Shown here one piece after another: positions 1-64,000 of a DNA stretch of 64,000 nucleotides. The first letter of the stretch is position 1. Each line of letters opens with the position of its first letter. Both the position numbers and the translations under genes were made by a program. The DNA comes from an uncultured Candidatus Saccharibacteria bacterium (GTDB lineage: Bacteria; Patescibacteriota; Andersenbacteria; UBA10190). Under the pieces are notes generated by a model. It had not been told where the DNA came from and made no database searches. It saw only the letters and a list, made by a program, of their open reading frames with translations. The DNA lies in contig CAYJKV010000003.1 of NCBI GenBank assembly GCA_964371255.1, forward strand, positions 86,901 to 150,900. Reading direction: 5' to 3'.

Positions 1-2
1 CA

Positions 3-128
3 GTCGAGGACACCAAACGATTTATGAACGAAAAACATGTGACAAGCGATGAATTCTTGACCATTTACGAGATACTAAGTAATAACCAGCAAAATGCTAT
101 TAAACAGTTGACCAAATCTTCTAAATAG
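3..128 (+). CDS. 3' fragment of upstream gene (partial, unknown)
   Basis: Open frame entering from the window edge and ending at TAG near 126-128. No recognisable motif. Confidence 0.25.
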   Translation, partial: VEDTKRFMNEKHVTSDEFLTIYEILSNNQQNAIKQLTKSSK

Positions 129-219
129 CTTACAAATTAGAGCAGTATTATAGAAACTAATCTAGTTTCTATTTTATTATTAGTAATGATAATTTTCACC
201 TCACACCTAATTTACCTAC

Positions 220-939
220 ATGACGCGTAAAACATCCCATTTAACGGCCACCCCGCGAGCGCATGGCCATAATCAGGAAACCAGGAGACAGGGGAGTATA
301 CCGGCTGTTTTGTATGGTTATGGTTTAGACAATCTTAACGTCCAGATCGACAGCCGCGCTTTCTCAGCTGTCTTTAATAATGCCGGTTATACCTCGCTGA
401 TTACTTTAACTGTTGCGGACGGGGAGCAGAATAAAGAGCACACCGTCTTGATTCGCGACATGCAATTGCACCCGCTGAAAAATACCGTCCAACATATTGA
501 TTTTTATCAACCCCGCCTTGATCAAGCTATTACCGCCAACGTACCCCTTAGCTTCGTTGGTGATGCACCGGCCGTCAAGGACCTGGGAGGTGTGCTAGTT
601 CGGACATTGGACGAAGTTGAACTGGAAGCATTGCCTGTTGATTTGCCACATGATATTGCCGTAGATATTTCCGTTCTCACAGACTTTGCCAAATCTATTT
701 ATATTCAAGATCTGGTTTTGCCGCCTAAAGTGAAACTCCACCACGAGCCGGACGAGACTGTGGCTTTAGTGCAGCCGCCGCGCACTGAAGAAGAGTTAGA
801 AGCCCTCGAAGGCGAAGTCAAAGAAGACGTGCAGAGTGTCGAAGGCGTTGAAGACAAGCCTGCCGCCGAAGGAGAAATCGATGAAGAAGCAGCGAAGACC
901 GAAAAAACTGCCTCCGATAAAGAAGACGCAGCCAAATAA
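220..939 (+). CDS. rplY: 50S ribosomal protein L25 / general stress protein Ctc
   Basis: N-terminal HGHNQETRRQGSIPAVLYG matches the L25 signature. Acidic C-terminal tail as in Ctc-type L25. Confidence 0.85.
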   Translation: MTRKTSHLTATPRAHGHNQETRRQGSIPAVLYGYGLDNLNVQIDSRAFSAVFNNAGYTSLITLTVADGEQNKEHTVLIRDMQLHPLKNTVQHIDFYQPRLDQAITANVPLSFVGDAPAVKDLGGVLVRTLDEVELEALPVDLPHDIAVDISVLTDFAKSIYIQDLVLPPKVKLHHEPDETVALVQPPRTEEELEALEGEVKEDVQSVEGVEDKPAAEGEIDEEAAKTEKTASDKEDAAK

Positions 940-1014
940 TCTTTTTTCCGAGTTATCGCTTGCCATGCAAGCTGTCTGCCCAGTTGTTCATTGCCATTTA
1001 AAGGAGGGATATAC

Positions 1015-1215
1015 ATGCCCGAGCCTATCCCTGATAGCATTATCTTGATTCGTCTGCCCAGCTCCCTGGTTAATCGGTCCGTACTAAAGAGTGGCAAGGA
1101 AACAATTCCAGACCTGATCCTGACCCAGCTTCGACCAATCTTAACCGCCAAGCCGAAGATGGAAATTGATATTGAAGGTTTAGAATTCATTATTACCATT
1201 TCTTCCGCGGATTGA
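1015..1215 (+). CDS. small hypothetical protein (66 aa)
   Basis: ATG preceded by AAAGGAGGG at -7. No recognisable family. Confidence 0.35.
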   Translation: MPEPIPDSIILIRLPSSLVNRSVLKSGKETIPDLILTQLRPILTAKPKMEIDIEGLEFIITISSAD

Positions 1216-1553
1216 GACTTAACCTATTGTTATTCACAGTTCTTGCTAGCCTGCACCATAATTCATTTGTCCTCCCTCCATCCTTTTTTCGAATTATGTT
1301 GTGCCTGGCCAACTCCTAGCGTTGTGCTGAATAATCATTTGTGGTTGACCGCTACACATGATTAACCCGCCACAATGCTTTTTATTATTTTCCGCCTCGC
1401 TCCTTCGCTTAGACTTATGGTAACAGCGCTGTCCGTTGCAATAATCCTTTGTTCACTCTTGATCCTGCGGCGCTGTGTAGAGATCACTTCTATGAACCGT
1501 CATGAATCCCTAGGCAGCGCCATTTTATTGCATCGCATTGCATCAATCCATTT

Positions 1554-2489
1554 CTATGTTTTATTTTTTATCTCGCCGCCCACCGTTTCATAAATTAACG
1601 GCACCTCTGTCTTCAGCAGCTCCTTAACAAACACCAATCCATCCTCTCCGCCATCCAGCGCCACGCGCGGTTCATATCGCAGTCCCAACTTGTCATTACC
1701 CAAAGTTGCCTGCGCGGTTAGTTCACCTGAGGGAACATATGGTGGATTGCTGACAATTAAATCCACCCTCCTCTCTTTAATGGGTTGTAATAAATCACCC
1801 TGTAAGCAATCAATTTTATCTTTTATGTCAAACCGTCTGGCGTTCTGTCTGGTTACCTTAAGTGCTGCCCCGGATATATCCGTCGCGATCATCCTCCAAT
1901 CACAGCATAATCTCTCTGCCCTCAACCATTTTTCAATTTCCAAACCAATCGTTATAGCTATACATCCGCTGCCTGTACCAATATCCGCGATTATTATTGT
2001 TTCTCTTTCCGTCTCCTTAAGGCCACCCCTCACTAACTTTTTTATATAACTCAAAGCCTCATCAACTAGCTTCTCGGTACTGGGGCGGGGGATTAAGACC
2101 GCTTCGTTTACAGCAAAGGAACGTCCATAAAACTCCCATTCTCCCAGTAAATAGGCCAACGGCTCGCCCGCGCTTCTTCTTGCTAATAACTGTGAAAAAA
2201 GCGCTAATTCTTTTCCGGTCAGCCGCTCCTCCCCATGGGCTATCAGCCAGCTCGCTTCTTTCTTGTTCAGTATCTTCAATAACATCCACTGGGCATCCAG
2301 CCTCGGATCAGACAAATGCTTTAACTGAATAACCGCCTGCGCCAATGCTTGTTTTATCGTCGAGGAAAATAGCGGTTCGTTTGTATCAGTTTGGTGCTTG
2401 GGATCTAGGATTTGATTTGGCATTGGCCCCGTAGGGGTCCCTTGGGGATCATTGGTCATTAGGCATTCTGATGAGTTACTTGAAAGCAA
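1554..2489 (-). CDS. prmC: release factor glutamine N5-methyltransferase PrmC/HemK
   Basis: IADIGTGSGCIAI SAM-binding motif and the NPPY motif (VSNPPYVPSGE). Lies directly downstream of prfA as in the classical prfA-prmC pair. Confidence 0.85.
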   Translation of the reverse strand: MLSSNSSECLMTNDPQGTPTGPMPNQILDPKHQTDTNEPLFSSTIKQALAQAVIQLKHLSDPRLDAQWMLLKILNKKEASWLIAHGEERLTGKELALFSQLLARRSAGEPLAYLLGEWEFYGRSFAVNEAVLIPRPSTEKLVDEALSYIKKLVRGGLKETERETIIIADIGTGSGCIAITIGLEIEKWLRAERLCCDWRMIATDISGAALKVTRQNARRFDIKDKIDCLQGDLLQPIKERRVDLIVSNPPYVPSGELTAQATLGNDKLGLRYEPRVALDGGEDGLVFVKELLKTEVPLIYETVGGEIKNKT

Positions 2490-2531
2490 AATAATTGGCT
2501 ATGAACAAATTATTTTGTGGATTTCCCCTAA

Positions 2532-3599
2532 TTAAGATTTCGGATTTTCCAATTTTCTCATTTCAACCTTCACTTCCCGAAAAATCTTTTCCCATCCGCC
2601 TTGCATAACCCCTTCAATATTGCTCCAATTCTTCTTGATCCGATGATCAGTTATTCGATCCTGGGGGTAGTTATAAGTACGGATTTTTTCCGACCGGTCA
2701 CCCGTACCCACTTGCTGTTTGCGGTCTCGCGCTTCCTGGTTCATTCTCTTTTCCTCCTCGGCTTCGAGCAGACGCGCTCGAAGCACACTCATCGCTTTAG
2801 CTTTATTCTTGTGTTGACTGCGTTCCTCCTGGACGGCCACCACCGTATTGGTTGGTAAGTGCGTGATCCTCACCGCCGAACTCGTTTTGTTCACGTGCTG
2901 GCCGCCGGCCCCGGACGATCGATAAGTATCAATCCTCAGGTCCTCTGGCTTAATCTCTAAGTCAATTTCTTGCGCTTGCGGCAGTACGGCCACCGTGACC
3001 GTCGAGGTATGGATTCGACCTTGCTTTTCGGTGGCGGGAATTCGTTGCACGCGATGGACGCCCCGTTCATATTTTAAAGTGCCAAAAACATTCTCCCCAT
3101 TGCACTCGGCAATCGCTTCTTTGTAACCGCCTTGCTCGTTTATTGATCGATCCATGAGATGCATTTTCCATCCCTTTTGTTCGGCGTAGCGGGTATATGA
3201 TCGCATCAATTCAGCCGCAAACAAACCAGCCTCGTCTCCTCCCGCCCCCGCCCTAATTTCTAAAATCACGTCGCGCGCATCCCGCGGATCCTGGGGAATT
3301 AATATATCATCAATTTGGCTTTGCGCCTGTTGCTGCTTTTCTCTCAAGGCGATCGCGTCCTCCTCGGCCATTTGCCTTAATTCTGCATCCGTCTCAGTGG
3401 CGGATAATTTATCAGTCGCAGCGATCTCTCCTTCAATTTTCCCCAGTTCCTGCAGCAGTTTTAACAGTCCTTCTTTTTGTTTATGGCTGGCTGTCAGCTC
3501 TTTCATCTTATTGGGATCTAGGCTCACGCGCGGCTGCGCCATCTCTTCCAGTAGATGATTAATTTCTTCCTGCAATTGTTCAACTGTCGGCAATACCAT
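2532..3599 (-). CDS. prfA: peptide chain release factor 1
   Basis: GGQ motif (SGAGGQHVNKTSSAVRITHLPT) and the RF1-type PxT-region context. Confidence 0.9.
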   Translation of the reverse strand: MVLPTVEQLQEEINHLLEEMAQPRVSLDPNKMKELTASHKQKEGLLKLLQELGKIEGEIAATDKLSATETDAELRQMAEEDAIALREKQQQAQSQIDDILIPQDPRDARDVILEIRAGAGGDEAGLFAAELMRSYTRYAEQKGWKMHLMDRSINEQGGYKEAIAECNGENVFGTLKYERGVHRVQRIPATEKQGRIHTSTVTVAVLPQAQEIDLEIKPEDLRIDTYRSSGAGGQHVNKTSSAVRITHLPTNTVVAVQEERSQHKNKAKAMSVLRARLLEAEEEKRMNQEARDRKQQVGTGDRSEKIRTYNYPQDRITDHRIKKNWSNIEGVMQGGWEKIFREVKVEMRKLENPKS

Positions 3600-3671
3600 A
3601 AAATCAGCTTCCCCATTATATGAACGAGACCGCTCCTTTTTCTTAATTATATTCTATCGGCCCTTGAGAGG

Positions 3672-3983
3672 TTAACCCAGCTGAATGCGTTTACTGTCCC
3701 GATCTTTCTTTTTAGCCTCTTCTGCCTTCTTTCGCTTCAGGCGAACATGCTTGATCTTAGTTTCAGTCTTTTCCGCTTGGTCGGCCTTGACTAGCCGTTT
3801 TTTAAACTGGTCCACTCGTCCAGCCACATCCACTAGCTTCTGTTTGCCAGTGTAATAAGGGTGGCAGTTTGAACATACTTCCACTTCCATCTTTTTCTCG
3901 GTTGAACCAACTTCCCAGCTGCCGCCGCAAGCGCAAGTTACGGTCGCTTTCTGCTGATATTCCGGGTGAATCTTATTCTTCAT
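3672..3983 (-). CDS. rpmE: 50S ribosomal protein L31 with Lys-rich C-terminal extension
   Basis: MKNKIHPEY...CACGGSWEV...CSNCHPYYTGKQK zinc-ribbon L31 signature. Confidence 0.85.
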   Translation of the reverse strand: MKNKIHPEYQQKATVTCACGGSWEVGSTEKKMEVEVCSNCHPYYTGKQKLVDVAGRVDQFKKRLVKADQAEKTETKIKHVRLKRKKAEEAKKKDRDSKRIQLG

Positions 3984-4069
3984 ACGATATTATACAAAAT
4001 GCTTAGGTTCGATGATTATAGACAAAAAGATTGATTTTTTCAAGTAACTTCTATATTATTTGCTTCATT

Positions 4070-4900
4070 ATGCCAACAACTAAGATAAAAGCCAAAATAA
4101 AGACCCCAAAGCCCCTCCAGGCTATTCCTAGCCTGGTAGACATGCTGGAAGCCGGTGTGCACTTTGGACATGAGCGCAGTAAGAAGAACCCTAAGATGGA
4201 TAACTATATATTCATGCTCCGTAACCGCATGGCTATTATTGACCTGGAAAAGACTCAGGCGGCCCTGGCCAAAGCCTGTGATTTTATTCACCAAATCGCC
4301 TCTACGCCGGGCAAAGAAATCCTCTTTGTGGGTACCAAGCGACAAACGCGGGAAATTATTAAAAAATACGCGGAAGCCACGCAAATGCCCTATGTTACCC
4401 AACGTTGGTTGGGGGGCATGCTCACTAACTTCTCAACCGTCTTGAAAAGCATTGAAAAGTTGGAAGAATTAAAGAGCATGACGACCAATGAAGCCGCCAT
4501 GGAAAAGATGACTAAGAAGGAACGGTCCGTGCACATGAAGTCTATTGAGCGGTTAGAAAAAGTGTTAGAGGGAACAAAGAACCTCAAAAAACCGCCAGCC
4601 GCCTTGATCGTCGTTGGTTCCTATGACGAAAAGCTTGCCGTCCGTGAAGCCGCCCGCGTCCGTATTCCCGTCGTAGCCGTCACTGATACTAACGCTGATC
4701 CGTCACTCGTCGACTACCCGATTCCTGCTAACGACGATGCTATCCGCGCTATCGATCTGATAGTCAACACATTAGCCGTTTCTATTCTCAAGGCTCAAGG
4801 TAAACCAACCGCCGCCCTTAACAAATTACTCGTCACCAAGCTTGCCCCGGTAGAAACTGCCAGCCCGACCGACGAAGTCTCCAAGGACGCTGCGCAATAA
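4070..4900 (+). CDS. rpsB: 30S ribosomal protein S2
   Basis: MLEAGVHFGHE...WLGGMLTNF S2 signature. Start moved to the internal ATG (MPTTKIK) ahead of the conserved N-terminus. Confidence 0.9.
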   Translation: MPTTKIKAKIKTPKPLQAIPSLVDMLEAGVHFGHERSKKNPKMDNYIFMLRNRMAIIDLEKTQAALAKACDFIHQIASTPGKEILFVGTKRQTREIIKKYAEATQMPYVTQRWLGGMLTNFSTVLKSIEKLEELKSMTTNEAAMEKMTKKERSVHMKSIERLEKVLEGTKNLKKPPAALIVVGSYDEKLAVREAARVRIPVVAVTDTNADPSLVDYPIPANDDAIRAIDLIVNTLAVSILKAQGKPTAALNKLLVTKLAPVETASPTDEVSKDAAQ

Positions 4901-4955
4901 GCTATAATAAATATCTACGCCTACTAAATCTATCGCCACATTTTAACTCAATCAT

Positions 4956-5540
4956 ATGGCCACCATGGACCAAATTAAGGAGCTTCGAGCCCGTACTGGG
5001 TGCGGTGTCGTTGACTGTAAGGAAGCGCTAGAGGAAGCAGGGGATGATATTGAACAGGCCATTACAATCCTGCGTAAAAAGGGCAAAGCCCAAGTGGCTA
5101 AGAAAGCCAGCCGTGACACGCGGGAAGGCGTGGTCATGTCTTACATTCATAGCAATAACAAACTTGGCGTCATTGTCACCTTGCTGTGCGAAACCGACTT
5201 TGTCGCTCGCAACTCCAAGTTTCAAGACTTAGCGCGTAACATAGCTATGCACATTGCTGCGATGGATCCATTGGCGGTAAGTCCCGATGATATCGATGAA
5301 TCTTTAGTCGAAGCTGAGCTTAAGCTAGCGCAGGAACAAGCCGCCGAGTCCGGTAAACCGGCCGATATTCAAACGAAAATGGTGGAGGGAAAGATCAACA
5401 AATTCAAAGCAGAACGGGCTCTATTAAAGCAGCCATTCGTGAAGGACCCAACTAAAACCATCGAGGATATCATTCAAGAAACGGTTCAGGAAATTGGCGA
5501 AAATATTACTATTGGTGAGTTTACGCGCCAAGCTATATAG
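4956..5540 (+). CDS. tsf: elongation factor Ts (short form)
   Basis: MATMDQIKELRARTGCGVVDCKEAL UBA-like N-terminus typical of EF-Ts. Immediately follows rpsB. Confidence 0.9.
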   Translation: MATMDQIKELRARTGCGVVDCKEALEEAGDDIEQAITILRKKGKAQVAKKASRDTREGVVMSYIHSNNKLGVIVTLLCETDFVARNSKFQDLARNIAMHIAAMDPLAVSPDDIDESLVEAELKLAQEQAAESGKPADIQTKMVEGKINKFKAERALLKQPFVKDPTKTIEDIIQETVQEIGENITIGEFTRQAI

Positions 5541-5670
5541 GAAAAATTAGACCTTTGTCCCTTTTTGCTGTTGTTGAATAGCAAACGGGTATAATATGTT
5601 AATAAGTCAGGCCGATGCGTCTTGGCTTACGTAGCACGTCTTGCTATTATGGTAAAGATTAATTATTTGG

Positions 5671-6894
5671 ATGCTATATAACGTCCTACCGCCGCTAATT
5701 TTTTTCATGTCACTAGGGGGCATAATTATTGTCATTTCTAGGGTTGTGCTTCGGCTGCGCCAACAGCAGCTATTAACTGATTTGCAATCCCATGTCACCC
5801 GTGTTTCTCGCACCCGATTAAATAAGGTTCAGGATTTAGCCGGCCTGCTTGCACCGAACCAAATTAGTGTCCAAAGCTTTAAGAATCGTCTCACGTTTCT
5901 AATCCATAACAGTAAAGAGTCTTGGCAAAAAATGTGGCAGGATATTAGTGACTGGCGAGAGAAAAGACGACGCATAAAAGTCAAAACTGCCCGCCAGCCC
6001 GCAGTCGAAAAAATCCCTGCTCTCACCTCAGACTCTGATTCCCCAGATGCTCCCGCTGTCACTGCCATCAGACAACCCAATTCATTTATGAGAAATAAAA
6101 TTGCGGGGATTGCCGGTAAAGTTAAAAAGACACACTTACCTAAGCCATCAAAATTAACAGCCAAAACTGCTGCCATGTTACAGGTTGTCAAACAAAAAAT
6201 TGCTTCTCTTTCTACTCACCCCAGTCTGCGACGCAAGGATCAAGCTGTCATTTCTACCGACCAATCAACAGGCGAAATTGATCCAACCATCAGCGCCAAT
6301 CAGTTGGCAGTAAAACCAAGTGAGTCTCCTAAACTGCGCATAATCAATACAGATGAAATACCCGCTTCTGCTCCTTCCTCGCCGGTCATGGCTACCATGG
6401 GACACCCCGTTAAAGCCGGCAGCCTCAGCCAGCTTTTTAAAAAAGAACTTAAGAAGTCACCCCTCCAGGAAGCCGCTGAAGCACTAGAACATCTCCAGAC
6501 TAAGCGAGCCGAGGATCTCCTTGTCCCATATATAGTGAAGCATCCCAAAGATACAGATGCCTATATGATGCTGGGTAGAGCCGCGATCAACCGTCATGCT
6601 TGGAACGAAGCAACCGAAATCTTTGAACAGGTTATTAAATTAAAACCAGAAACCGAAGGATGTTACGCGGCCTTGGGTCAAGCGGCTTTAGAAGCCGGCA
6701 ACCTGACAAAAGCCATACAAACCTTGCAGCGTGCGCACGATCAAAATCCGCAAAATGTATTTGTGATCAAATGCCTCTTACAAATTGCCAGCCGTATGGA
6801 CAACCGCCCCCTGCAGCAATCTCTTAACCTCGAGCTACAACAGTTGGAGCAATCAACAGTCCCAAACTCCCAGTCAGTAAGCTCGCCCCCATAA
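5671..6894 (+). CDS. membrane-anchored TPR-repeat protein
   Basis: N-terminal TM helix. C-terminal TPR-like repeats (DAYMMLGRAAINRHAWNEATEIFEQVIKLKPE..., AALGQAALEAGNLTKAIQTLQRA). Confidence 0.55.
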   Translation: MLYNVLPPLIFFMSLGGIIIVISRVVLRLRQQQLLTDLQSHVTRVSRTRLNKVQDLAGLLAPNQISVQSFKNRLTFLIHNSKESWQKMWQDISDWREKRRRIKVKTARQPAVEKIPALTSDSDSPDAPAVTAIRQPNSFMRNKIAGIAGKVKKTHLPKPSKLTAKTAAMLQVVKQKIASLSTHPSLRRKDQAVISTDQSTGEIDPTISANQLAVKPSESPKLRIINTDEIPASAPSSPVMATMGHPVKAGSLSQLFKKELKKSPLQEAAEALEHLQTKRAEDLLVPYIVKHPKDTDAYMMLGRAAINRHAWNEATEIFEQVIKLKPETEGCYAALGQAALEAGNLTKAIQTLQRAHDQNPQNVFVIKCLLQIASRMDNRPLQQSLNLELQQLEQSTVPNSQSVSSPP

Positions 6895-7288
6895 CAAACC
6901 ACACAAGGTTACCGGTGCCAGTTTGTGCTGTTATTGGCACGGCCGCGACTTCGTTGATATTCTCCTGTACGGACTTAACTTCTACCACATCAAACGCCGC
7001 CTCTTCTGTTATCACCCCTTCTACTTGAGGTTGAGTGCTGATGCTGATGATGGCATTGTTGATCGGCGAGGCAATCATCTCGCTTGGGGAAACTTCCGGT
7101 GCCAAAACGGTTGACGCGTCATTTAAGCTCCGCATTTCTACCACCGCCGCTGGCGGTGGTAGTGCTGCCTTTAAATTGCTGCGCGGCATATCTCCATTCT
7201 GATCGCTAAAATAGACACCTGCCCCAAGCAATACCACTACGATTGTCAGCGCCAACAATGAAAATTTCATCTCAAACATAATAGACAC
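6824..7288 (-). CDS. hypothetical secreted/membrane protein
   Basis: Signal/TM segment MKFSLLALTIVVVLLGAGVYF. Its 3' end overlaps the convergent TPR gene by about 70 bp. Confidence 0.35.
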   Translation of the reverse strand: MSIMFEMKFSLLALTIVVVLLGAGVYFSDQNGDMPRSNLKAALPPPAAVVEMRSLNDASTVLAPEVSPSEMIASPINNAIISISTQPQVEGVITEEAAFDVVEVKSVQENINEVAAVPITAQTGTGNLVWFVMGASLLTGSLGLLIAPTVVARG

Positions 7289-7565
7289 ATATATTGTTCA
7301 TATGATATGTACTCTCCGTGCCTGTGATTGTCAACCACTGTTCGCCAGTCAAAAATTAACTGGATAGTCACCAGAAAAAAACATTAAGTGTGTTATTGTT
7401 AATTACATGAACGGTTTTTCCTTTCAATTTTTCGCCTGGGCCATGTTTTTCATTAGCGCTATTGCTATGCTAACGGTTGGACTCGTTCGTATTTTTTTGG
7501 TTTACCATGTGATCAACTAAACAACCGGTCTCTATCCAATACTAAGTGCGACAAATTCTGGGCCG

Positions 7566-7645
7566 ATTCCCTCCCTGATAAGAGAGGGGTAGGGATGGGT
7601 TTTTAAACTATTGCCAATCCCAAACCCCTCCGCCTGCCGGCAGAA
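7566..7645. repeat. degenerate relic of the MITE-like element core (CCCTGATAAG hairpin plus GGGGTTTGG box plus CGCCTGCCGGCAG palindrome)
   Basis: Sequence tccctccctgataagagaggggtagggatgggttt aligns with the cores of the elements at 20601 and 22449. Confidence 0.4.
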
Positions 7646-8143
7646 CCCCCCCCTGTACAAGCGAAGATAAGAATCAGATGGAGATAATATGAACAATCTG
7701 AAATTCCTTAAAAAAATAATTACCCCTCATTTTACAGGAATCATTCTTCATTTTGCCATCCGTGTATTTCGAGACGCGCTATTCTTAGAGCATCAGTCTT
7801 TATCGCCTCAACTTTATGCGACGCATAGCAGCCGTTGTATATTTATTCCTTGCTATAGCCAAAATCAACATTAGATCATTGGACATGAGATCCTTCCTCT
7901 TTGTTGCCCTTATATTACTAGCCGTAGTCGTTCTAACAATTGTGTATTTACAATCAAATGTGCAGCCCCCGCAGGGGATTACTCCAATCCTCTCCAGTGT
8001 TCCTTTTTTCAACAACCCTGGTCACGTCTGACAACCATGTCCCTCTCCCTTCATCGAGGGGGGTAGTCCAAGACGGTGACGATAAAATAATCCGCATCAA
8101 AAATCTGGCAGTCCTCACATCTCAATAAACGTCGCTGCAAATT

Positions 8144-8578
8144 TTACCGCGCGCGTCGGCGTTTTTTCAGTTCCGCCACCTTTAATCTCGCCAGATTTAG
8201 TTCAATCAAACCCATCGCGTCTGCCAAAGCGACCTCGTCCTTTTGTGTCCGGCGCATTTCCTGGGCGTGTTCCAGCGCTTCCTTGGCTTTCATCTCATCA
8301 ATATCATCCGCTCGTTCGGCTACATCGGCTAGGACTCGAACACGCTTAGCATCGATCTCCGCGAACCCTCCTGCCGTTGCGATGTGTTCTAAATGATCAG
8401 GGGTATCCGTCGGCGTTCTTTTTATATAGATGACACCCGGTTTAATAATCGTCACCAGCGGTTCATGGTTAGCCAGCACGCCGATTTCACCCTCTGCTGT
8501 GGGCAAGATGACGCTATACACCTCTTCTTGCCAGGTCAAGCCTTCTGGCGTCACAACCTCAAAAGAAATCGCGGGCAT
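8144..8578 (-). CDS. atpC: F1 ATP synthase epsilon subunit
   Basis: MPAISFEVVTPEG...VLANHEPLVT epsilon signature. Last gene of the atp operon. Confidence 0.9.
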   Translation of the reverse strand: MPAISFEVVTPEGLTWQEEVYSVILPTAEGEIGVLANHEPLVTIIKPGVIYIKRTPTDTPDHLEHIATAGGFAEIDAKRVRVLADVAERADDIDEMKAKEALEHAQEMRRTQKDEVALADAMGLIELNLARLKVAELKKRRRAR

Positions 8579-8587
8579 ATTCCAGTA

Positions 8588-10823
<2,236 letters not shown>

Positions 10824-10834
10824 CTGGTCTCTCC

Positions 10835-12367
10835 TTACGCACTAAAGCGGCTGGCCACCTCGGCCGCTGCTTTGGTTAACGTCTCCCGATCTTCATCGGG
10901 TAATACGCCCTCGGTCCGAATTTTTTCCATAATCCCGGCGTGTTGCTTTTTCAGGGCACTTTCGACTGCTCGTTCCGCTTCTTTAATTTTCGCTAACGCC
11001 ACGGTATCAAAGGCACCCGACGTCACGGCCAGTAGCACTACTACCTGCTCGTCCACGCTCTTCGGCTCATATTGGTCCTGTTTAAGAATTTCTGTCAGAC
11101 GCTGGCCGCGTTCAATTCGTCGCTTCGTTTCTGGATCCAGGTCCGTGGCAAACTGGGCAAAGGCTGCTAGCTCTCGGAACTGTGCCAATTCCAACCGCAG
11201 CTTACCGGCCACGGCTTTCATAGCTTTTGTTTGGGCGCTGCTGCCGACGCGCGACACGGACAAACCGACATTCAAAGCCGGTCGTATACCCTGGTAGAAC
11301 AGATCACTTTCCAGGTAAATTTGCCCATCCGTTATAGAAATAACATTGGTTGGAATATATGCCGACACATCATTAGCTTGTGTTTCAATAATCGGCAAGG
11401 CTGTTAATGATCCTCCGCCATGTTCTGGTGATAACTTAGCTGCCCGTTCCAACAAGCGCGAGTGCAGATAGAACACATCACCCGGATAAGCCTCCCGTCC
11501 CGGTGGACGGCGTAATAACAGCGATATCTGACGATAGGCTACCGCGTGCTTGGACAAATCATCATAAATAATCAGAGCGTCTTTACCGTTATCCCGGAAA
11601 TATTCACCCATCGCGCAGCCGGCATAGGGCGCGATAAACTGCAATGCCGCCGGATCCGCCGCCGATGTTGCTACCACAATCGTGCTATCCAGCGCGCCTT
11701 CTTCGCGCAGCCGATCAACGATGCGGGCCACTGTACTCATCTTTTGTCCAATGGCCACGTAGATTGAGATCACGCCGCTGTTCTGCTTGTGCTGGTTGAT
11801 GATTGTATCCACCGCGATCGCTGTTTTGCCTGTTTGGCGATCGCCGATAATCAGTTCCCGCTGGCCGCGGCCGATCGGTATCATCGCATCAATGGCTTTG
11901 ATACCTGTCATCAACGGCTGCTTCACCGACTGCCGTGTAATGACACCCGGGGCAATTTTTTCGACCGCCCCAGTCTGGGTAGTGGACACAGCTCCTTGGC
12001 CGTCTAACGGCAAGCCTAAGGGATTGACCACGCGTCCGACCAGTTCTGGGCCAACCGGCACTGATAACACTTGATGGGTTAAGAATGCCTTCGCGCCAGC
12101 TTTAATTTCTGTTTCGTTGGCTAATAAGACGGCTCCGATTTGGTCTGTTTCTAAATTCAAAGCAAAAGCGGTGGCTGTCTTGCCTGGCACAGTGGTTTCA
12201 ATATTAATCATTTCGTTGTAGCCACATTCTTGCAGGCCGTATATCCACACGATTCCGTCACTGACTTTGGTCACAATACCGAAAGTCTTTAAATCGGTCG
12301 AAGTGTCTAAACCGTGCAAAGCGGCTTGCAGTTCTTTGGCTAATATTTCTCCTGTTATTTCAGTCAT
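10835..12367 (-). CDS. atpA: F1 ATP synthase alpha subunit
   Basis: [18 protein letters not shown] Walker A. 510 aa. Confidence 0.95.
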
Positions 12368-12710
12368 GGCTCATCAATTGGTTAAGTTTAGATCGAACTG
12401 AAGCGTCGATTTCGCTATCGGTGGTGCGCGCGATAAATCCTCCCAGGATGGTTGGATCCACCACCGTTTGCGCGTCCAAATTATCTACGCCCAATTTCAT
12501 TTTCATCATGGCGGTTATCCTCTCTACCAGGGATTTATCAATCGGCCGGGCAGTAATAATTTCTACCTTAGGCTGTTTTATTTTCTGGCCTGATATTTCT
12601 GCCAGTTCATTAATAACATTGGTCGCATTATCTACGCCATATTCTTTAGCATAGCGGGTCAAGATGGGCAAAAATGCTTTAGCCAATTCTCTGGCAGAGT
12701 AACGCGTCAT
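12360..12710 (-). CDS. atpH: ATP synthase delta (OSCP) subunit, short form
   Basis: Operon position. C-terminal [25 protein letters not shown] matches the delta signature. Confidence 0.75.
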
Positions 12711-13266
12711 ATTTTTGGCTGGTTCTCCACCGCTTCCAGCGCCTTGATTATTAAGGCCTGGTCGCTGGCTGTGTCTAGTTTAGTATTAATCATTTTTTCC
12801 GTGGCTTGCGCAACTAATTCCACAGTTTCGTTTTTTAGCTGATCCTTAATCTTTGCTAAGTCTTGGTTGACCTTTTCCTGCGCTTTTTCCACAATTTTCT
12901 CCGCCCTTTGCGCCGCTTTTTCCTCCGCCGTCTTAATAATATCGGTCGCCTGGGTGCGGCCCTGGCTGATGGCTTCATCAATTTTAGTTTGCGCTTTTTG
13001 CATCATTTCCTGTTGTTGTATAGTCCAGGTCTCTTTCATTGTTTCCATCTCTTTGCTCGCGCGCAGCGACTCCTCAATCCGTTGTCGTCGACTATCCAAC
13101 AGTTTCAGAATCGGTTTGTACGCCACGAAGCGCAGGATAACTAGCAGCAGCGTAAAGTTAATTACTTGGAAAAGTAATGCTTTACCGTCAAATCCCAGCG
13201 CCGCGAAGCCGGTGGGGCCTTGCTCCGCTACTGCCTCGGTAGCTGCCTGGACAGCGTTAATAAACA

Positions 13267-13267
<1 letters not shown>
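12707..13267 (-). CDS. atpF: Fo ATP synthase subunit b
   Basis: Single N-terminal TM helix followed by a long charged coiled coil. Operon position. Confidence 0.8.
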
Positions 13268-13509
<242 letters not shown>

Positions 13510-13533
13510 TTAGTTAAATAATTAAAAATTAAT

Positions 13534-14292
13534 CTAAGCTGGCTCCGCTGCTGGTGCCTCATCATGCTCCGACGTAGCTACGCCGATAAACACGAGGGTG
13601 AGCAGTGTAAAAACCAAAGCCTGGATCAAACCGACAAACACTTCCAGGAAATAGAACGGTACCGGCAACAGCAGGGGAACGAGGTACGTCATAACGACTA
13701 ACAAAACCTCACCGGCGAATATATTGCCAAATAAACGGAAGGTAAAGGAAATGACCCGCGAGACTTCAGATACTAGCTCCAGGAAACCGACAAACAACAT
13801 AATCGGATTCAGACTGACATATTTTTTAAGATGCTTAACGACCCCCAGTTCCTTGATTGCCCAAGATTGCGTCATCCCGACGGAAATAAGCGCCAGTGCT
13901 AAGGTAGTATTTAAATCAGCTGTGGCTGCCCGAAATAGCGGCACATTGCCATGGGCTGTCTGGATGTGAATAGAACCGACTCCCGGAATTAATCCCAGCC
14001 AATTGTTTATCAAAATGAAAGCAAAAAAAGTTAAGAGCAGCGGCAGTAAACTCGCCGCTTTGGCTGGACTATGCAAAATATCCTCCGTCATGCCTTGCAA
14101 CATTTCCGTGATTGATTCGACGACTTGTGCCGCGCGGCTTCTCGGCGATACGGTCAAGGCCCGGCTGGCGAGATAAAAAATAATCAGCACCACCACGCTG
14201 CCGACCAGCCCGGTCACCATTGCATTCGTCACGGTCAAAGACCCGATTGTTGTTAAACCTTCCGCCGCTAATGAAATGTGTACGTCAGCCAT
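13534..14292 (-). CDS. atpB: Fo ATP synthase subunit a
   Basis: Polytopic membrane protein with the LSLRLFGNIFAGE-like motif (FRLFGNIFAGE). Confidence 0.85.
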   Translation of the reverse strand: MADVHISLAAEGLTTIGSLTVTNAMVTGLVGSVVVLIIFYLASRALTVSPRSRAAQVVESITEMLQGMTEDILHSPAKAASLLPLLLTFFAFILINNWLGLIPGVGSIHIQTAHGNVPLFRAATADLNTTLALALISVGMTQSWAIKELGVVKHLKKYVSLNPIMLFVGFLELVSEVSRVISFTFRLFGNIFAGEVLLVVMTYLVPLLLPVPFYFLEVFVGLIQALVFTLLTLVFIGVATSEHDEAPAAEPA

Positions 14293-14294
14293 AA

Positions 14295-14549
14295 CTATAC
14301 TTTATTCAGATATTTGATTTTGCGCCAGATAGCGCCACCGGAAACTACTAATGCCACCGGCATCAGCCCAATCGTAATGATCGGTTTAGTCGCGAAAATA
14401 TTATCCAGCTTTAGGCCAATCGCTAATACCATCAGCAACGGAACGATGATAATAAATCCCACTTCGCTTGCCAGTGCCAGCACGTTCAGGTTCGGTGTTT
14501 GTGACGGTGATGACGTCTGTTCGGTTTTGTCTGTGGGCATAGTTTTCAT
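14295..14549 (-). CDS. small membrane protein at head of atp operon (AtpI/AtpZ-like)
   Basis: Two TM helices, immediately upstream of atpB. Start uncertain: TTG at 14594 or ATG at 14549. Confidence 0.4.
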   Translation of the reverse strand: MKTMPTDKTEQTSSPSQTPNLNVLALASEVGFIIIVPLLMVLAIGLKLDNIFATKPIITIGLMPVALVVSGGAIWRKIKYLNKV

Positions 14550-14704
14550 AGTAAAATTTGCTGCCAGTCTAATCGAGCAATGAATAAGGGTCAAGTATCA
14601 AAAAAATTCATTATTGACTTATAGTCATAACCATATTATCCTGTTTGGGTTGTCAGACATGGCAACCTTCAAGGCTAACCCTAACCACTACAAGGATTCA
14701 GTGT

Positions 14705-15127
14705 ATGGCGGGACATAATGTAAAAACCGTTGTTGTCTTCTGCTCCGACTTTCGTCAGAACCAACAGGTAATGGATCATTGTCAAGCAGCATATGGGGAG
14801 TTCGATACTCTATCTTTTCCGGGTGCCTGCCTGCCCTTCTTGGCCGACGATTCAAGCCAGGTAACCGGCCAGTGGCTTACTATCCTTCATAAACTGCATG
14901 GCAATCAAAAGGTAGTAATCATTGATCACCTTGATTGCGGCGCATACAAAGTAACCTACGGTCAGGACCTGGCTGGTGCTCCTCCTGAACATGAAGGTTT
15001 TTTGCACCTAAAAAATTTCGTCGCTCTTCAAGAAAAATTCGCGACCGATCCGACCCTGCGCGACTTGAAGCTAGAATTCGCTCTTTATAACATCCCTACC
15101 CAGCACCTTGAGACTGTGAAGCTATAA
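14705..15127 (+). CDS. hypothetical protein with beta-carbonic-anhydrase-like CSDxR / HxxCG motifs
   Basis: FCSDFR and IIDHLDCGAY resemble the beta-CA zinc ligand motifs. Shorter than canonical beta-CA. RBS AAGGA ahead of ATG at 14705. Confidence 0.4.
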   Translation: MAGHNVKTVVVFCSDFRQNQQVMDHCQAAYGEFDTLSFPGACLPFLADDSSQVTGQWLTILHKLHGNQKVVIIDHLDCGAYKVTYGQDLAGAPPEHEGFLHLKNFVALQEKFATDPTLRDLKLEFALYNIPTQHLETVKL

Positions 15128-15150
15128 ATTTCATCTCGAGACTGTTCGCC

Positions 15151-15177
15151 CAACCGCACCCTGCGGTTTTTTTATTA
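15151..15177 (+). terminator. Rho-independent terminator
   Basis: aaccgcaccctgcggtt hairpin followed by TTTTTTT, 25 nt after the stop of the 14705 gene. Confidence 0.7.
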
Positions 15178-15396
15178 TTTCTCCCAAATGAGTGTGGGCC
15201 CATAGGGGACCACGAATTTGGTGCGAAATAATAACCCATCCGTCTTGTGGCCCGAAGCTTTAGCGAAGGACCAAGCCCGAAGGGCGAAGGAGGGTTCGTT
15301 ACTTATGTAAATACATGATCGGCACACGAGACCTCGCCTTTTGAGCGAATTAAAAAAACCGCCGTAGCTTTCGCCGTAGCGGTGTGGACGTGCAAA

Positions 15397-16515
15397 TCAG
15401 CGAACGGCCAATGTGTCCGCCTTGTATTCAAGGTTTTTCGGGACAATCACGACTTTCTTCTCATCGCCGCGCTTCTCAATGTGTCCGCCTTGCCACGCTT
15501 TTATGCCATGGCAGTGCGCCAATTCAATCACCGTCTGAACTTGGTCTGGCGGCACATAGAGAGCGAAGCCAGCACCCATATTGAAGTTCCCATAGGCTTC
15601 TTCATCGCTGACCGGGCCGTGTCCCTGAATAAACGAGAACAGTATCTGTGGCTTCCCGGGGTTGTCGATTATGTACACGAATGGCTCCACCGCTCGCATC
15701 AGCTTCCGCCAACCATGGCCAGTGATATTGACGGTGTAGTGCAGGTCGACACAGGACAAACAGGCTTCAATCGCTTGAACGTAGATCGTCGTTGGCTGCA
15801 CCAGTGCTTCGCCGTATGTCTGCCTGCCGGAAAGAGGTGTCATGTAGCCACCAGGCAGCTTATCAGCGATGCGGCGCGCCAGCGTCAGGCCGTTAGCGTG
15901 GATGCCGGAGCTGGCGAGCAGTACGATCGCGTCACCATCCTGGATCCGAGGCATGATCAGTAGTTCTTTGGGTTTGATCATGCCAATGGCAGAGCCACTC
16001 AAGACCACGGTCTCCGACGCAATCATATCCTTCAGCGTCGGTGTTTCACCACCAGCCCAAGTGCAGCATGCCAGATCACAGCCTTCCTTCCATCCGCGCA
16101 TCAGATCACGAACGCGTCGCTCATCCGTAAACCAGTTGCCATCTCCGGCGGCCAGATGCATTGCCAATGAAATCGGCAATGCGCCGACCGTGATCATGTC
16201 GTTCACGATCGTGGCAATCGTATCGCGCGCCACATAGTCGTAATACGAGCGGCCGGTGAGCTTGTACATGGCATCAGCCACGAGATTCTTACTGCCCAAG
16301 CCTTCCTCGACATGTGCTAAGTAACAGTCCGGCATTTCGATCAGATAGGCACTTTCGCCGCGACTCCACGGCACTTCCTTGAGATCAAACTCGCGCAGGT
16401 AATGGGCAGTCTCCTGTGCTGTTTCTTGTGCCTGCCGCTTGAACGGGTCCATCAGGCTGTAGTCAACGCCAGTGCTGGCATAGGTCATTGGCTTGGTCAT
16501 GGTTTGTTGCTCCAA
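15397..16515 (-). CDS. AIR synthase-related (PurM-like) protein
   Basis: Collinear with PurM: YASTGVDY (SYKDAGVDI), EEGLGSKNL (GTDGVGTKL), NDMITVGALP (NDLVVQGAEP), WAGGETPTL (VGGETAEMP), DGDAIVLLASSGIHANGLTL ([20 protein letters not shown]). Divergent from the canonical sequence. Confidence 0.65.
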   Translation of the reverse strand: MEQQTMTKPMTYASTGVDYSLMDPFKRQAQETAQETAHYLREFDLKEVPWSRGESAYLIEMPDCYLAHVEEGLGSKNLVADAMYKLTGRSYYDYVARDTIATIVNDMITVGALPISLAMHLAAGDGNWFTDERRVRDLMRGWKEGCDLACCTWAGGETPTLKDMIASETVVLSGSAIGMIKPKELLIMPRIQDGDAIVLLASSGIHANGLTLARRIADKLPGGYMTPLSGRQTYGEALVQPTTIYVQAIEACLSCVDLHYTVNITGHGWRKLMRAVEPFVYIIDNPGKPQILFSFIQGHGPVSDEEAYGNFNMGAGFALYVPPDQVQTVIELAHCHGIKAWQGGHIEKRGDEKKVVIVPKNLEYKADTLAVR

Positions 16516-16699
16516 ATTGTGAAAGGGCTAATTTGACGCTACGAAACAATTCCGAAGCGTGCAGGGTATCATACGTTTTCGGTCCAAATATGACAATTTA
16601 CATTTGCTGAAAGCGCCTCTCGCTGGTATGACCAAATGAGGCCGCGGATCGTCCGTGAGCTATTTTCTGAACATTCCCAACTAAATATAGGGAAAAACC

Positions 16700-19600
16700 A
16701 TGATCTATCGCATGTACCGACAGATGGACAGTAGTCTGGAGCTTGGTTTCTATATCGAGACCACAAGTCAGCTGTCCCAATTGGAGCAAAGACAGCTTCT
16801 GTGGCTGGTCGCAGAAACATTCGAACCCAGCCAAACTGGAACCGAACCCCACTTGACATCACCAGATGTCGTGGAAATCGGACCAAGGATTTCAATTGAG
16901 ACTCCATTCTCGTCGAATGCCGTCTCAATCTGCCAATCCATGGGGCTGCGGCAGATTACCCGTATCGAGCGTACTCACCGCCACCTAATTTGCAATGGCC
17001 AGTCGGCGGACATCCTCCTTCAGACTCATCTTGACCTAATGACCGAGCAGCACTACCCGAACGGAATCGAGAGTTTTGACACCGGCACATTGCCTGAAGG
17101 TGTCAAAGAAATCGACCTCATGGGTCGCGGCCAAGAAGCACTCGACGATATGAACAGTGCGCTTGGTCTTGGCATGGATGCCCGGGACCTCGAGTACTAT
17201 CAATATCTTTTTACTCAGGTCCTTCACCGGAATCCGACCGATGTTGAATTGTTCCAACTGGGCAACGCCAACAGCGAGCACAGCCGGCACTGGTACTTCA
17301 AGGGCCAGATTGTCATCGATGGAACGCCCATGCCGGAGACTCTCTTTGCGATCGTTCAGCGCCCGCTGAAAAGTCTCGGCAGTGATAATCGCAGCCTCGT
17401 TGCCTTTAGGGACAACGCTGGTGTGATCAAAGGATTCGGCACGCGCTTAATCCTTCCTGTCAATCCAGGCATGCCTTCGGCAATGTGTATCTTGGCAAAG
17501 GTGGTTCATATCACCTGTACCGCGGAAACTCACAACCATCCGACTTTCGTGTCGCCATACAATGGCGCTGCCACCGGTCCGGGAGGTGAAATACGTGACG
17601 GCAGTGCCGTTGGTTGTGGAGGTATATCAGGCATCGGTGTATTTGGTCTTTTTGTTGGCAACCTCTTTATCCCCGGGTATGAAATCCCAGGAGAAATAGT
17701 GGGTTACGGCAAACCGTCCAAGTACGCCTCTCCTCTTAGAATTCTGATTGAAGGAAGCAACGGGGCTTTTGATTACGGCAACCAGATCGGCAGGGCAGTC
17801 ACTCTAGGCTTTTGCCGAACCTTCGGTCAGACAGTCGGAGGCCAGTGGCGTGAGCCACGCAAACCAATCCTCTATAGTGGTGGTGTCGGTCACTTGTTTA
17901 ACGAGCACATCATTAAAGGGACGCCTGAAGTTGGCATGCTCATCGTGCGCATTGGCGGCCCCGCTTACCCTGTCGGGGTTGGCGGAGGCTCAGCTTCAAG
18001 CATGATGCAGGGTCAGAACACCGAGGATCTCGATTTCAACTCCGTCCAGCGCGGTAACGCAGAAATGGAGAATCGGGCGAACCGGGTCATTCGAGCCTGC
18101 ATCGAAATGGGCAATCAAAATCCCATCTCAAGTATTCACGATCAAGGTGCCGGTGGGCCGAGCAATGTTCTTACGGAACTTCTTGAACCCCTCGGCGGCC
18201 AGATCAACATTCGCGGCATTGTGCTTGGCGACAAGACGATGTCCGTCCTTAAAATCTGGAGCGCTGAATTTCAAGAAGGATATGGACTCCTGATCAGGCC
18301 GGAACGGATCGAACTTTTCATGTCGGTCTGTAAACGCGAGCGTGTCAACTGCGAAGTCCTCGGTGCAATCGATGGCCGTGGAAACGTTGTCGTTGAAGAT
18401 TCTCAAAACGGGACAACACCCGTCGCACTGAACCTGGATCAGATTCTGACGAATATGCCTCAGAAAACGTTCGAGTCTACCCGAGGGACTGAAGGCCTCA
18501 AACCTTTGAACCTGCCGGATGTCACTGTCGGCGAGGCACTGCGGGCGGTGTTCAAACTTCCCAGTGTGGGTTCGAAAGGGTTCCTTGTTCACAAGGTGGA
18601 CCGAAGCGTTACTGGGCTCGTCGCGCAGCAACAATGCTGTGGCATTGCCCAGATTCCGATTGCGAATGTGAGCATTAACGCACAAAGCCATTTCGGTTTA
18701 ACCGGAGCGGCCAGTGCAGTCGGTGAACAGCCGGTGAAGATGCTCATTGATCCGCGAGCTGGAGCCAGAATGGCGGTAGCAGAAATGCTGACCAACCTGG
18801 CCTCGGCACGGATTAGTGGTATGGAAGATATTCGATGCCGTGCCAACTGGATGTGGCCTGCTAAGCTGCCTAACGAAGGCGCCCTCCTCTATGAGGCCGC
18901 AGTTGCTATGTCTGACCTCATGGTCGGGCTTGGCATTGCAGTTGATGGAGGTAAAGATAGCCTGTCAATGGCAGCGACAATTTCGGGAGAGCTCGTAAAG
19001 GCGCCTGGCAGTTTAGTGATTCTCGGGTACGCCCCCGTGCCTGACATCACGAAGAAGGTCACGCCGGATATCAAGGAGGCAGGACGAAGCGAGTTGTGGC
19101 TGATTGATCTTGGACTGGGTAAAAATCGCCTAGGCGGTTCAGCTCTAGCTCAAGCGTTCAACCAGCTCGGTGATGAGTCGCCCGATGTTGACAGCCCTAA
19201 ACTCCTCAAGAACGCGTTTCTTGCGGTGCAACAGATGATCGACGACGGGTTGATTCTGTCTCTGCATGATCGAAGCGACGGTGGTCTCATAACCGCGGTC
19301 GCAGAGATGTGTATGGCCAGTTGCTGTGGATTCAGTCTGAGCGTTCCTAACGCTGAAGAATTACTGGCTAGTTTATTTAGCGAGGAGCTCGGGTTTATTG
19401 TAGAAGTTGAACAAGGAGAAAAGATTGGTCAAATTTGTAAACTTTGCCAGTCACTCGGTGTACCGATTTACAATGTTGGCAAGACGCTGTTAAGCACTTT
19501 GTGCGAGGTACATAATGGTGCTGATCAAACATTCTGGGATAGCTCAATTACAGATCTCCGGGCGTGGTGGGAGTCTACATGTTACGAAGTCGAGAAGTTG

Positions 19601-20539
19601 CAGATGAATCCCGCGTGTGCCGAAGAAGAACATGTTGCTCGCCAGAGCCGGCTTCCCAGCATTAATGCGGCTCCATCTTATCAGCTCTCGTTTGCTCCAA
19701 TTGCAACACCTCTGGCAGTTCTGGAGGCGGACAACAAACCTCGTGTGGCGGTGCTGCGCGAGGAAGGCACGAACGGCGACCGAGAAATGCAAGCTGCCTG
19801 TGCAGCAGCCGGTTTTGCACCATGGGATGTCACTATGAGTGATCTTCTGGCAGGCAGCATCAATCTGGATATGTTCCAGGGGATCATCTTTGCTGGCGGC
19901 TTCTCCTACAAGGACGTATTCGACAGCGCTAAAGGCTGGGCCGGGACAATCCTGTTCAATGATAGGTTGAGGGAGATGTTCGACCGCTTCTACGTCCGCG
20001 AGGATATATTCTCGCTCGGCGTGTGCAACGGCTGTCAGCTGATGGCGCTACTCGGATGGGTACCGTGGCAAGGCATTGCCAGTGAGATGCAACCGAGGTT
20101 CGTTCACAACACTTCGGGTCGGTTTGAGTCCAGGTGGGTACAGGTAGAAGTTTTACCCAGCCCATCGGTGCTTCTTAACGGCCTGGAAGGATCGAAGCTC
20201 GGCATATGGGTCGCTCATGGCGAAGGCCGACTGGTTTATCCGGATCAGTCGATTGCGCAGGAGGTTTTAAAGCTTAAGCTGGCACCTCTCGTCTACCTGG
20301 ATCCATATGGTGAGCAGACGGAACTGTATCCATACAATCCGAATGGTTCGCCGCTCGGGATTACGGCTCTGTGCTCTCCAGACGGACGTCATCTTGCAAT
20401 GATGCCTCATCCAGAACGTTGTTTTCGTTGGTGGCAGTGGCCTTGGCAGCCAGCTTCATGGCAACGTCTCAACACCTCTCCATGGCTCCGGATGTTTCAG
20501 AACGCCAGGGAATGGTGCAGGGCTTACGGACTTATCTAA
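16700..20539 (+). CDS. purL: phosphoribosylformylglycinamidine synthase, large single-chain type
   Basis: 1279 aa. ETHNHPTFVSPYNGAATGPGGEIRD FGAM-synthetase core. C-terminal class-I glutamine amidotransferase (GVCNGCQLMALLGW). N-terminal repeat as in E. coli PurL. Confidence 0.9.
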   Translation: MIYRMYRQMDSSLELGFYIETTSQLSQLEQRQLLWLVAETFEPSQTGTEPHLTSPDVVEIGPRISIETPFSSNAVSICQSMGLRQITRIERTHRHLICNGQSADILLQTHLDLMTEQHYPNGIESFDTGTLPEGVKEIDLMGRGQEALDDMNSALGLGMDARDLEYYQYLFTQVLHRNPTDVELFQLGNANSEHSRHWYFKGQIVIDGTPMPETLFAIVQRPLKSLGSDNRSLVAFRDNAGVIKGFGTRLILPVNPGMPSAMCILAKVVHITCTAETHNHPTFVSPYNGAATGPGGEIRDGSAVGCGGISGIGVFGLFVGNLFIPGYEIPGEIVGYGKPSKYASPLRILIEGSNGAFDYGNQIGRAVTLGFCRTFGQTVGGQWREPRKPILYSGGVGHLFNEHIIKGTPEVGMLIVRIGGPAYPVGVGGGSASSMMQGQNTEDLDFNSVQRGNAEMENRANRVIRACIEMGNQNPISSIHDQGAGGPSNVLTELLEPLGGQINIRGIVLGDKTMSVLKIWSAEFQEGYGLLIRPERIELFMSVCKRERVNCEVLGAIDGRGNVVVEDSQNGTTPVALNLDQILTNMPQKTFESTRGTEGLKPLNLPDVTVGEALRAVFKLPSVGSKGFLVHKVDRSVTGLVAQQQCCGIAQIPIANVSINAQSHFGLTGAASAVGEQPVKMLIDPRAGARMAVAEMLTNLASARISGMEDIRCRANWMWPAKLPNEGALLYEAAVAMSDLMVGLGIAVDGGKDSLSMAATISGELVKAPGSLVILGYAPVPDITKKVTPDIKEAGRSELWLIDLGLGKNRLGGSALAQAFNQLGDESPDVDSPKLLKNAFLAVQQMIDDGLILSLHDRSDGGLITAVAEMCMASCCGFSLSVPNAEELLASLFSEELGFIVEVEQGEKIGQICKLCQSLGVPIYNVGKTLLSTLCEVHNGADQTFWDSSITDLRAWWESTCYEVEKLQMNPACAEEEHVARQSRLPSINAAPSYQLSFAPIATPLAVLEADNKPRVAVLREEGTNGDREMQAACAAAGFAPWDVTMSDLLAGSINLDMFQGIIFAGGFSYKDVFDSAKGWAGTILFNDRLREMFDRFYVREDIFSLGVCNGCQLMALLGWVPWQGIASEMQPRFVHNTSGRFESRWVQVEVLPSPSVLLNGLEGSKLGIWVAHGEGRLVYPDQSIAQEVLKLKLAPLVYLDPYGEQTELYPYNPNGSPLGITALCSPDGRHLAMMPHPERCFRWWQWPWQPASWQRLNTSPWLRMFQNAREWCRAYGLI

Positions 20540-20600
20540 AAGCCAATCCGACCTCTTACTTATGGATGTGTAAGGGGTTTTTTATTTTTTTCAGGCCCGT

Positions 20601-20760
20601 CATACCAACCGGAGTTAATTCCTGCTATATTCCACACTTATCCTTCTCCCTGCCTCGCCCCGCCGTTGGCGGGGATAAAGGGGCCTGCCTGCCGGTAGGC
20701 AGGGATTGATGGGGTTTGGTCGTCACCGGCATAGCAGACATTAAGTTCGGTTGGTATCAG
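20601..20760. mobile_element. MITE-like element copy A (about 160 bp, about 31-bp imperfect terminal inverted repeats ATACCAACCGRAGTKAATTCCTGCTATATTCC ... GGCATAGCAGACATYAARTTCGGTTGGTAT)
   Basis: Terminal inverted repeats seen directly. The GC-rich hairpin core contains the CCTGCCTGCCGGTAGGCAGG palindrome. A second copy lies at 22449. Confidence 0.7.
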
Positions 20761-20821
20761 CCGGTCTTTTCATGCAGGGAACTTTGGTTCAAACGTTATC
20801 CACCCCGCGGCCACGGTCACT

Positions 20822-20850
20822 AGACACACATTTAAAATGTGTCTATACTG
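20822..20850 (+). promoter_or_regulatory. palindromic operator-like site overlapping a TATACT -10 upstream of the YcaO gene
   Basis: agacacacattt aaaatgtgtgtct inverted repeat immediately followed by TATACT. GGAG RBS 9 nt before the YcaO ATG. Confidence 0.4.
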
Positions 20851-20922
20851 CCTATCTGGTTTTTCCTGTTCATTCGCTGTACCGACTGTGCCTTAACAAC
20901 TTTTCGTCTCGGAGAATAGATC

Positions 20923-22113
20923 ATGTTTCGCGTCAAAGTTCTTAGTAATGACCCGTCACCTCTCGCCTACAAGCCTCGTACCTATATTGTCGAAGCTCAA
21001 ACCGACCAAACTGTTGGCTATGGTTCTCATTCTGATTGCGCGACTGCCCGAGAAATTGCTATCGCTGAAGCAAGCGAACGGCAGGCTGTCTACGCTAACC
21101 TTCCCCTCAATGTTGGCCCGCTCAATGGCAGCAGTCAACGAATTGATCCCAGGACACTGATGCCGCTTTCCGTCGAGCAACTTCGTCACGTTTATTTGGA
21201 GGAATTCAATCCTGATCTGGACTATCGATGGCTGGCCGGTCATGAAGTTATGAACGGTTCGCCGGTCGAGATCATTGCGGATTGTTGTCTTTATTCTCTG
21301 CCAGATAATTGGCCCAACGGCCGTGTTGCCTGGGCGAATTCTAACGGCATGGCTGCTGGCAAGACGTATGACGACGCTGAAAAATCCGCTCTGCTCGAGT
21401 TATTCGAAAGAGACGCGCTGATGAATATCTGGATGTCACGTTTCTCGCCGCCCCAAATCGCTAACCGTCATCTGCCCGGCAAAGTCACTGCCATTCAGAA
21501 GGACTTATCCAGTACCGGCTACCAGTTTGCCACCCTTGACGCTACTTGTCGCTCTGTCCCGGTTGTGATCACATTGGCTTACCGGGACCGGCCCCCGGCA
21601 TTAGTTCTAACAGCAGCAGCGCGTTTTTCGTTGGTCGAAGCCGTTCACGCTGCCTGGCGCGAACTTGAGCGGGAAATATTTCTCCGGTTACTGTTAGCTA
21701 AGTCATCTGCTTCAACTGCTATGCCAACCAAGATACCGATCACTTGTGTCCGCAGCAGCAACGACCACGCCTCCTTTTACAGTGATCCTGAAAATTCGTC
21801 ATACGCTAGCTTTCTCTGGCAAAGCGATCCGGCCGACAACCAACCAGAGGACCGACACCAGCTTTGTGACCAACCGTCGTCAATATGGGACCTAAGAACT
21901 TGTTGCCAAAACTGCTCCATCAGTCAGCTATATTATCTCGACTATGGATTAATTAATGGCCACCATGTTATTCGTTTAATGACCCCGGATCTTGTGCCTT
22001 TGTTGTTCGGATATAATCAATTTCCCTTAGCCCATCGGGCTCGCCATACCTGTTATCTTCCATCTCTAACCCCTAACTGGAACTGCCCTGTTCCACCTCA
22101 CCCCTTGGATTGA
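20923..22113 (+). CDS. stand-alone YcaO-domain protein (cyclodehydratase-like ATP-dependent amide activator)
   Basis: VGYGSHSDCATAREIAIAEASERQAV and WANSNGMAAGKTYDDAEKSALLELFERDAL match the YcaO ATP/Mg signature. C-terminal Pro-rich end ...CPVPPHPLD (PxPxP-like). Cys-rich C-terminal segment. Confidence 0.75.
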   Translation: MFRVKVLSNDPSPLAYKPRTYIVEAQTDQTVGYGSHSDCATAREIAIAEASERQAVYANLPLNVGPLNGSSQRIDPRTLMPLSVEQLRHVYLEEFNPDLDYRWLAGHEVMNGSPVEIIADCCLYSLPDNWPNGRVAWANSNGMAAGKTYDDAEKSALLELFERDALMNIWMSRFSPPQIANRHLPGKVTAIQKDLSSTGYQFATLDATCRSVPVVITLAYRDRPPALVLTAAARFSLVEAVHAAWRELEREIFLRLLLAKSSASTAMPTKIPITCVRSSNDHASFYSDPENSSYASFLWQSDPADNQPEDRHQLCDQPSSIWDLRTCCQNCSISQLYYLDYGLINGHHVIRLMTPDLVPLLFGYNQFPLAHRARHTCYLPSLTPNWNCPVPPHPLD

Positions 22114-22192
22114 CAAAACCAACCGTGTTAGACTACTATCTCGTTAGTTGTTGTTTTCGTTTTAAGGCATTCTCAAAAATAGGAGTAAAAAG

Positions 22193-22354
22193 ATGCCTTG
22201 CTCAAGTAGTGAACTCCCACGGGAGCAGAAACGGGTTAGCCATCAGGAAATCGAGCTAGCTGCGTACTATCGGTATCTGTGGCGGAAGCGAAACGGCATT
22301 CCCGGAACCGCCCAGGAAGATTTTGAGAGAGCTGCTGCAACGCTCGCCACGTAA
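22193..22354 (+). CDS. DUF2934-like small protein (53 aa)
   Basis: AGGAG RBS. LAAYYRYLWRKRNGIPGTAQEDFERAA resembles the DUF2934 core (AYxxWxxRGxPxGxxxxDWxxAE). N-terminus MPCSSSELP. Confidence 0.5.
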   Translation: MPCSSSELPREQKRVSHQEIELAAYYRYLWRKRNGIPGTAQEDFERAAATLAT

Positions 22355-22448
22355 TGCATCCTCTTCCAACGTGCGTGCCCCCACCGCCACTCAATTACGA
22401 GTGTGCGGTTTTTTTATAAATAGGAGCCCAGCAGAAGAATATAGGTGT

Positions 22449-22565
22449 CATACCAACCGAAGTGAATTCCTGCTATATTCCACTGTCGTTCTTCCCCCTG
22501 ATAAGGGGGATTGAGGGGGTTTGGCCGTCACTGGCATAGCAGACATCAAATTCGGTTGGTATCAG
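22449..22565. mobile_element. MITE-like element copy B (about 117 bp), same TIRs as copy A
   Basis: tcataccaaccgaagtgaattcctgctatattcc ... ggcatagcagacatcaaattcggttggtatcag. Core has CCCCCTGATAAGGGGG hairpin plus GGGGTTTGG. Confidence 0.7.
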
Positions 22566-22892
22566 GTTAGGAAAATTACGTCATCAATTTTCCAATAAGG
22601 GAATGGTCTCATCCATTCCCTTGTTGTCAGTCCACCCTAACGGAACATGTTAGAACCTTACTGCAACAAATGTGCCGGGAAACCTAACTTGAGCAGGGGT
22701 ACAGCGCCTTCGCTACAGTACACCCAAATAACATGGGCAAAGCGTCCGAAGCCATATTTGACAGAGAAGCATATACATGATTAGATATTGCATCCTAGCC
22801 GGTATGCTGGGAATGTAAGTTTTGAGGCTATTTAGGTTCCGGTGCGTTACCGGGATGGGATTAGTCTCACCATAACGTAAGGAGTTCCTTTT

Positions 22893-23528
22893 ATGTCTAC
22901 TTCAAAGGGTTCGCAGTTGGCTCGTGGTGCCAGTATGGCCGCTGACGTCTGGCAGAAACTAGATCAGCGCGTGAAGGCACGCGGCGGCACCGACGAGGAC
23001 ATGTATCGCCTGGCCAACAAGGAAGGCGAGTGCATCCTCGACTTGGTCGCCGACCATCTCGTGAAGGTGGGAGCCGTTCATCGCAACCGCTACCCGGTCC
23101 AGTCCAAGCACAAGTCGCTCCAGGACGCGATTGCGGCGGGCAAGTACGACTACGTTAACGGCTACATCACCGCCGAGCATTTCAAGCTCGAGGGCGAGAT
23201 CGTCGTTGATACAAAGCTCGTGCTGTACCACCCGGATCGCGACATCGAGAGCGATGACGTGGTCAAGGAGCTGGATCAGATGGGACTGCGGCCTGCCACC
23301 TTGCAGGAGCTGTGCGCTTTCGGGGAGAAATACCCCAACATCCAGCGCGAATTCCCTTGTGTGGCTCTTGGTTCCGTCTGCGTGGTCTCGCTCGGCGACC
23401 GGAACGTCCCGTATCTCGGCTACTGGGGCGCTGGGCGCAGGCTCTACCTGAGCTGCTGGGATGATGTGTGGGGTCCGCGTTGCCGCTTCCTCGCCGCCCG
23501 CAAGCCTGCCTGTCCGGCAGGCAGGTAG
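22893..23528 (+). CDS. hypothetical protein encoded in a locally high-GC (about 60%+) segment
   Basis: RBS AAGGAG before the ATG. Strong GC3 bias distinct from flanking DNA. The antisense ORF 22959..23624 is the usual high-GC artefact. The gene ends inside the GCCTGCCTGTCCGGCAGGCAGG palindrome. Confidence 0.45.
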   Translation: MSTSKGSQLARGASMAADVWQKLDQRVKARGGTDEDMYRLANKEGECILDLVADHLVKVGAVHRNRYPVQSKHKSLQDAIAAGKYDYVNGYITAEHFKLEGEIVVDTKLVLYHPDRDIESDDVVKELDQMGLRPATLQELCAFGEKYPNIQREFPCVALGSVCVVSLGDRNVPYLGYWGAGRRLYLSCWDDVWGPRCRFLAARKPACPAGR

Positions 23529-24013
23529 CCCTTTGGTCCTTGGGCACTTGAGTCCTTTGTGCCCTTGGATCCTTTGCCTCGCAAAATCTTTTGATTTCGT
23601 GGGGCTTTTTAATTTGCGAAGCAAATTATCCCGTGTAGCCTTAGCGGAGTGGAACGCATGGGTTTTGCAATCAGGCAGTACTATATAGATACGGTGGAAT
23701 TGGAGTAAACAATGCGTGCCGCAGATTACGGCTTGCGGCGGTTATGCTCTGGGACTGGCCATGTTGCCAGAATCACGAAGGTCACGGCTTTCGTGAGCGT
23801 GCGTAAGTCAGTTCTCACATACTTTAGATACTTAGTGCAGAATACCGGGGGAATAAGTTCTTCGATAAACTCAGAGTGAAGGATCCTGAAGACTAGTACA
23901 GCCCAATGCGACTATTCGCGGGGCAGTGTTCGCGACTATTTACGACAGAAGTCTGGCGAGGGTTTCTTAGTTTATGGACTCCTTAGCTGTAAACTTGGCA
24001 CTAGGACAGCTAG

Positions 24014-24042
24014 TTGACATAAAGAGGTGAGTTAGCTAATAT
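24014..24042 (+). promoter_or_regulatory. sigma70-like promoter TTGACA-17-TAATAT
   Basis: Consensus -35 and near-consensus -10 with 17-bp spacer, about 50 nt upstream of the GTG start at 24095. Confidence 0.55.
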
Positions 24043-24094
24043 CGCTCACAGGTCATTTTGCACATTTCACCGCCAACAATATCGGAGGTTCTCA

Positions 24095-24655
24095 GTGAAG
24101 ACGCTGCCTATACACCCAAACTTTGCGCCAGAATTCGCCATTGGACAAACAGTCTGGTTCATTACCTCTGGACGAGAAGTAGAATCCGACCAAATCCGAA
24201 GCGTTTCCTTCAAATCAATGCGGTCAGACGGGCAGGAAAAATTGCTGTGCACCGGGTATCAGCTCAGTATGACGAACCCAGACGCAGTGGACGAAGAGAC
24301 TTTTTCGCCTCGTGATCTTTACAAGACAAAAGCTGTAGCGCAGCAACTTGCTGTGTGGCACTCAGTCGAAGGTATCCGTGAAGACGAGTGGCTCCAAGCT
24401 ATTGGAGACAGGGAGGAGGAAACGATTGAAGACTATGAGCTTGGCATATGTTGTACTGGCCTATCTGATGTCCGAGATCTTCTGACCCAATGCCAGCAGG
24501 ACGGCGGGCTCATTGAAAGAGATTGTCGTCGTATCACGGCGCTTCTTAAAGGCAGCGGGCACTCTGACAAACTGGACATTACCGACTGCCCAAAACCCAT
24601 ACTTATCAGGATATTTGAGCAACTTGGTGTTGTGTCTGCATCCCAAGAAACATAA
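24095..24655 (+). CDS. hypothetical protein (186 aa)
   Basis: GTG start with GGAGG RBS at -7. No recognised domain. Confidence 0.5.
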   Translation: MKTLPIHPNFAPEFAIGQTVWFITSGREVESDQIRSVSFKSMRSDGQEKLLCTGYQLSMTNPDAVDEETFSPRDLYKTKAVAQQLAVWHSVEGIREDEWLQAIGDREEETIEDYELGICCTGLSDVRDLLTQCQQDGGLIERDCRRITALLKGSGHSDKLDITDCPKPILIRIFEQLGVVSASQET

Positions 24656-24715
24656 AGTCGCTCAATCAAAACCAAATCATAGCCGCGTGAATATCCTTCA
24701 CGTGGTTTTTCTTAT

Positions 24716-24755
24716 CTTGATTCCAAGCACCCATTTGGTTAGGCAATGAAAACAG
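24716..24755. repeat. conserved non-coding box 1, copy a (TGATTCCAAGCACYCATTKGGTTAGG...)
   Basis: About 85% identical to 25333..25372. Confidence 0.5.
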
Positions 24756-24899
24756 CTCAATCCAGACTGGTAGCAAGGTAGCTCTTCGGCCCACCGCGCC
24801 AGTTGGCGGGGATGCCCCTGAGTTCTTCGAAGTACAATGAGATTTCTTTTAAGTTGGTCACTTGCGTGACCTGTTCTCGAGCCCAAAAGGTAAGAGAGT

Positions 24900-24945
24900 G
24901 TTGCCCGGCCGTCCATTGCTTTAGCGGCGAACGGGAATCAAAACC
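24900..24945. repeat. conserved non-coding box 2, copy a (TTGCCCKGCCGTCCATWGCTTTAGCGGCGAACGGGAATCAAA)
   Basis: About 90% identical to 25417..25462. Confidence 0.5.
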
Positions 24946-25093
24946 AAGAGAGGAGATAACTGTCTTTGCAAAGATTTATGATCGTTCCTTAAAGAGGATA
25001 GAAGAGTCCAAATTCTAATTCGGTTGATAATTAATGTAGTAAAAGTATAGTTTCTAAGTTGGTACCATCAATGTACTTTTCGGGAGACTCACC

Positions 25094-25276
25094 ATGGTTA
25101 GTCATGAAGGTTGGCGAAGTATTATCCGCGATGCTTGTGACTTACGAGAACTTCTATCTCATGGCGATGTTGTGAAAGGCATGAAATTTCCTATACTGGA
25201 CTCACTCACTCCACAGCGCCACGAAAAACAGGAGTCAAGGCAGTCATCGGAACGAAGAGATGTTCCCCAAGCCTAA
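25094..25276 (+). CDS. small hypothetical protein (60 aa) between the duplicated boxes
   Basis: GGGAG RBS. Followed by a canonical terminator. Confidence 0.3.
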   Translation: MVSHEGWRSIIRDACDLRELLSHGDVVKGMKFPILDSLTPQRHEKQESRQSSERRDVPQA

Positions 25277-25299
25277 TAGGGTTAACTGGACCAAGACAA

Positions 25300-25332
25300 C
25301 CGCCGCCACTTAAAAACAAGAGGCGGCTTTTT
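25300..25332 (+). terminator. Rho-independent terminator
   Basis: ccgccgcc-loop-ggcggc followed by TTTTT. Confidence 0.6.
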
Positions 25333-25372
25333 ATGATTCCAAGCACTCATTGGGTTAGGAGAATAGAAATAG
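25333..25372. repeat. conserved non-coding box 1, copy b
   Basis: See 24716. Confidence 0.5.
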
Positions 25373-25416
25373 CTGCATAAAAAAAGCAATTTTGATATCC
25401 AATAGGTTAGAGAAAA

Positions 25417-25462
25417 TTGCCCTGCCGTCCATAGCTTTAGCGGCGAACGGGAATCAAATCAA
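25417..25462. repeat. conserved non-coding box 2, copy b
   Basis: See 24900. Confidence 0.5.
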
Positions 25463-25630
25463 GGGATTTGCCGTCATTTACTAACGTTCTCTGGTTAGAC
25501 CGGATGCTGTATCACCATAAAATGATATCTTTAGTGCTTCTGCCGATAAAAAGTTTGGAACCATAAAAAATAGCTCCGGAGAGTTAGTAACCCATCGGAG
25601 CTCTTGAGGGTAATGGCGATCGGTAGCACT

Positions 25631-26353
25631 TCAACCGTGAGGAAAAAGAAATCGCGCGGCGCGCTTGGCTTCTACGAGGGTTACTTTTTCATCCGGCCCT
25701 ACCAACCGCTCACTACGAGAGAGATCGACGACACGTCCTTCACTGATCATTCCTAGCGTTTCGATCTGCACTTGATGCTCAACCGGCAGAACTCGCTGTT
25801 GAAGATCGGTTGTATCATCGTCCGGTGCAATCTCGATCGTTTGCCTGTGAATGACAGCACCCCGATCAAACTCCGGGGACACGAATTGAGCGATGGCTTC
25901 CGTCCAGTAGTCACGCTTGGTAGCTCGGACAAAGTAAAGCCGTGCTGCGTGAACGCGCTTGCCGTACATACCTTTGCCACCGAAATCGGGATACCCCGGA
26001 TCAAGTGGACCGGGATGTTGGTTGATCATCCGTCCAGAGAAGGCCTCAATAACGTTGGCCGGCGTCTTGGGCATCCAGCCATACTGGCCGATCCAATCCG
26101 CATGATATTCCCGACAGATGTTCAGGATATGATCACCGAACTCATCAGGGGAGTCGTACCATTGTGGCAGTGCCAATATTGCGTGAACACCGGCAGTCTG
26201 AACCCGTTGAATGCCTGCGGCCTTTTCATTGCTGCACAGCACACAGGCTGGTTCAACATGTTGTAAGCGGCCACTTTGACAGGCGCGTATAATCTCGAGA
26301 GCAGTTGTGCCGCCACCTGATATAAGTAGCAAAAGGCGAAGTTTGTCCGACAT
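25631..26353 (-). CDS. PurN-like formyltransferase (GAR transformylase family), divergent
   Basis: LLISGGGTTALEIIRACQSG (VLISGRGSNMEAIVRAC in PurN) and NQHPGPLDP (NIHPSLLP). C-terminal extension. Active-site region differs from canonical PurN. Confidence 0.6.
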   Translation of the reverse strand: MSDKLRLLLLISGGGTTALEIIRACQSGRLQHVEPACVLCSNEKAAGIQRVQTAGVHAILALPQWYDSPDEFGDHILNICREYHADWIGQYGWMPKTPANVIEAFSGRMINQHPGPLDPGYPDFGGKGMYGKRVHAARLYFVRATKRDYWTEAIAQFVSPEFDRGAVIHRQTIEIAPDDDTTDLQQRVLPVEHQVQIETLGMISEGRVVDLSRSERLVGPDEKVTLVEAKRAARFLFPHG

Positions 26354-26649
26354 GGTTATCTCCTTGGTTTGCGCAATGTACGGTCGTTATCGAACTAGAA
26401 CACCCAGTTCAGCGTCGTTGGAACATAGCACGGCGAAATACCCGAGGCAAAACCAAATGGTGACGAGCCGCGTGATTAGTGCTAAATTGCCTCGATGCAA
26501 CAGAGATGGATAAAGGTGCAAGTACAATCAATTTAAACCGTGCCGAATTTGCGAATTTATTTCGCAAACTGAGGCCACCTTGTGGGAAAGGAGCAGCGAA
26601 ACGAAGTGAAGCGATGAGGAAAGGGATACGTCCCTTCCCTCATTACGTG

Positions 26650-26722
26650 TCCAGCGGGTAGGAGTTGAACCTACTTAAAAGGGTTTTACAGACCCTCGCC
26701 TCAGCCGTTCGGCCACCGCTGG
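26650..26722 (-). tRNA. tRNA-Tyr (GTA), class I (5-nt variable loop), C1:G72 acceptor pair
   Basis: Manual fold: acceptor CCAGCGG/CCGCTGG, anticodon stem AGGGT/ACCCT, loop CTGTAAA, T-arm GTAGG-TTCAACT-CCTAC, variable loop TTTAA. Confidence 0.7.
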
Positions 26723-26987
26723 TATAAATCTAACGGTTAATCTAATTGACTGTATGATATTAATATTCTACCGTACAATGTCAACTATACCAGTTATTGC
26801 TGATTTGTACCGGTCTTTGAAAATTGACATTTGTCCCAAAGGAATCCCTTAGGGAAAAATTTCTTCATATGCCACCTTAGCTTCCCACTTCGCCCTCGCA
26901 TTCTCTCAGGGCTTCGCGGGACGAGCGTACGTTAAATAACGTACCTCTCGCCCAACGAAGTTCTGCTGGAAAGCAGAACAAAGTTAG

Positions 26988-27059
26988 GCCACCTTAGCTC
27001 AGCGGTAGAGCAGGGCTTTTGTAAAGCTCAGGTCGTCGGTTCAAGTCCGACAGGTGGCT
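26988..27059 (+). tRNA. tRNA-Thr (TGT)
   Basis: Manual fold: acceptor GCCACCT/AGGTGGC, D-arm GCTC-AGCGGTA-GAGC, anticodon loop TTTGTAA, T-arm GTCGG-TTCAAGT-CCGAC. Confidence 0.75.
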
Positions 27060-27212
27060 CAAAGCTATTACTCAATAAACTTCTGGAGACCCAGTATATT
27101 TCAAAACTGAAACGACAGTTAGCAATAAGCTGGACAAAAATCCAGCTGTTTGTATATTATCTGTCACGTTGTTCGTTTTACTTAAGAGCCTCTAATTGAC
27201 GGAGATACTACC

Positions 27213-27641
27213 ATGGACAAAGCGAGGATCATCGCTACCAATGAGCAAGCCGTCCTTCTCGCGACTAGCTTGATGGACATTGCCCAGCAAACAGGCCTTG
27301 AAATTACCATCACCATTCCACCTCAAACGGAACCTTCGGCAGAGGTAGAAACCGAGCGCCACGACCGCACCATATTAGAAAACAAAAGAATAGATCTGGC
27401 ATGGTTAGAGGCGCGATTAACTCAATACCCAGACGAGATGGCTCGATTACGAAACCATTACGTGGCCGTGTTCAATAAACAAGTCGTCTCCATCGGTCAC
27501 AATGAGGAGCTTGTCTTGCTTGGTGCTGCCGCCTCCTTGGACGTGATGCCCGACGAAATCCTTGTCGTCCCTGTGCAAGTTGATGGCACCGACTCAGATG
27601 AGCACTGGCTCAACGTTAAACGACGGCTGGAAATTGCCTAG
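27213..27641 (+). CDS. hypothetical protein with DUF5678-like C-terminal region
   Basis: C-terminal HYVAVFNKQVVSIGHNEELVLLGAAA resembles the DUF5678 core. No other recognisable motif. Confidence 0.45.
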   Translation: MDKARIIATNEQAVLLATSLMDIAQQTGLEITITIPPQTEPSAEVETERHDRTILENKRIDLAWLEARLTQYPDEMARLRNHYVAVFNKQVVSIGHNEELVLLGAAASLDVMPDEILVVPVQVDGTDSDEHWLNVKRRLEIA

Positions 27642-27720
27642 GGAAAGACCGGGCCCCCCACCATAGCCTAAAAACTATGGTGATTTTTATTTATTCACAA
27701 AATAACCTATCGTTATTTGT

Positions 27721-28839
27721 ATGACAGACAAAACAGCTATCATTAATCGCTTAATAAAAAATAGCGCCGAGATCATCACCGAAGATGAATTTCTCGAGCG
27801 CCTCGAGTCCGGCAATCAACTGACCCATTATATTGGATTTGAAATTTCCGGCTATGTCCATATCGGGCAGGGGATTATGGGCGCGTTGGTCATGAAAGAT
27901 TTGACGGATGTAGGTGTAAAGTGCACCGTCTGGCTGGCCGATTGGCACACCTGGATCAATGAAAAACTGGATGGGACCAAAGAAACCGCTGCGGCTATCG
28001 GTCGGGGCTATTTTACTGAAGCCATCAAAGCTGCCTACCTCGCGGTGGGCGGTAATCCAGCTGATTTAGAATTTCGTCTAGCCAGTGATTGGTACCAGCA
28101 AAATCCAATGGCATACTGGGAAACAGTGCTTGGTGTGATGAACCACACTACGGAGGCTCGTCTGATGCGAAGTATCAGTATTATGGGCCGTCAGGAGGGG
28201 AGTGAGATCGAGGGGGCTAAACTTATGTACCCGGCCATGCAAGTTGCTGATATATTTTTTCAAAAGGTAGATATCGCGCACGCCGGTATGGATCAACGCA
28301 AGGCCCACGTTGTTATGCGGGATGTCGCACCTAAAGTATATCCAGACCAACCTAAACCCATCGCTCTGCACCACCCATTATTGATCGGTCTTAAAAAACC
28401 AGCAACGTGGCCAATACCCGTCGGTACCGCCCAAAAAGATGTCATTATAGAAATGAAGATGAGTAAATCGGATCCTAATTCTGCCATCTGGGTTCATGAC
28501 ACGCCGGATGAAATTTCTAAAAAAGTTAATCAGGCATTTTGCCCCGAAAAGGAAATAGATTTTAACCCCATTCTCAATTGGATCGGCCATATCCTCTGGT
28601 GGGATCGGCAGACACCTTTTCGTATCGAGCGTAAGCCGGAACATGGCGGGGGAGTGGAATACGCTTCTTATGAGGCATTAGAACAAGCCTACGCTGCCGG
28701 TGATATTCATCCCATGGATTTAAAAGCCGCCGTTGCCAAAGAGCTAATTACTTTATTGGAACCGGCGCGTGCCCATTTCGCTAAGCCGGACGTAGCTGCC
28801 AAAAAATCCGAACTCGACAACCTCCTGCAAAAAAAGTAA
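27721..28839 (+). CDS. tyrS: tyrosyl-tRNA synthetase, archaeal/eukaryal type (no S4 domain)
   Basis: Collinear with the M. jannaschii TyrRS signature regions: SAEIITEDEF, HYIGFEISGYVHIGQ (YIGFEPSGKIHLGH), KMSKSDPNSAIWVHDTPDEI (KMSSSKGNFIAVDDSPEEI), HPMDLKAAVAKELITLLEP (HPMDLKNAVAEELIKILEP). Confidence 0.85.
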   Translation: MTDKTAIINRLIKNSAEIITEDEFLERLESGNQLTHYIGFEISGYVHIGQGIMGALVMKDLTDVGVKCTVWLADWHTWINEKLDGTKETAAAIGRGYFTEAIKAAYLAVGGNPADLEFRLASDWYQQNPMAYWETVLGVMNHTTEARLMRSISIMGRQEGSEIEGAKLMYPAMQVADIFFQKVDIAHAGMDQRKAHVVMRDVAPKVYPDQPKPIALHHPLLIGLKKPATWPIPVGTAQKDVIIEMKMSKSDPNSAIWVHDTPDEISKKVNQAFCPEKEIDFNPILNWIGHILWWDRQTPFRIERKPEHGGGVEYASYEALEQAYAAGDIHPMDLKAAVAKELITLLEPARAHFAKPDVAAKKSELDNLLQKK

Positions 28840-28874
28840 CTTTAATATCGTCCCGCCCGCGGGATTTCCCCTTT

Positions 28875-28893
28875 GTCCACACCTGGTGTGGAC
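28875..28893. promoter_or_regulatory. near-perfect 9+9 palindrome GTCCACACC-N-GGTGTGGAC between tyrS and tRNA-Thr
   Basis: Seen directly. No T-run follows, so it is not a canonical terminator. Confidence 0.3.
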
Positions 28894-28908
28894 ATGAGGG
28901 ATTAATTA

Positions 28909-28980
28909 GCCGATGTAGCTCAGTGGTAGAGCAACTCCATGGTAAGGAGTAGGTCGTGGGTTCAATTCCCACCATCGGCT
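28909..28980 (+). tRNA. tRNA-Thr (GGT)
   Basis: Manual fold: acceptor GCCGATG/CATCGGC, D-arm GCTC-AGTGGTA-GAGC, anticodon stem ACTCC/GGAGT, loop ATGGTAA, T-arm GTGGG-TTCAATT-CCCAC. Confidence 0.75.
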
Positions 28981-29092
28981 CAAAATTTCTTATTATCCAA
29001 TACCATTATGGATGCCGCGCGGCAAATAAATGAGCGCTACTGACCGATTTCTGCTTTCTTCATTTTACGTCCGGGCTTCTTCAAATTACTCT

Positions 29093-30622
29093 GCAAGGAT
29101 GTCATTCAAATCATTCTTTGTCTTAATAATCCTCCTGGTGCTCTTGTCCGCTATTGTCTGGAAAATCAGTGACAATCATTTCCAAACGGCAGTAACCGAT
29201 TCCGCAACCACGCCGTCAGTCGCACCAAAACCAGTGGCGCCCATACCTAATTTTACAGTTATCGCCCTGCAAGTAGCGGCGGATAATCGACGCGTTATAA
29301 ACTGTCTGCGCAACAATTGCCAGCCCTTGCCCGCCGTCGACGCCTCCATCTCTGCGGCCGTGACTGACGGACAGTCCTGGTATCACTACCAATCCGTCAC
29401 CGACGATGATTCAGTCCAGAAGATTTTACAGCTCAAACGCACCTGGATCAATCAAAACAAAAGTGATCTGGTTATAGAGCAAACCCGCCTGGTAAAACCT
29501 CGCGGGTTATATATCAGTCCCGATGCCACAAAAGTAGCGTTCTGGTTGGACAATATCAGTGAGCCAAGTAAGAACCTCACTGAGCTGTGGCTCTATGATG
29601 CGGATAGCCAGAGCACCAAACTGATCGCGGAAAAATTAAACACCAGCAGCGTCATTACCGAACCGCGCTGGAACCGAGCTTCCACTCACCTTTGGTTTCT
29701 TGGCGATACTGCTTCGGCGGATAAAAAAACATCCGTCGCTCTGCACCTGGTTGCCATTCAGCCGCCATCATTTGATATCGCTTTCAGCAATATCGAGTGG
29801 CAGCCTATGGTTGACTCCGTCCCAATCAACCCCCTAGACATGGATCCCACCGGCCAATCAATTGCCTACGTAAAACCAAAAGCCAACAAAACAATGCTCC
29901 ATATCCAACGTAATCCCCAAACGATAGATATCACTACTCTATCGGGCACCGTTCCTTATCTTCAATGGCTGCCGGATGGGACGCTGATCTATGCCGTCCA
30001 AACCCGGTTTTCATTTACCTTCTGGCAAGTCAAAGGATCCATCCACAAACATATAGCTAAATATCAGGGTGTGTTTCAATCGGCTCGTTCAGATGCGGCT
30101 GGCCATTTCATCCTTTTTAATACTCGGCCATCCGCTCAGGTCGGACAGGTTTATGCGCTGGATGTGGCTACCGGCCGCATAGCGCACCAATCACTTTTAC
30201 CGAGCTATGGCGACCAGACTTTCTTAATTCATTTTAGGTTAGACGAGGCTGCTCAAACTGATAGTCCGGACATAACTGCGCCGATAGACGATGAGCAGGT
30301 AGCTGCTTTCCTTGATAAATATATCACCTCTATTGCCGAAGCAGACGCGAAACCACAGCGTTTTATTACCACCGACCAGCTCAATACTGTCTGGTTTGAT
30401 TACCGCGTTCCGGCCGGCGACAAGAAGCGTCTTCTTATCACAATTAAAGATGTTATTCATGCCGAATGGTCTATCAGCGCTCGTTACAAAGAAGCGGCGG
30501 GGGAATGGCTGCTGGAGCAGGGGAATGTTCTCCACCCACCGCAAGCCAGGCGTGTCTATGAATGGGAAGAAGATCCCGCGCAGTGGATATTAAAAGAGAC
30601 GCTAAGCAACAGCGCGCCATAG
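29093..30622 (+). CDS. hypothetical secreted/membrane-anchored protein (about 510 aa)
   Basis: N-terminal signal anchor MSFKSFFVLIILLVLLSAIVW. Start taken at the internal ATG, which has a better RBS than 29030. Confidence 0.55.
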   Translation, partial: ARMSFKSFFVLIILLVLLSAIVWKISDNHFQTAVTDSATTPSVAPKPVAPIPNFTVIALQVAADNRRVINCLRNNCQPLPAVDASISAAVTDGQSWYHYQSVTDDDSVQKILQLKRTWINQNKSDLVIEQTRLVKPRGLYISPDATKVAFWLDNISEPSKNLTELWLYDADSQSTKLIAEKLNTSSVITEPRWNRASTHLWFLGDTASADKKTSVALHLVAIQPPSFDIAFSNIEWQPMVDSVPINPLDMDPTGQSIAYVKPKANKTMLHIQRNPQTIDITTLSGTVPYLQWLPDGTLIYAVQTRFSFTFWQVKGSIHKHIAKYQGVFQSARSDAAGHFILFNTRPSAQVGQVYALDVATGRIAHQSLLPSYGDQTFLIHFRLDEAAQTDSPDITAPIDDEQVAAFLDKYITSIAEADAKPQRFITTDQLNTVWFDYRVPAGDKKRLLITIKDVIHAEWSISARYKEAAGEWLLEQGNVLHPPQARRVYEWEEDPAQWILKETLSNSAP

Positions 30623-30732
30623 CTGTTACTGTCAAAAGCCATTCCTACTACACAGCACAATATTTTGACAAAAATGGATATTTCAGCTTAAATTGAGAAA
30701 CTAATCAGTGCTAACTAATATCTATTATTGCT

Positions 30733-30897
30733 ATGAGCCAAGATACCCTTATTCGCTTACAGTGTACCGAGTGCAAATCGTTCAATTATCACACCCACCG
30801 CAATCTAAAACGCCAGGACAGTACCAAGCTGGAATTGCAGAAATTCTGTAAAAAGTGCCGTAAACATACAGCGCACAAAGAAAAAGCCAAGAAATAG
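30733..30897 (+). CDS. rpmG: 50S ribosomal protein L33
   Basis: 54-aa [57 protein letters not shown], the L33 zinc-ribbon signature. Below the 60-aa ORF-track cutoff. Confidence 0.8.
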
Positions 30898-30910
30898 TAC
30901 TTCAATATAT

Positions 30911-30992
30911 CCTAGGTGCGAAAAACCTCTTGGTCTGACGGGTTGGAAGAAGACCGCAAAATAAACATTTCCCTCGCACCTAGGATTTTTTT
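30911..30992 (+). terminator. large structured terminator/sRNA-like element after rpmG
   Basis: 11-bp long-range helix CCTAGGTGCGA...TCGCACCTAGG encloses an inner hairpin GGTCT...AGACC and is followed by TTTTTTTT. Confidence 0.5.
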
Positions 30993-31035
30993 GACTGGTT
31001 GTTATTGATTGTTCTGTGTAATAATCAAAAAACAC

Positions 31036-31106
31036 GGGGGTGTGGTCTAGTGGTATGATCTTCCTCTCCAAAAGGAAAGACGGGGGTTCGATTCCCTCCA
31101 CCCCTG
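31036..31106 (+). tRNA. tRNA-Trp (CCA)
   Basis: Manual fold: anticodon stem TTCCT/AGGAA, loop CTCCAAA, T-arm GGGGG-TTCGATT-CCCTC, acceptor GGGGGTG/CACCCCT. The D-arm is slightly atypical. Confidence 0.65.
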
Positions 31107-31112
31107 CGTAAA

Positions 31113-31209
31113 AACCGAGGCCTTTAAGGACGAGGATTTGAAGCAGTGTCGCGTGATTGCCAGCAGGCAATTTTACGCGACTGCCCTCAAAATAATAAGG
31201 CCTCGGCTC
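31113..31209 (+). ncRNA. structured element immediately 3' of tRNA-Trp (nested hairpins), function unknown
   Basis: Outer 11-bp helix ACCGAGGCCTT...AAGGCCTCGGCT enclosing CAGTGTCGCGT...ACGCGACTG and TTGCC...GGCAA. Confidence 0.35.
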
Positions 31210-31628
31210 ACGCAGCAAGCTGCCTTTCTGCCTAACAAGGACTGAGTTAGAACCAAATAAAAAAGGAGCTGATTTGGCTCCTATATTCAATCTAATTGCT
31301 AGCCAAGAAGGACAAGGAGGAACATTAAGAACCATAGAAGGTAATTAAGCGGTTCCGCCGAAGTTATTCCTCCGTAAATACAGACAGGAATGACTATGGC
31401 CATAATGTGAATCTTGGTCCAGAACTTCCATCGTTGTAAGCGATACATCGAACTAACTCCACTGGAAGAATTGTGGTCAGGTTGATAGTGAACAGAACCG
31501 AAGACAATAATCAAAAACCACGATCTCGTCAAGGGGCGGTAAATTCATTGGCATCAAACAACGCTTCTCATACACTAACAAAAACGTTCTAACTTGATCC
31601 ACAAACCCCTGCAGCCTGCTATCATCCC

Positions 31629-31657
31629 TTGACATCAAGTTGCCACCTTATTACAAT
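31629..31657 (+). promoter_or_regulatory. sigma70-like promoter TTGACA-17-TACAAT
   Basis: Seen directly. About 50 nt upstream of the ATG at 31706. Confidence 0.5.
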
Positions 31658-31705
31658 CACGGTTCTGTTTGCTCCAGTTCCTTAACTTTTGCGAAAGGCA
31701 CCCCG

Positions 31706-32086
31706 ATGATCTATTGCCTCACAATCAGCCATCCTATCGTGGGTGACAATGTGCGTGATGACTTGCTAGTCGCGGCCTACCAAATGGTACGCAGCGGTGA
31801 AAAACGTCGAAAATTCCATTCTCAGGACAGTGAAGGCGAGGTTAAAACGAGTTTTGAGCGAGCCCAGCTTGGGGGTTTGGTGGGATATGTTTTTCACGCC
31901 ACCGTGGAATGTGACCCCATTGGCCAAACGACTGTCACATATTTAGTTCGTGATCAGGACTTAAGACGCTTGGAGGAAGTCGACGAATGCGCTTGGCTGA
32001 CTCAGGAGCAAGCAGCCAGGGGAGAAATTCCCCAGGACGACTGGCGTGAAAACCCCATACACCGTGTTGCTCATGGTAATAATTAA
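31706..32086 (+). CDS. hypothetical protein (126 aa)
   Basis: ATG with AAAGG RBS. The ORF-track start at 31640 is a TTG inside the promoter. No recognisable motif. Confidence 0.45.
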   Translation: MIYCLTISHPIVGDNVRDDLLVAAYQMVRSGEKRRKFHSQDSEGEVKTSFERAQLGGLVGYVFHATVECDPIGQTTVTYLVRDQDLRRLEEVDECAWLTQEQAARGEIPQDDWRENPIHRVAHGNN

Positions 32087-32239
32087 CTGCTTCATTACAC
32101 CATCTCAGCTCCGCTTGCGGGGCTTTTTTCTTCCGGTGCAACACGCGCCTATCGAAACTTGTCGGAAAGAACGAGGCCCTGTCACGTGTTCTTATGTGCT
32201 TGACTAAAAAAAAGGGCCTATTTTCATAAGCCATTAAAG

Positions 32240-32761
32240 TTAAGCGAGAACGGGAGTTACAATACTGTAGTGCAGCTCAAGAGAAGTCTCAAAAACTCCT
32301 CCTAATTTTCCTGACACCACGATGCTCTCGTCGCTTTGTGGTATAACGTCCCAGTGCACTAACGGCGGCTGTTCTGGGGATACACAAATCGGTGCATCAA
32401 TCTTAATCGGTTGATTGCTGCCATCACTTAAGCTCAACCGTAGATACAACAGCACCTCACTGTAATCAACGACGATCTCGCGTGTTTCTGTATCCTGGCC
32501 AAAATCTTCCTCGGTCCCAAGACAACGCGTCATCATTACGTTCAGCTGCCATTCCGGTTGGCCTGGTATGCGCACGCGGCATGGACATTGAATATTCTTC
32601 TTCCAATCATCCACCGTCACAATAATATCCAACCGCATATTGCCATCATGGCTTAGGTGGAAAGCGTCAATCGATATCATCCCGCCTACGTCTTTTTGTA
32701 ACATATCCTCCTCCTTATCTAAATCCATGAAAAGAACAGACCACATTAACTTATACTCCAA
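32240..32761 (-). CDS. hypothetical protein (173 aa)
   Basis: Long ORF with coding-like composition, divergent from the ECF sigma gene. No recognisable motif. Confidence 0.45.
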   Translation of the reverse strand: MEYKLMWSVLFMDLDKEEDMLQKDVGGMISIDAFHLSHDGNMRLDIIVTVDDWKKNIQCPCRVRIPGQPEWQLNVMMTRCLGTEEDFGQDTETREIVVDYSEVLLYLRLSLSDGSNQPIKIDAPICVSPEQPPLVHWDVIPQSDESIVVSGKLGGVFETSLELHYSIVTPVLA

Positions 32762-33019
32762 AGGGCATCAATTGCCAACATCCTCACCTGGTTTTGATTA
32801 TTCTCTCAAGTAAGCTGTTAGAGCACTTTTACTTGTGACGGCCGTTGTCTGCCCATCCACCAAATAGCCTTGCAACAGTACGCTAAATCAGTGATTCCGT
32901 CACGTTTACCGGAGCATAAAGCATAATATGAAGCCAGACTTGCCTTGCTATTGACAATATTTAATATAAGCAGTATTATAACAAAGAGTACTTTCCCAAC
33001 CCATCGTAAGGAGGCGAAC

Positions 33020-33556
33020 ATGTTAAAAGACGTAGCAGCCAAGCCAATAGTGCAATTAGTAGAGGAAGCGCAAAGTGGCAGTAAAACGGCCTTTGGTGAT
33101 CTTTATCTCACCCACGTTTTACTGGTACGCACAGTTCTTGCCCGTTGGTTATCCCGCTCAAATGACGTAGAAGACTTAACACACGATGTGTTTTTGCAGG
33201 CATTTTTGAAAATTAGCACGCTGCGCAACAGTAATGCTTTTAAGGGGTGGCTGCTTACTATCGCTCACAACCGAGCTATAAACTATTGCCGGCGACAGAA
33301 AACACAGATCAACCCGGCCGACATTAACCAATTGGTAGTGGATGGCCGACCTGAGCATCCCGATGTGTCGGACACTTATGACCAGGTTAACCATGCGATG
33401 CGCCAGCTAAAATCTTCTGACGCAAACAGCCTAGTCGACTTCTACTGGCGCCATCTCTCAATCAATGACATTGCTGCTAAAGAGAACGTTCCAAGCGGGA
33501 CCGTGAAGCGTCGTTTGCACATCGCCCGCCAGAGAATTGCCGCGCACCTTCAATAA
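33020..33556 (+). CDS. ECF-family RNA polymerase sigma factor (sigma-70 regions 2 and 4)
   Basis: DLTHDVFLQAFLKI...WLLTIAHNRAINYCRRQ (region 2) and LSINDIAAKENVPSGTVKRRLHIARQRI (region 4 HTH). AAGGAGG RBS before the ATG at 33020. Confidence 0.75.
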   Translation: MLKDVAAKPIVQLVEEAQSGSKTAFGDLYLTHVLLVRTVLARWLSRSNDVEDLTHDVFLQAFLKISTLRNSNAFKGWLLTIAHNRAINYCRRQKTQINPADINQLVVDGRPEHPDVSDTYDQVNHAMRQLKSSDANSLVDFYWRHLSINDIAAKENVPSGTVKRRLHIARQRIAAHLQ

Positions 33557-33648
33557 CCCTTCGCTTATTTTCCCAGCATGAGTCATCCGACCCATGCTTT
33601 TTTCTTTTTCCGTTTGCACAACATCAGGGGTTTATCCATAGTGAACAT

Positions 33649-34713
33649 ATGGCATCGGATTTTCTATCTAATCTACAAACCAAGGTGGAGCTGGCCCCAT
33701 ATACCACTATCAATCTTGGAGGGACGGCCAAATATTTTATAAATTGCACCTCTCTTGAGCTGCTCAAATTCGCCCTTACTTATGCTCGCGACCATCATTT
33801 GACGACGCATATTCTTGGCGGCGGTAGCAACACCATTTTCCCCACCTCTGGTTTTGGCGGTCTGATTATAAGAATTGCCATGCGCGGCTGTAAGTTCTCT
33901 GCGGCTGAGCAATTTACTACCGTTACCGCGGCCGCGGGGGAGCCATGGGACGACTTAGTGTCCTCTGCGGTGGCTCGCGGTTTAGGTGGTATAGAGAATA
34001 TGTCCGGTATTCCGGGCACAGTCGGAGCCGCACCCGTGCAAAATGTTGGCGCTTATGGCCAGGAAGTGTCGCAAGTAATCACGTCCGTAACTGCTCTCGA
34101 CCGCTCAACGCTTAAGGAGAAAATTTTCAATAAAGAGCAATGCCAGTTCGGCTACCGTACCAGTCGCTTTAAGGCAATGAAACCGCATCGCTATGTCATC
34201 ACCGGAGTGACATTTCGGCTAATCAACGAGGGTCAACCCGCCATCGCCTATCCTGACGTTGTGGCAGAAATTGGGGGAGCGTCTAAGCTTTCTCAATATG
34301 GCCGCGGTCAAGAGGCTTTAACGTTTATGCGCCAGTCAGTTCTAAATGTGCGTCGCCGTAAGTCCATGGTGATTAATCCCCAAGACCCCCATTCTCGTTC
34401 TTGCGGTTCATTTTTCGTGAATCCAATTCTCACAGCGGACGAACATCACCAACTTACAAACATAACTAGTCAAACAGTCCCGTTCAGGCAAGTGGGGGAG
34501 TCGCTTTCTATTTCCGCTGCATGGTTAGTAGAGCAGGCGGGCTTTCCTAAAGGGTATCGGCAAAACGGGGTTGGTATCTCCGATCATCATAATCTGGCTT
34601 TAGTGAACTATGGCGGCACTACTGACAACTTACTCGCGCTTGCTCAGGCTATCCAAAACCGCGTGGCAGAAAAATTTGGCCTTAAGTTGGCCATTGAGCC
34701 GGTCATAGTTTAA
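33649..34713 (+). CDS. murB: UDP-N-acetylenolpyruvoylglucosamine reductase
   Basis: FAD-binding N-terminus LAPYTTINLGGTAKYF...HILGGGSNT. Length and C-terminal domain as in MurB. Confidence 0.85.
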   Translation: MASDFLSNLQTKVELAPYTTINLGGTAKYFINCTSLELLKFALTYARDHHLTTHILGGGSNTIFPTSGFGGLIIRIAMRGCKFSAAEQFTTVTAAAGEPWDDLVSSAVARGLGGIENMSGIPGTVGAAPVQNVGAYGQEVSQVITSVTALDRSTLKEKIFNKEQCQFGYRTSRFKAMKPHRYVITGVTFRLINEGQPAIAYPDVVAEIGGASKLSQYGRGQEALTFMRQSVLNVRRRKSMVINPQDPHSRSCGSFFVNPILTADEHHQLTNITSQTVPFRQVGESLSISAAWLVEQAGFPKGYRQNGVGISDHHNLALVNYGGTTDNLLALAQAIQNRVAEKFGLKLAIEPVIV

Positions 34714-34721
34714 TCCGTCCT

Positions 34722-35318
34722 ATGCGTTTCAACCATCGTGACATTGAATTCCTTTATGAAGTGGGGTCTTTGCGTTTCCTGCCGCGTACGTGGCAGCAGC
34801 AAATTGGTCTGCGCGTGGCCAATGACACCGAGCACACCATGCGGGTAATTTGGCTGTCATTAATACTGGCTCGGCATGCCGGTTATAAGGACGAAGAAAA
34901 AATCATTAAGATGGCGCTAGTCCATGATATTGCTGAAACCAGGACCGGTGATTTTAACTATCTGCAAAAAGTGTATGTTAACGCCGACGAGGAGACAGCG
35001 GCCGAGCATCTCTTCGCCTCAACCAGCCTGGACGACTTTAGAACAAAAATATTATCTGAATATATCAAGCGCCGATCGCTGGCAGCCAGAATTGTCAAGG
35101 ACGCGGATAACTTGGACGTTGATTTGGAACTGCGCGAACTCGCTAATCAAGGGTCACTCATGCCGGCCAAATGGCAAAAAACCAGGCGGCTGGTACGCGA
35201 TCAGAAACTCTACACCAAGTCAGCCAAACTGCTTTGGGATGAGCTGGATCGAGTGGATGTGGCCGACTGGCATCTGACCGCTAACAAATGGTACACCATG
35301 CCCCAAGCTGGGAAATAG
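34722..35318 (+). CDS. HD-domain phosphohydrolase (YfbR-like 5'-deoxynucleotidase family)
   Basis: H...HD motif (RVIWLSLILARHAGY...ALVHDIAETRTGD). Confidence 0.7.
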   Translation: MRFNHRDIEFLYEVGSLRFLPRTWQQQIGLRVANDTEHTMRVIWLSLILARHAGYKDEEKIIKMALVHDIAETRTGDFNYLQKVYVNADEETAAEHLFASTSLDDFRTKILSEYIKRRSLAARIVKDADNLDVDLELRELANQGSLMPAKWQKTRRLVRDQKLYTKSAKLLWDELDRVDVADWHLTANKWYTMPQAGK

Positions 35319-35371
35319 ACTAATAATTATTCAGTTATTATTCAAAAGCGCGGGCCAAATAGCCGGCAAGA

Positions 35372-36079
35372 TTAGCTGGGTTGCGGCGTGAGTTTGGTAA
35401 TATTCGCCAGCTCTCCTGTCACTAAAATTCGTTGCTTGGTTGACCATAAAGGCCAACAGGCCATCAGCGTCACGGTCGGTACCGCATTCTCTGATTCTAT
35501 CAAAACAGTGCTGTCCGGTGTGATGATCCTGGAATTAATAATTCGATAGGTATATCTGGTATTGTTGTAGTCGAGATGGATCAAGTTATTATCAGTTAAT
35601 TCATTGACCCGGGAAAACGCGAAGCGGTACTTACCCTTCCATGGTTCACCAGTGCTGTGTGCTGCTACAAAAGTGTTACCTGGTCGGCCAGGCAAAATGC
35701 CATTAGGATAAAGGGCCGCGCCTTCGGCCAAAGTGCTTAAAATTTCCTGATCATTTAATGTCTGGCTCATGACTAATGGGACAGACACGCCAATCGATGG
35801 AATACGTATCCAGTCACCCTGCTCAAAATTTTCTATTGGTATCAGCTCGGGAAACATTTGCTTTAGTGGCGTTTTATCCACCAGGGCTACTTCTACCCGT
35901 TCTTCCACCCAAGGTAAAGGAGGGTAGTAAACCCCCGGTTCGTTCATACTATTCACAATTACCGGCCAAGCCATGTACCACACCGATACACATCCAAACA
36001 TCAACGCTGCTCCGGATATCAATACTAACGCCAGTCCTCCTACTCGGCGTAAGTCCTTGCTAGTAAATCTATTTTGCAT
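35372..36079 (-). CDS. sortase-family transpeptidase
   Basis: N-terminal TM. Catalytic TLMACWP (TLxTC) motif and conserved His region (FVAAHSTG). Confidence 0.7.
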   Translation of the reverse strand: MQNRFTSKDLRRVGGLALVLISGAALMFGCVSVWYMAWPVIVNSMNEPGVYYPPLPWVEERVEVALVDKTPLKQMFPELIPIENFEQGDWIRIPSIGVSVPLVMSQTLNDQEILSTLAEGAALYPNGILPGRPGNTFVAAHSTGEPWKGKYRFAFSRVNELTDNNLIHLDYNNTRYTYRIINSRIITPDSTVLIESENAVPTVTLMACWPLWSTKQRILVTGELANITKLTPQPS

Positions 36080-36192
36080 AAGGCATTATTATACATCAAC
36101 TATCAAATATGTCAAATATATCCATTCTAATATACACAAAAATCCGCTCATTAGACGGATTTTTGTTGTTTTTACAAAATCAGATCTAAACC

Positions 36193-36372
36193 TTAGACAT
36201 CCTGTGGCTTCACAGTCGCGCGCTTATTTTTCTGCGCTCTGCTGGCTGCGGCATCTAATAGACCTTTCACTTGATCGTTTAAAGCCCCGATTAATTCACC
36301 AGACATTTTCACGTTTTTGCCCTTGAGATACCCTCTGACTTTGCTGGCTACTACTAAAACTTCACCTTCCAT
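36193..36372 (-). CDS. histone-fold protein (HBb / DUF1931-like bacterial histone, 59 aa)
   Basis: MEGEVLVVASKVRGYLKGKNVKMSGELIGALNDQVKGLLDAAASRAQKNKRATVKPQDV aligns with the archaeal HMfB alpha1-L1-alpha2-L2 pattern (RVS..A...L......A...A...GRKTVK..DI). AAGGAGG RBS at -8. Confidence 0.55.
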   Translation of the reverse strand: MEGEVLVVASKVRGYLKGKNVKMSGELIGALNDQVKGLLDAAASRAQKNKRATVKPQDV

Positions 36373-36529
36373 ATAAAACACCTCCTTTGAAATAACTTTG
36401 TCGATCTTCCTGCATCGCACAGATTGTACCACTGATATATGAAAACTCTCAAATTAGGCTATCCACAAGCCTGGACAACCCATCGTTATTATTTCGTCGC
36501 TTCCACTCGCGTCATCGCAGCGACATCTT

Positions 36530-38014
36530 TCAAACGAGCAACAATATCACTGCCAGCAAGATTACCAAAGAAGCATGAGTTATCATTTTTGGATGCTGGA
36601 TACGAATTTTTATCATCACCGCTAATAACAGTAAAACGACAATAACCATCGCGATGGCAATAATTAGTCGCCTGGCCATAGTATTGATGCGAGCTGGCCC
36701 GGCAGCTTGTCCATCAACGCTACGGTCAGTGAAAATTGAAGGCTGCAAATCGACCATCCCCGCCACGCTGGTATTGCCAGACTCATCTAAAACTTTTACC
36801 TCGACCGTACCTGTCGGTAGCGGAAACACTAATGATTCCGGCCCCGGCATACTCGTTTCTGCCACAACCTGATGATCTGCTTCCACTTGCAGTTTTACGT
36901 ACGCTCCGGATGGTAAATTCAGCCTGGCTTCCGGCGTGTCTGTCTTCGGTGAAATGATAAACATTATTCCTGCATCATCAATCTGCGGGCCGGTTGTGTC
37001 CTTATCCAATTCTTGAGGCAAGGTGATGACGCTTCGTTGTCCTGCATCATTTTCCGCCCATGCGGTTAATTGCAATTTACCATCCTCAAATTCACGTAAA
37101 TCAATTTCTTGCTGCGCGAAGCCCAAATCACTGATATTCAATGAGGTCACTGCCACGTTATTTATCACTATGTGAACCTTCGACCCAGCCTCCGCTGTTG
37201 CTTGGATCCTTAGGCTGTTTTGCACCGTTGGTTTCTCGGCTAACAAAGTAACAACCGGTTCCGTGGGCACAGTCGCCGGCGCCGGCTCAGCTATTGGCGC
37301 TAAGGTCGGTTCGGCCGGGACGGGGGAGGCAACAGGCGCAACTGCTTCTTCTGCTACCTGTGAACGAGCAGATAATGCTGATGCTGCTGATAATTGAGAC
37401 GGCCTGACAGCCCCGATGGGCAAACCAAACATATGCACAACCACCGTCGACGTTCCGCCTTGATATTCTCCCGTTAACACGGCGATGCCAGTTTCGACGT
37501 AATCCGGCTGTAAAATATTGTCCCGATGCGAAGGGCTGGCCATCCAGGCATCAACCACATCTTCCGCTTGTATAAAATCAATCGCCAAATTCTCTCCGGC
37601 GACTGTGTAAACATAAGTATTTCGCTGCATCCAGAACCAGGGTGTTACGCCGGTCGGAGATATATGTGCAAAATAATCGTTATTAATCATATCCTGCGCT
37701 TTCTCCGTCGCCGCCTTAGTTAGTTTGTCATTCAGAGTGAGTGCTCCTAAACCATTATTCACCCTTTCTGCGTTAGTCAGCTGTAATATTCGGGCATTAG
37801 TAATCGTGGACAACTCCGCCGTGGAGGGGAGCAGTAATACCAACGCCAAAGCTAACAGTTTAGCCGTCAAAATTAATCCTGATACGGCCAACAAAGACCG
37901 CCGGCGCAGCGCCAACGGCCGATAATTATTTTCTGGCCGCGGAATAATACATACTTGCGCGCCATGTAAAGCTTGTGCGGTGACTCCCATGATTAAATTA
38001 TGAAGCAAGAACAT
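36530..38014 (-). CDS. secreted CAP/SCP (YkwD-like) domain protein with C-terminal TM anchor
   Basis: NAERVNNGLGALTLNDKL...YFAHISP...GENLA...HRDNIL CAP-domain motifs. C-terminal hydrophobic anchor. Confidence 0.6.
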   Translation of the reverse strand: MFLLHNLIMGVTAQALHGAQVCIIPRPENNYRPLALRRRSLLAVSGLILTAKLLALALVLLLPSTAELSTITNARILQLTNAERVNNGLGALTLNDKLTKAATEKAQDMINNDYFAHISPTGVTPWFWMQRNTYVYTVAGENLAIDFIQAEDVVDAWMASPSHRDNILQPDYVETGIAVLTGEYQGGTSTVVVHMFGLPIGAVRPSQLSAASALSARSQVAEEAVAPVASPVPAEPTLAPIAEPAPATVPTEPVVTLLAEKPTVQNSLRIQATAEAGSKVHIVINNVAVTSLNISDLGFAQQEIDLREFEDGKLQLTAWAENDAGQRSVITLPQELDKDTTGPQIDDAGIMFIISPKTDTPEARLNLPSGAYVKLQVEADHQVVAETSMPGPESLVFPLPTGTVEVKVLDESGNTSVAGMVDLQPSIFTDRSVDGQAAGPARINTMARRLIIAIAMVIVVLLLLAVMIKIRIQHPKMITHASLVILLAVILLLV

Positions 38015-38072
38015 GGAATTAAGAAATGAAATATTTCTTGATTAATGGCTCTTTATTAGATATTCTCGTTTC

Positions 38073-39137
38073 ATGAACGTTGTACTTATGGCCGGCGGGG
38101 GAGGGACACGCCTATGGCCTCTTTCACGGCTGGCCAAACCCAAGCAATTCATCGATCTGGGTGATGGACACTCGCTGATGCAATCTGCCTATCAGCGCGC
38201 TCTTAAGTTAGCCGCCACTGATAACATTTATGTGGCTACCTCGATTAATTATCAGTCCTTCATTAAAGAGCAGTTGCCATCAGTCTTGCCAGATCACGTT
38301 TTTTACGAACCGGAGAAAAGAGACACGACTGCCGCTTTTGCCACCGTCGCCATTCGATTAATGGAATTAGGCCAAGGCAACGTCGCGACGGTTTTTATGT
38401 GGGCAGATCATGTATTTACCAATGAAGATCAATTCATCTCAGACCTATTACAAATTCCGAATCTACTGCGGGAGTTTCCGGACCATATTGTCATTGTTGG
38501 CCATAATCCCATCTCCCCGGAAACAACCTTAGGCTATATCGAAGCCGGCTCCGCCCTGCCAAATCATCCTAGCGTTTTCGTCGTTAAGCGTTTTAAGGAA
38601 AAACCTATCTTGTCGGTGGCTAAGCAATATCTAGCCGCGGGCAACTTTTTCTGGAACCTCGGTTATTTTTCCCTGCGGCCGGAATATTTTTTAGAGGAAT
38701 TAGTCGTGCACAATCCTGACTTGGCGGCCGTTATCGATAGCTACCAGACCGCCCTCAGTGGTTCACCTGAAGCCGTTGCCGCAGCTTATCAATTGTTTCC
38801 CAAGAAATCTATTGAGTACACACTCATGGAAAAAACCCCTCGTTTACTGGCTCTGACGGGGGATTATGGTTGGACTGATATTGGTTATTGGAGCACTGTC
38901 CAGGATGTGTTTGGCCAGGGCGGCGACCATGCGCCGCACGGCTACCATCTCCATATTAATTCAGCGGGTAACTATATCTACAATACGACCAAACAAACAG
39001 TCACCTTGTTGGGTGTAAAAGATACGATCGTGGTGGTGACCGAGGATGCTATCCTGGTAACCAGTAAAAAAGAATCCGGCAACGTTAAAGAAATTATCAG
39101 CCGGTTGGAACAGGACCAGCACACCGACGTACTCTAG
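38073..39137 (+). CDS. sugar-phosphate nucleotidyltransferase (mannose-1-phosphate guanylyltransferase-like)
   Basis: N-terminal LMAGGGGTRLWPLSRLAKPKQF nucleotidyltransferase signature. Confidence 0.7.
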   Translation: MNVVLMAGGGGTRLWPLSRLAKPKQFIDLGDGHSLMQSAYQRALKLAATDNIYVATSINYQSFIKEQLPSVLPDHVFYEPEKRDTTAAFATVAIRLMELGQGNVATVFMWADHVFTNEDQFISDLLQIPNLLREFPDHIVIVGHNPISPETTLGYIEAGSALPNHPSVFVVKRFKEKPILSVAKQYLAAGNFFWNLGYFSLRPEYFLEELVVHNPDLAAVIDSYQTALSGSPEAVAAAYQLFPKKSIEYTLMEKTPRLLALTGDYGWTDIGYWSTVQDVFGQGGDHAPHGYHLHINSAGNYIYNTTKQTVTLLGVKDTIVVVTEDAILVTSKKESGNVKEIISRLEQDQHTDVL

Positions 39138-39140
39138 GCA

Positions 39141-40160
39141 ATGATCAGGCTTGCAATCACAAATTCTAGGCGAGTTGCCTTTCTACTGATTATTTGTGTG
39201 CTGATTTTGGCCATCGGTATTTATCTGCTCCTATGGGGTCAACCGGTGATCAAACGGGCTGGTGAGCTAGTCATCGCCGAAGGCAGCTCAGCGCAATCCG
39301 TCTGGCGCAACCTAACCGATCAAGGGTATGTTGATCGCACTCTGCCATTGCAATATTACAGTTGGCGCCTGTCGGCAAATAATAATATTAAATCAGGCAC
39401 CTATACTTTGTCGCCCGGTGAACACCTACGCGATCTCATCCAGCGGCTGGTCGCCGGCGACACCAACCAATCAGTCTTAACGATCACTTTTCCTGAAGGC
39501 TTTACGCTTAATCAGATTGCTGAGCGGGTCGCCGCCCAGGGCATTGGCAACGCCGCGGCTTTCAAAAATGAAGCTCAACCGGCGAATTTTGTTAATCACT
39601 TTTCTTGGTCCGGCCAAATACCGCCGCAGCGCGACTTAGAGGGTTATCTTTTTCCAGACACATACCAATTCTATATCGACGATACTCCAACTGACGTCAT
39701 CCAACGCTTGCTAACCAACTTCGACGCCAAAGTAAACGACGAGTTACGCGCGGCTGCCGCCCGGCAGAATCACTCCCTGGATGAAATTGTTATCATGGCC
39801 AGTATTATCGAACGCGAAGTAATTAGCGATGCAGATATGGCACTTGTATCCGGTGTTTTATGGAAGCGCCTGAACGACGGCATCGGTCTGGATGTTGACG
39901 CCACGGTTCGCTACGCCTTGCAGAAGTGGGATGCCCCGCTGACCTATCAGGACTTGCAGACTGAGTCACCCTATAACACGCGCAAATGGCGCGGCCTGCC
40001 TCCCGGCCCCATTAGTAATCCCGGCTTGCGTGCCATCCAAGCCGCTGTTCAGCCCCAGGAGTCAGACTATTACTACTACCTATCAGCGCCGTCCGGCAAA
40101 ACAGTTTTTTCCCGCACGCTGGAGGAGCACAATATAAATAAAGCTAAGTATCTGAACTAG
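39141..40160 (+). CDS. mltG: endolytic murein transglycosylase MltG (YceG family)
   Basis: N-terminal TM and the YceG-like domain ending in the LPPGPISNPG motif. Confidence 0.8.
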   Translation: MIRLAITNSRRVAFLLIICVLILAIGIYLLLWGQPVIKRAGELVIAEGSSAQSVWRNLTDQGYVDRTLPLQYYSWRLSANNNIKSGTYTLSPGEHLRDLIQRLVAGDTNQSVLTITFPEGFTLNQIAERVAAQGIGNAAAFKNEAQPANFVNHFSWSGQIPPQRDLEGYLFPDTYQFYIDDTPTDVIQRLLTNFDAKVNDELRAAAARQNHSLDEIVIMASIIEREVISDADMALVSGVLWKRLNDGIGLDVDATVRYALQKWDAPLTYQDLQTESPYNTRKWRGLPPGPISNPGLRAIQAAVQPQESDYYYYLSAPSGKTVFSRTLEEHNINKAKYLN

Positions 40161-40402
40161 GTTACGGATGTATGGCTGTGCCTGTTGGCCACCACCTGCG
40201 GCCAAAAATTAAACATTGTTTCGCTGAAAGTCAAGTTGTATGTTTTCTCATGCCGTGTTACAAAATTACTTGTCATCCGAAGACCTAGGGCCCAAACCAT
40301 AAGTCCTTAGCAGAATGGCAAAAACCTCAGCTATTTTTGTCTTCGGGTACCAGCCCGTTTTTTATTTGCCAATTGCAGTTTAATTATTGATCAATCAATT
40401 CT

Positions 40403-40930
40403 ATGGCTCTAACTAGACAAGCAAAAGAGGATATTATCGCCCAGACGCAGGATAAATTAAGCAGCGCCATATCCTTTGTTTTAATCACCTTTGACCAGCT
40501 CACTGTGGTCGAAGTCAATAGTCTTCGCGATCAGCTGCACACCGCCGGTGGACGCATGCGTATTGTGCCTAAACGTTTGTTAAAAATTATTTTTCAGCAA
40601 ATTAAACTTGATTTTGATCCATTAACCTTACCCGGACAAGTCGCTGTGGCGTGGGCGGACGATGCTGTTGCCCCGGCTAAGATATTAAACGACTTCGCAA
40701 AAAAGAACAAAGACAAAATACAGCTGATGACTGGCTCGCTCGATGGTAACTTATTAACCATTGAGCAAGTCAAAGCTTTAGCCACCCTCCCCTCCCGCGA
40801 ACAACTGCTGGGTCAGCTATGCAGTGTCTTGGCCGGACCGGCTCGGGGGCTAGTCACAGTTTTATCAGGGGCGCAACGCAATCTAGTCCAAGTTTTGCAG
40901 GCCTTGGCAGATAAAAAGGCTGCGCAGTAA
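40403..40930 (+). CDS. rplJ: 50S ribosomal protein L10
   Basis: MALTRQAKEDIIAQ... L10 N-terminus. Directly upstream of rplL. Confidence 0.85.
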   Translation: MALTRQAKEDIIAQTQDKLSSAISFVLITFDQLTVVEVNSLRDQLHTAGGRMRIVPKRLLKIIFQQIKLDFDPLTLPGQVAVAWADDAVAPAKILNDFAKKNKDKIQLMTGSLDGNLLTIEQVKALATLPSREQLLGQLCSVLAGPARGLVTVLSGAQRNLVQVLQALADKKAAQ

Positions 40931-40979
40931 GAATTGTCATTAAAACTATTTATAAATTTATTAATTAATATCTAAAATC

Positions 40980-41438
40980 ATGACTAAAGAAAAAGACAGT
41001 GTTAAAGAAGCTGATGATACCACGCCAGTGGAGGGTACCGACCAAACCGTTACCGTGCCCAAGAAATTCGCGAAGCTCGTCGATGAAGTTGCCGGCATGT
41101 CGGTGCTGGAACTTTCTGAGCTGGTAAAAGTTTTGGAAAAGAAATTTGGCGTCTCCGCCGCCGCCCCTGTCGCAGTGATGGCGGGCAATGGGGGAGACAG
41201 TGCTGGCCAGGAAGAAGCCGTGGCTAAAACCTCATTCAATGTTGTTATCACTAACGCTGGCGCGCAAAAAATTGCCGTCATTAAGGCTGTTCGTGCTATC
41301 ACCGAGATTGGCTTAAAAGACGCCAAGGATTTGGTCGATAAAACCCCGGCCACTATTAAAGAAAATGTACCAACCGCCGACGCCGAGGAAATGAAAAAGA
41401 AATTAGAAGAAGCCGGCGCGACTGTCGAACTGCAATAA
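40980..41438 (+). CDS. rplL: 50S ribosomal protein L7/L12 (with N-terminal extension)
   Basis: [20 protein letters not shown] and C-terminal ...EAGATVELQ match the L7/L12 signatures. Confidence 0.9.
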
Positions 41439-41543
41439 CATTTTTCTGCTTGAGGAAACGGCCTCGGTAGCAAACCGCGGCCGTTTTGTTATAGTCGATA
41501 GCATTACCCGGCCAAAAAAGCTTCATGCTACAATATATCTGTC

Positions 41544-41915
41544 ATGCTAATTGATTATTTAAATTGGCAATTTGTCGTGGGACCTAAGTGGCTGATGCTT
41601 CTGCTCTGGAACCTGGAACGTGCCAGCCTGCGTTTCTTTTCTATTAAGCTGATGTTCCGCACTTTGCTGGCCTACTGGCACAAAGACGCCATGGTTTTCT
41701 CCGGCGGTACGCTTAGTAAATACGCTACTATTCTGTTGTGGAATTTAATTTCCCGGCTCATTGGCTTTATTGTCCGGTCCGTTATTATTATTCTTTGGCT
41801 GCTGGTTCAGACTGTCTTTCTGCCCTTAGCCGGCACAATTCTGGTGCTGTTTGTCCTGTGGCCCATATTGCTGATCCTTGGCCTGGCGATTGGTTTGTCT
41901 TTATTCTTGGTTTGA
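41544..41915 (+). CDS. small polytopic membrane protein, hypothetical
   Basis: 3-4 predicted TM helices. Immediately upstream of the Clp-like gene. Confidence 0.4.
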   Translation: MLIDYLNWQFVVGPKWLMLLLWNLERASLRFFSIKLMFRTLLAYWHKDAMVFSGGTLSKYATILLWNLISRLIGFIVRSVIIILWLLVQTVFLPLAGTILVLFVLWPILLILGLAIGLSLFLV

Positions 41916-41921
41916 ACCCGT

Positions 41922-44396
41922 ATGAAATATCAATTCAATTTTGCTTTACAGCGGGGGCCCATCAAATCTTACTTAACACTAACCTCAAATTTCTTTACCC
42001 TCACGCTCCTGGTGCTGGGTTTGGCCACGATCGTTAGCTGGTCAGTTCTGGTATTTTTCGCCACCTCTCAATTGCTAGTTGGCTTCACCGTTATCATTAC
42101 TGCCGTCATCGCCGGTCTATTCAATGTGTGGGTGTTTGCCAAAACCTATTATCCTAATTTACCCGTATCCGCCACTATCCCGTCAGTCCAGGGCAAGTCG
42201 TCAATTAATTTTCCGCACCTGATCACTTTTGATTTTCTCTTAATTCTATATATGGGTACGGGTTTTAAGACCAATCAGGCCAACCTGGCGTCGGCCATTC
42301 AGGGACTCATCGCCTCATCCGCTAATACTTATTTCTTAAGCCGCTTACAGATCAACAAAGCCAAACTATATGACGCTATCGCGACTGATCTTCTGCCGAA
42401 ACTAACTTGGTCAGATTTTGCTAGTCGTGCTTTTAAGGTCGCACATAAACTCAAAGCTGATCACATTGAGCCGGTCCACGCTTTAGCCGGCCTGCTGATG
42501 CACCCGGCGATAAAAACACGCTTGCGATTGGTTGATCTGGTTGAGACAGATATATTATTCGCTGCCTGGTGGCAAACCGAACTGCGTCGGGTCAGGGAAT
42601 TTAAACGGCGTTGGTGGGACGAACAAAGAATGCTGGCTTTCTCTGGTGTCGGCTTGTCTTGGGCGTCAGGCTTTACGCCATTCGTCGATCGTTTTACGCG
42701 CTTGCCGCATGGCAGTTCCTGGGATAGCGTCTTATACGGACATGAAGGAAAAGTAACCGATATCATAAATACGCTCGCCCGACAACGTCAAAGCAATGTT
42801 TTATTGGTTGGCGACCCTGGAGTAGGGCGTTTAGGCATCATTCGGCAACTAGCTTGGCTCATTCGCACCTCACAAGCGCACGCCGCTCTCATTGGCCAGC
42901 GTGTCCTCTATGTCAACGCCGGAGAATTGATAGCTCAGGGTACAACCGGCGCCAGCCAGATGTCTTTGATCAGCCGCGCCTTAAACGAAATGGAGCGAGC
43001 CGGTAATATTATTGTCATTATCGACGGCCTGAGCGCAGTTTTAGGTGAGGCGGGTGAGCAGCGGGTTAATCTGACAGACATACTGTTGCCGTTTCTGGCC
43101 TCCGCCGCCGTCCGCGTCGTCGTGTTGACCGCCACTGATGATTATCATCTCCGTCTGAAATCTAATGAAGAAATTATCCAGTTTTTCGAAGTAGTCCAGC
43201 TGCCCAGTCTCTCTCCGGACGCAACCCTTCGCCGCCTGGCTTTAACCATTCCACAAATTGAACGCCACTCGCGTTTATTCATTCCGTATCGGACGATCCG
43301 TGCCCTCGTCGAAGAGACTACTTCCATCCTACCTCATATTCCTTTTCCCGAACGAGCCTATGACTTCCTGGAGGAAGCGATTGTCCTGGCTCAAAATCGC
43401 CGCGATAATGTCTTGTTGCCTGAACACATCGAAGAAATCATTTCTCGAAAAATTGGCGTCAATTTAGGCCAGTTACGCGGCCGCGAAAGAGAACAGCTGC
43501 TTAACCTTGAAACCGTCATGCATCGCCGGATGGTTAATCAGGACAATGCCATTAAAACTCTCGCTCATGCTATGATCCGAGCCCGTACCGAAGTACGCAG
43601 CGTTAAACGGCCGATTGGTACCTTTTTATTCCTGGGACCGACCGGGGTAGGTAAAACAGAAACAGCTAAAACCTTAGCGGAATCATATTTCGGTAGCGAA
43701 AATCACATGATACGGTTAGACATGTCGGAATTCCAGGGCAGTGATAGCGTCAGCCGTTTAATCGGCGGCGCCAGCCAACCGGTTGGCCGGCTAACCTCAC
43801 TCATTGCCGATCATCCTTTTACTGTTCTGCTCTTGGATGAATTTGAAAAGGCCTCGCCCGAAGTCCATCAATTGTTCCTGCAGGTCTTTGACGAAGGCAA
43901 CCTGACCGACATCGCCGGACGCCAGTTTTCCTTCTTGCATTCTATCATTATTGCCACCAGCAACGCCGGGGCCGAACTTATCCGCCAGTCGGTCAAAGAC
44001 GGTAAGGTACCGGAAAAATTTGATCAAACACTCAGGGACTACATCCTGAGTCAAAACATTTTGCGACCTGAGCTACTTAATCGCTTCGATGCCGTCATTA
44101 CTTACTCACCGCTCAGCGCAGATCACATCCGACAGATAGCGACCTTAATGCTGCGCAGTTTGAATAAACGCTTAGATACCGAGCACGGTGTCACTATCGC
44201 CATCACGCCGGAGTTAATCGAGTTTTTGGTCTCTATCGGTTATCACCCTGAATTTGGTGCCCGGCCCATGAATCGGGCCATTCAAGACACTGTGGAATTT
44301 GCGGTTGCCCGTAAGATTCTGCAAGGCACGATTTCACCCGGCCAAAAAGTCACGCTCTTACCGGCCGAGTTAGCGAATCTTTCTGCTGGCGTTTAA
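41922..44396 (+). CDS. membrane-anchored Clp/Hsp100-family AAA+ ATPase with degenerate first nucleotide-binding domain
   Basis: N-terminal TM helices. D1 Walker A reads GDPGVGRLG (Lys replaced). D2 is intact: GPTGVGKTETAK, LLLDEFEKA, GARPMNRAIQ sensor-2 region. Confidence 0.75.
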   Translation: MKYQFNFALQRGPIKSYLTLTSNFFTLTLLVLGLATIVSWSVLVFFATSQLLVGFTVIITAVIAGLFNVWVFAKTYYPNLPVSATIPSVQGKSSINFPHLITFDFLLILYMGTGFKTNQANLASAIQGLIASSANTYFLSRLQINKAKLYDAIATDLLPKLTWSDFASRAFKVAHKLKADHIEPVHALAGLLMHPAIKTRLRLVDLVETDILFAAWWQTELRRVREFKRRWWDEQRMLAFSGVGLSWASGFTPFVDRFTRLPHGSSWDSVLYGHEGKVTDIINTLARQRQSNVLLVGDPGVGRLGIIRQLAWLIRTSQAHAALIGQRVLYVNAGELIAQGTTGASQMSLISRALNEMERAGNIIVIIDGLSAVLGEAGEQRVNLTDILLPFLASAAVRVVVLTATDDYHLRLKSNEEIIQFFEVVQLPSLSPDATLRRLALTIPQIERHSRLFIPYRTIRALVEETTSILPHIPFPERAYDFLEEAIVLAQNRRDNVLLPEHIEEIISRKIGVNLGQLRGREREQLLNLETVMHRRMVNQDNAIKTLAHAMIRARTEVRSVKRPIGTFLFLGPTGVGKTETAKTLAESYFGSENHMIRLDMSEFQGSDSVSRLIGGASQPVGRLTSLIADHPFTVLLLDEFEKASPEVHQLFLQVFDEGNLTDIAGRQFSFLHSIIIATSNAGAELIRQSVKDGKVPEKFDQTLRDYILSQNILRPELLNRFDAVITYSPLSADHIRQIATLMLRSLNKRLDTEHGVTIAITPELIEFLVSIGYHPEFGARPMNRAIQDTVEFAVARKILQGTISPGQKVTLLPAELANLSAGV

Positions 44397-44489
44397 GTGC
44401 GGAACTCCGCGGCCTCATGATCGTCGTTGGCGGTGCAATAAAATAAAATTACTGCCTAACCTGCCCCGCTGCACATTTGTCTCGCTTAA

Positions 44490-46772
44490 TTATTCCTCCA
44501 GTGATATGGATAAAACCTTCGTTCCATCCAGGACATACAGCTTTTTCTCGTCCGTGCTAACAGCGATATCTTTTGCAGACGACTCCTCGCCCAAGAATAT
44601 CTGTCGGATGAGATGGCCAACTGTGTCCCAAACAACTACCCGTTTATTAACTAAATCCAACACATATAAATGACGAAGGCTCTCATTAATGACTAAGGAC
44701 GACTGTTCCGACACCTTGGGTTCTACTTGTTCCATTTTAAACTCCACTTCTTCGCCCTTCAGCAGCTTTCTAATTATGCCGTCGCTATGCAAGGTATAAA
44801 CATAACCATCAACGCCCATATCAATCACGTTATTACGCGGGAAGGTCGCACTTGTTATCCATGGATTGCCTCCGCTATAGCCGCGCAGTGTTTTACTATA
44901 TCCGTAGATGTTATCCATCGTCCCGTCATACAAATAAATCCGGTTGCCGAACGTGGCTAGCGCAACCACCACACTTTGCTCTGACGGCAGTTGTACCTCT
45001 TGTTTCTGCAACACTTCAGTCTTGATGTCATAAAGGGCCAGGCCAGGTTCATCCGTTGCCAGCACTATGTTCTTATCAGCTTCCTGGGTTGCGCCTACTG
45101 TAAAAAAGCCAATGCCGCTCGTATTTTTACTAACTTTTTCGACCGTACCATTCTCTCCGACTCGCACGATTACATTACTGGCTGGATCGAAGCTATATAT
45201 GGCATCGTTGACAAAGAAGATTCTGGTAGGGGCCTGGTTGGTTATTACAGACCCTAAGTCACCAATGATAGTAGTGGCGTTAGGTGCCACTCTGGTTACC
45301 TTATCAAGTCTGTCCTGGACAGCGGTAATCCCATCCGCCAACTCAGTCACTTGGTCCTGATACAGACCTGACAACTTAATGCGATCGATAATTTGCTGAG
45401 CGTCTGCCAGCAACACCCGGGCCTGCTCTCTGTTGTCATAAATTAACGCAGTCTCAGCCGCTCCTTTTTTTGTTCTCGCCTCATGTAAAAACTCGCTCGC
45501 TTGTTGAATTTGTTCATCGGCCGCTCTTTTTTGTTGCAATAAAACCACGCTAATTCCTAATAAAATGGTCAGCAATATAGCCGTAACACCAAAAATTTTG
45601 CTGCTGCGCGGTAATTTATTAATACCATTCATCATTGATCGTCCAATATTTTTCATCAAATCTTTCCCTCCGGCTGACCGCATTGTCAGCCCCGGCCTGT
45701 TGCCGCCGCCAGCATTACCCAAACTCTTTTTGAACTTCTTGTTAGTGAAGGACTGCACGCCGCGGCCGGCCGTTTTAGATACCTGAAAGATAGCCCTGCC
45801 ACTGCGTCGCGAACCCTCCTTCACGTATGGCCAAATGACTTGTTGTATCTTTTGTCCGCTATACACCGCTATCCGGCCGATCAACAAAAATACCTTTTTA
45901 CCGATGGATCGGCTAATTATCAAAGGCTTACGAGGTGTTAAACCAGTGACAGAAAGGGGCTGGCGATTAGCAGCCGTCGAAACAGTTCGTCGATGTCCTC
46001 GGGACTGGTCCGGTGACATCGCAATTACTAAGGCCGCCACTGGTTGGGGTCGCTTCTGATCTTCTGACAATTGGCGTAGTTGCATCGCAATCGTCTCGCC
46101 GGTTTGATCAGCTACAAAACGTACCAGATCCTCGCTGCGAAACACCTGATCAAAGTTGCTTGTGCCAACAAAAATAATATCTCGTTCATTAACTAGACCG
46201 CTCGCTACTGATGAAAAGGTACGCAGAGGATCAAGAATAGGGGAATGAGACAAGCCGGCGGATAATAATGTCAGTTTTTGCGCGCGGGATAATAAAACAA
46301 TACCCTCTCCAGCCGTACTGACATGCAGCGTGAGATGCGGTGCCTCATGGCTTTCCCCCGATTGCTTATTAGACTCAGCCAGCGCACCCACCGCCACATG
46401 AAATGATCCCATCCACTCCCGCACTCCTTGCTCCACCAAGTCATGTAAAATCAGATTGGCTTGATGCAGAGAGGACTCGAAACTTGCCAGCACTCCTCGG
46501 GCCGGGTCGCGATAATATTCGCGTTGCAAGGCCTGGATAACAGTATCAATGATTTCTTTGCCGGCGTGGTCCAATTTTTCTGTCTCAGCGGCCGCGTATA
46601 ACCAGCCTAATTTGACCTCGCCGCCGGCGGGTTCAAAAATAAACGTGTCGCCCACGGCGCGCGAACCATCAAACATTACCAATTCATCAGCATCTGGTAT
46701 CATAGTTGTCATTATAGAAGCTGCGCGACAATTTATAAAACCTCTTATTGCTTTTGCTTTTCTGTTAAGCAT
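44490..46772 (-). CDS. large hypothetical protein: cytoplasmic N-domain, central TM helix, C-terminal beta-propeller-like repeats
   Basis: 760-aa ORF. TM segment IFGVTAILLTILLGISVVLL. Repeated hydrophobic/aromatic blades in the C-terminal third. No confident family assignment. Confidence 0.55.
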   Translation of the reverse strand: MLNRKAKAIRGFINCRAASIMTTMIPDADELVMFDGSRAVGDTFIFEPAGGEVKLGWLYAAAETEKLDHAGKEIIDTVIQALQREYYRDPARGVLASFESSLHQANLILHDLVEQGVREWMGSFHVAVGALAESNKQSGESHEAPHLTLHVSTAGEGIVLLSRAQKLTLLSAGLSHSPILDPLRTFSSVASGLVNERDIIFVGTSNFDQVFRSEDLVRFVADQTGETIAMQLRQLSEDQKRPQPVAALVIAMSPDQSRGHRRTVSTAANRQPLSVTGLTPRKPLIISRSIGKKVFLLIGRIAVYSGQKIQQVIWPYVKEGSRRSGRAIFQVSKTAGRGVQSFTNKKFKKSLGNAGGGNRPGLTMRSAGGKDLMKNIGRSMMNGINKLPRSSKIFGVTAILLTILLGISVVLLQQKRAADEQIQQASEFLHEARTKKGAAETALIYDNREQARVLLADAQQIIDRIKLSGLYQDQVTELADGITAVQDRLDKVTRVAPNATTIIGDLGSVITNQAPTRIFFVNDAIYSFDPASNVIVRVGENGTVEKVSKNTSGIGFFTVGATQEADKNIVLATDEPGLALYDIKTEVLQKQEVQLPSEQSVVVALATFGNRIYLYDGTMDNIYGYSKTLRGYSGGNPWITSATFPRNNVIDMGVDGYVYTLHSDGIIRKLLKGEEVEFKMEQVEPKVSEQSSLVINESLRHLYVLDLVNKRVVVWDTVGHLIRQIFLGEESSAKDIAVSTDEKKLYVLDGTKVLSISLEE

Positions 46773-46825
46773 CAGCCATATTTGAAAGAATGTATGTCTA
46801 CCTTACTTCTACACCTATCTACTAG

Positions 46826-47485
46826 TTGCAGCCTAATAGCTTTGTGTTAAGCTATCATTTTATGTCCATCAAATCATTTCCCCTGGAAAAACTATTTGGC
46901 TCTCGCACACGCGTCAAAGTTATTACTCTCTTTACTACCGGTATCAGCCGGCCCTACTATGTCCGCGAGATATCCCGTGCTGTCAACGAACGCTTAAATG
47001 CCGTCCGGCGCGAACTGGACATCTTAATGAAAATTGGGATGCTCAACTCTTATGAAAGCAAGCGCCGAAAATACTACACCCTCAAGCCGGATTTTGTTTT
47101 AAACAAGGAACTTACTTCCATCATGGCCAAAGCAGGACCGCCGATCGAAGACAGCTTGTTCAAAAACATCGATAAACTGGGCGATGTACAGTTTGCCTGC
47201 GCCACTGGCGTCTTTACTCACGCCGAGAACTCCCCGACTGATCTGTTTATAATTGGCACTGTTGATGAACAAAAATTGAAATATTTTGCTCGTTTGATCG
47301 AGCATCAGATTGGTCATGAAATTACATATACGCCTATCACACTTAACGAATATCGTTACCGCCGTAACTTTAATGACATGTTTTTGCGGCAAATATTTTC
47401 CGAGCCATACACTGTCATTCTCAACCGCTTAGACAGTGACCTCCAGCCAGAATCTAAGATGAAACTTCAGGCGGCCCTCGTTTAG
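46826..47485 (+). CDS. hypothetical protein, possible winged-helix N-terminus
   Basis: RVKVITLF...ISRPYYVREISRAVNERLNAVRRELDILMKIGML resembles a wHTH. Start could instead be the ATG at 46862. Confidence 0.45.
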   Translation: MQPNSFVLSYHFMSIKSFPLEKLFGSRTRVKVITLFTTGISRPYYVREISRAVNERLNAVRRELDILMKIGMLNSYESKRRKYYTLKPDFVLNKELTSIMAKAGPPIEDSLFKNIDKLGDVQFACATGVFTHAENSPTDLFIIGTVDEQKLKYFARLIEHQIGHEITYTPITLNEYRYRRNFNDMFLRQIFSEPYTVILNRLDSDLQPESKMKLQAALV

Positions 47486-47641
47486 TATCAATTCTTCCCA
47501 GGATTCGCTCATATCAGTGTCCATTCGTCAGCCTAACGCCTTTTGGCTGCTTAACTAGACTTGCTGAGCGTAAATCGGTATAAATACTACCAAGGATAAC
47601 AGTTAGCCAGGGGAAGTGATTGTCCAATCCACCTATCCAAC

Positions 47642-47716
47642 GGGTGCATAGCTCAGCGGCAGAGCGCTACGTTCACATCGTAGAGGCCGAAAGTTCGATC
47701 CTTTCTGCACCCACCA
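47642..47716 (+). tRNA. tRNA-Val (CAC), CCA encoded
   Basis: Manual fold: acceptor GGGTGCA/TGCACCC, anticodon stem CTACG/CGTAG, loop TTCACAT, T-arm GAAAG-TTCGATC-CTTTC. Ends ACCA. Confidence 0.8.
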
Positions 47717-47774
47717 CGCGTTGATTGCTCCGCGCAAAGAAAAATTATCTTTATTCTATTATCTATGATCTCGC

Positions 47775-48425
47775 TTGTGCCCCGCCATCTTTCCCAGCTA
47801 TTCTGACCACATGAGAGATCCCTCTGAAATATATACGCGGCAGGGGACACCGGTCATCGTTGTGGCGACCCGGCTAGCCTACACCCTCTATTTTATGTTT
47901 GCCTTATGGACGCTGAGGTCTAATCACTTTCCCTATTCGCATCTCGAATTCGTGTGGTTGGTATACCTGCTGGGTCTTTATCTCGTCGCTGAAAAAATCT
48001 ATGCCTTGTTCCTGCGGCAGGGGATTGATTTAACATTTTCTTTCCCGCTTTTATTTTTTATCTATTGTCTCAGTTTAGTGGGGCTGACATTGGGTGGGCA
48101 GGATCGTCTGCCGCTGCTCAATCGTGCCGAGCATTTTGCCAGCTTTGTCCTGCTGGCGTTTATCGTCTGGGTTTTTTTTACCAAATATTTACCGCAAAAC
48201 GTCTGGCACGATCACCCCTATTACACTAGCTTGTTAGTGCTAGCCGTCACTTCTCTGCTGGGCGTCGGTAATGAACTGGTGGAGTTAATGATGGATAGTC
48301 TCTTTCACACAAAATTAGTTGGTGCCCACCTGGATACATCGCTTGATCTGTTAATGAACAGTCTCGGCAGCAGTCTTTACCTGGCCGTCCGTCAAGTATT
48401 ACGCTCAACCTCCGCCACTTCTTGA
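47775..48425 (+). CDS. polytopic membrane protein, hypothetical
   Basis: 5-6 predicted TM helices. No motif recognised. Confidence 0.5.
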   Translation: MCPAIFPSYSDHMRDPSEIYTRQGTPVIVVATRLAYTLYFMFALWTLRSNHFPYSHLEFVWLVYLLGLYLVAEKIYALFLRQGIDLTFSFPLLFFIYCLSLVGLTLGGQDRLPLLNRAEHFASFVLLAFIVWVFFTKYLPQNVWHDHPYYTSLLVLAVTSLLGVGNELVELMMDSLFHTKLVGAHLDTSLDLLMNSLGSSLYLAVRQVLRSTSATS

Positions 48426-48440
48426 TATAATTGCCATTCA

Positions 48441-49055
48441 TTGCCCAGCATGCGCCATTATTTAAGACATTTTCTGTTTAGCCTTGTTGCTCTTGTCATC
48501 TTTGCCGCTGGCCTTGGGTTGGGTGCTTATTATCATACGGAAATCTTAGTTCTGTGGCTCAACTACTCTCCGACCGTCGAGCCTGTGCCTGCTGCCACTC
48601 CGCCGCCCATTGATCTGACGGTCTCCTCGGTCATTAACCTGCCCACTCTTTCTGACCCGCTCCCGCTCATCTACGGCGATACACTCGATGAGGCCACCAT
48701 TCAACAACAGCTTAAACAAGGCGCGGTCGTGCTTCCTCTTGGTACTTCTTTTGGTGATCCGGGCAACATCGTTGTTACAGCGCACAGCAGCGGTACGGAA
48801 GCGTTCGGACCATATCGATTTGCCTTTGCACAATTATCTGAGTTAACGGTCGGTTCATCCTATTCAGTTACTACGCCCACAGCAAAATATAATTATCGCG
48901 TCTATGCCAAGGAAATTGTTTGGCCGCATGAGGTTGATAAATTACCTCAAGATGACCGGTCCACTGTTACTCTGGTCACCTGTTGGCCGCTCTGGACAAA
49001 TTTTCAGCGTTTGCTCGTCCATTCCGAGCTGATAGGCGTCGAATACAATCTATAG
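48441..49055 (+). CDS. sortase-family transpeptidase (second copy)
   Basis: N-terminal TM. VVTAHSSG His region. TLVTCWP catalytic Cys motif. Confidence 0.7.
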   Translation: MPSMRHYLRHFLFSLVALVIFAAGLGLGAYYHTEILVLWLNYSPTVEPVPAATPPPIDLTVSSVINLPTLSDPLPLIYGDTLDEATIQQQLKQGAVVLPLGTSFGDPGNIVVTAHSSGTEAFGPYRFAFAQLSELTVGSSYSVTTPTAKYNYRVYAKEIVWPHEVDKLPQDDRSTVTLVTCWPLWTNFQRLLVHSELIGVEYNL

Positions 49056-49321
49056 CGCAATAATCATCATCTGACATAGAAAAAAGACTATCTTGTGGAT
49101 AAATGGCCACCGGGGGTGTTGTGTTGTGGGTTAAGGCGTTGTATTGTGGAAGTGCGTGGAAAACAGTGGGGAAAAGTGGGGCACCCCTGTGGAAAAGGCA
49201 ATCTATAGGGGTGTCCCACTTTTTTTACCCGCAAACATCCTGATCTTTGACAAACACAAAAACGCGACCATCTTTGTGGCTATAGCAGTAGAGCCATAAT
49301 CCCAACCATTTATTTCCCACT

Positions 49322-49750
49322 ATGTTTTTTGGCGAACATTCACACACCATCGACAGTAAAGGCCGGGTCAGCATTCCGGCCAAATACCGCGAGCAATTAT
49401 CAGATTTAGTTATTACCCGCGGCCTGGACCATTGTTTATGGGTCTATACCAAACCAGAATGGGACAAAATCGCTCAACGATTATCTGCCTTACCTATCAG
49501 TCAGGCAAAAAGCCGCGCTTTCTCTCGGCTCATGTTAGCGGGTGCTTGGGACGCCCAACTTGATTCGCTGGGCCGTATTCTTCTGCCGGAATATCTCCGA
49601 CAGTACGCTTCATTAAGCAAGCACGTCATCATCGCCGGTGTCTATAATCGTCTGGAAGTCTGGGATGAGGATCGTTGGCAGAGCTACAGCGCCCAAACCC
49701 AAACTGATAGTGATGACATAGCGGAAAGCATGTCGGAGCTGGGCATCTAA
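49322..49750 (+). CDS. mraZ: transcriptional regulator MraZ
   Basis: MFFGEHSHTIDSKGRVSIPAKYR... duplicated MraZ fold. Heads the cell-division cluster. Confidence 0.85.
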   Translation: MFFGEHSHTIDSKGRVSIPAKYREQLSDLVITRGLDHCLWVYTKPEWDKIAQRLSALPISQAKSRAFSRLMLAGAWDAQLDSLGRILLPEYLRQYASLSKHVIIAGVYNRLEVWDEDRWQSYSAQTQTDSDDIAESMSELGI

Positions 49751-49760
49751 TTCAACGAAA

Positions 49761-50783
49761 ATGCTTTATCGTCCACATGTTCCGGTGTTAACCGACGTCA
49801 TCATCGACTTATTTCGACCTGCCTCTCAGGATTCATTGCTTGATGCGACCCTCGGGACCGGCGGCCACACCAAAGCCTATTTAATGGCCAGCGAGCCCGG
49901 TGGCACAGTTGTTGGTCTTGACTCTGATCCCAGAGCCATCGCTGCGGCGCAGCACTATTTATTCAATTACCTTGATCGCGTTAAGTTCATCAATACTAAC
50001 TTTGCGTTTCTTAAGGATTCAATCGTGGGGGGAGGAATTCTTACGAGCGCGGGCGGCAACGTTATTAGTACCGGCCTCAAGCCAGTACTAAAAGGTCAAG
50101 CTGCCATCGCTCCCAATAATACTTCCAACAGTTTGTTCACTCACATTTTATTCGATCTTGGCCTTGGTTCTCATCAGCTGGATGATCCTGCCGCGGGCTT
50201 TTCGTTTCAAAGCGACGGTCCTTTAAATATGAAATTTGGTGCGGACAGTCCGTTGCCTGACTCCTCGTTTCAAGCCGTTAATTACGCGACGCAGCGCTTA
50301 GGACATCATCCCAACGCGTACGAATTAATCAGCCAGTTATCTGTGCCGGAATTAACTCTCCTCCTTCATACTCTGGGCGAGGAAAGATATGCCGGACGGA
50401 TTGCGCAGGCGATTAAACGCCGGATCCCAGCCACCACCCACGAGCTGGCGGCCACTGTCCAGCAGGCAGTCCCTGCCAGCTACGAACATGGCCGTATCAA
50501 TCCTGCGACCAGGACCTTCCAGGCATTACGCTTGGCCGTCAATCGTGAATTAGAAGCTTTGGCCGTCGCGCTGCCTCAGGCCGCCGACTTGCTCCAAGCC
50601 AATGGCACGATTGCGGTGATCAGCTTTCATAGTTTAGAAGATAGGATTATTAAGCAATTCTTTCGTCAAAGTGAACTAAGCGTGGTCACAAAAAAGCCGC
50701 TGACGGCCACGCCTGAAGAAATTAAGCGCAACCCTCGCGCCCGTACGGCTAAACTAAGAGCCGCCCGCAAAACGCCGGGCTAG
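49761..50783 (+). CDS. rsmH: 16S rRNA (cytosine1402-N4)-methyltransferase
   Basis: HVPVLTDVIIDLF...DATLGTGGH SAM-binding N-terminus. Confidence 0.85.
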   Translation: MLYRPHVPVLTDVIIDLFRPASQDSLLDATLGTGGHTKAYLMASEPGGTVVGLDSDPRAIAAAQHYLFNYLDRVKFINTNFAFLKDSIVGGGILTSAGGNVISTGLKPVLKGQAAIAPNNTSNSLFTHILFDLGLGSHQLDDPAAGFSFQSDGPLNMKFGADSPLPDSSFQAVNYATQRLGHHPNAYELISQLSVPELTLLLHTLGEERYAGRIAQAIKRRIPATTHELAATVQQAVPASYEHGRINPATRTFQALRLAVNRELEALAVALPQAADLLQANGTIAVISFHSLEDRIIKQFFRQSELSVVTKKPLTATPEEIKRNPRARTAKLRAARKTPG

Positions 50784-50820
50784 CCAACATCATCAATTAA
50801 CAACTAACAAAAACCAACAC

Positions 50821-51243
50821 ATGACATCAATAAGCAACCAATTCGTCCGACCGCGCCGCCAGTTGAACCAGGCTGCCTGGCGTCAACCGCAGCATTGTCA
50901 AATCCGTCATTTCTCCGCCATTGCTAGTTGGCAAAGCGGCAGTATCAATTCAACCACTGTCTCCTTGGTCTTCGGTTTATTGATTATTATCAGTATTTCT
51001 TGCCTGGGCTTCTTCTATCTCGGACAAGTCCTAAACACCGCGTCACAGGGGTCTGATATCCAGCAGTTGGAAGAAAAAATTGTTGAGCTTAAAGAAAAAC
51101 AACGTCAGGTTGAACTGGAAGGCGCTCAGTTACGCTCCATTGATAATATTGAAAATCGCGTCCATGACTTAAACCTGGTTGCCACTAGCAAAGTAACGTT
51201 TCTTAATCCGGCTGTGGATAAAGTCGCTGCTTTAAATCGATAG
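50821..51243 (+). CDS. ftsL: FtsL-like cell-division protein (TM plus coiled coil)
   Basis: Position between rsmH and ftsI. Single TM followed by a coiled coil (LEEKIVELKEKQRQVELEGAQL). Confidence 0.5.
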   Translation: MTSISNQFVRPRRQLNQAAWRQPQHCQIRHFSAIASWQSGSINSTTVSLVFGLLIIISISCLGFFYLGQVLNTASQGSDIQQLEEKIVELKEKQRQVELEGAQLRSIDNIENRVHDLNLVATSKVTFLNPAVDKVAALNR

Positions 51244-51345
51244 GCTACCGCGCACCTTAAACTTTTTCGCGGTTGGATTCCTTTAAGTTACTTAACAATA
51301 ATTGCTTCATGCCTGACAGTTAGGCATACTTGTTGGAAAATTCTC

Positions 51346-53232
51346 ATGCTCGCAATCTCACAAAGGCTTTGGCTATTGAATGCAATCTGCTTATTCATAC
51401 TAGCTATTTTAATTGTCCGCTTAATTGACCTGCAGGTGATTAGGAGCGGATATTTCACCGCTATCGCTACCGGTCAACGCCAAAGAGCGGCCGAACTTGC
51501 CCCTAGTCGCGGCACCATTTATTTGCAGGAACACAATAGCGGCGAATTATTCCCGGTCGCCGTCAATAACAAGAGCTGGATTGCGTATGCTGTCCCGCGC
51601 GATATGGCCGACCCATTGCAGGTAGCCGAAGAATTGGCACCGGCCTTACTCCAATTTCGCGAGCGCCAGCAACAACAGGTTTCATCGATCCTGACGGATA
51701 CGGGCCAGGTTTCTAACCCAGCGCCTGATGTGCCTGATCAGCCTAGTTACGATGATCGCTTGGCCACTCTGCGGGATGAGCTTTATCGCAAGTTTAATCA
51801 GCACGCTGATCCCTACGAACCATTTTTAAAATTCTACGAATATTTAGATGAGGAATTCTATAACTATTTGTCCGAACATGATTTCGCCGGTATCAGATTG
51901 GAGGAAACTACCTCCCGTATTTATCCGGAAAAATCATTGGCGGCTCATGCCCTGGGCTATGTTGGCTGGCTAGATGATAAAAAGATTGGCCGCTATGGTA
52001 TTGAAGGCAACTTCGAATCGTCACTGGCTGGCGATCTCGGTTTCTTTAGTATGGAACACGATACCGCTGGGCAATACATCGGTGTCGGGTCCCGGCAGTT
52101 TGAACCGGCCACGGATGGGGAAAGCATTGTTCTCACCCTGGACCGTGTGATTCAGTCGGCGATAGAGGACGAGCTTAAAGATGGAGTAACCCGTTACGGG
52201 GCTGAACGCGGCAGCGTCATTGTTATGAATCCTCGCACCGGCGCTATTTTAGGCATGGCTACCTATCCCACCTATGATCCTAATTATTATTACGCTATCA
52301 ACGACGCGAAAGTCCAGCTTAATCCGATCATCTCTGACATCTTTGAGCCGGGCTCCGTGCTCAAGCCCGTTGTTATGTCAGCGGCTATTGAGGAAGGATT
52401 AGTCACGCCGCAAACAACTTTCAACGATACCGGACCTGTCAAAGTTGCGAAATATACTATTAATACTTTTGATGGCCAACATCACGGCGTTCAAACCATG
52501 ACGCAGGTACTGGAAAAATCCAACAACATTGGTATGGTCTGGGTTGGACAACAGCTGGGCGCTGAAACAATGTACGACTATTTACGGCGCTTTGGTTTAG
52601 GAGAAAAAACCGGTGTTGAATTAGAAGGCGAAACGCAAAATACCCTTAAAGACCCAGACCAATGGAACGTCGCGACGGTGGCTACCTCTTCTTTCGGCCA
52701 GGGAGTCGCCCTCACCCCGCTGCAAATATTGAACGCCATCAATGTTATCGCCAACGACGGTACGCTCATGCAACCCTATATCGTCTCGCGTCGTCAGCCG
52801 AGCCAGGGTGAAGCGGAAGAAACGATACCGGCTCAAGTGCGCCACGTCATTTCTCCCGCGACTGCCGGTGATGTCTCCGCCATGATGGTCAGCGTCATCG
52901 AAAACGGTGTCGCCACGTTAGCTCGGGTACCCGGCTATTATCTGGCCGGCAAAACCGGTACCGCTCAAGTCCCTGATGAGACAGGCGCCTATTCGCCGGA
53001 TCGTAAAATCATTTCCTTTGTCGGTTTTGGGCCGATCGATCATCCACAATTTTCCATTATGATCAAACTAGATAATCCATCCGGGCTTTCATTCGCCTCC
53101 GGTACCGCCGCCCCGATGTTTAGGCACATCGCGGAAAAAATCATTAACTATTTACAAATCCCGCCGGATTATGACCCCACCAAGCAACCGCCCAAGTTTG
53201 AAGTCGGGGACAATAATCAAGTTGGTGCCTAG
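51346..53232 (+). CDS. ftsI: penicillin-binding protein (FtsI/PBP2-type transpeptidase)
   Basis: N-terminal TM. Transpeptidase motifs SVLK (SxxK), SNN (SxN), KTGTA (KTG). Confidence 0.85.
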   Translation: MLAISQRLWLLNAICLFILAILIVRLIDLQVIRSGYFTAIATGQRQRAAELAPSRGTIYLQEHNSGELFPVAVNNKSWIAYAVPRDMADPLQVAEELAPALLQFRERQQQQVSSILTDTGQVSNPAPDVPDQPSYDDRLATLRDELYRKFNQHADPYEPFLKFYEYLDEEFYNYLSEHDFAGIRLEETTSRIYPEKSLAAHALGYVGWLDDKKIGRYGIEGNFESSLAGDLGFFSMEHDTAGQYIGVGSRQFEPATDGESIVLTLDRVIQSAIEDELKDGVTRYGAERGSVIVMNPRTGAILGMATYPTYDPNYYYAINDAKVQLNPIISDIFEPGSVLKPVVMSAAIEEGLVTPQTTFNDTGPVKVAKYTINTFDGQHHGVQTMTQVLEKSNNIGMVWVGQQLGAETMYDYLRRFGLGEKTGVELEGETQNTLKDPDQWNVATVATSSFGQGVALTPLQILNAINVIANDGTLMQPYIVSRRQPSQGEAEETIPAQVRHVISPATAGDVSAMMVSVIENGVATLARVPGYYLAGKTGTAQVPDETGAYSPDRKIISFVGFGPIDHPQFSIMIKLDNPSGLSFASGTAAPMFRHIAEKIINYLQIPPDYDPTKQPPKFEVGDNNQVGA

Positions 53233-53300
53233 ACCTTGTGGGTCGATTTTGAAAGCCATTTTTATACTGACGCTTTTCGAGATAAACTAATCGCACAGCT

Positions 53301-54542
53301 ATGCTAAAAAAAATTGGCCAGACCATCCTATGGCTGCGCGCTAAGGATTATTTACAGCGTTATCACCTGCCATTGATTGGTGTTGCTGGGAGCACGGACA
53401 GAGGTGTCGCGACGGCAGCCATCGCCGCTGTCTTTTCCACCACCTATCGCGTCCGCCATTCTCCCTTGGGAGCCAACACGCGCGCCGGTATCGCCTCCTC
53501 TATTCTGGGCATTGCCGCTACCCGCGCCAGGCAACCATGGTATCAGTCATTACCCCGCAGTAAGGCTAAGGAGCTTACCGATTATGAACCCGATGTCATC
53601 GTTTTAGAATTGGGCGCCAGCCGTCCGGGCGATATTGATTATGCAGCCACTCACCTGCCTTTTCAGGGAGCAGTGGTCACCAACGTCCATTCCTCCCACC
53701 TGGACCTCTTCGCTAGTCAAGAGTTAGTAGCACACGAACTGGCGTCCCTGGTCGTCTCTACAGCCCGCAGTGGTTTTGTCGTGCTCAATGTCGATGATCC
53801 GTTAGTGCGTGATATGCAGACCAAGAGCCAGGCTCGCGTCATTACTTATGGGACATCAGCTGACGCGACTGTTCGCCTACTGCACACCAGATCTCGTGGT
53901 CGCATTGGCGTTGCCTGCGCTGTTAACATTGCCGGACATATTTATGAACTTCATTTCCCCAACATCGTCTCTGAATATCAAATTCCTTCCCTTATCAGTT
54001 CGTTAGCGGTCGCTTATGCCATGGGTATCAACTTATCTAAAGCTATCAACGCCATCCAGCCCCTCCAACCAACACCTGGCCATATGAGATTCCTGGCCGG
54101 GCACAATCATGCGGTTTTGCTTGATGACAGCTATGATGCGTCCCCGGAGAGCACCCACACGGCCCTGCAAACGCTCCGCTCATATCCGGCGACAAGAAAA
54201 ATTGCTATTCTTGGCGATGTTTTGGATCTGGGAACGCAAACCATTACTTCCCATCAGCAAATTGGACATACGGTCGCGGGAGTTGCCAATATCTTTGTCG
54301 CGGTCGGCAGCCACATGCGACACGCCGGGGCAGCGGCTCTCCGTCACGGCTCCGGCAACCAGGGACAGAACAGTCTGGATATTCACTATTTTTCCTCCAG
54401 TCGCGATGTCGGCAAGTGGTTGCGCGATTTTCTGCATCCAGACGATGTTGTACTGATTAAGGGCTCTCGAGCTATGCGCATGGAAGAAGTCACCCGTCGC
54501 CTCCTAAGCAAGCCCGCCGACGAATCACAATTAGTACCATAA
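53301..54542 (+). CDS. murF: MurF-like Mur ligase lacking the N-terminal domain and carrying a degenerate P-loop
   Basis: DDSYDASPESTHTALQTL and C-terminal DVVLIKGSRAMRMEEV are MurF hallmarks. The P-loop position reads GVAGSTDRGVAT instead of GxTGTNGKTT. Confidence 0.65.
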   Translation: MLKKIGQTILWLRAKDYLQRYHLPLIGVAGSTDRGVATAAIAAVFSTTYRVRHSPLGANTRAGIASSILGIAATRARQPWYQSLPRSKAKELTDYEPDVIVLELGASRPGDIDYAATHLPFQGAVVTNVHSSHLDLFASQELVAHELASLVVSTARSGFVVLNVDDPLVRDMQTKSQARVITYGTSADATVRLLHTRSRGRIGVACAVNIAGHIYELHFPNIVSEYQIPSLISSLAVAYAMGINLSKAINAIQPLQPTPGHMRFLAGHNHAVLLDDSYDASPESTHTALQTLRSYPATRKIAILGDVLDLGTQTITSHQQIGHTVAGVANIFVAVGSHMRHAGAAALRHGSGNQGQNSLDIHYFSSSRDVGKWLRDFLHPDDVVLIKGSRAMRMEEVTRRLLSKPADESQLVP

Positions 54543-54658
54543 AACCTCTCGTCAGTGGCCGCAGATCAAAGACCGTTAACCTTTCCATCAAATTCTGATT
54601 TTCTAACTTCTGTCTTGTTATTTTACGCTTTTCGCTTTACTCTTTACATTTAATTAAT

Positions 54659-54730
54659 GGCCTCTTCGTCTAGCGGCTAGGACATCAGGTTCTCATCCTG
54701 GAAACAGGGGTTCGATTCCCCTAGAGGCTA
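54659..54730 (+). tRNA. tRNA-Glu (CTC)
   Basis: Manual fold: acceptor GGCCTCT/AGAGGCT, D-arm GTCT-AGCGGCTAG-GACA, anticodon stem CAGGT/ATCCTG region with loop containing CTC, T-arm AGGGG-TTCGATT-CCCCT. Confidence 0.75.
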
Positions 54731-55317
54731 CAAGCATTAATGAATACACACCGTCATTTGATGGTGTGTATTCATTATGGCCGAAGGCTATTTGGGGAAT
54801 CGAAGGGTATTCTAAAAACGTAAACTGCTTTACGTTTTTAGAAACCCGGGCTTCGGGGGAGTAAAATTGCCTCGAGCGCAGCGAGTGCAATTTTGCGGGG
54901 GAGAAGGATTCCCCTAGAGGCTACATCAAAAATACCTCCGCTTGCGGGGGTATTTTATGATGTTTTCTTAAGAATGAATCGAACGGTATTTCGAGAAGAT
55001 GAACTACTTTATCTTCGAGAAAACCGTGGCTGCGAAGCCTGCCTGCCGGCAGGCAGGGAGGAGTGAGTAATGTACCGTAGGTACGAAGCGAACGACGGAG
55101 GAGCAGGATTCCCCTAGAGGCTGCCAGCCTAAACAATAGACCGCTCTCATTTGAGAGTGGTTTATTGTTATGCACACAGTGCATCCGGGGAATCGAAGGG
55201 TATTCCAAAAACGTAAATAGTTTTACGTTTTTAGAAACCCAGGCTCCGCAGGAGGAGCGCAGCATCGAACGAATGTGAGCGCTGCGCGACGGGTGAAGAG
55301 AATTCCCCTAGAGGCTA
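54715..55317 (+). repeat. tandem array: four copies of the tRNA-Glu 3' terminus (ATTCCCCTAGAGGCTA) at 54715, 54908, 55108, 55302, separated by three hairpin-rich units of about 177-184 bp
   Basis: Direct sequence identity of the 16-19-nt repeats. Units 1 and 3 are about 70% identical. All three units share GAATCGAAsGGTATT - hairpin - AAACC with compensatory changes in the hairpin. Confidence 0.8.
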
Positions 55318-55438
55318 CTAGACAATAGACCGCTCTCAGTACTGTCTGCCCGCATCACAAACACCATTAAAGATCCACCTTTGCGCATCTTTTGCTCCTG
55401 CGTTTCACCAAATCTGCTTTTCATAATAGAATTAGAAG

Positions 55439-56254
55439 ATGAGAAGCAAAGTAGGCAAGAGGGGATTCACTTTAATTGAAGTCTTGGTTGTTATAGCAAT
55501 TATAGGTATTCTCGCGATCATTGTTTTAATAACTATCAGCACGCTGCGGGAAAAAGCCAGGTTGTCCAACTTGCTTAATCATCAAGGGCAAGTCGGTCAT
55601 CAGTTGGGTGCATATGCTTCGGGCATCTGGGAGATGGATGAAGGTTCAGGCCTGTCTGTAATGAACGGTTCGGAGAATCAATTCGCTGGTGCGCTAAGTG
55701 ATGTTACTTGGGTTGAAGATACGCCGGAAGGGAAAGGATACTCCTTAGAATTCAACGGTATGGACGGGGAAGTTATCCTGTCGCCAAGCGATCAACTGTT
55801 AAGCAATGCCAACGAACGATGGACAATTACTGCCTGGTTCAAACCATATTCAATCTCCTCCTCCCTAATTTTTGACCGGATCATTACGATCGGTAGAAAG
55901 AGTACTCCAGGTACTGCCGTTTCCTTACTGCTAGGTGATAGTAATAAACTCATTGTCCGGTATTACAGCGTAGCTGGTGTTGATGGTAACGAAAATTATT
56001 TCCCGGTAGGAGAAGTTTCTTTAAACCAATGGCATTTTGCCAGACTGTCTTATGACAATGGCGTTTTTGAGGCGTGGCTGGATAACGAGCGAGTGATTGT
56101 GGATGATCCGGCTGACTTTCCGACAACTGAAGATTTATATGTCATCGACCGGGGTACGTATAGTGCCATTCTTGGCTCGTGGTCGCCTGTCGATAACCAC
56201 GATCAGCACTTCCATGGCCTCATCGACGAGGTGCAAATTTATACGAATTATTGA
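55439..56254 (+). CDS. type IV pilin-like protein with LamG (concanavalin-like) C-terminal domain
   Basis: Prepilin leader and cleavage site KRG-FTLIEVLVVIAIIGILA (Glu at +5). C-terminal WTITAWFKP...LamG-like. Confidence 0.7.
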   Translation: MRSKVGKRGFTLIEVLVVIAIIGILAIIVLITISTLREKARLSNLLNHQGQVGHQLGAYASGIWEMDEGSGLSVMNGSENQFAGALSDVTWVEDTPEGKGYSLEFNGMDGEVILSPSDQLLSNANERWTITAWFKPYSISSSLIFDRIITIGRKSTPGTAVSLLLGDSNKLIVRYYSVAGVDGNENYFPVGEVSLNQWHFARLSYDNGVFEAWLDNERVIVDDPADFPTTEDLYVIDRGTYSAILGSWSPVDNHDQHFHGLIDEVQIYTNY

Positions 56255-56596
56255 AGACCTAAATTTCGCAATTTAGAAGAGCGTTCCCCCTGTTTGTATT
56301 TTATGTAGCGCTCACTACTAATAAATAATAGTCATACCACCATCTGTCGAATCGGGTATTCTCGTCAATTTTAATCCCATTATCCTCGCGCCAGTTACTT
56401 ACTGGACTGGCCTCGCGATCATTAACCCGCTGATTGGTCATCACTACGTCATGCCCTTGATTAGCCGCGGCTTTCCAGTGTGGCTGGGGAGAGATATCTT
56501 GAAAAATTCATAGACCCCCCGATCAAACCAATTGACTTATACTCCTAATAAATTTGAGCCATTTTTGCCCGTGCTGCCAAAGAAATATATTTCACA

Positions 56597-56630
56597 CAAA
56601 AAGAGGGCGCTAAATAGCGCCCTCTTTTTC
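56597..56630. terminator. bidirectional Rho-independent terminator
   Basis: AAAA-AGAGGGCGC-taaata-GCGCCCTCT-TTTTC. Confidence 0.75.
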
Positions 56631-56644
56631 TGTGTTACAAACAA

Positions 56645-56911
56645 TTAGCCTCTGTGCTTTCCGAAACAGTCCCGGCAGTATACCGGTCTGTCACCTGTTG
56701 GCTGGAACGGAACTTTTGCCGATCCTCCACAATCCGCACAGGTGGCATCGTACATCTGTCGATCTCCACCGCGTGAGCCGTGTTGTTTCTTGAAACAGTC
56801 GTTACAGTATACCGGTCGGTCACCCGACGGTTGGAAAGGAACTTTTGCGTCCTTGCCACACTCGGCACACTTTACGTCAAACATTTGACGTTCCTCGTTA
56901 AAATCTCGCAT
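56645..56911 (-). CDS. tandem CxxC-x17-CxxC zinc-ribbon protein
   Basis: Two repeats of F/YDxxCAxCGxxAKVPFQPxGDRPVYCxDCF with exactly 17 residues between the CxxC pairs. GGAGGAG RBS. Confidence 0.65.
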   Translation of the reverse strand: MRDFNEERQMFDVKCAECGKDAKVPFQPSGDRPVYCNDCFKKQHGSRGGDRQMYDATCADCGGSAKVPFQPTGDRPVYCRDCFGKHRG

Positions 56912-57145
56912 TGATAATCTCCTCCTTTCGTGTTAGTCCCTGACGGGACCCTAAATCGAGGTCTTCGCACTCCTTTAAGTCGACGCTCGATTTAACACAA
57001 AAGGTCTCTCTACACGTCTCCTGCGAGGAACGTTTCCCTCAGTCCAAATCTTGCCATATATAACTCATTATTGTCAACTCTATTGTGATGAATAGTAATT
57101 CTCCCTAAACTTAAGTAATTAATTAACATTTATCACCTTTTTTCT

Positions 57146-57763
57146 ATGAAATTTACTTTGCCGAAACTGACCTTCGCGTATGACGACCTGGAACCTTATT
57201 TTGATGCCCGCACGATGGAGTTACACCACACGAAACATCACCAGGCATATACCGACAAACTTAATGACGCCGTCTCCAAGCATCCGGAATTGCCGGACCA
57301 ATCAGGCGAGGAATTATTAATGAATTTAAGCGCTTTACCTGCCGATATCAGATCCGTGGTGCAGAATCAGGGCGGAGGCTACGTTAATCACAACTTTTTT
57401 TGGGACATATTATCTCCAGAAAAAAAGAGTATTCCCGACTCTGACCTCAAAAAGGAAATCGTCGCCAAATTTGGCAGCTTTGACCGTTTTACAGCTGACT
57501 TTACCGCGCAAGCGGCTGCTCATTTCGGCAGCGGTTGGTCTTGGCTGGTGGTTGATGGAGACGATCAATTACAGCTTATTACTACGATGAATCAGGACAG
57601 TCCGCTAAGCTTAGGCCATGCACCAATCTTGGCTTTGGATCTTTGGGAACACGCCTATTATCTTAAATACCAAAATCGGCGGCCGGAATATATCACTGCT
57701 TGGTGGTCGATTGTTAATTGGCCGTCGGTAATCGCCAAGTACAATCAAGCGCTTAAACACTGA
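57146..57763 (+). CDS. sodA: Fe/Mn superoxide dismutase
   Basis: [25 protein letters not shown]... and [18 protein letters not shown] Fe/Mn-SOD signatures. Confidence 0.9.
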   Translation: [205 protein letters not shown]

Positions 57764-57826
57764 CTTGGATTGTCTTACCTATCCGTAAAGATTAGTCATA
57801 GACTGTATAAAATGCTCACCTAAAAG

Positions 57827-59416
57827 TTGGGACTAGCTAAATCGTCAGATTTTGGCTATTTTAACTTCATGCAGCTGCGCGAAGATGTCAAAAATTTAAT
57901 TACCTATTTTCAGGTGCCTGCCGTTGAACCGGCGCCGGAGAGCCTGATTGAAGTATCATCGGCCACTAAACGCATCGCGTTTGCCTATGAACGTTTTCGC
58001 AATACTCTGGAACCAGACGAAGAAGAACTTCTGCGCCGCAAAGCCATTTTGCGCATTCTCGAACGGCGCCTCTTTGAGGATCGATCCCCGGTGACCATCG
58101 CCACCACGTTATTACAGGAACTCATCCGCGCCAACTATATTAAGAATTCCCCTAAATCCTACGCCCAACAAATCGGTCACATCCTACGCAAAGCGAAACA
58201 AATTTACACCGCGCTTTCCCCGGTTAATGCGGAGTGGTTCTTGCGCTTGGTCGCTGTAGCCATCGACCATCATCTGTATCCGCCTGATCGCCAGGAGGCC
58301 TTGGTCCATCTCATGTATCATGACACATTTCCCCGGATTGCCTGGACGGACAATTTCGTCACGGAAGTCGACCGGCCAACCCAGCTCTATCTGGCCTGTC
58401 ACCGCGCTCTCTTTGCCGCCGATAATAGCGAGCTGGCCTATCATTATTTTGTGCATCACTTTCCCGAGTGGCAGCAGGATGAATTTGACATTGCGCAAGT
58501 CGATCACATCGCCAAAAACATTCCCCAATTCCATAACTTTATCACTAACGCCCTCGAGCATCCTGCCTGTGACCGACTAACCCGTTTGTTGCGCCCCATT
58601 GCTGTCCCGTATCTGACGCTGCGCGACATGGTGACGGAGCGGGGAGAAAGCGTTTTTGATTCAGAGCAACTCTTCACCGAAGCCGCCCAGGAAGCGGTCA
58701 CCCATCGCACAAAAAAAACCCGTAGTCGGATCAGCCGGCGTGCCTGGCATAGCATCCTATTTTTATTCATGACTAAGACTCTTTTGGCCTTATTGCTGGA
58801 AGTGCCCTATGAGAAATATCTGATTGGCCAGATCCATTATCTATCCTTGGCCGCCAACATTACTTTCCACCCTTTGCTCCTCTTTGCCCTCGCGACCAGT
58901 GTCCGCCTGCCCGGACAACGCAACACCGAACGCGTCATTGAACAATTACGCAAGATAGTCTTGGGAGAAGGGGAACTGCCCACGGTTATGATTAGTGCTC
59001 CTCGTCGTTATGGCACGACAACCTGGTCCGCCTTCGCGATCTTTTATGCCCTTCTATTTATCGTGATCTTTTGGGGTTTATTCACCTTGCTTGATCGGCT
59101 CGAGTTCTCGCTCCTAGCCATGTTTTTCTTTGTGATCTTCTTGGGTTTAGTTAGTTTCTTAGCTACTCGCATCCGCCGGTCAGCGGATGAACTGCGTATT
59201 ATTTATAAGGGTGAAACAATTTTCTCGGCCATGACCAGCTTTTTCGCTCTGCCCATTCTAGAGTTTGGCCGCTGGTTAGCCCAAAACATCCGCCAGCTGA
59301 ATGTCGTGCTGTTTCTAATGGATCGGGTTTTGGAAGCGCCCTTCAAGATTTTAATCGATATCACTGAAGAGTGGTTTGATTTCATTCACGACCGTCGCGA
59401 AGAAATAGTTAAATAA
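57827..59416 (+). CDS. hypothetical membrane protein (large cytoplasmic N-domain, C-terminal TM helices)
   Basis: Long ORF. TM cluster near residues 400-470. Start may be the internal Met (MQLREDV). Confidence 0.5.
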   Translation: MGLAKSSDFGYFNFMQLREDVKNLITYFQVPAVEPAPESLIEVSSATKRIAFAYERFRNTLEPDEEELLRRKAILRILERRLFEDRSPVTIATTLLQELIRANYIKNSPKSYAQQIGHILRKAKQIYTALSPVNAEWFLRLVAVAIDHHLYPPDRQEALVHLMYHDTFPRIAWTDNFVTEVDRPTQLYLACHRALFAADNSELAYHYFVHHFPEWQQDEFDIAQVDHIAKNIPQFHNFITNALEHPACDRLTRLLRPIAVPYLTLRDMVTERGESVFDSEQLFTEAAQEAVTHRTKKTRSRISRRAWHSILFLFMTKTLLALLLEVPYEKYLIGQIHYLSLAANITFHPLLLFALATSVRLPGQRNTERVIEQLRKIVLGEGELPTVMISAPRRYGTTTWSAFAIFYALLFIVIFWGLFTLLDRLEFSLLAMFFFVIFLGLVSFLATRIRRSADELRIIYKGETIFSAMTSFFALPILEFGRWLAQNIRQLNVVLFLMDRVLEAPFKILIDITEEWFDFIHDRREEIVK

Positions 59417-59512
59417 TTTTTGCCGTGTCGGTGATAATCTGCGGCGTCCTCGACCTGGCTGTGCCAAAGTTACTGTTGCCTATTCATGTAAATTTCCATA
59501 TTCTCATAAGCT

Positions 59513-60364
59513 ATGAGTAAACGCGTCATTTTTCGGATCATTTTAGCTGTCCTGGTTTTATTGGTTGGCAGCCTCGCGGTTTATTGGACTCGCCCAAGCC
59601 GTGTTGTGGAGGACGCCTTGGCTAAACTGTCCGCCTCAGATACACAGCGTTTTTACTCGACAATCTCCGTCACTAATCCTGCCGCCTCCATCGATATTCT
59701 AGGCGAAAAAGCGTCCATCGATTTGTTAATCAACGGTCAGTTCAAGCGCGAGGCCGATCGGCGGGATAGTTTGGACGCCACCATCCAATTGACTACTAAA
59801 ACGGAAACCTTAACCATGTTAATTGAAGCCAACACTCGTTTTATCGGTGACCAGGCTTTTTTCCAAATAACTAAAGCGCCGCCATCGCTGCCAGTTCTCG
59901 CGCAATTAAAAAATATCTGGATCGAGTTACCACGCGGCACTCAACAGTCGCCGTCCACTTTGCCGGATCCTGAAACCACTTTTATTGACGTTAAATCGGG
60001 TTCTCGTGAGGACCTGGATGGAACCACTGTGAAAATATACCACGCCACCGCCACCTCAGCGGCAGTCATTAGAATGATGGACGCTATTGCCCAGGTCTTA
60101 GGTACACACTTAACTGCTGAACAAATTACTAACATCCAGCAGGGGATTGCCAACGCGGAAACTGTGCCGATCGAACTGGCCATCACCCCTTGGACCAACG
60201 AAATCCGCCGCATTTCATTAAATACCACTGTTCCTGGTAGCAATAACAACATGAGTATTGAGCTAAAATTTATCGATCGCAACGCACCCGTAGAGATTGC
60301 TGCACCCGCTGACGCTAAAAAAATTAGCGATATCGCCGGTGCCTCCAACACTAATAACGAATAA
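59513..60364 (+). CDS. hypothetical secreted protein with N-terminal signal anchor
   Basis: N-terminal signal anchor IFRIILAVLVLLVGSLAVYW. Confidence 0.5.
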   Translation: MSKRVIFRIILAVLVLLVGSLAVYWTRPSRVVEDALAKLSASDTQRFYSTISVTNPAASIDILGEKASIDLLINGQFKREADRRDSLDATIQLTTKTETLTMLIEANTRFIGDQAFFQITKAPPSLPVLAQLKNIWIELPRGTQQSPSTLPDPETTFIDVKSGSREDLDGTTVKIYHATATSAAVIRMMDAIAQVLGTHLTAEQITNIQQGIANAETVPIELAITPWTNEIRRISLNTTVPGSNNNMSIELKFIDRNAPVEIAAPADAKKISDIAGASNTNNE

Positions 60365-60400
60365 TTACTCTTCCGACCTTCCCACCCACCCCCTGTTTCT

Positions 60401-61495
60401 TTGCGTGAGCGCGTATATAATACAAAGGTGCTGCTAGAAATTGTTATTCTAATCCTTGGTTTATCGCTCGGTTTAATAGTTGCCTGGCTGTCTTTACGAC
60501 GCCAACCGCCTGCTGATGCGAGTTTCCATCAATTAGAACAAACCTTGGCCGCCCGCTTAGACAGCGTTACTAAACATATTGAACAGCGATTATCAGATAA
60601 CGTTCATGCTATTAACGAATCGAAAAGCTTTATTACTAGTCAGTTGAATAATAGTGAACGGACTGCTCGTGACGTCAGTGCCGGTTTAGGCAAACTCGAA
60701 CTGGCGACCGCGGCGCTGCAGCGCACTAACCAGGAAATTTCCTCTTTCCAAAATATGCTCAAACACCCTAAGATCAGGGGCGGTTTTGGGGAGGTATTGT
60801 TAGCTAATCTGTTGGCCGACGTCTTGCCGCATGATCGCTATCATCTTCAATACACCTTTCCGGCGGCGGGGGATATAGCTGACGCCGTTATCTTATTGCA
60901 AGATGGCTACAAAGTAGCCGTCGACGCCAAATTCCCTCTAGCCAATTACCAATTAATGATCGCGGCTGAAGATCGTATCGAGAAAAAGAATATGCGGCGC
61001 GCCTTTTTCCGTGATATTAAAAAACACATTCATGACATCTCTACGAAATATATTGTTCCGCAGGCCAAAACCCTCGATTATGCCTTTATGTACATACCGG
61101 TCGAAGCTGTCTATTACGAAACCATGATCCATGAACATGCCGAAGAAACTCTCTGGGAATATTGCTTGCAGCATAAAGTTATTCCGGTTTCACCCAATAG
61201 CCTTTTAGCCTATCTGCAAACTGTCTTAATCGGCTTGCGGGGGATGAAAGTTGAACAGCAAGCCAAGGAAATCTTGGCACACTTGGGACAAATTCGCCAG
61301 GATTTTGGTCAATTCACCAAGGACTTCTCGATGATCGGCAGTCATTTAAACAACGCCAAAAATCGCTACGAAGATTCCGCTCGCCGTCTTGATAAGTTTA
61401 GTAACCGTCTCGAGCACATTGAGTCAGTCGGGGACAGTCCCTTACCCGCCAGATCGTCGCCATCATCCATTGAGCCTGGAAATCCAATTTCATAA
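60401..61495 (+). CDS. rmuC: DNA recombination protein RmuC
   Basis: N-terminal TM plus coiled coil. RmuC core LKHPKIRGGFGEVLLANLL...AVDAKFPL...FMYIPVEAVYYE. Confidence 0.8.
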   Translation: MRERVYNTKVLLEIVILILGLSLGLIVAWLSLRRQPPADASFHQLEQTLAARLDSVTKHIEQRLSDNVHAINESKSFITSQLNNSERTARDVSAGLGKLELATAALQRTNQEISSFQNMLKHPKIRGGFGEVLLANLLADVLPHDRYHLQYTFPAAGDIADAVILLQDGYKVAVDAKFPLANYQLMIAAEDRIEKKNMRRAFFRDIKKHIHDISTKYIVPQAKTLDYAFMYIPVEAVYYETMIHEHAEETLWEYCLQHKVIPVSPNSLLAYLQTVLIGLRGMKVEQQAKEILAHLGQIRQDFGQFTKDFSMIGSHLNNAKNRYEDSARRLDKFSNRLEHIESVGDSPLPARSSPSSIEPGNPIS

Positions 61496-61637
61496 TCAGA
61501 CAGACCAATTAAATTTATTCGGCTATGTTTGTCCGCCCATTTTGTACCATAAAATCAATTGACATACAGCTTGTCATGTATTAACCTGCATATCTGGCAA
61601 CAAAAGGATCGTACCTTCAGCATACGGAGTTCACGTC

Positions 61638-61964
61638 ATGTTAGAAGCTCTTGCTTCGCTCCTTGTCCTATTTATCGTTCTTTGCGGCTTGAGTGTTGTT
61701 GTGTCACCCATGATGGGTCGTCACCTTGATCCGTTTTTCCTGTCACGTCCTGTTGGACGATGGGCTATACGGCTTCCTGCCCGTACCTGTCGCGGCACGT
61801 CTCGGATTTTTAACCGATGGTCACGACAAGCCTGGCTTCATGGTAACCGCACACAGTCGCTGTTTCTGAAGATATTCCTTTACTTATCTTCGGCCACTCT
61901 TGGCACAATCGGTTTGCTGCTTACCATTCCAGCCGAACTCTTGGGCGACCTGCCTAAACTATAA
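61638..61964 (+). CDS. small two-TM membrane protein, hypothetical
   Basis: GGAG about 9 nt upstream of the ATG. Followed by a terminator-like hairpin plus T-run at about 61985-62010. Confidence 0.4.
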   Translation: MLEALASLLVLFIVLCGLSVVVSPMMGRHLDPFFLSRPVGRWAIRLPARTCRGTSRIFNRWSRQAWLHGNRTQSLFLKIFLYLSSATLGTIGLLLTIPAELLGDLPKL

Positions 61965-62539
61965 ACACCGCCATTCTCACCCCATAGCATTTTTGCCTTG
62001 GGGTTTTTATTATTTCGCCAAAATAAGCGCGCTCCGCGTAGCGGAGCCGCGCATTTTGAGCGAAAGAATAACCCTGCCTACCGGCACAGGCAGGCCCGTA
62101 ACAACATTGCCGTCCCTATTTAATTAGTGCTTTTCTTTAGTCAAAAACCATATTTAATTCTAGCGCCAGGCTTGCCTACCGGCAGGCAGGCGCGGGCTGA
62201 ATAAGCCCACCCCTTTGTGGGCGCAGCCTGGCGCCGTAATGAGCCTCGCAATGTTCGTTACTGGGGTAGGTCCATCGCCAAAAAGACTTGCTCCGCGAAG
62301 CGCAGTCGCATTTAGTGCCAAATCATCACCCTGCCGGAGCCCTCAGTTTGTCGCTTTTCGACTTGGCCCCAAGTAACTCTGCGCTTATCGAAGAGTTGAA
62401 GGGCGCAGTAGGGAATAGTTGTAATATTGAAACGTGTCGCCTTCGGCGTCCTTTTGCGTTCTGACTAAATCAATAATCCGCCTCTAGCGGACTGCCTGCT
62501 TCGAACGAAGCGCACTCTTTGGTTCTTGGCGTATTTCAC

Positions 62540-63166
62540 TCAGTATTGTCTCATCACCGCTCTGACAATCCCTTGTATCACCGGATTCTTTGAATAAAGC
62601 GGCTTCATTTTTTTATTGGCGGGCTGTAATCGAATTCTGGTCTTTTCCCGATAATATCGTTTCAGTGTCGCGTTCTCGTTATCCAGCAGCGCCACCACCA
62701 CATCGCCGTTCTGCGGATAAAAGTTTCTTTCAACTACAACATAATCCCCATCCAAAATACCATCCTCAATCATCGAATCGCCTTTTACTTTCAAGGCGTA
62801 ACAATTCAAGTGCGGTAATAACTCCATTGGCACTGCTAGCGCTTCCTTTTCTGCGATGGCTTCAATCGGTTGTCCCGCGGCAATTACTCCAACCAGCGGT
62901 AGCTCCACGCTCTTAGCGAATAATCTGGCTTTATCCGTCAACTCCACGGATCGCATCTGCCCGGCTCGCAAACTAATGTAACCCTTATGACGTAAAGCCT
63001 GCACATGATTATAAGCCGTGGCCGGGGACTTGATTCCCATATCTCGCATCACATCCCGATAGCTTGGGGCATAATTGTGCTTGGCTAGAAACTCTCGAAT
63101 CACCTCAAGCGCCTCGCTCTGTTTTTTGGTCAAATCGTTCTGAACCTTTTCTAAGTCCGCTTTCAT
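62540..63166 (-). CDS. lexA: LexA repressor (S24 peptidase)
   Basis: N-terminal wHTH (YAPSYRDVMRDMGIKSPATAYNHVQAL), Ala-Gly cleavage region, Ser-Lys dyad domain (GDSMIEDGILDGDYVVV...K). Start at MKADLEKV. The ORF track extends to a TTG at 63187. Confidence 0.85.
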   Translation of the reverse strand: MKADLEKVQNDLTKKQSEALEVIREFLAKHNYAPSYRDVMRDMGIKSPATAYNHVQALRHKGYISLRAGQMRSVELTDKARLFAKSVELPLVGVIAAGQPIEAIAEKEALAVPMELLPHLNCYALKVKGDSMIEDGILDGDYVVVERNFYPQNGDVVVALLDNENATLKRYYREKTRIRLQPANKKMKPLYSKNPVIQGIVRAVMRQY

Positions 63167-63278
63167 ATACGAACATAAGTATAACAAACAAAATAATAAA
63201 TACTAGACAGTTTTCCACTGCCCGTCTTGTTCATATTCATCGCCTTAACCCCGAATAAATTATGCTATCATTCAATGG

Positions 63279-64000
63279 ATGCCAATATCCATTTGTCCAA
63301 ACTATTTTCGTCTTTACTCAATTTTATCGGTCTTACTGATCGCCTTGATCCTCTGGCCGACCGGCTTGCCTGTCAGCGCCCAAGAGAATGATGTGCAGTC
63401 TTCACCCTCTCCTTCACCGTCACCGGCCGCCAACGACACCGCCTCCTCGGCTTTAGTCAAACTTCAGGAGAATCAGGCGCGCCTCCAGGCGAAACAGGCA
63501 GAACTGTCGAATTTGGATAAAAAAATCAAAGAATTATCCAATAAGCAATCCACCGCCTCAACCGAAGCAGAATTAGCGGCTGATCAGCTCGCGTTTATTA
63601 GCCAAGAATTACAGGCGGCGCAATTACAGTACGATCAGACGCTCCTTAGTATTACCGTGCTGAACCGGGACATATCTGAATCTGAGCAGGAAATTGATCG
63701 TCTGGAAGCAGCTACTGTTGATACCCGCCAAAAACTGCGTGACTCATTGCGCGCTTTATATCAGCATGACCAAACCTCCTTATTAGATGTGATCTTGGGC
63801 TCTACTAATCTAAGCGGTTTGATGACAGAGCGCCGTGCGTATCAGACCATTCAGCAGCGCGCTCTCCAATATGTGGTCGAGTTGCAACAACGGCAGCAAG
63901 CAGTCACCGAACACATCGCAGATCTGGAACAGCAACAGTTACAGATGCAGCAATTAAAAGAATTGCAAGCATATCAGCAGTCAGACCTTAACGAACAACA
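63279..64000 (+). CDS. secreted coiled-coil protein, 5' partial (N-terminal region resembling EnvC/M23-peptidase-family coiled coils)
   Basis: Signal peptide MPISICPNYFRLYSILSVLLIALILWPTGLPVSAQE, then a Q/L-rich coiled coil. Runs off the window end. Confidence 0.45.
   Translation, partial: MPISICPNYFRLYSILSVLLIALILWPTGLPVSAQENDVQSSPSPSPSPAANDTASSALVKLQENQARLQAKQAELSNLDKKIKELSNKQSTASTEAELAADQLAFISQELQAAQLQYDQTLLSITVLNRDISESEQEIDRLEAATVDTRQKLRDSLRALYQHDQTSLLDVILGSTNLSGLMTERRAYQTIQQRALQYVVELQQRQQAVTEHIADLEQQQLQMQQLKELQAYQQSDLNEQ

What the first reader, a model, noticed from the sequence alone, without database searches (positions are those of the whole stretch)
54659..55320. Tandem array of four tRNA-Glu 3'-end copies spaced about 195 bp, with co-varying hairpin units: att-scar array or a new tRNA-linked structured-RNA array
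The last 16-19 nt of tRNA-Glu (gATTCCCCTAGAGGCTa) recur three more times downstream (54908, 55108, 55302) at 193-200-bp spacing. The three intervening units are each about 180 bp and packed with hairpins. Units 1 and 3 are clearly homologous: a 15-bp stem opens each (TAATGAATACACACC...GGTGTGTATTCATTA versus AACAATAGACCGCTCTC...AGAGTGGTTTATTGTT), there is a conserved GGGGAATCGAAGGGTATTC, and a 13-bp hairpin CTAAAAACGTAAA-ctgc-TTTACGTTTTTAG. Unit 2 keeps the flanks GAATCGAAcGGTATT and AAAACC but has a different hairpin (GAAGATGAA-ctac-TTTATCTTC), so the stem is preserved by compensatory change, which argues for selection on RNA structure. The conserved GGGGAAT(CGAA) is the exact complement of the repeated ATTCCCC (and of the tRNA T-loop TTCGATTCCCC), so each unit can pair with its flanking repeat. 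Unit 2 also contains the dispersed palindrome GCCTGCCTGCCGGCAGGCAGGG. This is neither a CRISPR array (spacers too long and homologous) nor ordinary satellite DNA. The main options are serial integrase-mediated insertions at the tRNA 3' end leaving attL/attR scars, or an array of small tRNA-primed/tRNA-mimicking structured RNAs. A type IV pilin-LamG gene follows immediately.
Basis: seen in the sequence. Interest (0 to 1): 0.8.

Follow-up and report, generated by a model that had tools for sequence, protein, structure and literature searches.

The report
tRNA-anchored structured RNA cassette array
Behind a glutamate tRNA gene of an uncultured CPR bacterium sit three diverged copies of an uncatalogued, strongly folded non-coding module of about 120 nt, each ending in a copy of the tRNA's last 18 bases; the same module sits behind tRNA genes in many other CPR bacteria and looks like a small cassette gained and lost at tRNA 3' ends.

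Summary
tRNA-Glu(CTC) lies at 54659-54731, and its last 16-18 nt recur at 54907, 55107 and 55301 (0.05 expected by chance). The tract is 100% identical in six independent assemblies. The units are not inert att scars and not a CRISPR array. Each unit is a terminator-like hairpin, then a 120-140-nt module, then a copy of the tRNA 3' end. A pattern scan of metagenomes found the same module in 28 contigs (19 further distinct sequences). Sixteen of the 19 lie on the same strand just downstream of a tRNA with the T arm GGGGTTCGATTCCCC (mostly Gly-TCC, also Glu-TTC, Gly-CCC, Ala-GGC). In 14 of them the bases after the module match that tRNA's own 3' end through its last base. All members fold as one three-way junction with heavy compensatory variation. 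Nothing in Rfam 15 matches. No integrase lies nearby, and no copy occurs in viral, phage or plasmid collections. Orthologous murF-tRNA-Glu loci of the relatives lack the module. Two 95%-identical modules sit in unrelated contexts. The three window units each resemble foreign modules more than each other. Best reading: a new family of tRNA-sense small structured RNA cassettes gained and lost at tRNA 3' ends. Function and enzymology remain inferred.

The parts
54659..54731 (+). tRNA-Glu(CTC); no encoded CCA; T arm GGGGTTCGATTCCCC. Its last 18 nt (54714-54731) are repeat copy 1.
   Evidence: ARAGORN; Rfam tRNA 59 bits, E 1.6e-11.
54738..54777 (+). Hairpin T1 (TAATGAATACACACC / GGTGTGTATTCATTA), lying between the tRNA and module 1.
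   Evidence: Sequence; part of inverted repeat I1.
54794..54914 (+). Module 1. P1a 54794-54801, junction GAA, P2 54805-54847, P4a 54851-54854, purine loop GGGGGA/GGGGGA, P3 54861-54896, P4b 54903-54906, P1b 54907-54914.
   Evidence: MFE -55.3 kcal/mol, z -6.3; cmsearch 130.7 bits; alignment A2.
54907..54924 (+). Repeat copy 2 of the tRNA 3' end (GATTCCCCTAGAGGCTAC). Its first 8 nt are P1b of module 1.
54929..54956 (+). Hairpin T2, an intrinsic-terminator-like hairpin followed by a T-rich tail.
   Evidence: The only site passing the terminator scan.
54972..55114 (+). Module 2, the most diverged. P1 is shortened to GAAUC/GAUUC. The base of P2 is CGGU/ACCG, a compensatory swap relative to GGGU/ACCC. 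It carries an extra hairpin, the dispersed palindrome at 55037-55058.
   Evidence: MFE -52.3, z -3.7; cmsearch 103.5 bits; pair 15-58 CG:1.
55107..55124 (+). Repeat copy 3 (GATTCCCCTAGAGGCTGC).
55132..55169 (+). Hairpin T3 (AACAATAGACCGCTCTC / GAGAGTGGTTTATTGTT; two G-T pairs on the + strand).
   Evidence: Sequence.
55186..55308 (+). Module 3.
   Evidence: MFE -48.5, z -5.0; cmsearch 120.7 bits.
55301..55338 (+). Repeat copy 4 (AATTCCCCTAGAGGCTAC) plus a second copy of the left arm of T3 only (CTAGACAATAGACCGCTCTCA). It has A at T-loop position 57, as in the tRNA-Glu of the related species.
   Evidence: (D3).

Best explanation
The tract is tRNA-Glu(CTC) followed by three tandem, mutually diverged members of an uncatalogued family of structured non-coding modules, each 120-140 nt.

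Architecture. Each module folds as a three-way junction. The closing helix P1 pairs a 5' 'anti-T-arm' (GGGGAAUC, followed by GAA) with a 3' copy of the T-loop and T-stem (GAUUCCCC). P2 is a long A/U-rich hairpin whose loop is often AACUGCUU. P4 is a 4-bp helix (CUYY/RRAG). Next comes a conserved all-purine internal loop (GRAGGA / GGRKGA). P3 is a variable G+C-rich hairpin. Directly after P1 the DNA continues with the acceptor 3' strand of the neighbouring tRNA. The module therefore ends in a copy of tRNA positions 57-73/74.

Shown: the family, its fold, its tRNA linkage, its patchy distribution, and a better fold in tRNA sense.

Inferred, step 1: it is made as a small RNA in tRNA sense, either read through from the tRNA or started at an A/T-rich box just upstream.

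Inferred, step 2: it is an accessory cassette gained and lost at tRNA 3' ends by recombination through the 8-11 nt it shares with the T arm. The enzyme acts in trans and is unidentified. Each gain leaves an intact tRNA and a copy of its 3' end on the far side. The window array then records three gains, or gains plus unequal crossing-over between the copies, oldest farthest from the tRNA.

Inferred, step 3, weakest: the RNA acts as a mimic or decoy of the tRNA 3' end, or as a tRNA-binding RNA.
For: Reality and stability.

Family: a pattern that left P2, P4 and P3 free found 28 metagenome contigs, giving 22 distinct modules including the 3 here. cmsearch scores are 87-139 bits.

Structure: RNAalifold and 22 single-sequence folds agree. 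96.7% of cells are paired. Fourteen pairs change on both sides. 66 compensatory cells compare with 20.4 in shuffles (0/500), and slid controls give at most 64% paired and at most 9 such cells. L099 and L122 differ by two double compensatory changes. Fold z-scores for the window units are -6.3, -3.7 and -5.0.

Strand: the tRNA-sense fold is more stable in 19 of 22 modules (mean -3.9 kcal/mol, p 0.0003; 32 G-U pairs against 15).

tRNA linkage: the module is always downstream and on the same strand as Gly-TCC, Gly-CCC, Glu-TTC/CTC or Ala-GGC. The tail follows each genome's own tRNA, including the two variable positions after CCCC in 9 of 9 Gly loci.

Accessory or mobile behaviour: the module is absent from the orthologous murF-tRNA-Glu loci of the related species sampled, L088-L095, L125-L127 and L130; the orthologous locus L128/L129 has neither a tRNA-Glu nor a module. 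Among the other CPR tRNA-Glu genes with this T arm at murF loci, L020 carries only a divergent unit and L034 and L064 carry none. A 126-nt stretch at 95% identity is the only DNA shared by L099 and L122. The window units are nearer to foreign modules (0.85, 0.83, 0.75) than to each other (0.63-0.77), and in bootstraps the nearest neighbour is a window unit in at most 2.7% of replicates. L118 has an extra degenerate unit that its orthologue L105 lacks.

Other points: the distal copy 4 carries A57, like the relatives' tRNA-Glu, whereas the tRNA itself now has G57. The site is a hot spot: a serine-recombinase element sits there in L088. Nothing in Rfam 15 reaches E 10 apart from the tRNA and chance-level matches far below their gathering scores.
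Against: No transcript data exist.

P1 never varies in the set because the search pattern fixed it, so P1 is supported by energy only.

The -10-like A/T box ends 1-4 nt before GGGG, which would start transcription inside P1.

G-U against A-C counts in the alifold pairs alone are even.

No recombinase, transposase or reverse transcriptase was found in the window or next to any module.

In L098 the repeat is 57 nt and includes the tRNA's own terminator, and in the window copies 3 and 4 share 42 nt. Both fit target duplication, or unit duplication followed by deletion, better than an element-borne replacement end.

The A57 argument rests on one base that could instead be the module's junction nucleotide.

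Some modules lack a tRNA or a matching tail (L109, L122, L120, L099), so the tail is not obligatory.

The neighbour analysis uses only about 100 constrained columns.

The tail has no specific partner inside its own module, so its role is unexplained.
Confidence: 0.55

Rival explanations
1. These are resident 'sibling' small-RNA genes that are not mobile. An old chromosomal sRNA gene borrowed the 3' end (T-arm half, acceptor strand, sometimes the terminator) of the adjacent tRNA gene. The array arose by local slippage between the tRNA's GATTCCCC and the module's own GATTCCCC. Tails are kept like the tRNA by gene conversion or by selection.
For: Neighbours are housekeeping genes (HU, FtsH, IF-3, YraN-like) and the synteny tRNA-Pro, tRNA-Gly, module recurs. 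Slippage between the two 8-mers automatically creates a module-tail junction. Partial second units (L098 57-nt repeat, window copy 4 with half of T3, L118, L099) look like decayed duplicates. A terminator-like hairpin follows the tail in about half of the loci, as for ordinary sRNA genes.
Against: The window units are not each other's closest relatives. The module is absent from every orthologous locus of relatives that was sampled. A 95%-identical module sits in unrelated contexts. Module similarity cuts across tRNA type (L098 Gly against L114 Glu, 0.90). An 8-nt identity is short for gene conversion.
Confidence: 0.2
2. This is a DNA-level element: a miniature non-autonomous integrative cassette whose folded single strand is the recombination substrate (comparable to integron attC or IS200/IS605 ends). 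A recombinase encoded elsewhere moves it. The RNA, if any is made, is incidental.
For: Direct repeats flank each unit. Inverted 8-11-nt copies of the T arm lie at both module ends. Tandem arrays of different units occur. The site is used by a serine-recombinase element in relatives. Helices covary while the stems differ in sequence, as in attC sites. G-T pairs would favour one DNA strand just as G-U pairs favour one RNA strand.
Against: Junction and loop nucleotides are highly conserved in sequence (29 invariant columns), unlike attC sites. No GTTRRRY boxes and no IntI, Y1 or other recombinase are nearby. No copies occur in viral, phage or plasmid collections. The right-hand repeat boundaries vary from 8 to 57 nt, which is unlike site-specific recombination.
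Confidence: 0.12
3. This is an RNA-directed insertion element (SINE-like or guide-like). The module RNA finds T loops by base pairing, either its 5' GGGGAAUCGAA with TTCGATTCCCC or its 3' GAUUCCCC with the nicked bottom strand. It is copied in by a polymerase or reverse transcriptase supplied in trans, giving target duplications that start at position 57 and end at variable points.
For: The left repeat boundary is fixed at T-loop position 57/58 while the right boundary varies (8-57 nt). The duplicated segment is always the local tRNA's own sequence, even across tRNA types. The 11-nt complementarity to the T loop is conserved beyond what the module's own P1 needs. The architecture is a scaffold followed by an 18-nt 3' match to a genomic target.
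Against: No reverse transcriptase or nuclease partner was seen. No such element is known in bacteria. The first 8 nt of the 'guide' are sequestered in P1. Modules exist without tRNA tails (L109, L122).
Confidence: 0.08
4. These are inert attL/attR scars left by serial integrase-mediated insertions whose interiors were deleted.
For: Four copies of the tRNA 3' end start in the T loop, which is the classical sublocation for tyrosine integrases (my knowledge: Williams 2002). The locus is an integration hot spot in relatives.
Against: The interiors are complete members of a conserved, covarying family found in 19 other distinct loci. There is no integrase or pseudogene. No homologous sequence occurs in viral, phage or plasmid sets.
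Confidence: 0.03

Closest known systems
tRNA-gene integration sites of integrative elements, including tandem arrays (CIME/ICE accretion; Prochlorococcus tycheposons, bioRxiv 10.1101/2020.12.28.424599, seen but not read in depth)
   Same: Direct copies of the tRNA 3' end start in the T loop. The tRNA stays intact. Several units lie in tandem at one tRNA. Relatives use the same tRNA for a recombinase-bearing element.
   Different: Units are only about 190 bp, carry no gene, and have no integrase nearby. The interior is a conserved covarying fold, not att arms. Repeat length is variable and sometimes includes the host terminator.
Integron attC cassette arrays
   Same: Arrays of structured elements whose helices covary. 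Inverted short boxes close the fold. The terminal hairpin is variable.
   Different: There are no R/L boxes (GTTRRRY) and no IntI. Junction sequence is highly conserved. The 'cassettes' between modules are only hairpins. The array is anchored to a tRNA.
Sibling sRNA gene arrays (for example LhrC1-5, OmrA/B; from my own knowledge)
   Same: Several diverged copies of a structured sRNA of about 100-150 nt lie in tandem, some with their own terminator.
   Different: Each copy ends in a copy of the neighbouring tRNA's 3' end. The family is spread over many CPR lineages at different tRNAs. Copies in one array are not each other's closest relatives.
tRNA mimics: tmRNA, bacterial Y RNA (YrlA; PMC4201824, title and abstract only), viral tRNA-like structures
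   Same: They contain tRNA-derived 3' sequence (T-loop half, T-stem strand, acceptor strand). The 5' and 3' ends pair.
   Different: There is no complete T arm, no acceptor helix (the tail has no partner) and no tag ORF. ARAGORN and Rfam do not recognise the modules.
Scaffold-plus-3'-guide RNAs of mobile elements (TnpB omega RNA; CAST homing crRNAs that target tRNA genes; from my own knowledge)
   Same: A conserved structured scaffold is followed by 16-20 nt identical to a genomic target, here the tRNA gene next door.
   Different: There is no TnpB, Cas12k or transposase gene. The guide-like segment is partly base-paired in P1. The scaffold is unrelated to any Rfam family.

Membership tests
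CRISPR array | Short identical repeats (about 23-50 nt) separated by unrelated spacers of similar short length | tested here: not met
   Repeats are 16-18 nt. The 'spacers' are about 175-180 nt and homologous to each other.
CRISPR array | cas genes or a leader nearby | tested here: not met
   Neighbours are murF, a pilin and SOD. No cas domains were found.
att sites / scars of tRNA-integrating elements | Direct repeat of the tRNA 3' end bounding the inserted DNA | tested here: met
   Four copies start at T-loop position 57. The same holds in 15 other loci.
att sites / scars of tRNA-integrating elements | An integrase or recombinase gene (or its remnant) inside or next to the repeats | tested here: not met
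   None was found in the 64-kb window or near any module. Part of the window was judged only by reading translations.
att sites / scars of tRNA-integrating elements | The interior is element DNA found in intact elements, phages or plasmids | tested here: not met
   No match in IMG/VR, INPHARED or PLSDB.
Integron attC array | R''/R' boxes (RYYYAAC / GTTRRRY) and an IntI integrase | tested here: not met
   The closing boxes are GGGGAATC/GATTCCCC. No integrase was found.
Integron attC array | Structure is conserved but sequence is not | tested here: not met
   There are 29 invariant and 23 nearly invariant columns, many of them unpaired.
Any Rfam 15 family (tRNA, tmRNA, Y RNA, T-box, ribozymes, riboswitches) | A covariance-model match at or near the gathering score | tested here: not met
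   Only the tRNA itself passes. The best other matches score under 22 bits with E at least 0.6.
Structured non-coding RNA (generic) | Helices supported by compensatory changes beyond shuffled and slid controls | tested here: met
   P2 and P4 meet this: 14 pairs, 66 cells, 0/500 shuffles. The P3 outer stem differs completely between members yet pairs in each. P1 is invariant and therefore uninformative.
Structured non-coding RNA (generic) | The element is transcribed, with defined ends | not testable with these tools
   Only indirect evidence exists: strand asymmetry of fold energy, an A/T-rich box upstream, and terminator-like hairpins after about half of the tails.
MITE / non-autonomous transposon | Terminal inverted repeats, a fixed-length target duplication, and many dispersed copies per genome | tested here: inconclusive
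   8-bp inverted ends exist (P1). The duplication varies from 8 to 57 nt. Only three copies occur in 64 kb, all at one tRNA. Whole-genome copy number is unknown.
Guide RNA of an RNA-guided mobile element (TnpB/Cas12k type) | An adjacent effector or transposase gene | tested here: not met
   None was found near any of the 22 modules.

The most novel reading that the evidence does not exclude
The module is a self-targeting mobile RNA. It recognises the T loop of a tRNA gene by base pairing and is copied in with a target duplication, making it a bacterial SINE-like or guide-directed element. Alternatively, it is an RNA that supplies or imitates a tRNA 3' fragment (positions 57-73) held on a ribozyme-like three-way junction, for example as a decoy or spare part against tRNA-directed nucleases. 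Either would be a kind of element not yet described in bacteria.
Probability: 0.15. Interest if true: 0.9.

Novelty: new variant of a known kind. Interest (0 to 1): 0.7.

Why it matters
If correct, CPR/Patescibacteria carry a widespread, previously uncatalogued structured RNA that is physically and evolutionarily tied to tRNA genes, in genomes with very few accessory elements. It would add a gene-free, 190-bp class to the elements that use tRNA 3' ends as entry points. It would explain some 'partial tRNA' fragments seen in annotations of these genomes. It would also give a tractable RNA of 120 nt, with a clear three-way junction and an unusual all-purine internal loop, for biochemical work on tRNA mimicry, tRNA binding or RNA-directed insertion.

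Tried and rejected
- Assembly artefact: rejected. Six independent contigs are identical.
- Extra tRNA or tmRNA genes or pseudogenes in the units: none found.
- Protein coding: the 114-aa minus-strand ORF at 54921-55265 has no Pfam hit, and no gene is called there in any assembly.
- Homologues in close relatives by BLAST: none.
- Viral-contig scans: the two-copy pattern and GGGGAATCGAAGGGTATTC gave nothing, and AAGGGTATT...AAACCCNGGCT gave one chance hit, L124.
- Phage and plasmid BLAST: nothing.
- Group I intron in tRNA (PMC13011429): that work concerns anticodon-loop position 35/36 and is not this.
- Tail-to-module pseudoknot, which would give a TYMV-like acceptor stem: a module's own tail pairs no better than foreign tails. 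The Gly-type resemblance CGGGUG:UACCCG is not kept in Glu-type modules.
- Common protein neighbour: none.
- Hammerhead, twister or other ribozyme cores and K-turn: not matched by eye or by Rfam.
- A conserved promoter or terminator for every module: inconsistent between loci.
- Extension of P1a complementarity into the acceptor strand: seen only in L114 (4 nt) and in the inverted fragment of L099, so not general.
Full report
**Observation.** The region holds tRNA-Glu(CTC) at 54659-54731. GATTCCCCTAGAGGCT recurs exactly at 54907 and 55107, and with one mismatch at 55301. Start-to-start spacing is 193, 200 and 194 nt, against 0.05 matches expected in the window. The 896-bp murF-to-pilin intergenic tract is 100% identical in six independently assembled contigs from different samples. 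A seventh contig breaks 38 bp before the pilin gene. The feature is real and stable in that population.

**Context.** The window is chromosomal DNA of a CPR/Patescibacteria bacterium near Candidatus Andersenbacteria (best named MurF relative 66% identical). The order is mraZ, mraW, ftsL-like, PBP, murF, tRNA-Glu, the array, a type IV pilin/LamG gene, a zinc-ribbon gene, and SOD. No integrase, transposase or reverse transcriptase was found in the window (the remainder was judged by reading translations). The murF-tRNA-Glu(CTC) linkage is kept in most relatives sampled (L128/L129 show no tRNA there), but what follows the tRNA differs. L088/L089 have a large serine recombinase plus a primase element abutting the tRNA. 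L130 has an HTH_17/response-regulator island before the same SOD gene. L093-L095 have a GIY-YIG ORF with a duplicated tRNA 5' fragment. The site is a variable hot spot.

**The units belong to a widespread family.** I scanned the metagenome collection with GAATCGAANGGTATT N{25,45} AAAMCC N{55,85} ATTCCCC. This pattern matches all three window units and nothing in shuffles. It returned 28 contigs holding 19 further distinct sequences.
- Sixteen of these 19 lie on the same strand directly downstream of a tRNA gene. Eleven are Gly-TCC, often in the order tRNA-Pro, tRNA-Gly, module. Three are Glu-TTC, one is Gly-CCC and one is Ala-GGC.
- All these tRNAs have the T arm GGGGTTCGATTCCCC.
- In 14 of them the bases after the module's final CCCC repeat that genome's own tRNA through its 3' end; the L099 tail matches for only 10 nt and the L120 tail not at all. 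This includes the two positions after CCCC that differ between species (CT, TT, CC, TC; 9 of 9 Gly loci).
- Neighbouring genes are housekeeping (HU, FtsH, IF-3, a YraN-like gene), with no shared protein partner.

**Structure.** RNAalifold on the 22 sequences and 22 independent MFE folds give the same three-way junction:
- P1: GGGGAAUC pairs with GAUUCCCC.
- An invariant GAA junction follows.
- P2: 15-19 bp, A/U-rich, with a bulged A; the loop is AACUGCUU in most members.
- An NGG junction follows.
- P4: CUYY pairs with RRAG.
- A symmetric all-purine internal loop follows (typically GGAGGA opposite GGGGGA).
- P3: a variable G+C-rich hairpin.

For P1, P2 and P4, 96.7% of cells are paired and 14 pairs carry double changes. 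There are 66 compensatory cells against 20.4 in shuffles (0/500), and sliding the partners drops pairing to 64% or less. P4 switches among C-G, U-A and G-C, including CCGC/GCGG in L109. P1 is invariant because the search pattern fixed it, so it rests on energy alone. The window units fold with z-scores of -6.3, -3.7 and -5.0. Unit 2 keeps the base of P2 through a G-C to C-G swap. Nothing in Rfam 15 matches at E up to 10 except the tRNA and chance-level hits far below their gathering scores.

**Strand.** The tRNA-sense strand folds better than its complement in 19 of 22 modules (mean 3.9 kcal/mol, Wilcoxon p 0.0003), with 32 G-U pairs against 15. This favours a tRNA-sense single strand, most simply RNA, though one DNA strand would show the same bias. 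Within the alifold pairs alone, G-U and A-C counts are even. An A/T-rich, -10-like box (TATAAT, TATAGT and similar) ends 1-4 nt before GGGG in many loci. In L108, L111 and L116 the module follows the tRNA by only 17-19 nt. A terminator-like hairpin follows the tail in about half of the loci. In the window only T2 passes the terminator scan. Transcription is therefore plausible but unproven.

**Accessory or mobile behaviour.**
- The related species with the same murF-tRNA-Glu locus (L088-L095, L125-L127, L130) lack the module; the orthologous locus L128/L129 has neither a tRNA-Glu nor a module.
- Among the other CPR tRNA-Glu genes with this T arm at murF loci, only L020 carries a unit, and it is a divergent type.
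- L099 and L122 share nothing except a 126-nt stretch. It runs from 13 nt upstream of GGGAATC to CCCC and is 95% identical, with two double compensatory changes. One sits behind tRNA-Gly and the other has no tRNA.
- Module similarity cuts across tRNA type: L098 (Gly) against L114 (Glu) is 0.90.
- The three window units are each closer to foreign modules (u1-L101 0.85, u3-L114 0.83, u2-L100 0.75) than to each other (0.63-0.77). In bootstraps the nearest neighbour is another window unit in at most 2.7% of replicates.
- L118 has an extra degenerate unit with a third tRNA copy that its orthologue L105 lacks.
- The relatives' tRNA-Glu has T loop TTCAATT. The window tRNA has TTCGATT, yet the distal copy 4 reads AATTCCCC. 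This would be expected if the native 3' end was displaced downstream. It is one base and could instead be the module's junction nucleotide.

**What the repeats say about mechanism.** The left edge of the repeat is fixed at T-loop position 57/58, which is exactly the three-way junction. The right edge varies: 8-20 nt in most loci, 57 nt in L098/L102 (covering the tRNA's own terminator), and about 42 nt between window copies 3 and 4 (ending in the loop of T3). Some tails have decayed (L103, L106) or are absent (L109, L122, L120). The tail has no specific pairing partner in its own module. These facts fit two mechanisms. One is insertion with duplication of target sequence. The other is unit duplication by slippage between the tRNA's and the module's GATTCCCC, followed by partial deletion. 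They fit a classical element-borne attP core less well. I cannot separate these mechanisms with the data available.

**Verdict.** The array consists of three members of a new family of tRNA-anchored structured modules. I take them to be tRNA-sense small RNAs that behave as gene-free cassettes gained and lost at tRNA 3' ends (confidence 0.55). The rivals are:
- resident sibling sRNA genes with local duplication (0.20);
- a DNA-level recombination substrate (0.12);
- an RNA-directed insertion element (0.08);
- inert scars (0.03).

It is not a CRISPR array, an integron, a known Rfam family or an assembly artefact. Function is unknown. The best guess is tRNA 3'-end mimicry or tRNA binding, and that is inference only.

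**Limits.** The family was collected with an exact-match pattern, so conservation of the patterned blocks is ascertained. No transcript data were available.

Noticed in passing
window 20683-20704, 55037-55058, 62170-62191; L111 module; L024: A 22-nt palindrome GCCTGCCTGCCGGCAGGCAGGG occurs three times in the window (0 expected). One copy lies inside module 2, between P4 and the purine loop. The L111 module carries a related hairpin (CCCGCCTGCTGGTAGGCAGGG) at the same position. It may be a small dispersed palindromic element or an optional extra helix.
   Followed up: partly
L020:7999-8160: A Paceibacterota murF-tRNA-Glu(TTC) locus has a second type of unit. It consists of a terminator hairpin, GGGGAATCGAAGG, a different interior of about 115 nt that also folds as a P1-closed three-way junction (z -6.1), an exact copy of that tRNA's 3' end, and a strong terminator. 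The tip of its second arm (GAAGAACGGAGUGAUGA) resembles the P4/purine-loop core of the main type. The family is therefore broader than the search pattern.
   Followed up: partly
L020:7380-7892: Upstream of the same tRNA, a segment of about 180 nt occurs twice around a 150-nt insert. The segment holds a P2-like hairpin GCAAACUGCUUUGC, then GTGACCGATTCCCTC-GGGAATCGAACC, then the first 22 nt of the tRNA. This is a duplication on the 5' side of the tRNA.
   Followed up: no
L088:7359-12420 (also L089-L091): In the closest named relative (Andersenbacteria) a 513-aa large serine recombinase gene overlaps the 3' end of tRNA-Glu(CTC). A primase-like (Zn_ribbon_DnaG) gene and a DUF5659 gene follow. This is an integrated element at the same tRNA.
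   Followed up: partly
L093:7296-7723 (also L094, L095): The first 15 nt of tRNA-Glu are duplicated about 350 nt upstream of the intact gene. They are separated from it by a G+C-rich structured stretch and a GIY-YIG ORF, which may be a homing-endonuclease or intron remnant.
   Followed up: no
L118:3658-3755; L099:4652-4720: L118 has a second, shortened unit followed by a third copy of the tRNA-Gly 3' end (GATTGCCCCTACCCGCTT). In L099 the module is followed by an inverted 20-nt copy of tRNA-Gly positions 53-72.
   Followed up: partly
window 55319-55438: No terminator-like hairpin separates module 3 and copy 4 from the pilin/LamG gene (start 55439). A promoter-like site lies at 55404-55432, so read-through from the array into the pilin gene is possible.
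   Followed up: no
L007, L002, L006 contig ends: Three of the assemblies that carry this locus break at or next to the array (38 bp before the pilin gene, at the pilin start, and inside the murF 3' end). The repeats may hinder assembly in low-coverage samples.
   Followed up: no
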